Assembly: GCA_964510585.1 (NCBI GenBank)
Contig: CAZECW010000062.1
Coordinates: 30,001 to 62,000 of the forward strand
Length of the DNA: 32,000 nt
Source: an uncultured archaeon
GTDB lineage: Archaea > Asgardarchaeota > Jordiarchaeia > Jordiarchaeales > Jordiarchaeaceae
Direction of reading: 5' to 3'
The position numbers and the translations under genes were made by a program. The notes under the pieces were generated by a model. That model was not told the DNA's origin, ran no database searches, and saw only the letters and a list, made by a program, of their open reading frames with translations. Shown piece by piece: positions 1-32,000 of the stretch. Within the stretch, counting starts at the first letter, position 1. The number at the start of each line of letters is the position of its first letter.

Positions 1-1300
1 CTGTCTGCTCAAAAAGGGCTCCTTGCTCACCCACATATTTACTGAGTGTGGATGTGATATCTTGCATCCTCTGCCTTAATGTTTCAAATGATATGGCTAG
101 TGCGCTGAGGGATTCTGTGGTTTCATCCTTATATTTCTCAACTATGCGTAGGGCTCCTAGTTGGAAATTGTTTATGAATTCTTTTATCTTGGAGGTTACT
201 CTTTTTGATTCTCCAAGTATTAGCTCTTTGAGCTTTGTGGCTTGAACTTTGACCTTTTCCTCAGCCTCTCCCATGAAGCTGACTAATCTTTTCTGATTCA
301 AATCAAGGCTTTTTCCAATATACTCTAGAAGTGCCGAGTTAACGTCCCGTACCTTTGATAGTTGAGTTTCAGTTAGGGGCTTCAATTCCTCCACAAATTC
401 TGAAACTACAGATATGACGGCCTTAGCAATTTTTAGGGTGTTATCCTTTATGGTGTTTAGTGATTGAAGGTTAATCTCTCTAACTCCTTTTAGAGATTGG
501 TCTAGGGTGTAATCTACGTTTGAGAATAGGGATGTGAGTTCAGAGTTTGTTCTTGCGGATAAATCTACTATCCTCGTTTCTGTAGTTTTCAAAGTATCAT
601 TTACAGCGGTTTCCAGCTTTTCTTGGAACTCATTTAAGGAGATTCTTGTATGTTCTATGAAATCTTTCAATACGCTCTCAGAGGTATCCTTTAACCGATC
701 TATGTCGCTTCGAAACATGTCCACTGCTTCTTTAGCCCTATTGACGAGAGTCCTTATTATTTCTCGGGAGTCATTTTCGTGATGTTCAAGCATTTGTGTC
801 AGGAGTTCTCCAATGCTTTGTGATTGTTGATTGGCTTCGATTTGGAAATTGTCCAGAGAGCCTCTGGTTGAAGCCAGAAGCTGGCCTAGCAGTTGAGAGC
901 TGCTGTCTTTAACCTCCCTCAAATGACTGGATAAGCGCTCATCGAGCTGAGATTTGAGAGAAGACACGCTCCTATTAAGATGGTCGATGGCGCTTTTGGC
1001 ACGTTCCACCATGTTTTTTTTCAAGTTTTCCAGCTTTAACTGAAGTGTTTCGGCAACCATACCAGTAAGAGCTATGCGGGGTGTTAAAGCAATGTAGAAG
1101 TCGATTTTCCCCGGAATTTTTTTAACAACTCCCATAGACTCCAGTTTTTCAAGCTCCCGCGTAACTTCCGGAATAGTTAGATTCGTATAAACTGCCAATT
1201 CTGAGGCTGTTTTTGCACCCAACCCCACACACGTTGCGTAAACTTTTGCCTGTACGCCGGTTATTCCAACATCCTTCAGAGTGTCTTCCCAAACGGACAT
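1..1300 (-). CDS. TrmB-type winged-HTH protein with long hendecad coiled coil (3' end outside window)
   Basis: Translated by hand, not in ORF track. ATG at 1300 then 433 codons with no stop to the window edge. The N-terminus MSVWEDTLKDVGITGVQAKVYATCVGLGAKTASELAVYTNLTIPEVTRELEKLESMGVVKKIPGKIDFYIALTP fits the TrmB wHTH pattern; the rest is helical with 11-residue periodicity. Starts 1 nt after the upstream stop codon. Confidence 0.88.
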   Translation of the reverse strand, partial: MSVWEDTLKDVGITGVQAKVYATCVGLGAKTASELAVYTNLTIPEVTRELEKLESMGVVKKIPGKIDFYIALTPRIALTGMVAETLQLKLENLKKNMVERAKSAIDHLNRSVSSLKSQLDERLSSHLREVKDSSSQLLGQLLASTRGSLDNFQIEANQQSQSIGELLTQMLEHHENDSREIIRTLVNRAKEAVDMFRSDIDRLKDTSESVLKDFIEHTRISLNEFQEKLETAVNDTLKTTETRIVDLSARTNSELTSLFSNVDYTLDQSLKGVREINLQSLNTIKDNTLKIAKAVISVVSEFVEELKPLTETQLSKVRDVNSALLEYIGKSLDLNQKRLVSFMGEAEEKVKVQATKLKELILGESKRVTSKIKEFINNFQLGALRIVEKYKDETTESLSALAISFETLRQRMQDITSTLSKYVGEQGALFEQT

Positions 1301-1301
1301 T

Positions 1302-3623
1302 TTAAGCTCCCCCTACTTTTGAGATTTCTTTTTCGACGGCCTCTAATTGTTTTTGAGCATCGCTCACAGTCTTCAAAAAGTTTGCGAGGCCCTTTGATAT
1401 TGTCCCTCCACTCTTTTTTACTTCACCCTCAACAGAGGAGAGGCTGGTAATGAGCGTTTTAATGTTTTCCTGTATACTGCTCATCCCCTCCTTCAATTCT
1501 TTAAGCAACTGGTTTCCCTGCTCTGATAATTCACTGCTTGTTTTTTCACCCTGCTCCGAAAGTTTTTTAGAAATACTTGTGTAGGAACCTTCAAGGCTTT
1601 CCTTCACCTTTACCTTAACAGAAGTCAAGTTGGGTTCAGCGTCCTCAGCCACACTTTTTATATGTTCGCTCAGGGAAGATTTTTCCACCTCTGCTGTTTC
1701 CAAAATGCTCGACTTGCTCTCCTCCAGCTCCTTCTTGAGACTATTTATACTATTTGTGACAATGCTTTTTAGGGAGGACTCCAATTTTTCAACAGACTCT
1801 ATGGTTGTTGAGGAGCTCCCATTTATTCCCTCATCCATTTTTTGTTGGAATTCTTTTACCAGATTTTCAATACTTCTTCCCAGATTCTGGTCCAGTTCCT
1901 GTAATTTCTTTATAAAAGCTTCCTGTGCTTCTGCCGTTCTCGTCTTGGTTCCTTCAAGAATTTGGCCAAATTTCCCTTTTGATTCTCCAACGTCTCTAAC
2001 TACTCTTTCTATGGATTGCTCTATTTCCGTGGTTATGCTTGTTGATGCACTCTCCCCAATTTCACCCATCAATTCGCTGGTATTTTTAATAAGTTCTGAG
2101 GCCTTGCTTCTAAAATCAGTATTCTGAGATAGGACTAAGGCTTGGTTAGAGTCAATGGCGCTCCTGATATTGCTTGTGACACTGTCTTTAATGGACTTGT
2201 TCTTTTCGACATACCCCTCCAAAGACTCAGACAATTTTTCCAAGAATGTCTTCATAACCCCATCAAAATCCTGCTTTGTTCCTGCCAGTCCAGAATCGAA
2301 ATCAGACTTTATGAGTGAGGCGCTATCATAAAAGGATTTAACAGACACTGTTGCCATTTGTGCGAATTGCTCCTCATAATTTTGGAGAACCGACTGAATC
2401 TCCTTCAGCTGAGAAACAAGCATTTCATTAATATTAGTATTTATTGAGTCTACTAATTTGGATATTTGTTCCAACGCCTTTGAGAGATCCTCTTTTATTT
2501 GTTCCTGTAAAGTTTGCACACTTCCCTCTAGCCGTTCTAGTTGACTTACAAGTTGGGAGGAGAGACCGGAAAGCAAGTTCTCTACATTCTTAGAGAACTC
2601 TTCCTCCTTTGAACTGACTACTTCAGAAAGTTTGTCTCTCGCTCTGTTGCTTATTTCTTCGATTTCCTTGAATTTGGCTTCCGCAATGCCTTTTAGTTCG
2701 GCTTTTAACTCTTCCTTCACTTTCTCAAGAAGGGATGTGGCTTCTTCAAATTTTTCGTCCACATCGCTCTTAAGCCCCTCGTGAGACTCAGCCACCTTAC
2801 CTTTATACTCATCGCAAATCTTGTCTAGAGCGCGTATGGTTTCTGAATCCAGTGTTTCCAGTCTATTTTTCATCTGGAGGACTATGGATTCAGCTCTCTT
2901 TTTGGCGTCCGCAAATATGGATAAGAGATCATCTTGATGTTTGTCTAAAATTTCAGATGCCTGTGTTCCAAAATCCGTGATTTGATTCGTAAAGCTTGCA
3001 TAGTTTTCTTTTATTTCGTTGCCTTCTTCCTCTTCAAACTTTTGTATACTTGAAAGGAGTTGGCTGCTTAACTCTTTGGAGACCTTTGATAATAGTTCCT
3101 CCTGCTTCTTTCTATTTTCTTGGGTTCTGGAGCGAAATTCCGCCGCGGATTCACCAATCTGCGAAATCATGGAGCCTAGTTGAGTGTCTAGGTTTGATTC
3201 TGTGTTTGTGATGCTTTGATTGAAACTGCTCTTTGAAGCCTCGATTTTCTCCGTGATTCTGCTATCTATTTGTTTCAGGTTTGCAAGTAGCTCCTCAGTT
3301 ATGCGGTCAATTCCCTGGCTGAGAACGTCAACCTGTGTGTTAATTTCTTCCCTTAGGCTTGTTTCCATCTCCTGCATCCATTTGATGACATTGTTTTCCG
3401 CATCCTTGAGTGAAGCTAAAAACTTCTTCCTTAATGCATCCTCATTCGTCTGCAACTGTTTGGATGTGGTTTTCAATTTTTCAGATGAGGAACCAATTTG
3501 CTCGGTTAGGCTGGTAAATGTTTGATCCAGCCTTGTCTCCAAGTCCTTGACGCTATTTTTTGTCTCTTCTAAGGATTCCCTTCTGGCTGCAACCTTCTGC
3601 TGAATTTTTTCCATAGATTTCAT
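1302..3623 (-). CDS. 773-aa all-helical hendecad coiled-coil / apolipoprotein-like repeat protein
   Basis: Long ORF rich in S/E/K/L with a single Pro. Consecutive 11-mers have hydrophobic residues at positions 1/2, 5 and 8/9. No transmembrane segment or globular domain seen. Start overlaps the upstream stop by 4 nt. Confidence 0.88.
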   Translation of the reverse strand: MKSMEKIQQKVAARRESLEETKNSVKDLETRLDQTFTSLTEQIGSSSEKLKTTSKQLQTNEDALRKKFLASLKDAENNVIKWMQEMETSLREEINTQVDVLSQGIDRITEELLANLKQIDSRITEKIEASKSSFNQSITNTESNLDTQLGSMISQIGESAAEFRSRTQENRKKQEELLSKVSKELSSQLLSSIQKFEEEEGNEIKENYASFTNQITDFGTQASEILDKHQDDLLSIFADAKKRAESIVLQMKNRLETLDSETIRALDKICDEYKGKVAESHEGLKSDVDEKFEEATSLLEKVKEELKAELKGIAEAKFKEIEEISNRARDKLSEVVSSKEEEFSKNVENLLSGLSSQLVSQLERLEGSVQTLQEQIKEDLSKALEQISKLVDSINTNINEMLVSQLKEIQSVLQNYEEQFAQMATVSVKSFYDSASLIKSDFDSGLAGTKQDFDGVMKTFLEKLSESLEGYVEKNKSIKDSVTSNIRSAIDSNQALVLSQNTDFRSKASELIKNTSELMGEIGESASTSITTEIEQSIERVVRDVGESKGKFGQILEGTKTRTAEAQEAFIKKLQELDQNLGRSIENLVKEFQQKMDEGINGSSSTTIESVEKLESSLKSIVTNSINSLKKELEESKSSILETAEVEKSSLSEHIKSVAEDAEPNLTSVKVKVKESLEGSYTSISKKLSEQGEKTSSELSEQGNQLLKELKEGMSSIQENIKTLITSLSSVEGEVKKSGGTISKGLANFLKTVSDAQKQLEAVEKEISKVGGA

Positions 3624-5353
3624 TCCTCCTTAATCATGACTTTTTCATTTAAAGCCTCAAACTCTTTTAGAAAAATCGGCTGCTTGCTAAAGGCGTTTGT
3701 AGCCTTTTCATATAGCCTCTTAATTCTATCCTTGTCCCCAGCTCTCAGGAAGTGTTCAAAGGCCTTGTGGTAAAAAACGCGTGCCATCATTTTTAAGCCT
3801 TTAGCATCATAATCGTCTCCGATTTCTTCATAGATTAGAGCCACACTCCTAGCGGTGGAGCGGGCCTTCCACTCCACACCCGATGCTGCAAAGAGGTCTG
3901 AGGCGTGGGAAAGGAGGGATCGCGAATAGAAGTGTTTACCCCTATCCTCAAAAAGTTTGGCGGCCTTCTCCAGAATCATTCCCGCCCGTTCCATATCTCC
4001 CAACCTCTCATAAATACTTGCAGTTATCCGGAAGAGCTGAAACGATTCACTGTAAAGCTTCTTTTCTATGGCAGAGTGCGCATAAACCTCGGCGTTTGCA
4101 GCAACCTCTAAGGCAAGAGCCGGTTTATCCTGAGAAATCAACATGTTCGCTGAATCCCTCAACCATTCAAAATAAATGCGATCCAACCTTTCCCCAGTTT
4201 CTATTATCCTTCCAATAACCTTCAACACTGTTCTTGCTCGGCCATAAATCTGATCCACGTTTACAAGAAGCCTCAACATTTCATAGATGGCTTCGGACTT
4301 GAGCCACGCCGTGGACTCATCAACCTCTACTATACCCTCCTTAACAAGCAGGTTTAGCGCCTCCCTGCTAGTTTTCTTATCACCCTCCTGACCGATTTCC
4401 TCCAGAGGAAGCATGTTAAATTTTTGCGAAACAATTCTATCTATTACAGTCTCCTTTTCCACAGTAAGATCAGTTAAAGCATTGAGAGCGTTGTCTTGGA
4501 TCCTGCTATTTACCAGTCGAAAAATCTCCACGCTTGGCTGAGCCCCACTCTTACCTATTTCCCGCAGCAAGCCACACATATACAAAGCTAGCTTGAATGG
4601 GATACCTCCTGAAGCCTTGGTTAATTCCTCCTTAAGAGCATCATCAATCTTGATTCCGGTTGAAGCCTGATATTTCTGTATTAACAGTCGAATATCCTGT
4701 GTGGGGAAAACGTCCAACTCAACAATATGAAAGAGTTGTGGCTTATCACCCACCAAAACCTCCAGAAACCGCCTATCCACGCAGATCACAAAAAACAAGT
4801 TAAACTTCATTTCGACCAGTTTGGCTGCGACCTCTCTTAACAGGCGATAAGCCGTCTCGTAACCCAACCAAGCGAAACGCTCAAAATCGTCGCAGAAAAA
4901 CATTAAAATCTTGCGAAGCTTTTCCTGAACCTTATCCATATCCTCAAAAAACTGCTTCAAAAAATATTCCAGCTCAGCATCCCCAATCTCCTTAGACAAT
5001 GGAGGAGGCGCAACATACTTTTTTTCTCCCATAAACTTTTTCCTAGCCTCAGGAGCATAACCATCAACAGTCCTTTTGACATCATCGAAAAACACTCTCA
5101 CACCAGCCGCTGAGACCCTTCTTAATAATACTTCTATGCCTTCCTTCTCCGCTATCTGTGCAAACCTTTTAAGCAGGGAAGACTTTCCAATACCTGGAAT
5201 ACCAGTGATAACAAAAATCCTTCTATCTTCAGAACCAGTCTTGGCCCGAGAAATAAAGTCCTGAAACAATCCAATTTCTCTGGTTCTACCCGTAAAAAGC
5301 TCCCTATCAGCTGGTTCAACACAACTAATTTTCTTCTCCAAAACAACCACCAA
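3620..5353 (-). CDS. STAND-class (AAA_16-like) P-loop ATPase with wHTH and C-terminal TPR/SNAP-like helical repeats
   Basis: FTGRTREI lead-in, Walker A GIPGIGKS, Walker B MFFCDDFE, STAND GxP motif (SGGIPFKL), wHTH-like LNLLVKEGIVEV, and Ala/Tyr-patterned helical repeats at the C-terminus. TTG start. Confidence 0.82.
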   Translation of the reverse strand: MVVVLEKKISCVEPADRELFTGRTREIGLFQDFISRAKTGSEDRRIFVITGIPGIGKSSLLKRFAQIAEKEGIEVLLRRVSAAGVRVFFDDVKRTVDGYAPEARKKFMGEKKYVAPPPLSKEIGDAELEYFLKQFFEDMDKVQEKLRKILMFFCDDFERFAWLGYETAYRLLREVAAKLVEMKFNLFFVICVDRRFLEVLVGDKPQLFHIVELDVFPTQDIRLLIQKYQASTGIKIDDALKEELTKASGGIPFKLALYMCGLLREIGKSGAQPSVEIFRLVNSRIQDNALNALTDLTVEKETVIDRIVSQKFNMLPLEEIGQEGDKKTSREALNLLVKEGIVEVDESTAWLKSEAIYEMLRLLVNVDQIYGRARTVLKVIGRIIETGERLDRIYFEWLRDSANMLISQDKPALALEVAANAEVYAHSAIEKKLYSESFQLFRITASIYERLGDMERAGMILEKAAKLFEDRGKHFYSRSLLSHASDLFAASGVEWKARSTARSVALIYEEIGDDYDAKGLKMMARVFYHKAFEHFLRAGDKDRIKRLYEKATNAFSKQPIFLKEFEALNEKVMIKEE

Positions 5354-5536
5354 TCAAAAATTAACACTAAACAAAAATAATAGAAAAAAGTATAGATAAA
5401 CATTTTTTATATAGAAAAAAGAAGAAAAATTCAGAATACGTTTTACAAAAACATTATTATGATCATTTAAGCATAAAATCCGAATGAGCTTAGAGAGGAG
5501 GAAACAGTCCTGAGGGCAAATCTAAATGGATTTCAG

Positions 5537-6319
5537 ATGTACTATGAAGATGCGGGTAAGGGAGCACCCGTAATCTTTATTCACGGTCTGGGAGGAGATT
5601 CCAAAGAGTGGAAGCTCGTTATACCTGAATTGTCAAGAGAAGCTAGATGTATTACTGTTGACCTGAGGGGACACGGACACTCAGATAAGTCTAACGAACC
5701 TTATACACAATCTCTTTTCGCCAAGGACTTAATATCTTTATTAGACTACTTGAGTATAAATTGCGCATACTTTTGCGGCGCCAGTATGGGAGGATACGTA
5801 GCCCAAAAAGTTGCTTTAAGTCACCCCCAAAGAGTAAAAGGACTAATACTGGTAGGCTCAGCCCCCTACATCCCAGAGCAAACCGTAAAAGTTTCGGGAA
5901 AATGGGCAGAAACCCTCTTAACACGAGGGTTGGAAGCCTTCATAGAAGCCCAAATCAAAGATGTTTTTCATCCAGCCTTCGCCAGACGCAACAAAGAAGT
6001 AATTGACCTCTTTCGGGAAAGTAAGAGGAAACCACCCTCCGAAGTTTCAGGTCTAATAAATAAAGGTATGCAAATTGAACCCATAGACTTTCGAAAAAAG
6101 CTAAAAGAAATAAAGGCACCCACCCTAATTATCCATGGACGCGATGACAAAATAGTTCCAGTGGAATGCGCTGAACTTATGCACAAGCAAATTCCCAACT
6201 CCCAACTGGCAGTCCTCCCCCTTTGTGGCCACTTACCCACGATGGAACGCCCAACATTTTTTGCTGATCTACTGCTCTACTTCATAGAAAAAACAGAGAG
6301 GAAAACCGAAAGCAAATGA
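5537..6319 (+). CDS. alpha/beta-fold hydrolase (enol-lactonase/esterase-like)
   Basis: HGLGG oxyanion motif, GASMGG nucleophile, HGRDD acid, CGH histidine. An in-frame CTG at 5510 after GAGGAGG may be the true start (MRANLNGFQMYYED). Confidence 0.93.
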   Translation: MYYEDAGKGAPVIFIHGLGGDSKEWKLVIPELSREARCITVDLRGHGHSDKSNEPYTQSLFAKDLISLLDYLSINCAYFCGASMGGYVAQKVALSHPQRVKGLILVGSAPYIPEQTVKVSGKWAETLLTRGLEAFIEAQIKDVFHPAFARRNKEVIDLFRESKRKPPSEVSGLINKGMQIEPIDFRKKLKEIKAPTLIIHGRDDKIVPVECAELMHKQIPNSQLAVLPLCGHLPTMERPTFFADLLLYFIEKTERKTESK

Positions 6320-6427
6320 ATCATTCATTATTCAAAAGGCTACCCAAAGAAGTAAATGGGCGTCCTAAAAAACCACTTCACACTGTTGCCGTATTGTATA
6401 AATTTTTTTAAAGACACTTTAGCCCAT

Positions 6428-6452
6428 ATAGACTCTGTAGAGTCTATTTTTT
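6428..6452 (+). terminator. Candidate hairpin plus T-tract terminator between convergent genes
   Basis: ATAGACTC-TGTA-GAGTCTAT (8-bp perfect stem) running into T6, about 110 nt after the hydrolase stop. Confidence 0.5.
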
Positions 6453-6543
6453 GAGTGTGAATATGCACCACGACTCGCATATCCAAAATTAGTTTTAGTC
6501 CCAAAAGTTTAATGCTGCTTCAATAGAGGAAAAATTTGTGTTT

Positions 6544-6996
6544 TTATTGGGAGGATTTGCTTAGTTCTCTTATTCTGGACTGTATGAACTCTAGAACCTT
6601 CGCTTCGCTGTATTTTTTCTCTTCTTGTTGTTTTTTCAAGAGTTCTTTGATTGATTTTATAAGTTCTTCCATATTTAGGGGTTTAAGGAGGTACCTATCG
6701 GCGTTCCTGTTTACGGCTTCTATGGCATTCTGCATAGATGGATAGCCAGTAATTATTATTTTAGCCATTTTCGGGATTGTTTCCTTCATCATGCTCAACA
6801 ATTTTGTTCCCTCCATGTCTGGAAGACGAATGTCCACCAGTGCGAGGTTGTAGAAATTGTTTTCAGTTTTTTCTATCGCCTCCTTTCCGCTCCTAGCGGT
6901 GTCAACAATGTAGCCTTCTTCCTGAAGTATGGCAGTCAGAACTTTTCTAATGCTTTCATCGTCGTCAACAATAAGAATCCTGGCGGATTCACTCAT
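6544..6996 (-). CDS. Stand-alone response regulator receiver (REC) protein
   Basis: ILIVDDD acidic pocket, LVDIRLPDMEG phospho-Asp, IITG, LLKP. Short C-terminal helix and no output domain. 4-nt overlap with the kinase. Confidence 0.96.
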   Translation of the reverse strand: MSESARILIVDDDESIRKVLTAILQEEGYIVDTARSGKEAIEKTENNFYNLALVDIRLPDMEGTKLLSMMKETIPKMAKIIITGYPSMQNAIEAVNRNADRYLLKPLNMEELIKSIKELLKKQQEEKKYSEAKVLEFIQSRIRELSKSSQ

Positions 6997-9992
6997 ACCT
7001 TTCCACCTTCCTTAAGTTTTTGTTTAACTGGAAGTGTTATCGTGATGGTTGTGCCTTTTCCAAACAAACTCTCCAAGAGAATAGAGCCTCCATGAGCTTC
7101 CACCAAGCGTTTACAGATTGGTAAGCCCATCCCAAGCCCCCTTGCCTTTGTAGTGAAGAGTGGACTCCAAATTTTGTCCAAAAGCTCAGGAGGCACTCCC
7201 CTACCGGTGTCCGCAAAAATTATTTTCAAGTTCTCACCCACCAGTCTAACCTCTATTTTGAGCACTCCACCCTCTGGCATAGCATCAACAGAGTTTTTAA
7301 TAAGGTTCACAAACACCCTCTCCATTTTCTCAACATCAACCATAACTAATGGATCATCAATAATCACTTTTAACACTTGAACATTAGGTGGTACATCGAC
7401 CAAACTTAAAGCCTCATCTACAACTTTTTCAATACTGGTCTCAGCGAGATTCAGTTGAACCTCTCTTGAGTACTCCAGAAGGTCCTCCACTATTTTATTA
7501 GAGTATTGTATGTCCTTCTCAATTAGCTTAAACATTTCAGCTGTTTTCTCATCCATAACTGACGCCAGCTTCTTTTTCAGGTAATAAACGGCGCCAGCAA
7601 TGCCCGTTAAAGGGTTGCGAAGGTCATGCCCCACCATCATTGCCACCTCACCTATAGTTGCCAGTCTCTCCGATTTAAGAAGAGCCTCCTCCATCAGTTT
7701 GCGTTCTGTTATATCTTTTATTACTGCCACAAAACCTATGGGGTTACCCAAAGCATCCCTCAAAACACTTGCAGACAATTCCGCCGGAAATTCGCGTCCA
7801 TCCCTAGTCAAAAGAGTATACTCAAGATTAACTACGGAACCTTGCTCCAAAGTTTTTACCATGTTAAGTTTGGCCCTATCCCTATCTTTTTCCGCAAAAT
7901 ACTTGAAGGCATTTTGACCAATAGCCTCCTCCTTAGATGAGAAACCATGAATTTTCAAGGCTGCCTGATTGCATTCAATCACATTTCCATTCAAGTCAGT
8001 AACAGCAATAGCATCCGGAGATGAGGCCAGAATGGCTCTAAGTTTCTCCTCGCTCTCCCTTAACTCCCTAGTTCTTTCTTCTACCATTTCCTCCAAGCGC
8101 TCCGCATATTCCCTCAACTTCTTCTCCAATCTTTTACGTTCAGCTATGTTTCTTATGAAGACTAAATCTGCAGGTCTCCCCTCAAAATTAATGCGCGCCG
8201 CATTTATCTCCACTGGTAGGCGTTTACCTTCTTTATTTAGGATTTCAAGCTCATATATTTGTGGTGCTTCTCTCCCCTCTAATCGATCATTGTATCTTTT
8301 GAGGACAAGTTCCCGGTAATCAGGAGCGATGAAATCTAAAAAATAAGCGCCTTTGATTTCCTCAGGTTTGTATCCCACAAGGTCTATGGAAGCAGTGTTG
8401 ATGAATTTTAGTACGCCATCCTGTATTATTATTATACCATCCTTTGAGTTCTCAACTAGAGCAGAATATTTAGCCTCCGATTCCCTCAGCGCCTCCTCCG
8501 CACGCTTACGTTCAGTAATGTCTCTTGACACTCCAATTATAGCTATAGGCTTCCCATGCGCATCGAAAATTAATGACATATTGGTTTCTGCTGGGAATAC
8601 AGTGCCATCCCTTTTAATTATTTTATACTCAATGTTGTGGGCACTACCCGTTTCAAGAAGTTGTTGCATAATCTCTGTTTCTGCGCGTCGTCGGTCTTCA
8701 GGAGCTATAAATTCAAAGCCACTTTTCCCAATAATTTCCTCCTCCGTTTCGTATCCCAGTGTCTTTAAACCCTGCCTGTTAACCATAAGTATTTTCCCAT
8801 CTAGATCGGTGAGCGTGATTGGATCGGGCGAGGTCTCAATCAAACTACGGTACTTTCCCTCGCTTTCCCGTAGAGCCTCCTCTGCACGCCTACGCTCGGT
8901 GATTTCCAATGTGATCTCAACAACACCTATGAGGTTTCCCTTTTCATCTTTAACCGGATAACCTCGTATAAACCACACCCTACCATCAGGAGTAGTCATT
9001 TCTCCCTCTTCTGGTTTGCCCGTTTCTAAGGCTTTTACCACTGGGCAGTCCACACAGGGTTCGCTGCGCTTCTGCCAAACCTCATAGCAAAAGTGTCCCA
9101 CAAGTTGGTCTGGTGTTAAAGAAACGGATTGGCCCGCGGCCCTGTTTGTCCATATAATCCTACAATCTTTATCTTGATAAACAACATGCTCAGATATGCT
9201 CTCCAAGATTAGTGCTTTTTCCCGCTCAGCCCTTTTTAAAGCCTCCTCTGCACGCCTACGCTCGGTGATTTCCAATGTGTTCTCAACAGCACCTATGAGG
9301 TTCCCCTTTTCGTCTTTAACAGGATAACCTCGAATGAGAAAAACTCTCCCATCTGGAGTAGTCTTTTCTCCCTCTTGTGGTTGACCCGTTTCTAAAGCTT
9401 TTTCCACTGGGCAGTCTACGCAGGGTTCGCTGCGCTGCTGCCAAACCTCATAGCAATGGCGTCCCACTAGTTGTTCTGCTGTCAAAGAAATAGATTTGCC
9501 TGCAGTTCTATTTGTCCAGATAATCCTATGATCTTTATCTTGATAAATAACATCTTCGGCTATACTATCTAAGATTAGTGCTTTTTCCCGCTCAGCCCTT
9601 TTTAAAGCCTCCTCCATTCGTTTACGCTCAGTTATGTCTATGATGATTCCCCTTAAGCCCACACGCTTATTTTCCCTAATTATGGGGTTGACGTGTATTA
9701 TGACTGGGAAGGTGCTCCCATCCTTTCTCCGAGCTGTATACTCAATACCTCCCAGATTTTCTCCCTCAAGTACCCTTTGGATATTTTTCGCAGCTCTGTC
9801 CAAATCTTCGGGAATTAACATTTGGAAAACATTTAAACCTCTATCAAAATCTTCCCGCGTGTAACCAAACGCTTCAAAGGCGTAGCGGTTAGCAAATGTA
9901 ATGTTGCCCTTATCGTCCGTTTCACAGACAATTTGAGGTAAAGAATCAACAAATTCACGGTATCTCTCCTCGCCCAAAAGAGAATTCTCCAT
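6993..9992 (-). CDS. Cytoplasmic multi-PAS (six PAS/PAC) sensor histidine kinase
   Basis: Six PAS modules, most ending in DITERK/EITERR linkers. H-box VGHDLRNPL, N-box NLIKNSVDAM, G1 DTGRGV, G2 GLGMGL. ATG 9992 follows GAGGGTGG; the ORF extends to 10058. Confidence 0.96.
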   Translation of the reverse strand: MENSLLGEERYREFVDSLPQIVCETDDKGNITFANRYAFEAFGYTREDFDRGLNVFQMLIPEDLDRAAKNIQRVLEGENLGGIEYTARRKDGSTFPVIIHVNPIIRENKRVGLRGIIIDITERKRMEEALKRAEREKALILDSIAEDVIYQDKDHRIIWTNRTAGKSISLTAEQLVGRHCYEVWQQRSEPCVDCPVEKALETGQPQEGEKTTPDGRVFLIRGYPVKDEKGNLIGAVENTLEITERRRAEEALKRAEREKALILESISEHVVYQDKDCRIIWTNRAAGQSVSLTPDQLVGHFCYEVWQKRSEPCVDCPVVKALETGKPEEGEMTTPDGRVWFIRGYPVKDEKGNLIGVVEITLEITERRRAEEALRESEGKYRSLIETSPDPITLTDLDGKILMVNRQGLKTLGYETEEEIIGKSGFEFIAPEDRRRAETEIMQQLLETGSAHNIEYKIIKRDGTVFPAETNMSLIFDAHGKPIAIIGVSRDITERKRAEEALRESEAKYSALVENSKDGIIIIQDGVLKFINTASIDLVGYKPEEIKGAYFLDFIAPDYRELVLKRYNDRLEGREAPQIYELEILNKEGKRLPVEINAARINFEGRPADLVFIRNIAERKRLEKKLREYAERLEEMVEERTRELRESEEKLRAILASSPDAIAVTDLNGNVIECNQAALKIHGFSSKEEAIGQNAFKYFAEKDRDRAKLNMVKTLEQGSVVNLEYTLLTRDGREFPAELSASVLRDALGNPIGFVAVIKDITERKLMEEALLKSERLATIGEVAMMVGHDLRNPLTGIAGAVYYLKKKLASVMDEKTAEMFKLIEKDIQYSNKIVEDLLEYSREVQLNLAETSIEKVVDEALSLVDVPPNVQVLKVIIDDPLVMVDVEKMERVFVNLIKNSVDAMPEGGVLKIEVRLVGENLKIIFADTGRGVPPELLDKIWSPLFTTKARGLGMGLPICKRLVEAHGGSILLESLFGKGTTITITLPVKQKLKEGGKV
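8875..9614. repeat. Intragenic tandem duplication of a 366-bp (122-codon) PAS module
   Basis: Identical blocks at 366-bp offset: 8874-8913 = 9240-9279 (40 bp) and 9205-9248 = 9571-9614 (44 bp). Confidence 0.92.
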
Positions 9993-10247
9993 TCTCCCAC
10001 CCTCAATTATTTCACGCTGTAGTTGCCCATTAGCGCATGATAGTTTGGCAGGATCCATGTCCCACTACTTCCTCCAACTTTCTTTTTACACTCCCTATAA
10101 CTCTTTTTTGATGCACTTAAAATGGGGAATTCTAAAGATTCTTTGCAACACCTTTTGCTCAGAACCATAATCAAACTAACACCCATTGGAACCTTTTTGA
10201 TGCATCCCTCATTATGAATAAACTCTTCTTCCACAACTACAAAGCCG

Positions 10248-10610
10248 CTATTTTTGCTTGCCTTTTCCAATGGAGCCACCGCTCCTCAACTCTTTTACGT
10301 AGTCTAGAAAGTCATAGCCTTCCTTCTCCTCGTATTTTAACCCGAGCGATGAATACAAGTTCTTCAAAACCTGTCCCTCGATAAGAGGAGATGCGAAACC
10401 GAAGATTTTCTTTAACGCTTCAACCAAACCCTTAACTCTCTCAAGACCCTCTTCGACCTTTGGGGAGTAGCTTTTAGCCGCGTATTGAGAAATAATATTT
10501 GCAGACTCTTCACCCAGAATCCTTTTCAATTTGCCAATAATTGTGCTCAGAACTAACTCGTCAATGCTTTTCCCGGTCGAGTATTCCGAACTGTCCTTAT
10601 CGGAAGCCAT
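10248..10610 (-). CDS. Small DUF3227 / NitrOD5-like protein
   Basis: Pattern LKRILGEESA...LVEALKKIFGFASPLIEGQVLKNLYSSLGL..EEKEGYDFLDYV, recognised from memory of the family. Lies upstream of the kinase. The ORF extends to 10625. Confidence 0.6.
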   Translation of the reverse strand: MASDKDSSEYSTGKSIDELVLSTIIGKLKRILGEESANIISQYAAKSYSPKVEEGLERVKGLVEALKKIFGFASPLIEGQVLKNLYSSLGLKYEEKEGYDFLDYVKELRSGGSIGKGKQK

Positions 10611-10754
10611 CACGCTTCCATCCAAACAAATTTACTTTAATATTATACAGGTTTTCAAATAAGACTTTCCAATCAACCCTCCACACGACAATATTTGATA
10701 AAAATTATATAATGTGGATTGAGAAACCAGAGAAATTGTCGAGTGGTTGAATCT

Positions 10755-11870
10755 TTATAAGCGGACATCTTTGAGGAGGGTTATGATATTGTTTCTTCCC
10801 CGAGGCTCTCTCTTAATGAAGCCCTTCTTTTCCAGTATGGAAAGTGTAACGCTCACCTTGGCTTTACTGTAATTCGTAGCCTTCTGAATCTCCTTCTGTG
10901 TAACACGCTTATTTTCAGAGGAAGCAATAACTCGAAGAATCTCAATCTCAGCCTCGTTCAGCAAGGTCAGAGAAGTATCAGTCACCGTTTCAACCAATTT
11001 TGCCCTATGATAAAGATAGAAAGCAAACATTCCAACACCGAACCCCGCCAAAAAAATAGCAACAAGAAATAAAGGACTAAGACCAGAGGATGCAGCGTAA
11101 AAGATGGGAAAATAAAGTATTTGCGACCCAGAAGTTACATCTGATGGTTGGTATCGTACCACGAAAAGCTCAGTATAGCCCTCAGCCAACACTAGATTCC
11201 ACTGAAAAATGAGAGAGGAACCATCTGTAAAGTTTAAACTATCTAGGGGATAAAGTGGATCCACACCTGAATACAAAAACCTCTCCGGCGGAAGCTTCAC
11301 CCGGAAGACTATGTTAAGCATATTAGCATCCGCTCTGAGAACATAGGAGAACTGGGAATAACTGCTGGTTAGTGTAATAACTTGGGAGGTATCAAAATCC
11401 ACAGTAAAATTATACAAATCATTAGGCTCAAGATTGGATACATTTAGACGAATGACGGTTTTGGTGGACAAAGTATCAACTATTGTATCATAAAGCGGCC
11501 CTGTTTTATTTTCCAGTTTGAGGTTTAAGATATTTGTTAAACTGAATGACACATTTAGCTCATCTATAGATGTGGTTCCCGTATTGTTTGCGGAAAAAAG
11601 GCATGAGAAATGGGCAGTATCATTACCATAAAGAATAACATTAAACTCCGCATCAACATACTCAAATGAAGAAGGAGATTTAGAAACCAGTAAAGGAGAA
11701 CTATAGTAACCATCATAAAGAGAAGAAACGCATAGATAACCACTGGAAAATCGCCCACAGGGAATAACCACGAACCAAACAAAAAGCACCACAAAAACCA
11801 AAATTAAAAGGAACAACCTGTTAATATGAGGATTCAGCCCCACCGAATTTTTTAAGAGACACTGGCACAC
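10755..11870 (-). CDS. Membrane-anchored transcriptional regulator-like protein (extracellular domain, TM helix, C-terminal wHTH; COG2512-like)
   Basis: N-terminal hydrophobic segment, sequon-rich beta domain, TM helix LFLVAIFLAGFGVGMFAFYLY, then wHTH EAEIEILRVI...VTQKEIQKATNYSKAKVSVTLSILEKKGFIKREPRGRNNII. Start uncertain. Confidence 0.8.
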   Translation of the reverse strand: MCQCLLKNSVGLNPHINRLFLLILVFVVLFVWFVVIPCGRFSSGYLCVSSLYDGYYSSPLLVSKSPSSFEYVDAEFNVILYGNDTAHFSCLFSANNTGTTSIDELNVSFSLTNILNLKLENKTGPLYDTIVDTLSTKTVIRLNVSNLEPNDLYNFTVDFDTSQVITLTSSYSQFSYVLRADANMLNIVFRVKLPPERFLYSGVDPLYPLDSLNFTDGSSLIFQWNLVLAEGYTELFVVRYQPSDVTSGSQILYFPIFYAASSGLSPLFLVAIFLAGFGVGMFAFYLYHRAKLVETVTDTSLTLLNEAEIEILRVIASSENKRVTQKEIQKATNYSKAKVSVTLSILEKKGFIKREPRGRNNIITLLKDVRL

Positions 11871-12279
11871 ATCAAAACACCGTTGAACACACTTACTATT
11901 AATCTATATTTCAACCTCCAGAGTACTATAAGTTTTACCAATAAGGCACAAAATAAATCACCAAAATTTTGAACCAAACTTCATAAAGCATAACAAAAAT
12001 AAAATAAACTTCCAAATTTACACAATTGACCTATGATAACATACGGTGATTCCTCCCTGTTTCGTTAACTCCCGCCATCATCCCAAAGGCGCTTTTTGAT
12101 GCTTCTCAACCTTGAGAGGCGTGATGTATCCTTTGCGAACGACATATTGAATAATAGTCTCCCCGCCAAAAAACATCAAAGAAGCAGCGAATGAGAATAC
12201 AGGAACCAGAGAATAACAAAAAGGTTTATTGCGTTTTCAGATAAATCTAGAAAAATTTTTGATGCCCATAAACAATGAA

Positions 12280-13419
12280 TTAAACTCTTTTTCTTTTAAG
12301 ATAGTAAAAGATGACAATTATTAGAGCGCCGACTGAAACTGACAAAATAGTAAGAGGGAATAAACCCACTGAGGATGTATAATGGTGCAAAACCAGAAAC
12401 AGTGGCGGGACAAGTCCTTGAAAATTGTCAGAGGGCGGATTATGCATCGAGAATGAAGGATCCAAAAGGATGGTGTCGTTAAAATAGGGCACTGACAAAT
12501 AGAGGTTAAAGGCTGTCCCATTAGTTCGGAGGGAGGAACTCAGAGGTTTAAGAGATTCTTGCCCTGTTATGGCCAAATTAAACCAACGTATCTCACCATG
12601 AGTAACATTATTAAGCGCTACAAGCGAAATTAAGCTTTCATTTTTATTACCGGGTACTGAAGGTACGGGGCAGGTGTCAAGCATAGGGTTAGAGCTGTCA
12701 ATTTTGCTTCCATTGGCAAGCTGGAACAAATGTTTCTCATTTCCAGGCATCGCCTCACTCCTAAGAGTTATACCCAAAGCCAGCATTCTGTTATCATAGT
12801 CCCAATATCCCTCTTCAGGTGCCCACCTATAGTTAACAATCGAAATGAGGGTTTTAATCGTGTAGTCTCCAAGCACTGTGAAATTAATTTCGGGGTAAAG
12901 CCCACTAATTGCCACAGTTTTTGTTATAAAGTAAAGATGTTGCCAAAAAATGATAACCATAGGCGGCGTGAATTTCAAGTTTATTCCAATCTGACGTAGG
13001 ATTACTTCATCAGAATTTGAGGTGAAGTAGTATGACCAGTTGAATTCTTCTAAATCTGTAGTATTGATTAGGGTGTCGCTCAAGTCAAATATGCCATTTT
13101 GGTTGGTGTCGTTAAATTCAATTAACTCGTTGTAGTAAACTCCAAATTGAATGCGTTTTGCGTTATCTTGTCTGAAGGAGAAAATTCCGGACGGCAGGAA
13201 GCTCCCATTATCTGTCGGCAGCAGGCTTAAGATGACTTTGTTTGAGAATAGTGCTCCCTGGCTCTGGTTGAACCACGATGAGGTGTTGGTTTGCGAATCA
13301 TCATATTTCCAAGTGCTGAAAGTTGCCATAGTAGCTGCAGAGAATAAAGGGACAACTACAATAAGGAAGAGTATAATCAGTGTAAAGAATATTGTGAATA
13401 GTTTTGAGCGGCAGATCAT
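12280..13419 (-). CDS. Single-pass cell-surface glycoprotein of unknown function
   Basis: Signal/TM segment at the N-terminus, 12 N-x-S/T sequons counted, Ca-loop-like DTNQNGIFD, C-terminal TM helix and basic tail KRKRV. Confidence 0.82.
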   Translation of the reverse strand: MICRSKLFTIFFTLIILFLIVVVPLFSAATMATFSTWKYDDSQTNTSSWFNQSQGALFSNKVILSLLPTDNGSFLPSGIFSFRQDNAKRIQFGVYYNELIEFNDTNQNGIFDLSDTLINTTDLEEFNWSYYFTSNSDEVILRQIGINLKFTPPMVIIFWQHLYFITKTVAISGLYPEINFTVLGDYTIKTLISIVNYRWAPEEGYWDYDNRMLALGITLRSEAMPGNEKHLFQLANGSKIDSSNPMLDTCPVPSVPGNKNESLISLVALNNVTHGEIRWFNLAITGQESLKPLSSSLRTNGTAFNLYLSVPYFNDTILLDPSFSMHNPPSDNFQGLVPPLFLVLHHYTSSVGLFPLTILSVSVGALIIVIFYYLKRKRV

Positions 13420-13787
13420 TTTTAATCCATAATTATGAATGCAACTTATTATTTAAAAATTCTTTATGAACAATTTAAATTACAATAAAAATAAAATCTA
13501 TAAAAACTAGAAAATGGAAAAGCAACAATAAAAATTTCCAAAACAGTTTATAGAAACAGAAAAACGGTTAGAATCAAAATAAAAATCTAAAAATGCCTGT
13601 TTTCCAAAAGGTATAAACGATGTAAAAGACCAATATTTAAAAAAATGTCCACTTCGTTAAGAATCTTCAGCTCCACAATGTTGTAAAGAAAACTCATTCT
13701 CATTCTTGTTTAAAATCAGAGGAAGGTGTTCATTTTTCCAAATTTTGGTGGCAGTTTAGAGCGTTCTAAAGACTGATGAAAAATATT

Positions 13788-13795
13788 TTTATATA
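13788..13795 (+). promoter_or_regulatory. TATA box of the wtp operon
   Basis: TTTATATA with purine-rich GAAAAA just upstream (BRE-like), about 105 nt before wtpA. Confidence 0.6.
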
Positions 13796-13807
13796 AGGTT
13801 GCCCTAC

Positions 13808-13831
13808 CGATATGTATCAATTTACATATCG
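13808..13831. promoter_or_regulatory. ModE-type operator (24-bp palindrome)
   Basis: CGATATGTA-N6-TACATATCG, perfect 9-bp arms. Fits the ModE consensus CGnTATATA-N6-TATATAnCG and lies directly upstream of a Mo/W transporter. Confidence 0.75.
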
Positions 13832-13899
13832 TTTCACGGGAAAAGACATTACTCCCCATAAAAAGTTTCTTCGCACAAGCGAAAAGAAACACCAGAAAG

Positions 13900-15000
13900 T
13901 TGGTGGTAAAAACGAGCAGCGACTTAAAGCTATCTCGAGGAGCCGGCATAAGGGTATTAACCCTAATTTTAATCGCCTGCATAGTGCTCGGAGGCACCAC
14001 ACTATACTATGGGTGGTACATCCCACAGAGGGAACAGCAGCAACAAAATGTTTTGAGCTTGTTCGGCTTACCCACCGGCACCCTTAACGTTCTCTGTGCG
14101 GGAAGCCTTTCCAGAGTTTTAACTTCTGCGGCCCAAAGTTTTGAGGCCAGGCACCCCGGAGTTGAGATTTTTGTTTCAGCTCACGGGTCCCTTGAATGCG
14201 CTAATCTTTTGAAACAGGGAATTCAGTGCGACCTAATATTTGTTTCCGACTTCAACGTGATTAAAAAAGATTTGTACCTTTATCCCATACCTTGGAACCC
14301 CTTAGTGAACTATGCCGATTGGTGGGTGGATTTTGCGGGAAACCAAATCGTAATCGCCTACAATCCCACCACTTCCGTCGGGAGAATGATTAATGAAACC
14401 AACTGGTACACGATTCTAGTCGCTGGTCAGGGGCGTTGGGCTAGGGCTAATCCCGATGCGGATCCCTGCGGCTATAGAACACTAATTACTCTAAATATAA
14501 GCGATACCTTTTATCCAGATAATCCGGACGTGTACCCTAATTATCCTCCTGGTGGCGTGTTAAACTATGTGCTGAATCCTAACTGTCCAAACATGGTGGT
14601 GGCGGCTAAGGAGTATGATATTATGGGTCCTCTACAGGCGGGGCAATATGATGCGGGCTTCACTTATCTTTCCCTTGCCTTGCAGTTTGGGTTGCCCTAC
14701 ATTGAGCTTCCAGAGAACGTTAGTTTGGGAGGCGCATTGCCGGAGTATGATGTGTGGTATTCTCAATGGTCAATATCTACACCGGCAAAGACCTACTGGG
14801 GTTCAGCTATCAAGTACGCGGCAACGATTCCTAACACTGCTAAGAACCGCTTCTGGGCCATTGAGTTTCTGAAATTCTTGTTGTCCTCCGAGGGACAAGC
14901 TATACTGATTGCTGGGGGGCAACCTGTGATTAATCCACCAATAGCGGAGGGTAATTTGGACAAGGTTCCAAGTCAAATATTAAGCCTATGTAAATATTAG
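13900..15000 (+). CDS. wtpA: Tungstate/molybdate ABC transporter substrate-binding protein (WtpA-type)
   Basis: N-terminal TM anchor, AGSL and GS motifs, NPDADPCGYRTL and IKYAATIP motifs typical of WtpA. Confidence 0.88.
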   Translation: MVVKTSSDLKLSRGAGIRVLTLILIACIVLGGTTLYYGWYIPQREQQQQNVLSLFGLPTGTLNVLCAGSLSRVLTSAAQSFEARHPGVEIFVSAHGSLECANLLKQGIQCDLIFVSDFNVIKKDLYLYPIPWNPLVNYADWWVDFAGNQIVIAYNPTTSVGRMINETNWYTILVAGQGRWARANPDADPCGYRTLITLNISDTFYPDNPDVYPNYPPGGVLNYVLNPNCPNMVVAAKEYDIMGPLQAGQYDAGFTYLSLALQFGLPYIELPENVSLGGALPEYDVWYSQWSISTPAKTYWGSAIKYAATIPNTAKNRFWAIEFLKFLLSSEGQAILIAGGQPVINPPIAEGNLDKVPSQILSLCKY

Positions 15001-15055
15001 GAGGAATCAAACCTTCGAAAAAAGGGGGTTTAAGGAAAATTTGAGGGTGAGGTTA

Positions 15056-15952
15056 ATGGCTTGGTGGAGCAGGATTAGTATTTATACGGTTCTTCTCTTC
15101 TTTATTGGGTTTACCTTTTTTATATTTTTCTTCCTGTCGCCACTTGGGGCTCTTGTGTATTCTACGATTAATCCTTTATATGCAGACCCCGGGCTCCTCC
15201 AAAGGGTTTACAACATTTATTTGAGTTTGGGGCCTGTAGATGCCTTTAAGGAGCTTTGGGGTGTGGTTGGAAATCCGATTATTAGGTCGCTGCAGAGTGA
15301 CATCATCACTAGCGCGATTCGGGTGAGTTTAATTACCACATCTGTTTCTAGTGTGATATGTATCTGTTTCGGTATGCCTTTGGCTTATATTTTGTCGAGG
15401 TATGATTTTTGGGGCAAGAAAATCATTGACACCGCAGTAGATTTGCCCATGGTTCTACCCCCAACAGTTGCCGGAATAAGCTTGATACTGTTTTTGGGAC
15501 CCAATACTCCACTGGGTACCTTTTTGAGCAATAATGGCATTGACATAATTTTTACTTGGAGGGCCATCATATTGGCGCAAATTTTTGTTTCAGCGCCCTT
15601 CTTTATAAGAACTGTTTCCACAGCTTTTTCTGGGGTGCCCAGAAACCTTGAGCTTGCAGCCACAAACCTTGGAGCATCGCCTATCCGAACTTTTTACACG
15701 GTTACCCTACCTCTTTCAGCTAAGGGAGTCTTTGCTGGTTGGGCTATGATGTGGGCTCGGGCTATGGGAGAGTTTGGAGCGACAATAATGGTTTCCAACA
15801 ACGTACCGGGACAGAGTTATACTCTTACAACTGCTATATACTGGGAGTTTTGGTCCGGTGGACTATTTCAAAGCATTTCAGCCGCGGTTATTTTGCTAAT
15901 TGTGGCATTCTCGGTTCTGATTTTAGTCCGCATACTCATGGGTAGGAAGTGA
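15056..15952 (+). CDS. wtpB: Tungstate/molybdate ABC transporter permease
   Basis: DLPMVLPPTVAG, EAA loop LELAATNLGAS, WARAMGEFGAT. ATG 15056 follows GAGGGTGA; the ORF extends to 15041. Confidence 0.9.
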   Translation: MAWWSRISIYTVLLFFIGFTFFIFFFLSPLGALVYSTINPLYADPGLLQRVYNIYLSLGPVDAFKELWGVVGNPIIRSLQSDIITSAIRVSLITTSVSSVICICFGMPLAYILSRYDFWGKKIIDTAVDLPMVLPPTVAGISLILFLGPNTPLGTFLSNNGIDIIFTWRAIILAQIFVSAPFFIRTVSTAFSGVPRNLELAATNLGASPIRTFYTVTLPLSAKGVFAGWAMMWARAMGEFGATIMVSNNVPGQSYTLTTAIYWEFWSGGLFQSISAAVILLIVAFSVLILVRILMGRK

Positions 15953-15960
15953 ACCGGTAA

Positions 15961-17082
15961 ATGGCATTCTTGGAACTAGAAAAGATAAGTAAAAGCTTTA
16001 AGGAAACTGTGAGCCTGAGAGGGAGACTTTCGGGGGTAAGTAGGGAAAATCCCGTTTTGAAAGATTTAAGTCTAAAGGTGGAGAAGGGGGAGTTAATAGT
16101 CATACTGGGTCCTACGGGTTGCGGGAAAAGCACGCTACTACACATAATTTGTGGTTTAATTAAACAGGATTCAGGGCACATCTACCTAGAGGGAGAATGT
16201 ATAGATAATCTCGCTCCAAACAAGAGAGAGGTATGTATGGTTTTTCAGGACTTCTGTCTTTTTCCACACATGAATGTGGCAGACAATGTTGCTTATGGGT
16301 TGTTTTCTCGAAAAGTGAAGAGGGAAACAGTTACTGAAAGAGTTAAGGAAGTTTTGGATAATTTGGATTTGTACCATCTCAGGTATCGTAAGCCGGAAAA
16401 CCTCAGCGGTGGAGAGAAGCAGAGGGTGGCCCTAGCAAGGGCTTTGGTTGTTCAGCCTAAAGTTTTGCTTTTTGACGAACCTCTTAGCAATCTAGATTTA
16501 AACGTTAGGAAAAGTGTGAGAAGCGAAATCTTGAGAGTCCAGAGGGAGTATGGGTTAACATCCATTTATGTGACCCACGACCAATATGAGGCGAGAAGTG
16601 TGGCTAATCGGGTGGCCATCATTCATAATGGCAAAATAGAACAAGTGGGAAAACCTGAGGACATTTTTTACAAACCCCAAACTGAATTCGTCGCCTCATT
16701 CACCGAAGCCGAAAACATACTGGAGGGCAAAGTGTTAGAGAACCGGCCCCATGAAGGACTCTCTGAGGTGCTTGTGGGAAACGTTAAAATTAGCGCCGCC
16801 TTTGACTCAGGTCTGAGCGTAGGTCAAGAAGTGAAATTGATGATAAGACCTGAAGACGTAATTATAGCGCGAGAAAAACCAGTTACAAGCGCTAGAAACG
16901 TCTTAAGGGGAAAGGTATCCAGTGTTGAGCCTCACGGTTCACTCTTCAAAGTGGACATAAACATAGAAGGTATATCTCTAAGCTGTTTAATATCAAAAAT
17001 ATCGCTGGAAGAATTTGGGGTCGCTACTGGTTCAAACCTGTATGTGGTTTTTAAATCCTCAGCGGTACACATAATTAAATGA
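15961..17082 (+). CDS. wtpC: Tungstate/molybdate ABC transporter ATPase with TOBE domains
   Basis: GPTGCGKS, LSGGEKQR, LLFDEP, and C-terminal TOBE pattern (SARNVLRGKV...VFKSSAVHI). Confidence 0.92.
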   Translation: MAFLELEKISKSFKETVSLRGRLSGVSRENPVLKDLSLKVEKGELIVILGPTGCGKSTLLHIICGLIKQDSGHIYLEGECIDNLAPNKREVCMVFQDFCLFPHMNVADNVAYGLFSRKVKRETVTERVKEVLDNLDLYHLRYRKPENLSGGEKQRVALARALVVQPKVLLFDEPLSNLDLNVRKSVRSEILRVQREYGLTSIYVTHDQYEARSVANRVAIIHNGKIEQVGKPEDIFYKPQTEFVASFTEAENILEGKVLENRPHEGLSEVLVGNVKISAAFDSGLSVGQEVKLMIRPEDVIIAREKPVTSARNVLRGKVSSVEPHGSLFKVDINIEGISLSCLISKISLEEFGVATGSNLYVVFKSSAVHIIK

Positions 17083-17113
17083 AGTTCCGTGAACCAAGAA
17101 AATGTTAGAATGG

Positions 17114-17815
17114 CTAAAGTTGGCAGTATGTTTTTACTGGACATGCGTCGCACTTGTTTTTTCTGCAGTAGTTCTTACCTATTCTGAGTAGGGCGGTTTC
17201 AAAATTTTGGAAATGGTACCCCTCAATCTTGTTTTGGTTCCAAATTTCATAAAGTTCTTGAAGATTTCTATTTTTATCGGCTTCTTTAATTAGGCCCAGA
17301 TTCTTAGCAGAGTTAACGGTTAATTCTTGGAGGGGAGGATTTGCCTTGTCCCAGATACCTCTAAGTTCCCTTAAGAAAATATTTACTGTAACATCCCCTA
17401 TTCCCTTCCCCAAGTTTTTTAATCTTTGCTCCAGATCCCGGGAATCACTTGATTTTTGGTGGAGGAGGTTCAAGTCTCCACCATACTCCTTCTCAAGATT
17501 GCCCATAACTTCCAAGAACTTGTCGGCTGTTTTGTAATCGTATCTTACATATCCGCCCCTATCAAGAATATAAACCAGTCCGTGCCAACCTGTTTTTAGA
17601 ATTTTTCCAGCTGACAGAAGACCGGCCCTCTCAAATTCGTAGTAGGTGTTTTTGGCTATGGTTTCCGAAATCCTAGCTCCAAAGAGCAGGGAGGCCACAA
17701 ACCATTTGAATACCTCATCTGAACCCCTTTTTTGCAGATTTATTCCCAGCTCAGTCGAAAACAATCCACCCATCTTAACAGTGATTTCCTCTACAAGTTC
17801 TCTCACATAGTCCAT
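17114..17815 (-). CDS. HhH-GPD / endonuclease III-related protein with C-terminal four-Cys motif
   Basis: LFGARISETIA, GGYVRYDYKTA, HhH-like GKGIGDVTVNIFLREL, terminal C-x4-C-x2-C-x5-C. Confidence 0.65.
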   Translation of the reverse strand: MDYVRELVEEITVKMGGLFSTELGINLQKRGSDEVFKWFVASLLFGARISETIAKNTYYEFERAGLLSAGKILKTGWHGLVYILDRGGYVRYDYKTADKFLEVMGNLEKEYGGDLNLLHQKSSDSRDLEQRLKNLGKGIGDVTVNIFLRELRGIWDKANPPLQELTVNSAKNLGLIKEADKNRNLQELYEIWNQNKIEGYHFQNFETALLRIGKNYCRKNKCDACPVKTYCQL

Positions 17816-18084
17816 ACTCTAAACTTTAATTTCGCCCCTTTAAAATCCTTGTTTAATGGACGGGACGCACAACTTATGGATTTTAGTAAGCCACTTTATT
17901 GAAAAGTTTCCAAAAAGTATCCATTAATCATCGGGAACTAGTAATTATACTTATGGAATTATAAAATGAAAAGAGGGATTTAGAGCCATATACCTTTTTT
18001 AAAGAATAATAAGAATTGGGAAAGGAAAAATTTATTATTTTAAATATTGGAGTAAATTAAACACTAAAAGGAGATGATTGACAA

Positions 18085-18951
18085 TTGTCGGGAGCATTTA
18101 GGTATGGAATGGTGTCTGGAATCGTAGCAGGTATGGTTGCGGCTATAATGGGACTACTTCTCTTCGTCACATTTCACAGCTTCAACTCTACCATTTTTGC
18201 CACAATACTGAGTGCGATAGGAACACTGATTGTAACCCTGTTTATGGGAATGATAGCTGTAGCTATATTTATAGTGCTAATGGCGATTTTCGGTGTCAAC
18301 CTGGTGGAGGCGATAAGAAAGTTCTTCGAAGAGTTATTGGCCCCAATATCTATGGTGATTATGTTAGGTTATTTCCAAGGACTTGTTTATAGTTTGCGTG
18401 TGTCTCTGTTTAACTCTATTTTCACAATTTTCATGGCTGTTTCTGGTATTTTGATATCTGCGGGGTTTTTCCTGAAGTTCCGACAGGAGGGAGCATATAC
18501 TTACATTGCGAGAGGCTTTTTTGCTATTGTGGGAATAATTGTTGCGGGTATACTTATATATCTGGGTTTAAGCCCAGTGGCGAACTACACTCTGGGGGTG
18601 TTCTCACTCGCCCTATTGTTTGCCGCCTATCCTAATTACCTTTATCTAAACACTGCCGCAGTTCTACTCCTTTCAGCATTTATGGCATTAGGCATCATGC
18701 AATTGAGGGAGAGACAAGAATCAGCAAAACCCACACTCTGCTCAGGAATTGGAATTATGGAAATCTTATCGGGAATCCTCTTTCTCGGAGGAGTAGTTAG
18801 TTATATAATGTTCATACTTGGTTTCGCCTCAATGCTCATAACATTCATTATTTGGTTACCATACGCTTGGTCAGAATACGGAGCAGCACCCAGCCTTCCC
18901 AAAAAAGCATCAAGAAAAGGCCCCCAGGAAGGAGTGCAAAAATGGGAGTAG
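18085..18951 (+). CDS. Multi-pass membrane protein of unknown function
   Basis: About 8 hydrophobic segments. TTG start after AAGGAGATGA. Confidence 0.75.
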   Translation: MSGAFRYGMVSGIVAGMVAAIMGLLLFVTFHSFNSTIFATILSAIGTLIVTLFMGMIAVAIFIVLMAIFGVNLVEAIRKFFEELLAPISMVIMLGYFQGLVYSLRVSLFNSIFTIFMAVSGILISAGFFLKFRQEGAYTYIARGFFAIVGIIVAGILIYLGLSPVANYTLGVFSLALLFAAYPNYLYLNTAAVLLLSAFMALGIMQLRERQESAKPTLCSGIGIMEILSGILFLGGVVSYIMFILGFASMLITFIIWLPYAWSEYGAAPSLPKKASRKGPQEGVQKWE

Positions 18952-19108
18952 AAACAAAACCGAATCACACCCACTATTTTTTCATTGCGGTAGCCATAAA
19001 TTAGGAGAGTGGGAAACTTTTAATACAATTCTTCTCTTATAGCCCACAGCATAAATGAAGAGTATTCAGGCGTATAAATTGAAAGGTATATTCAATAATG
19101 GTGGTTGG

Positions 19109-19995
19109 ATGAATATGGGTGAGTCTTGGGAGCATAAATTTGTTGAAACCAATGGGGTTCGTCTACACTACGTTGTTCAGGGTCAGGGTAAACTGATGAT
19201 TCTCTTACATGGTTTTCCCGAGTTCTGGTATTCTTGGAGGCACCAGATACCCGTTATGGCAAAGTACTTCAAAGTTGTAGCTCCAGACATGAGAGGCTAT
19301 AACGAGAGTGATAAACCCCTGGGAGTTAAAAATTATAGACTTAACATACTGGTTGAAGATGTTATGGGTGTCATTAAAGCCTTGGGAGAGGAAAAGCGAT
19401 AATAGTGGGTCACGATTGGGGAGGCATAGTAGCTTGGTACTTCGCAATGACCCATCCCGAAGCCACAGAGAAACTAATAATCATGAATGTTCCCCACCCC
19501 CAGGTTTGGCAGGAGAAAGCAAAATATAGTGCTAGGCAGCTTCAGAAGAGCTGGTACGTGTTCTTCTTTCAGACTGAGAAGGTTCCAGAGAGCTATTTTG
19601 GAAGGAACAATTTTCTAGCCATGAAGCTAATGCTTAGCAATTCAACCTTTAAGAAAGGGGTTTTCAGTGAAGAGGACTTGAAAAAATTCGTGGAGGCTTG
19701 GTCGAAACCCGGAGCGCTAACCGCAGCCATAAACTATTACCGAGCAAACATAAGACCCGAAATCTTCATGGAAGACATAGATTTAAAACTTCCAAAAATA
19801 ACCAGCCCCACACTGGTAATTTGGGGAGAGGAAGACCTAGCCCTCACCCTCGAGGTAAGCAAAGGGGCGGAAAAATACATTAATGCCCCCTATACAATAA
19901 AATACATACCCAAATGTGGACACTGGGTGCAACAGGAAGAACCAGAACTTGTAAACAAATATATGCTAGAATTTCTGAGCGAATACACCAAATAA
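19109..19995 (+). pseudogene. Epoxide-hydrolase-like alpha/beta hydrolase split by a 1-nt frameshift
   Basis: HGFPEFW, GHDWGG (Asp nucleophile), lid tyrosines in WYVFFFQ and NYYRAN, GEED, GHWVQQE are spread over two frames. One extra A in the A4 run at 19392-19395 restores [14 protein letters not shown]. Confidence 0.88.
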
Positions 19996-20302
19996 ATTCT
20001 AATATGTGAAGCTCAGGGCAGCAGAATAATAAATAAACACTAATCTATTTTTTTCCCTATATGTTGGAAAATTCACATTCCAATCAACAAAATTTAAATA
20101 AACATATATTCTACTATATATACAATATTTTATCGAAAATTTTGCATTTGGGAAAGCGATTCAAAAACTGAGACGAAGTAGCCTCATTTGATTCTCACCT
20201 TTACGGCTCCACAATGGTCATAGAAATGCTATACATGAGGCGAAATTAATCATCATCAAAGTGGGAAAATGAAATTTCTAAATTGAATGGAGCTGAAGAA
20301 GA

Positions 20303-21487
20303 ATGGTTTGGAGTGAGATGGCTAAAATAGCCGCTTCTTACGGATTGAATTTGGAGAACGCTTTCGTTGACGGATGGTTTCTGGCGGGTATGCAGATAGC
20401 CACTTTCGGCGGAGAATTTGTAAAAAGCTTTGGAGAAGGAGCAAGGGGAATACTCCTCCGTGGGGCAGTAGCCACTGGAAAATATGTGGGAAATAAAATA
20501 ACCAATGACTTTGGATTAGGCAAAGAACTAATTGACGTGGGAAGAATACAGAACCTGGTTATGTATTCAGTTCTCATGCCTCACACAATGGAGCAGTTAG
20601 AAAATGGGGACGTTAAATTGTCAGTTTTTGACTGTCCCTTTGCACCTTTTGCGGTTTTACTATCGGATCCTATGGCTTGTGAGATGTGCGTGGGATACGT
20701 TAGAGGCGCGGCAAAATATGTGACAGAGGGTAGAGCAGGGGTTTCAAGAGTAACACACATTCCTGCAGGAGACCAGAGATGTGACTTTTTTGTTAGGGAT
20801 GGTGTGCCCCATGGACTAACCCGCTACCAGATAAAAGCAAATATTCCACCTCAAGAGTACCTCTCAACACTTATCCAAAAAGATTTGAAATTCGTCAAAG
20901 AAAACTACTTTCCCAAGGCTTTCTCAAATCCCAAAATAGTAAGCCAGAACGCAAGTGAAGAGGAGAAAAAGGAACAGGCATTGGCCTACCTAATTGAGAT
21001 AATGTCTTTGGTTTTACGGGGATTAGTGATGACCGAGTCTTACAGTGCCTATAGCATCCTCGGAAAAGGCATCTCTTATAGAACTGCGGAAAGAGCTGGA
21101 AAAGCTGCCGCCGACCTTATGCTTGCTGGCTTTCCACCAGCAGTCAGCGGTTGGAACGAGAGGTTCGGTCTATCTAATACGGAGAAAAGAGCTGAGAAGG
21201 CCGCGGTATTATATTCAACAGTGATGAAGCTTGATGGTAAGGTTGGAGACGGGTGGTTTGAAGTTAGCAATTGCCTCTGGAAAAACATGGTTGAGGAAAT
21301 GTTGAAGGATCCAGCCGGTTATGATATGGCCAGCCTTAGTGAGTCAGATGAAGCGGAGGCAATGAAGTGTGGATGCGTCTCCTGTGATAGCTGCCTTAAA
21401 GGGCTTGTGGGTTCAAATGGCGTCCATGTAGAACAAGCCAGTTGCCAAGCTGACGGGGAAGACGGATGCCGCTGGGTTTTTAAATGA
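20303..21487 (+). CDS. Protein with two tandem V4R / ATC-hydrolase-like Cys domains
   Basis: Two repeats of a helical segment plus DCPF...CEMC...GDQRCDFFV and NCLW...CVSC...GEDGCRWVF. No other domain seen. Confidence 0.72.
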   Translation: MVWSEMAKIAASYGLNLENAFVDGWFLAGMQIATFGGEFVKSFGEGARGILLRGAVATGKYVGNKITNDFGLGKELIDVGRIQNLVMYSVLMPHTMEQLENGDVKLSVFDCPFAPFAVLLSDPMACEMCVGYVRGAAKYVTEGRAGVSRVTHIPAGDQRCDFFVRDGVPHGLTRYQIKANIPPQEYLSTLIQKDLKFVKENYFPKAFSNPKIVSQNASEEEKKEQALAYLIEIMSLVLRGLVMTESYSAYSILGKGISYRTAERAGKAAADLMLAGFPPAVSGWNERFGLSNTEKRAEKAAVLYSTVMKLDGKVGDGWFEVSNCLWKNMVEEMLKDPAGYDMASLSESDEAEAMKCGCVSCDSCLKGLVGSNGVHVEQASCQADGEDGCRWVFK

Positions 21488-21577
21488 GCTTATCGGCCTA
21501 TTTTTCATCCTTCAACTTTTCCTTATTAATCTCACCATTCAATGGTAATGTGGATTGGCTGATTCTACCCTACCCAA

Positions 21578-21843
21578 TCATTTTTTTAACGTGTAACCGA
21601 AGACATCAAGTAGCGTAGGTATCACCGTCTTGTCTCCGAGTTCCTCTTGCTCGCTGACAAATTTTTGGCAGTCCCCTTGCCAGATACATCTTCCTTTTCA
21701 TCCCCAACTATCTTGTGACTCTAGAGAAATATGCCTCCTGTAAGTACCACTGGATTCTCCCCTCTATTTTCTCCGATCCTCACACCTGGAATTTCAAGTA
21801 CTTTATGTTCCGTTTTGAATTCAAATGTACTAACCACTTTCAT
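21578..21843 (-). pseudogene. mtrH: Decayed, truncated mtrH-like (methylcorrinoid:pterin methyltransferase) gene
   Basis: Hand translation FEFKTEHKVLEIPGVRIGENRGENPVVLTGGIFL*SHKIVGDEK...AKN/VSEQEELGDKTVIPTLLDVFG matches the MtrH N-terminus. In-frame TAG at 21721-21723, frameshift near 21660, stop at 21578-21580. Confidence 0.8.
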
Positions 21844-21900
21844 TCAAATGAACCAGTTAATCGGAACGAATTGTTTGGAAAGGAGAATGATTAGCCTTTT

Positions 21901-23163
21901 TCAGTATTTTCCGTACTTCTTTACCGCATCTGTCAATGCTTTAATGTTTTCTGGTTTCACGTCTAGTGATGATGCCTCAGCTGGAGCTAGTGCAAAGCCG
22001 CCGCCAGGTTTTAGGTCTTCAAGCAGACTCTTAACATGCTCTCTAACCTTTTCAGGTGTCCCTCCAGCCAGTAAAGAGCCCGGTATGCCGCCCATTATGC
22101 ATGTGTGGCCTCCCAGCACTTCTTTAGCTTTTCTTAAGTCAGCTCTCTCAAAGTATGCCACTGTCTTTCCCTTTGGTAGTTCGAGTATTGTTTCCAGATG
22201 AGGTGTGTGGTCTCCCTCATAGAATACGAAGGGCGTTAGTCCAGCTTTGATTAGTTCTCCAATAACTTTCTTGAGGGCTGGCCAGTAATATTCATTGTAT
22301 AGTTTTGGCGATAACATCGAGTTTAGGTGTAATGGTATGAAGGCAAGCACAATGTCCGTTCCAAAAAACTTCTTAACCTCTGGCGGTACTTGACCCGAAA
22401 CAACTCCGACTTTAGCTGCAAGGGGTGTTAATACTTCGGTGGCCTGCTCTACCTTGTCGGGAATTCGGTGAAGGTCAACAACGACATCTGTTACGTGGCG
22501 CATAAAGTCGCCGATAAGATCCAGTGGCGAGTAAGACCAGGCAAATGGAAATGAGGGGTATCCAAGATTTTTAAGCTCCGCAGTTAATTCTTGCATCATA
22601 GCGCCATACTTTGCAACATCCATTCCCAGTTTGATCATTGCGCCATATGCTTTAGCTGAGTTCGGTTTTTCCAAGCTCCTGCACACTCTTGGCAACAGAA
22701 CCTCGTTGATAAAGCCAAGGGGATCCTCTATTAGTTTACCGTATTCTTCTGGTTCCATAAATTTTCCGCCGAGGAATTGTGGATACGTGTTCTCCGAAGT
22801 TTCCCTTCCTGGCCACTTAGTGTACTTATCCTGCAAAATATCATGCATGGGTCCTGTCAAAAAGCGAACAAATGGGGCTATGTCGGGGTGACTATCAATG
22901 AGGGCCAAACTAAATATGAAACCTTCTAATCCCGAAAAACAACCAAACATGTCGAACCCGAAGTCTGATGCAACCTTTATAACTCCCTTTTTACATTCTT
23001 GGTAGTCGAAGGCTATTTTCTCATAAGTCGTTCCTAAGTAACTTACTGGGAGAAAGCAAGCAGCCATCATTATCGGCACTCTGTCCGGTTCCTTTACACG
23101 TATTACTTTCTCCAGCCTTTCAAGTCTCTCCTTTAAGAGGACTTCACGTTTAGGTTTGGACAT
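21901..23163 (-). CDS. URO-D-family corrinoid methyltransferase (putative methyltransferase I / O-demethylase)
   Basis: EPDRVP N-terminal motif, FYEGD, GHTCIMGGIP, KPGGGFALAP, KPENIKAL. Adjacent to a corrinoid protein. Confidence 0.88.
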   Translation of the reverse strand: MSKPKREVLLKERLERLEKVIRVKEPDRVPIMMAACFLPVSYLGTTYEKIAFDYQECKKGVIKVASDFGFDMFGCFSGLEGFIFSLALIDSHPDIAPFVRFLTGPMHDILQDKYTKWPGRETSENTYPQFLGGKFMEPEEYGKLIEDPLGFINEVLLPRVCRSLEKPNSAKAYGAMIKLGMDVAKYGAMMQELTAELKNLGYPSFPFAWSYSPLDLIGDFMRHVTDVVVDLHRIPDKVEQATEVLTPLAAKVGVVSGQVPPEVKKFFGTDIVLAFIPLHLNSMLSPKLYNEYYWPALKKVIGELIKAGLTPFVFYEGDHTPHLETILELPKGKTVAYFERADLRKAKEVLGGHTCIMGGIPGSLLAGGTPEKVREHVKSLLEDLKPGGGFALAPAEASSLDVKPENIKALTDAVKKYGKY

Positions 23164-23796
23164 TTACTTCATCCCCACAAATTCTTTAATGAGTTTTATA
23201 CCTGTTGCAGCATCTCTCGTCCATGCGTCCGCCCCCACGTACTTCTTAGCATCCTCGTCCACCCTTCCGCCGCCAATTATTACCTTAACTTTATCCCTAA
23301 GGCCGGCATCCTTGATTGCATCAATGGTTTTCTTCATTGACTCTATGGCTTCTGTTAGCAAGCCGCTTAACCCAAGTGTTTCTGGCTTATTCTTCTTGAT
23401 TGCCTCTACAAATTTCTTTGGTGGAACGTCTACTCCAAGATCTATTACCTCAAATCCACTTGCTTCAAGGAGAGCTGTGACAATGTTCTTACCTATATCG
23501 TGAATATCCCCTTCAACAGTACCAATGGCGATCTTGCCAACTTTCTTGACTTCCTTTGTGCCAATTACAGGTTTCAGTATTTCGAGTGCTCCCTTTAGCA
23601 TTTCGCCAGCCATTATGAGGTCAGATATGAAGTATTGTTTCTCCTCAAACATTTTGCCAATTTTGTCTGTAGCCCTTCTTATGTCCTCAAGAATAGAATG
23701 CACATCTTCTCCAGACTCAACCATTTTCTTCAAAATTTGGAGACTCCTCTCATCGAGATCTGCTAAGGTTTTTACAAATTCCTCATGAAGACTCAA
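23164..23796 (-). CDS. Methyltransferase corrinoid (B12-binding) protein, MtaC/MtoC-like
   Basis: Cap domain YFISDLIMAG and Rossmann domain GTVEGDIHDIGKN (DxHxxG), LSGLLT, IIGGG. TTG start after GGTGGGTGG. Confidence 0.95.
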   Translation of the reverse strand: MSLHEEFVKTLADLDERSLQILKKMVESGEDVHSILEDIRRATDKIGKMFEEKQYFISDLIMAGEMLKGALEILKPVIGTKEVKKVGKIAIGTVEGDIHDIGKNIVTALLEASGFEVIDLGVDVPPKKFVEAIKKNKPETLGLSGLLTEAIESMKKTIDAIKDAGLRDKVKVIIGGGRVDEDAKKYVGADAWTRDAATGIKLIKEFVGMK

Positions 23797-24309
23797 AATC
23801 CACCCACCTATTCCTAATTCAAGGGCGTAAAAAAGTTATTAGTATATTTCTAATTTCTGGGGCGTTGTTTAGAAACTACGTCCCCTTGAGAAGGGAGGAC
23901 TGGGCTTCTGGAAAGAAGCTCTATTGAAAAATTCCTTTTAACAGAAAGGTGGAACAAAGGGAGAGTATTAGGACCATGTACAGAAGACAGCCCGAGCCCC
24001 ATCCCAAGATATACTCTAGGGATTCTGCACGAAATACCTTTTTTACACCCTACATAAATGGAATATATAAACTATATAAGTATATCGGCAAGACGAAATC
24101 CTTACACTTCCCCGCCCACATAGTAACTATTCGCTCCCAATATCTCAAGTAGCGTGTACTCAAGTTTGTTGGCTACCCACATAGTAGGATAAGCTCACCG
24201 CCTCCCAAGTGCACCGAATAAAGAAAAGAGGATTAAGAGCCGGTTATTCTGAAGGATATACAATTAGGGTACGGGTGCTCCAAGGAAGGTTTGTACCGTT
24301 TCAGCAAAC

Positions 24310-24459
24310 ATGGGCTACTGGGGGACTTGCCCTCTATGTAAGGTTCATAACAGACATGCTTGTCATGGCGAGGAAGGATGCGGAGAATGTGATAAGCTCC
24401 CTCAAAAAAGTATAATTCAGAGATGCACACTAAAGAAGTCATCCCAACCCCACCGATGA
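24310..24459 (+). pseudogene. Cys/His-rich 49-codon frame, possible DUF3795-like remnant or small metal-binding protein
   Basis: MGYWGTCPLCKVHNRHACHGEEGCGECDKLP...: two CxxC motifs, 6 Cys. Stops lie upstream in the same frame. Confidence 0.35.
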
Positions 24460-24642
24460 AAAGGTCCTGAGAGGCTCCACTAATTTTGTCCGAGTCTTAA
24501 ATTGGGGAGGCATTATAATCATTCAGTCCAGCGGCTAAAACAAAATTACATGTTTCTTTTAACGCGATTTTTTGGACAAATGTGCAAACGGGTACCTTTT
24601 CAATCGCGATTTTCATGTTTCAAATTTTTAGAAGGGTATTCC

Positions 24643-24650
24643 TTTATATA
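24643..24650 (+). promoter_or_regulatory. TATA box of first acyl-CoA ligase
   Basis: TTTATATA about 45 nt upstream of ATG 24693. Confidence 0.55.
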
Positions 24651-24692
24651 ATAGTTTTACCATTTTTCTTTCCAAAAAATGGAGGAGAGAAG

Positions 24693-26363
24693 ATGGAGAA
24701 ACCGTGGTACAATTCTTGGCCGAAGGGCCTTCCCAAAACATTAGATTATCCGAATATTCCCCTTCACCAGACTTTGGATGATACTGCAAAGAGACTCCCC
24801 AACAAAACATCTTTGATATACTATGGCACCGAAATACCCTTCAAAGAGGTTAAGGAAAACGCGGATAAGTTCGCGACGGTATTGGCAGAGATGGGCGTGA
24901 AAAAGGGTGACCGGGTCTGCCTGTATCTGGAAAACTCGCCTCAGTTTGTAATGGCCTACTATGGAGCCCTAAAGGCAGGAGCTATCGTGGTTCCAGCTAA
25001 CCCCATGTTTAAAGAAATGGAGCTGGAATACCAACTCAGTGATTCTGGTTCAGAAACAATAGTTGCACTAGACCACCTATATCCTTATGTCGAAAAGGTG
25101 AGAGACAAGGTCGGCCTCAAAAATGTGTTCATAACCAACATAGGAGAATATTTCCCAGAAGAGCCAACACTACCCATAATGGATGCTCTAAAAGTGGAAA
25201 AAAAGACCTATCCCAAAACAATCGACTTCCTGGAGAAACTCGAAGAAACCAAACCAAACCCACCGAAACTAGAATTCAATCCCAAGGAAGACTTGGCACT
25301 ACTACAATACACCGCTGGAACCACAGGCATGCCCAAGGGGGCGATGATCACACACAGTAACATTATGACGAATGTTTACGGAGGCTCCAAGTGGGTGGGA
25401 ACCACTGATAAAGATATCAGCGTGGGGGTGCTTCCCTTCTTCCACGCAACGGGCATGGTACATAGTATGTGTAACCCCATACTGGTGGGCGCAACCAGCG
25501 TAGTGTTGGCACGGTTCGACCTTGCGGCGTTTCTTGAAGCCATAAGCAAGTACAGGTGTACACTCTGGGTGGGCATAACCACCATTGCCGTCGCCATTGC
25601 CATGTTTGCCGACCCAAAAAAGTATGACATGACATCCCTACGATGCAGCTTCGCGGGCGGTGCTCCTCTAGGCCAGGAGGTCATAAAGAAATACAAGGAG
25701 ATAACTGGTAGTGACATGATTGAGGGCTATGGCTTGTCCGAATCTATTTCACAGCTCACCATTAATCCTGTTGATAAGCCCAAGTATGGTTCGGTTGGCA
25801 TCCCAGTATTCGATGTTGACGCCAAAGTCGTTGACAGTGAAACGGGCACCAAGGAGTTAGGATTTGACCAAGAGGGAGAACTCATATTTAAGGGACCGCA
25901 GATTATGAAGGGCTACTGGAAAAATCCGGAGAAAACAAAGGAAACACTTAGAGATGGGTGGCTCTACACTGGTGACATTGGAAAAATGGATAAGGACGGG
26001 TACATCTGGATAGTGGGACGCAAGAAGGAGATGATAAATGTTTCAGGATACAAGGTGTGGCCCTTTGAGGTTGAAGATTTCCTATACAAACATGAGGCGG
26101 TACAAGAGGTAGGAGTTGTAGGAGTACCTGATGAGTACAGGGGTGAAACAGTTAAGGCGGTTATTGTACTTAAACCAGAATATAGGGGCAAAGTGACTGA
26201 GGAGGACATAATTAAGTGGGCTAAGGAGAAGATGGCGGCCTACAAGTATCCGAGAATCGTTGAATTCAAAGACTCGCTGCCAAAGAGCGGCGCGGGCAAG
26301 ATTCTACGAAGGGTTCTATTGGAGGAACACTTGGAGAAAATGAAAAAATCAAAAGGTAATTAA
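24693..26363 (+). CDS. fadD: Long-chain acyl-CoA ligase (ANL family), paralog 1
   Basis: YTAGTTGMPKG, EGYGLSE, LYTGDIG, GRKKEMI, LPKSGAGKILRR. ATG 24693 follows GGAGG; the ORF extends to 24582. Confidence 0.93.
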   Translation: MEKPWYNSWPKGLPKTLDYPNIPLHQTLDDTAKRLPNKTSLIYYGTEIPFKEVKENADKFATVLAEMGVKKGDRVCLYLENSPQFVMAYYGALKAGAIVVPANPMFKEMELEYQLSDSGSETIVALDHLYPYVEKVRDKVGLKNVFITNIGEYFPEEPTLPIMDALKVEKKTYPKTIDFLEKLEETKPNPPKLEFNPKEDLALLQYTAGTTGMPKGAMITHSNIMTNVYGGSKWVGTTDKDISVGVLPFFHATGMVHSMCNPILVGATSVVLARFDLAAFLEAISKYRCTLWVGITTIAVAIAMFADPKKYDMTSLRCSFAGGAPLGQEVIKKYKEITGSDMIEGYGLSESISQLTINPVDKPKYGSVGIPVFDVDAKVVDSETGTKELGFDQEGELIFKGPQIMKGYWKNPEKTKETLRDGWLYTGDIGKMDKDGYIWIVGRKKEMINVSGYKVWPFEVEDFLYKHEAVQEVGVVGVPDEYRGETVKAVIVLKPEYRGKVTEEDIIKWAKEKMAAYKYPRIVEFKDSLPKSGAGKILRRVLLEEHLEKMKKSKGN

Positions 26364-26390
26364 GGTTTTTGGATACGTTTCAATTCAAGT

Positions 26391-26496
26391 AGCCGTTTCA
26401 CGATATAGTTTCGCCTAATCGACAGAACTCCAATAAGTTTATAGGCGCAGCTCCCTCTGGAAGTGTCATATCGCTTGAAACGGCTTTCCTTTTTTT
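26391..26496 (+). other. Extended stem-loop followed by T7 (structured 3' UTR, terminator or small RNA)
   Basis: AGCCGTTTCA-CGATAT (26391-26406) pairs with ATATCG-CT-TGAAACGGCT (26468-26485). Inner stem CGCCTA/TAGGCG; T-run at 26490-26496. Confidence 0.5.
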
Positions 26497-26772
26497 CTAT
26501 AATATATAAATGGTCAAGTTAATTGATAAAGCGGCATATAAATTACAAAATGCCATTTTAACTTGAGTACTCGCATAAAAATCAATTACTTAGAAGATAG
26601 TTTGAAGACAACCAATTAATTTGGGAATAGTTTCTATTGCGTGATGACCGTGTTTTTCAGTTTGAGGAGAAGACCTGTTTCCTTTGGTTAGCTACTAGTA
26701 TGAAAAAACGTTAAATATGTAATACAATTTAATTTGAGTTTAGAAAAATTTTTTGTTGAGAAGATGTTTGTG

Positions 26773-28413
26773 ATGGAGAGACCGTGGTTTAAATCTTGGC
26801 CTAAGGATTTGCCGAAGTCACTTGACTATCCTGAAGTTCCCATATTCACTTTTCTTGAGAACACAGCCAGAAGGGTACCAAAAAAGAAGGCAATAATTTT
26901 CTACGGATACGAAGTCACCTACGGAGAATTGAATGAGTGGAGTGACCGTTTCGCCAACGCGCTTGCCAGTATGGGTGTCAAAAAGGGGGATAGAGTAGGA
27001 CTTTTCCTGGAGAATTGTCCACAGTTTATTGTTGCCTACTATGGTGCATTAAAGGCGGGCGCGATTCTGGTTCCCATAAACCCTATGTTTAAAGAGATGG
27101 AGGTGGAGAGTCAACTCAACGATTCGGGAACGGAAACACTGGTCACGCTAGATTTTCTCTATCCTACAATTAGAAATGTGAGGAAAAACACGAAACTGAG
27201 AAACATTATTGTAACAAGTTACAGAGACTTTTTGCCAGAAAAACCCACACTCCCCACGCACATATCCATGGAATATGAGAAGGAAAAATTTCCGGAAACC
27301 GTCGAGTTTACTGAACTCCTTAAAAAGTATGAGGCGAAGCCACCCAAGGTTAGTATCGAGCCTAAAGAGGATTTAGCCCTTCTCCAATACTCTTCAGGAA
27401 CCACAGGTGAACCCAAGGCAGCAATGATAACCCACTACAACGCTGTGGTAAACATTGTGGGCGGTGTGAAGTGGGCAAAAGTCGTAGAAGACGACATAGT
27501 GCTTTCTGTTTTGCCACTGTTCCATGTTTTGGGAATGCAGCAAACCATGAACTGCTCAATATATATGGGAAACACTATAGTTCTTCTTTCACGTTTCGAC
27601 TTGGAAGCAATACTGAAAGGCGTGGAGATGTACAAGTGCACCATTATGGTTAGTATAGCGCCCATAGATCAAGCCATCGCCACGTATCCCTACTCTAAAA
27701 ATTATGACTTGAGCTCCCTTCGACTCTGCGTGTCTGGAGGGGCACCGGTTCCACTGAGTGTTTTTGAAAAATTCAAAGAAGTAACAGGCTGCGAGTTACT
27801 TGAAGGGTACGGTCTCAGCGAAACAATCTCCCAAGTCACCATTAACCCCCTTGATAGACCCAAACGTGGCTCAGTGGGAATCCCAGTATTCGACGTAGAC
27901 GCTAAAATAGTGGACATAGAGACTGGCACCAGGGAGTTGGCACTGGGCGAGGAGGGAGAAATCATTTTTAAGGGGCCCCAAGTAATGAAGGGCTACTGGA
28001 ACCAGCCTGAGTTAACCAAGGCCACAATTCGGGACGGTTGGATTTATACTGGAGACATTGCCAAGATGGATGAGGACGGTTACATATACATTGTGGGACG
28101 AAAAAAGGAAATGCTCATAGTTTCCGGCTACAAGGTTTGGGCCGCTGAAGTCGAACAACTATTAAAGAAGCATCCAGCAGTATACCAGGCAGCCATAGTG
28201 GGAGTACCAGATCCCCAGCTAGGGGAGAGAGTCAAAGCATACGTGGTACTCAGACCAGACTACAAGGATAGAATAACTGAAGAAAAGCTCAAAGAGTGGG
28301 CTAAAAGAAAAATGGCAGACTACAAGTGTCCCAAAGAAATAGAGTTCGTAAACCAGCTGCCAAGAAGCGGGTCCGGAAAAATACTGAAAAGAATGCTAAC
28401 CCACAAACCATAA
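26773..28413 (+). CDS. fadD: Long-chain acyl-CoA ligase (ANL family), paralog 2
   Basis: YSSGTTGEPKA, EGYGLSE, IYTGDIA, LPRSGSGKILKR. MERPW start mirrors MEKPW of paralog 1; the ORF extends to 26734. Confidence 0.93.
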   Translation: MERPWFKSWPKDLPKSLDYPEVPIFTFLENTARRVPKKKAIIFYGYEVTYGELNEWSDRFANALASMGVKKGDRVGLFLENCPQFIVAYYGALKAGAILVPINPMFKEMEVESQLNDSGTETLVTLDFLYPTIRNVRKNTKLRNIIVTSYRDFLPEKPTLPTHISMEYEKEKFPETVEFTELLKKYEAKPPKVSIEPKEDLALLQYSSGTTGEPKAAMITHYNAVVNIVGGVKWAKVVEDDIVLSVLPLFHVLGMQQTMNCSIYMGNTIVLLSRFDLEAILKGVEMYKCTIMVSIAPIDQAIATYPYSKNYDLSSLRLCVSGGAPVPLSVFEKFKEVTGCELLEGYGLSETISQVTINPLDRPKRGSVGIPVFDVDAKIVDIETGTRELALGEEGEIIFKGPQVMKGYWNQPELTKATIRDGWIYTGDIAKMDEDGYIYIVGRKKEMLIVSGYKVWAAEVEQLLKKHPAVYQAAIVGVPDPQLGERVKAYVVLRPDYKDRITEEKLKEWAKRKMADYKCPKEIEFVNQLPRSGSGKILKRMLTHKP

Positions 28414-28585
28414 AACAATACAATCGTTCCCACCAAACCGACTTAAGCGTCTCCAAAGATTTTTTATAAAAGATTCATCAAATTCCAAATTTTTTAGTCG
28501 CCATTAAAGTTCCTTGCAGAAGTTTTTAAGTAAGTTTGAGGTTAAAATCTTAAAGCAAAAACTGCTTGAGAAGGAGGACTGTATT

Positions 28586-29767
28586 TTGAGTCAAAGAAAG
28601 TATGGTTTCTCAACCCGTTGTGTAAGAGGCGGTGAAACTCCAGACCCTGTTACTGGCTCTGTTGTTACCCCCATACATCAAACCTCAACTTTTCATTTTG
28701 AAAACATGGATGAGGTTCGCTCAGTAGAAGAGGGATTAAAGGAAGGTTACACTTACACAAGATGGGGCAATCCGACTCAGACCGTAGCTGAAAGAAAATT
28801 GGCGGCTATTGAGGGAGGCGAGGATGCTCTTTTGGTATCCTCAGGCATGGCTGCTGTGAGCACCACCATTCTGAGCCTAGTTCAAGCCGGTGAAGAAGTC
28901 ATAGCCACCCGCACACTTTATGGCGGCACACTCCACCTTTTCCAAAGTCTTCTGCCAAGAATGGGAATAAAGGTACACTTTGTAGACAGTGAGAATGTGA
29001 GTCAAGCTGAAAAACTGGTTAATGAAAAAACAAAAGTAATCTACTTTGAAACCCCAACTAATCCAACCCTCAGCCTTGTAGATATAGCTGAAGCGGTAAG
29101 AATCGCAAAAGAAAACAATTTAACCTCAGTGATTGACAACACGTTCGCCACCCCCTACAATCAACACCCACTAGAAATGGGAGTGGATGTAGTGATACAC
29201 AGCGCAACAAAATATTTGGCTGGTCACGACGACGTAACCGCGGGAGTAATAATTGGGAAAAGATTATTCTGCGCCCTAGCTAGGGCGGTGATGGTGCACA
29301 TGGGAAGCTGCATCGACCCCTTCGCCGCCTACCTTCTAATAAGAGGCCTAAAAACACTAGATGTAAGAATGGAAAGACATAACAAAAATGCGCTGGAAGT
29401 GGCAAGATTCCTTGAAAACCACAAAAAGATTAACAGGGTATACTATCCGGGGCTGGAAAGCCACCCCCAACACCAGCTGGCGAAGCGGCAGATGAGCGGG
29501 TTCGGCGGAATGGTAACATTCGACGTAAAAGGCGGAATGGAGGCAGCAATAAACGTTATAGACAGATTCCAGCTCATCCTAAGAGCAGTAAGCCTAGGGG
29601 GAGTACAGTCACTAGCCTGCATGCCCGTGTTAACCTCACACATAGGACACCCCCCAGAAGAACTGGCAAAAGCAGGAATAACCATGGGAATGATAAGACT
29701 ATCGGTAGGAATAGAGAACGCAGAAGACATAATCCAAGACCTAGACCAAGCATTATCAGCCATATAG
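28586..29767 (+). CDS. Cys/Met metabolism PLP-dependent enzyme (cystathionine gamma-synthase/lyase family)
   Basis: YTRWGNPT, SSGMAA, FETPTNP, DNTFATP, PLP-Lys HSATKYLAGH, SLGG, IRLSVGIE. TLYGGT lacks the Cys of Pseudomonas-type methionine gamma-lyase (TLYGCT). TTG 28586 follows AGGAGG. Confidence 0.93.
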   Translation: MSQRKYGFSTRCVRGGETPDPVTGSVVTPIHQTSTFHFENMDEVRSVEEGLKEGYTYTRWGNPTQTVAERKLAAIEGGEDALLVSSGMAAVSTTILSLVQAGEEVIATRTLYGGTLHLFQSLLPRMGIKVHFVDSENVSQAEKLVNEKTKVIYFETPTNPTLSLVDIAEAVRIAKENNLTSVIDNTFATPYNQHPLEMGVDVVIHSATKYLAGHDDVTAGVIIGKRLFCALARAVMVHMGSCIDPFAAYLLIRGLKTLDVRMERHNKNALEVARFLENHKKINRVYYPGLESHPQHQLAKRQMSGFGGMVTFDVKGGMEAAINVIDRFQLILRAVSLGGVQSLACMPVLTSHIGHPPEELAKAGITMGMIRLSVGIENAEDIIQDLDQALSAI

Positions 29768-30402
29768 CAACAAAAAACTCTAGGTTACATAAAGACATTT
29801 CAATTTGCATGGTACACATAGTTACAAAGAGGAATAATAAAGGCCAAAATTACCATTTCTTCAAGAATTTCTCAAGAAGGTGAAATGCGTCCCTAAAAAT
29901 TGATGTATGTGAGGAGTTTTGGAAGTCAGAATCCCTGGATAACTTTTTGGTAATAGAAAAGGAGAAAAGGATACTTGAACTGTTAAGTGAGGGAAAATGT
30001 TTTTGTTAAAGGCGTATAGAAATTAGGAGTATTTCCGTATGATATTTTGCGCATTTAGCAAGGGAAGAAGACATTGTATGGGTAAGATCCGAAAAATGAT
30101 TAGAGAAGAATGACGTTTGTGTTAAAAAAAAGGTAAAGTAACCCTCCCCTCTAGGTCTAGAGTACTATTTCCAGTTTTGTATTCGTCGGGTTCATATTTA
30201 TATTTTGCTTGGGTTCTAGGAGAAACCTTGTATTGATTATGTGGCTGGGTGCTTGTGTGGTTGTTCGGCGTTCTCAAAAAAAGGGGACATCATAATGTTT
30301 CTTTTCCAAAATTTAGAGCCTAAAAGGACAAGGATGCAGGTACCCTAAACCGCCTGAAAAAAGGCAAACCACATAAAAGCAAGGTCTCGTTCCAGGAAAT
30401 AT

Positions 30403-31098
30403 TTAGACGCTGAATATTCTTCCTCTACATTCGAGTTCGTCGTATTTCTCTAGTTTGTAGTCGAATTTTTTCTTTGTGATGATTTCTGAAACAGCGACAT
30501 GAGTTATCAGAGATACGCATTCTTCGCCTCCGATCATACGTGATATTCTTTCCCTCGTAAAGGCTTTGCAGGCATCTCTGAAGGGGCATCTTTCATCCAG
30601 TATCATGACTATTTGATTATTTTCCTCCTTGAGGAAGCGTTCCGGATAAGCTGTTTTGATTGCCTTCGATATGTTCTCAAACTTATCTATAGCTTCGAAT
30701 GCGTCTTCGGTGGATCCAATTAAACCATTTAGTAAGCCACTACTGTGGAGTATGGATTTTATGGCATGAAAGGCGGCTCTTCTTGCTCCTGCTCCTGTAG
30801 ATCCCTGAAGTTTACTTTCCGCCTTGGCTATGCCGTAAATTAAGGCGCAGTATCCTTGGGGATACCTATCCAGATTTTGTAGAATATAGTTTGTAACATC
30901 TTCCAATCCTTGAATGTTCTCGGGTGGCTCTTCCTTCAACTTCTCTGCCTCAAACTCCAGCGCGTATTTTGACGCCATCCTTTTGAAAATGGGGCCGTAT
31001 ATTTTCGCTGTCTCTTCTATCGCACCTTTTATGAAAAGTACATAACTTTTTCTATCCGGCTCGCTTTCCACAATAATCTCATTTTTGCCTCCAAGCAC
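30403..31098 (-). CDS. Hypothetical protein with C-terminal V4R-like Cys domain
   Basis: RCPFRDAC...EECV...ECRGRIF. GTG start after AGGGTGG. Confidence 0.65.
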   Translation of the reverse strand: MLGGKNEIIVESEPDRKSYVLFIKGAIEETAKIYGPIFKRMASKYALEFEAEKLKEEPPENIQGLEDVTNYILQNLDRYPQGYCALIYGIAKAESKLQGSTGAGARRAAFHAIKSILHSSGLLNGLIGSTEDAFEAIDKFENISKAIKTAYPERFLKEENNQIVMILDERCPFRDACKAFTRERISRMIGGEECVSLITHVAVSEIITKKKFDYKLEKYDELECRGRIFSV

Positions 31099-31518
31099 TA
31101 AAATACCACCCTTCTCACATTAAATGAATTAAATAATCCTTTGCTTTATTCTGTTGTTGAAGTAATACTTAAGTTTTACTATTAATAGAAGTATATAAAT
31201 AACTGCTATAAAATTAGGTATTAAATTAATATTGAAAGAAATGGAAAAGTAAAATAATTTTGATTTAAAAATAAAACTACTAGCGGAATCTTAAATTATT
31301 CACATAACACCACTTATTTAAATGACTCCATTAGGAAACACCAAGGCCCAAAAAATAGTTTTAAGCTTCAACTGAGCCCCATGAAAACTCATTGGAAAAA
31401 AGGAGAAATATGGGATTGATTAAAGACCACACATAGAAGCCATAAGTGAAATCAAAAGGAGGTCTCACAAAGCGATCTGCACAAAAAGTTTCGACGCCTA
31501 AAAGTATATTTGAACTAA

Positions 31519-32000
31519 TTATGGATTATAATTTAATCTCTCCTTTTTGAGGGAGAAATTTATTTCGCACACATCATCGCCCTTTACTAGGCTCTTTCGA
31601 ATATGGACATCTGCTTTCAAACCACATGCTTCCGCCCATCCTCGGCTCTATTGTAACAGGCGTACTGGTATAAATTGAGGATTCCCGCCTTCTTGGTGCC
31701 CTCATAACTGGGAAATTTTAATTCTGTAGATCCAAGTGGTGTCGTTCTCTCTAGTTAGTCCTTTTATTTCAAACACGTCTTTTGTGTAAAGGTCTGACAC
31801 TGCTTCAATTATTTCAAAAAAATGTTCTGAAACCCATTTTTGGTCAATGTGGAGTGCACCCAGTAAACGCTTCATTTCCGATTTCTCTATAGATTTGTTG
31901 ACCGGCAGGTTCAGCTTATTGGCTACGTCAAAACCCACTTCCTTTGCGGTGTAAAAGAACCATCCACCATCATGAGACCACCAGTTTATCCGGAGAATTT
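31519..32000 (-). pseudogene. DUF6125 / V4R-like gene with two compensating frameshifts (5' end outside window)
   Basis: NWWSHDGGWFF...GFDVANKLN in frame A, PSYEGTKKAGILNLYQYACYNRA in a shifted frame, then RGWAEACGLKADVHIRKSLVKGDDVCEINF back in frame A, which carries TGA and TAG in between. Confidence 0.7.

Follow-up and report, generated by a model that had tools for sequence, protein, structure and literature searches.

The window analysed here is a 32,000-nt stretch of DNA from an Asgard archaeon of the Jordarchaeia/Freyarchaeia lineage, present only in hot-spring metagenome runs, with no RNA run listed among them. The ORF listing places three minus-strand genes in it, which encode a STAND ATPase (gene 1, 3620-5353), a rod protein (gene 2, 1302-3623) and a second rod headed by a TrmB domain (gene 3, 2-1300, cut by the window edge), and the two rods make up >80% of the coding mass of the operon (Table 1). 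A 4-nt ATGA overlap between the ATPase gene and gene 2 and a 1-nt gap between genes 2 and 3, both pointed out in an earlier sequence-only reading of this DNA, are present as read in the sequence. Orthologs of gene 2, however, begin with MEKIQQ, and the second ATG (3614) is preceded at a distance of 10 nt by a GGAGG motif (3625-3629), so that the first junction is probably a 5-nt gap and gene 2 a protein of 770 aa; the coupling of the two genes stays tight even with a gap in place of the overlap. The start of the ATPase is ambiguous (TTG at 5353 or TTG at 5341), the database copy (P0005) having 573 aa, and the candidate TATA-like box lies about 50-60 nt upstream of the candidate starts.

Table 1. 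Features of the three-gene operon, with positions in the window
Feature	Position	Strand	Remarks
Gene 3, first 433 of 1812 codons	1..1300	(-)	continues past the window start to G000:C62:25862 (L002:11862-17300)
TrmB-type wHTH of gene 3, residues 8-74	1079..1279	(-)	Pfam TrmB (PF01978) 1.7e-9, above cut-off
Gene 2, 770-aa hendecad helix (773 aa from ATG 3623)	1302..3614	(-)	70 repeats, about 114 nm
Gene 2 central segment, residues ~340-420	2364..2606	(-)	most conserved part
Gene 1, effector-less STAND ATPase	3620..5353	(-)	573-577 aa; AAA_16 1e-9, AF2 pLDDT 89.7, Foldseek 6mfv E 2e-11
TPR-like helical repeat domain of gene 1, residues ~366-577	3623..4258	(-)	ten helices in AF2 model
NOD of gene 1 (nucleotide-binding domain, helical domain, winged helix), residues ~17-365	4259..5305	(-)	AF2 secondary structure
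Walker B LMFFCDD, residues 149-156	4886..4909	(-)	ortholog alignment
Walker A GIPGIGKS, residues 51-58	5180..5203	(-)	ortholog alignment
Candidate TATA-like box TATATAAAAAA	5403..5413	(-)	read from sequence; AT-rich divergent intergenic region upstream of ATPase gene

The product of gene 1 has a P-loop with Walker A and B motifs, a NOD with a GxP motif (GGIPF, residues 249-253) and a C-terminal repeat domain, as STAND proteins do, and has no fused effector. Across 12-39 orthologs, Walker A keeps G54 and G56 without exception and K57 almost always; D155 of Walker B is likewise invariant and is followed by a residue that varies (D, N, S or C), which would be as expected for a slow switch and not a motor. 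This variability, together with an arginine at the position of the Walker A lysine in one ortholog, suggests that hydrolysis may be weak. The Pfam model AAA_16 matched above its cut-off; nSTAND1 (8.7e-5) stayed under it (22.7 vs 27.1 bits), and precomputed Pfam annotation lists nSTAND1 for many orthologs. Among PDB entries the AF2 model came closest to 6mfv, a STAND-TPR protein that it matched along its full length, and Foldseek matches of the NOD included 6mfv, Orc1/Cdc6, Apaf-1, Avs proteins (Avs3/4), MalT and NRC1. Pfam matches in the TPR region are weak (SNAP 6.9e-4, TPR_12 0.006), and the region, modelled as a ten-helix TPR-like solenoid at residues 368-576, aligns to the TPR arm of 6mfv. 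With a NOD that begins near residue 17, the protein has no N-terminal effector; the motifs, the AF2 model and the Foldseek match to 6mfv thus agree with the earlier assignment of an effector-free STAND protein. Most relatives in AFDB do have N-terminal effectors (cyclase, kinase, HTH, Mrr, protease), and they align only from their own residue 100-550 onward, past these effectors. PH0952 of Pyrococcus horikoshii (6mfv) and the AAA_16/MalT-type STANDs share with the ATPase a NOD followed by a TPR sensor arm; PH0952, however, is only 13% identical in sequence, and the Asgard protein is encoded with rod proteins. PH0952 itself reportedly lacks an effector domain, which would thus not be obligatory for the family. 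As a STAND family member, the ATPase would be expected to oligomerise through its NOD on binding ATP.

Fourier analysis of gene 2 gave a single peak at 3.67 residues with a power of 16.6 (shuffle maximum 2.2) and a phase that keeps to 250 +/- 20 degrees along the entire helix. The core positions a, d, e and h are occupied by hydrophobic residues in 75, 37, 66 and 44% of cases, there is one proline in 773 residues, and no globular domain was found among the Pfam matches. The sequence-only reading had described gene 2 as an 11-residue-repeat helix, and so it is, with its repeats in phase throughout; a hendecad helix of this kind, without a single break, would have to oligomerise into a nearly straight coiled coil. 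The identity of the Jord class with the Borr class rises from 0.16 overall to 0.30-0.35 in the central segment, where hendecad power peaks with no break. A hairpin was ruled out for this protein, as the centre keeps power and phase and is the most regular and most conserved part. Ortholog length is held at either 482-485 aa or 767-772 aa. Paralogy of the two rods was also considered, and the BLASTP alignment between them (21% identity over 800 residues, E 7e-4) is at the compositional level and proves nothing. Known hendecad coiled coils, such as the peripheral stalk of A/V-type ATPases (PMC3293630) and the ZorA tail, resemble both rods in their 11-residue period, a/d/e/h core and straight or right-handed course, but both rods exceed them greatly in length (770 and about 2 x 800 residues), and neither a globular nor a membrane domain is joined to gene 2.

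With its part beyond the window retrieved, gene 3 encodes 1812 aa and ends in a PLD-like domain of TrmB/TrmBL2 type, one of the possibilities that the sequence-only reading had raised. The C-terminal 130 aa have the fold of the TrmBL2/TrmB domain (Foldseek 5bpd E 2.4e-8, also 3qph and 2f5t; pLDDT 80-90 for the globular part of the AF2 model), and the assignment is by fold only, the Pfam TrmB C-domain models giving no match to the sequence. Invariant K, RD and EE residues mark this domain, which has not conserved the HKD histidine of the PLD fold. The wHTH also holds residues invariant in orthologs; its ortholog profile scored best on TrmB (3qph, 2.6e-11), followed by TrmBL2 (5bpd, 2.6e-7), and both TrmB domains are kept in all orthologs. 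Gene 3 is therefore a member of the TrmB/TrmBL2 family in which wHTH and PLD-like domain stand ~1600 residues apart, and its head would bind DNA by analogy with TrmBL2. TrmBL2 and TrmB of Thermococcales (5bpd, 5bqt, 3qph, 2f5t) likewise combine an N-terminal wHTH with a helix-preceded C-terminal PLD-like domain, but the single linker helix of ~30 residues between them corresponds in gene 3 to ~1600 residues of hendecad helix that appear to pair antiparallel, and gene 3, unlike them, always comes linked with a STAND ATPase. The short dimerisation helix of the family is absent, its place being taken by hendecad helix with a midpoint break. Periodicity of this rod (~1600 residues, 74-1684) peaks at 3.66 with a power of 5.8 (shuffle 2.7). 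Of the earlier picture of a TrmB wHTH joined to a helix of the same kind as gene 2, the wHTH and the hendecads stood, and the simple rod did not: paired indels and a break at the midpoint suggest a fold-back arm in place of a plain rod, which is new here.

The indels come in pairs that are length-matched and mirror-symmetric. Between Borrarchaeum gene 3 proteins of 1532 and 1393 aa, indels of 33/33 and 40/33 aa are nested about residue ~738, the rod midpoint being 734 (simulated P ~0.005). The protein of this genome (G000, 1812 aa) differs from that of Ca. Jordarchaeum madagascariense (1339 aa) by paired indels of 231 and 241 aa (P ~0.006), whose centre lies 2.5 residues off the midpoint when the rod end is taken from periodicity (75-1640). 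Paired indels were also found between Ca. J. madagascariense and G005 (84 vs 74 aa) and between Heimdallarchaeaceae proteins of 1474 and 1260 aa (106 vs 104-109 aa); the pattern between G000 and G006 was discarded as too noisy at 28% identity. In 13 of 20 orthologs, which cover at least seven lineages and rods of 907 to 1610 aa, a minimum of hendecad power with a basic Gly motif falls <=1% from the arithmetic midpoint. In G000 this apex break reads EDKSGDKKKFSLDK (residues 872-885, beyond the window), a basic loop of ~14 residues and not a domain, the motif being hydrophobic as well. These indel pairs in four independent lineages and the midpoint break together argue that the two halves of gene 3 pair antiparallel. 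Most likely, to judge from these comparisons, the chain folds back at the basic Gly-containing apex, which would bring the two globular domains together at the same end of an arm about 115-120 nm long. Two chains paired antiparallel as a dimer would show indels of equal symmetry, and the preference for the hairpin comes solely from the midpoint break; nor is the fold-back implied by homology, since the TrmB linker helix is not a hairpin.

Arms of SMC, Rad50 and MukB offer the closest parallel in architecture: a long antiparallel arm that brings the chain ends to one DNA-binding head (in gene 3 by inference), conserved discontinuities, and length changes in one strand that are compensated in the other. 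By comparison of orthologs, gene 3 appears to possess an intramolecular antiparallel arm of the SMC type, though the indels fit a hairpin and an antiparallel dimer equally. In contrast to these proteins, it has neither an ABC ATPase head (its termini are the wHTH and the PLD-like domain, and the SMC_prok_A match of 0.028 is at coiled-coil level) nor a hinge domain, its repeats are hendecads instead of heptads, and its ATPase is encoded apart, as a STAND protein. Replacement of SMC by the operon was ruled out, as a canonical SMC is kept in the genome (906 bits); there is accordingly no gap in chromosome organisation for the module to fill.

The ATPase was found in 76 of 301 Asgard genomes, as a single copy and present or absent by whole family (29/29 in Heimdallarchaeaceae; per family, f5 29/29, f14 11/11, f7 0/76, f9 0/68). 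Its absence from two large families indicates that Asgard archaea can do without the module. The ATPase family itself is confined to the Asgard archaea, with about 30 clusters at 50% identity, and a 39-sequence profile search gave only the close Jord/Frey set. The operon occurs in Heimdallarchaeaceae, Jord/Freyarchaeia, Borrarchaeia, Wukongarchaeia and Helarchaeia; one or both rod genes adjoin the ATPase in every locus with enough flank, and the order ATPase, rod, TrmB-rod was read by ORF in 18 of 22 loci from at least eight Asgard families, with same-strand spacing alike in at least 28 further genomes, as judged by coordinates. The ATPase accompanies the top-scoring gene 3 ortholog in 61 of 63 genomes, and gene 2 is missing from a two-gene form in Helarchaeota. 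Neighbours of the operon are metabolic or informational, and the flanks differ between lineages. These counts contradict the outcome by which the sequence-only reading would have had to be given up, namely that the genes do not occur together elsewhere, and the gene order supports the view that the three genes form a conserved functional unit. The three-protein module is Asgard-specific.

How the two rods relate was also approached through their lengths. In this genome they agree (770 residues for gene 2, about 800 for the gene 3 arm), but they disagree in Ca. J. madagascariense (772 vs ~570), G005 (770 vs ~490), Borrarchaeum (770 vs ~660) and Heimdallarchaeaceae (485 vs ~520 or ~630), and a gene 2 helix lying 1:1 along the arm was rejected as a rule, the lengths disagreeing in most genomes compared. 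The heteromeric filament of both rods that had been envisaged earlier does not fit a gene 2 of fixed length beside gene 3 arms that shift by 100-470 aa within one genus, or the loss of gene 2 in Helarchaeota; the lack of a midpoint break in gene 2 and its length, independent of gene 3, argue against lengthwise pairing of this kind. By synteny, the rods could still act as the in-trans effector of the ATPase.

Of the readings considered, the most likely, which we take as an evenly balanced proposition, is that the module is a nucleotide-switched, DNA-anchored scaffold, composed of a STAND switch, the gene 2 coiled coil and the fold-back arm of gene 3, and neither a defence system nor a simple regulator. 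The head of gene 3 would sit on DNA in the manner of TrmBL2, with the arm projecting from the nucleoid, and the ATPase, lacking an output domain itself, would oligomerise through its NOD upon ATP binding so that its TPR domain gathers or releases the rods. It is the presumed combination of a DNA-bound head with an ATPase that gathers or releases rods that leads to this reading, and the role of such a structural scaffold might be nucleoid organisation, by bridging or tethering. A precedent is TrmBL2, a filament-forming, DNA-coating nucleoid protein that stalls Smc-ScpAB (PMC11840125).

The same parts could make up a split signal-responsive regulator, in which the STAND ATPase senses a ligand via its TPR domain, as in MalT and AfsR, and controls a TrmB-type regulator in trans, the rods being spacers or oligomerisation devices. 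TrmB-family proteins are mostly regulators, it is on TrmB that the wHTH profile scores best, and many AAA_16-TPR STANDs have HTH or cyclase outputs (LuxR-HTH and guanylate cyclase among the AFDB matches). A regulator, however, has no need of a 115-nm arm length-matched across four lineages, nor of a separate 114-nm helix; the top structural match of the gene 3 C-domain is to the chromatin protein TrmBL2, and the differing flanks mean that no conserved target gene adjoins the operon. We regard a regulator as unlikely. The share of the coding mass taken up by rods, and a gene 2 that lacks a globular domain and whose fixed length (70 repeats in two classes) suggests a structural ruler, would suit a filament of cytoskeletal or scaffold type that has nothing to do with DNA, like FilP, Scy or crescentin, with the wHTH serving protein contacts and the ATPase assembly. 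Scy and FilP are bacterial coiled-coil-rich proteins and are counted among the hendecad likenesses. Such a filament is improbable to a similar degree, given that both TrmB domains, with invariant residues, are kept in all gene 3 orthologs and that the nearest relatives of solved structure bind DNA.

NLR-like defence had been among the candidates of the sequence-only reading. As an antiviral system of NLR/Avs or Zorya-tail type, the module would have an ATPase that senses a viral protein and rods as effector or signal conduit. Avs3 and Avs4 do appear among the Foldseek matches of the ATPase, and the rods match ZorA-tail models in PADLOC (1e-17 to 2.5e-27), but the latter matches are confined to the repeat-type tail and include no MotA channel: the Pfam matches of the rods contained no MotA/ExbB family, and a scan of the neighbouring genes turned up nothing like ZorB. 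The best PADLOC match of the ATPase (4.4e-5) lies in its TPR region, there is no nuclease, protease, TIR or pore domain that could act as effector, and the PLD HKD histidine is not conserved. With a single-copy operon, inherited or lacking by whole family and set among housekeeping genes, unlike patchy defence islands, a defence role is very unlikely. We give still less credence to rods that lie flat on a membrane or granule as amphipathic, lipid- or surface-coating helices (apolipoproteins, perilipins, phasins), gene 3 tethering that body to DNA as PhaF does. The Pfam Apolipoprotein model matches gene 2 (8e-30) and gene 3 (2.4e-37), weak ApoLp-III and phasin matches accompany it, and the gene 3 apex is both basic and hydrophobic; yet the a/d/e/h stripe of gene 2 is narrow, as in coiled coils, and has no proline punctuation, and mirror-symmetric paired indels mean pairing of helix with helix, not binding to a surface.

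The sequence-only reading knew of no named system of this composition and none was found in the literature collection searched, where searches on Asgard TrmB/coiled-coil proteins, apolipoproteins, giant filaments, STAND NTPases and hendecads in archaea gave no description of the operon. A bolder version of the DNA-anchored scaffold, to which we incline less than to its denial, is a new class of DNA-anchored long-arm machines, in which a TrmBL2-like chromatin protein with a fold-back arm of ~115-120 nm and a ruler of 70 hendecads would be assembled or switched by the STAND ATPase and would organise or tether the nucleoid over ~100 nm. An SMC-like arm would then have arisen by a new route, from the stretched linker of a chromatin protein paired with a STAND switch without output. 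Work on Asgard archaea has mostly concerned eukaryotic homologues (actin, ESCRT, small GTPases, histones), and the operon would represent a conserved lineage-specific machine of ~100 nm; if it organises DNA, it would add an unexpected layer of Asgard chromatin biology beside histones and SMC. The 770-residue in-phase helix, and arms whose strands change length together, are in addition material for protein engineering and biophysics. If the proposal is true, the nearest relatives of eukaryotes would have a lineage-specific way of organising the cell interior, and the module would belong to a radiation of TrmB-derived rods across the phylum, such rods having been found in 254 of the 301 genomes.

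The three ORFs follow one another head to tail on the minus strand of the window (C62:30001-62000 of genome G000), with an ATGA overlap between genes 1 and 2 and a 1-nt gap between genes 2 and 3, both junctions being as described in the sequence-only reading. Gene 2 is probably 770 aa long and spaced 5 nt from the ATPase stop, since its orthologs start with MEKIQQ and a GGAGG is found 10 nt ahead of the second ATG (3614); the ATPase itself may start at TTG 5341, as its database copy comprises 573 aa. The flanks are unrelated to the operon: upstream lies a divergently oriented alpha/beta hydrolase gene, and downstream come genes for an MFS transporter, a flavodoxin and oxidoreductases.

Features of the operon (window positions unless a locus is named; L002 is the contig region that contains the whole of gene 3)
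Feature	Position	Strand	Length	Source or remark
Gene 1, STAND ATPase	3620-5353	minus	577 aa	ORF calling
Gene 2, hendecad rod protein	1302-3623	minus	773 aa from first ATG	ORF calling
Gene 3, TrmB-headed rod protein, partial	2-1300	minus	433 aa	runs past window edge
Gene 3, whole	L002:11862-17300		1812 aa	contig sequence beyond window start
TATA-like box	5403-5413			AT-rich divergent intergenic region ahead of operon; sequence reading

Pfam assigned gene 1 to AAA_16 (1e-9), with ATPase_2 and nSTAND1 under their cut-offs and weak TPR/SNAP matches at residues 417-515. Its alignment displays a Walker A GxxGxGK[ST], an invariant Walker B aspartate and a GxP motif. The AF2 model (39 sequences) was confident (pLDDT 89.7, pTM 0.76) and comprises an NBD, a helical domain, a winged helix and ten TPR-like helices; its top PDB match in Foldseek, over the full length, was the STAND NOD-TPR protein PH0952 of Pyrococcus horikoshii (6mfv), followed by Avs3/4, Orc1/Cdc6, Apaf-1, MalT and NLRs. 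Relatives in AFDB have cyclase, kinase, HTH, Mrr or protease effectors ahead of their AAA_16-TPR modules. The motifs, the fold and a NOD that begins at about residue 17 make the earlier description of gene 1 as an effector-less STAND correct. Orthologs differ in the residue that follows the Walker B aspartate (D/N/S/C), which would suit a slow switch better than a motor. Heimdallarchaeaceae ATPases (fetched loci L021:2717-4471, L024:14749-16509 and L056-L059) bear an extra acidic C-terminal tail with the conserved end ...(L/I)E(N/D)IEKEL(E/D)F, missing in the Jord and Borr proteins, which could be a short docking motif.

The hydrophobic-residue spectrum of gene 2 contains a single peak at 3.67 residues (11/3) with a power of 16.6; the highest value among 100 shuffles was 2.2. 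This component keeps a constant phase (250 +/- 20 degrees) from residue 20 to 770, so that all 70 hendecads have one common register, as anticipated for an 11-residue-repeat helix, and the pattern shows that this helix is continuous. Core positions a, d, e and h are occupied at 75%, 37%, 66% and 44%, respectively. A hairpin loop at the centre was ruled out, residues ~340-420 being both the most regular and the most conserved part. Gene 2 orthologs (window 1302-3614; L015, L017, L029 and L032) are 767-772 aa long in Jordarchaeia and Borrarchaeia, whose ATPases are only 27-29% identical. Those of Heimdallarchaeaceae measure 482-485 aa. Exactly 70 hendecads (770 aa) are present in three orthologs from two Asgard classes (the window and genomes G005 and G028), and the length of gene 2 looks selected, in the manner of a ruler.

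Gene 3 belongs to the TrmB family, with its linker helix turned into about 1600 residues of hendecad helix; it possesses both end domains of TrmBL2/TrmB, but not their short linker. The N-terminal TrmB wHTH of the sequence-only reading was recovered by Pfam (1.7e-9), and the ortholog profile matches TrmB (3qph, 2.6e-11) and TrmBL2 (2.6e-7). The last ~130 residues, in which there is no Pfam match, are conserved (K, RD.EE) and in the predicted model fold like the PLD-like domain of TrmBL2/TrmB (Foldseek, E 2.4e-8), with PLD nucleases next, which answers the earlier question of what the remainder of the gene encodes. Nuclease activity is unlikely, because the HKD histidine is not conserved. With a profile of the arm end and C-domain, a wider superfamily was detected in 254 of 301 Asgard genomes, with 2-6 paralogs each. 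Rods with this C-domain occur phylum-wide in Asgard, in ORFs of 500-2092 aa; members from family f12 of the survey reach ~1794-1811 aa, though the ATPase of the gene 1 family was not found in f12. The genome under study, G000, has two smaller paralogs (C20:100784-101290, L046; C173:62874-63263, L047), in ORFs of at least 636 and at least 668 aa with a period of 3.67.

Length-matched compensating indels were found in gene 3 in four independent cases. Two Borrarchaeum orthologs of 1532 and 1393 aa, which share 66% identity, are separated by exactly four indels. These measure 33, 40, 33 and 33 residues, lie at 310, 536, 910 and 1123, and nest as two pairs with centres at 733 and 741, around a rod midpoint of 734; only 0.5% of random placements match this symmetry in simulation. 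Between G000 and Ca. Jordarchaeum madagascariense (1339 aa) there are two gaps of 231 and 241 residues, whose mean centre lies 2.5 residues from the midpoint if the rod ends are set by periodicity (75-1640; P ~0.006), and about 24 residues off the motif-based midpoint of 879. In the comparison of Ca. J. madagascariense with G005, a loss of 84 residues from the N half is matched by one of 74 from the C half. Within one Heimdallarchaeaceae genus (1474 versus 1260 aa), 106 residues at 444-550 and 104-109 at 825-943 are mirrored about 692 (midpoint 706). Furthermore, with rod ends placed by conserved motifs, 13 of 20 orthologs have one of their three deepest hendecad-power minima no farther than 1% of rod length from the arithmetic midpoint; these orthologs represent at least seven lineages, with rods of 907 to 1610 residues. 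The midpoint sequence is a basic, Gly-containing motif (EDKSGDKKKFSLDK in G000, residues 872-885; LFGLRK, MFGKKDF and KLFGKGEG elsewhere).

Paired indels and a midpoint break, as in SMC-type arms, show that the N half of gene 3 pairs antiparallel with its C half; the resulting arm would be about 800 residues (115-120 nm) long. The same indel symmetry would be expected of an antiparallel intermolecular dimer; the midpoint break speaks for an intramolecular hairpin. Further discontinuities occur at about +0.10-0.15 and +0.30 of rod length and may represent joints ('elbows') in the arm. These power drops are mirrored by shifts in the N half (L002, L017, L021, L024, L025, L037, L042 and others), and in G000 they bound the pair deleted in Ca. 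J. madagascariense (396-627 and 1078-1319).

Wherever a fetched locus includes sufficient flanking sequence, rod genes lie behind the ATPase. The complete trio retains its order in Jord/Frey, Borr and Heimdallarchaeaceae, in families f14, f18, f24 and f25, and in Wukong, where the contig ends within gene 3; in f21 the ATPase and gene 2 are together with gene 3 5-18 kb distant, and Helarchaeota and f30 have the ATPase and gene 3 only. As this order is kept, and as 61 of the 63 genomes with the best gene 3 scores (E <= 4e-33) carry the ATPase, the proposed operon clearly co-occurs elsewhere. In at least 28 more genomes the ATPase and gene 3 share a contig and strand, 5.3-7.2 kb apart. Both the domain identities of the trio and its conserved linkage are established. 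The nearest loci belong to Ca. Jordarchaeia/Freyarchaeota MAGs (72-90% identity), and full-length relatives occur in Ca. Borrarchaeum (28-30%). Exact-sequence matches added Heimdallarchaeaceae (Ca. Heimdallarchaeum aukensis and endolithica), other 'Heimdallarchaeota', Helarchaeota and Wukongarchaeota. One protein labelled 'Methanobacteriota/Euryarchaeota archaeon' at NCBI and one locus labelled 'Thermoproteota archaeon' come from genomes placed within the window's phylum in genome sets. An exhaustive profile search of 1.84 billion representatives returned only about 30 full-length ATPase clusters, below which scores drop to generic ~380-aa AAA_16/nSTAND1 ATPases; the DNA itself occurs in hot-spring metagenomes. 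In the survey of 301 genomes the ATPase occurs as a single copy, which whole families either have or lack (29/29, 11/11 and 5/5 versus 0/76, 0/68 and 0/19); the module is inherited vertically.

We found no paper describing this operon in a literature search. A nucleotide-switched, DNA-anchored scaffold has, in our estimation, about an even chance of being its function: the TrmBL2-like head of gene 3 would bind DNA, the arm would project about 115 nm from it, and the STAND ATPase, having no output domain, would collect the rods or let them go by means of its TPR and the ATP-dependent oligomerisation of its NOD. DNA coated by TrmBL2 itself forms stiff filaments, and the protein stalls Smc-ScpAB (PMC11840125). 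The gene 3 arm shares its working principle with SMC arms, but lacks an ABC head or hinge and is therefore not an SMC member; G000 also encodes a canonical SMC. The closest known relatives also include TrmBL2/TrmB, further proteins with hendecad coiled coils, for example the peripheral stalk of the A/V-ATPase (PMC3293630), and PH0952 and the MalT-type STANDs, whose NOD-TPR architecture gene 1 has, with no effector domain. The heteromeric filament of both rods suggested earlier is weakened by the fixed length of gene 2 versus gene 3 arms varying by 100-470 residues within genera, and by the dispensability of gene 2 in some lineages.

A split MalT-like regulator appears unlikely. Similarly improbable is a DNA-independent cytoskeleton of coiled coils. 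NLR/Zorya-like defence, to which the Avs3/4 matches might point, is very unlikely: the module is single-copy and vertically inherited, its neighbours are of housekeeping type and it has no effector; PADLOC matches of the rods are limited to ZorA tail repeats. Hardly credible is an apolipoprotein-like surface coating: gene 2 matches Pfam 'Apolipoprotein' at 8e-30, but its residue pattern, with a lone proline, is a coiled-coil stripe, unlike the broad face of Pro-punctuated apolipoprotein helices, and the match therefore reflects repeat type only.

In the Jordarchaeales genome G006, an SMC/Rad50-like ORF of 1117 aa (L016:3113-6466, plus strand) immediately follows gene 3 in convergent orientation and has two small genes downstream of it, an arrangement not seen in other lineages. 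Elsewhere in the window (6544-10058, minus strand), a histidine kinase of 1021 aa with five or six PAS domains is followed, with a 4-nt overlap, by a stand-alone receiver protein of 150 aa. Downstream of the operon and on the same strand, L002:3191-9731 (G000:C62:17191-23731) encodes a form-III-like RuBisCO large subunit, a ferredoxin-NADP-reductase-like protein with a 2Fe-2S domain and two tandem amine-oxidase/phytoene-desaturase-like flavoproteins.
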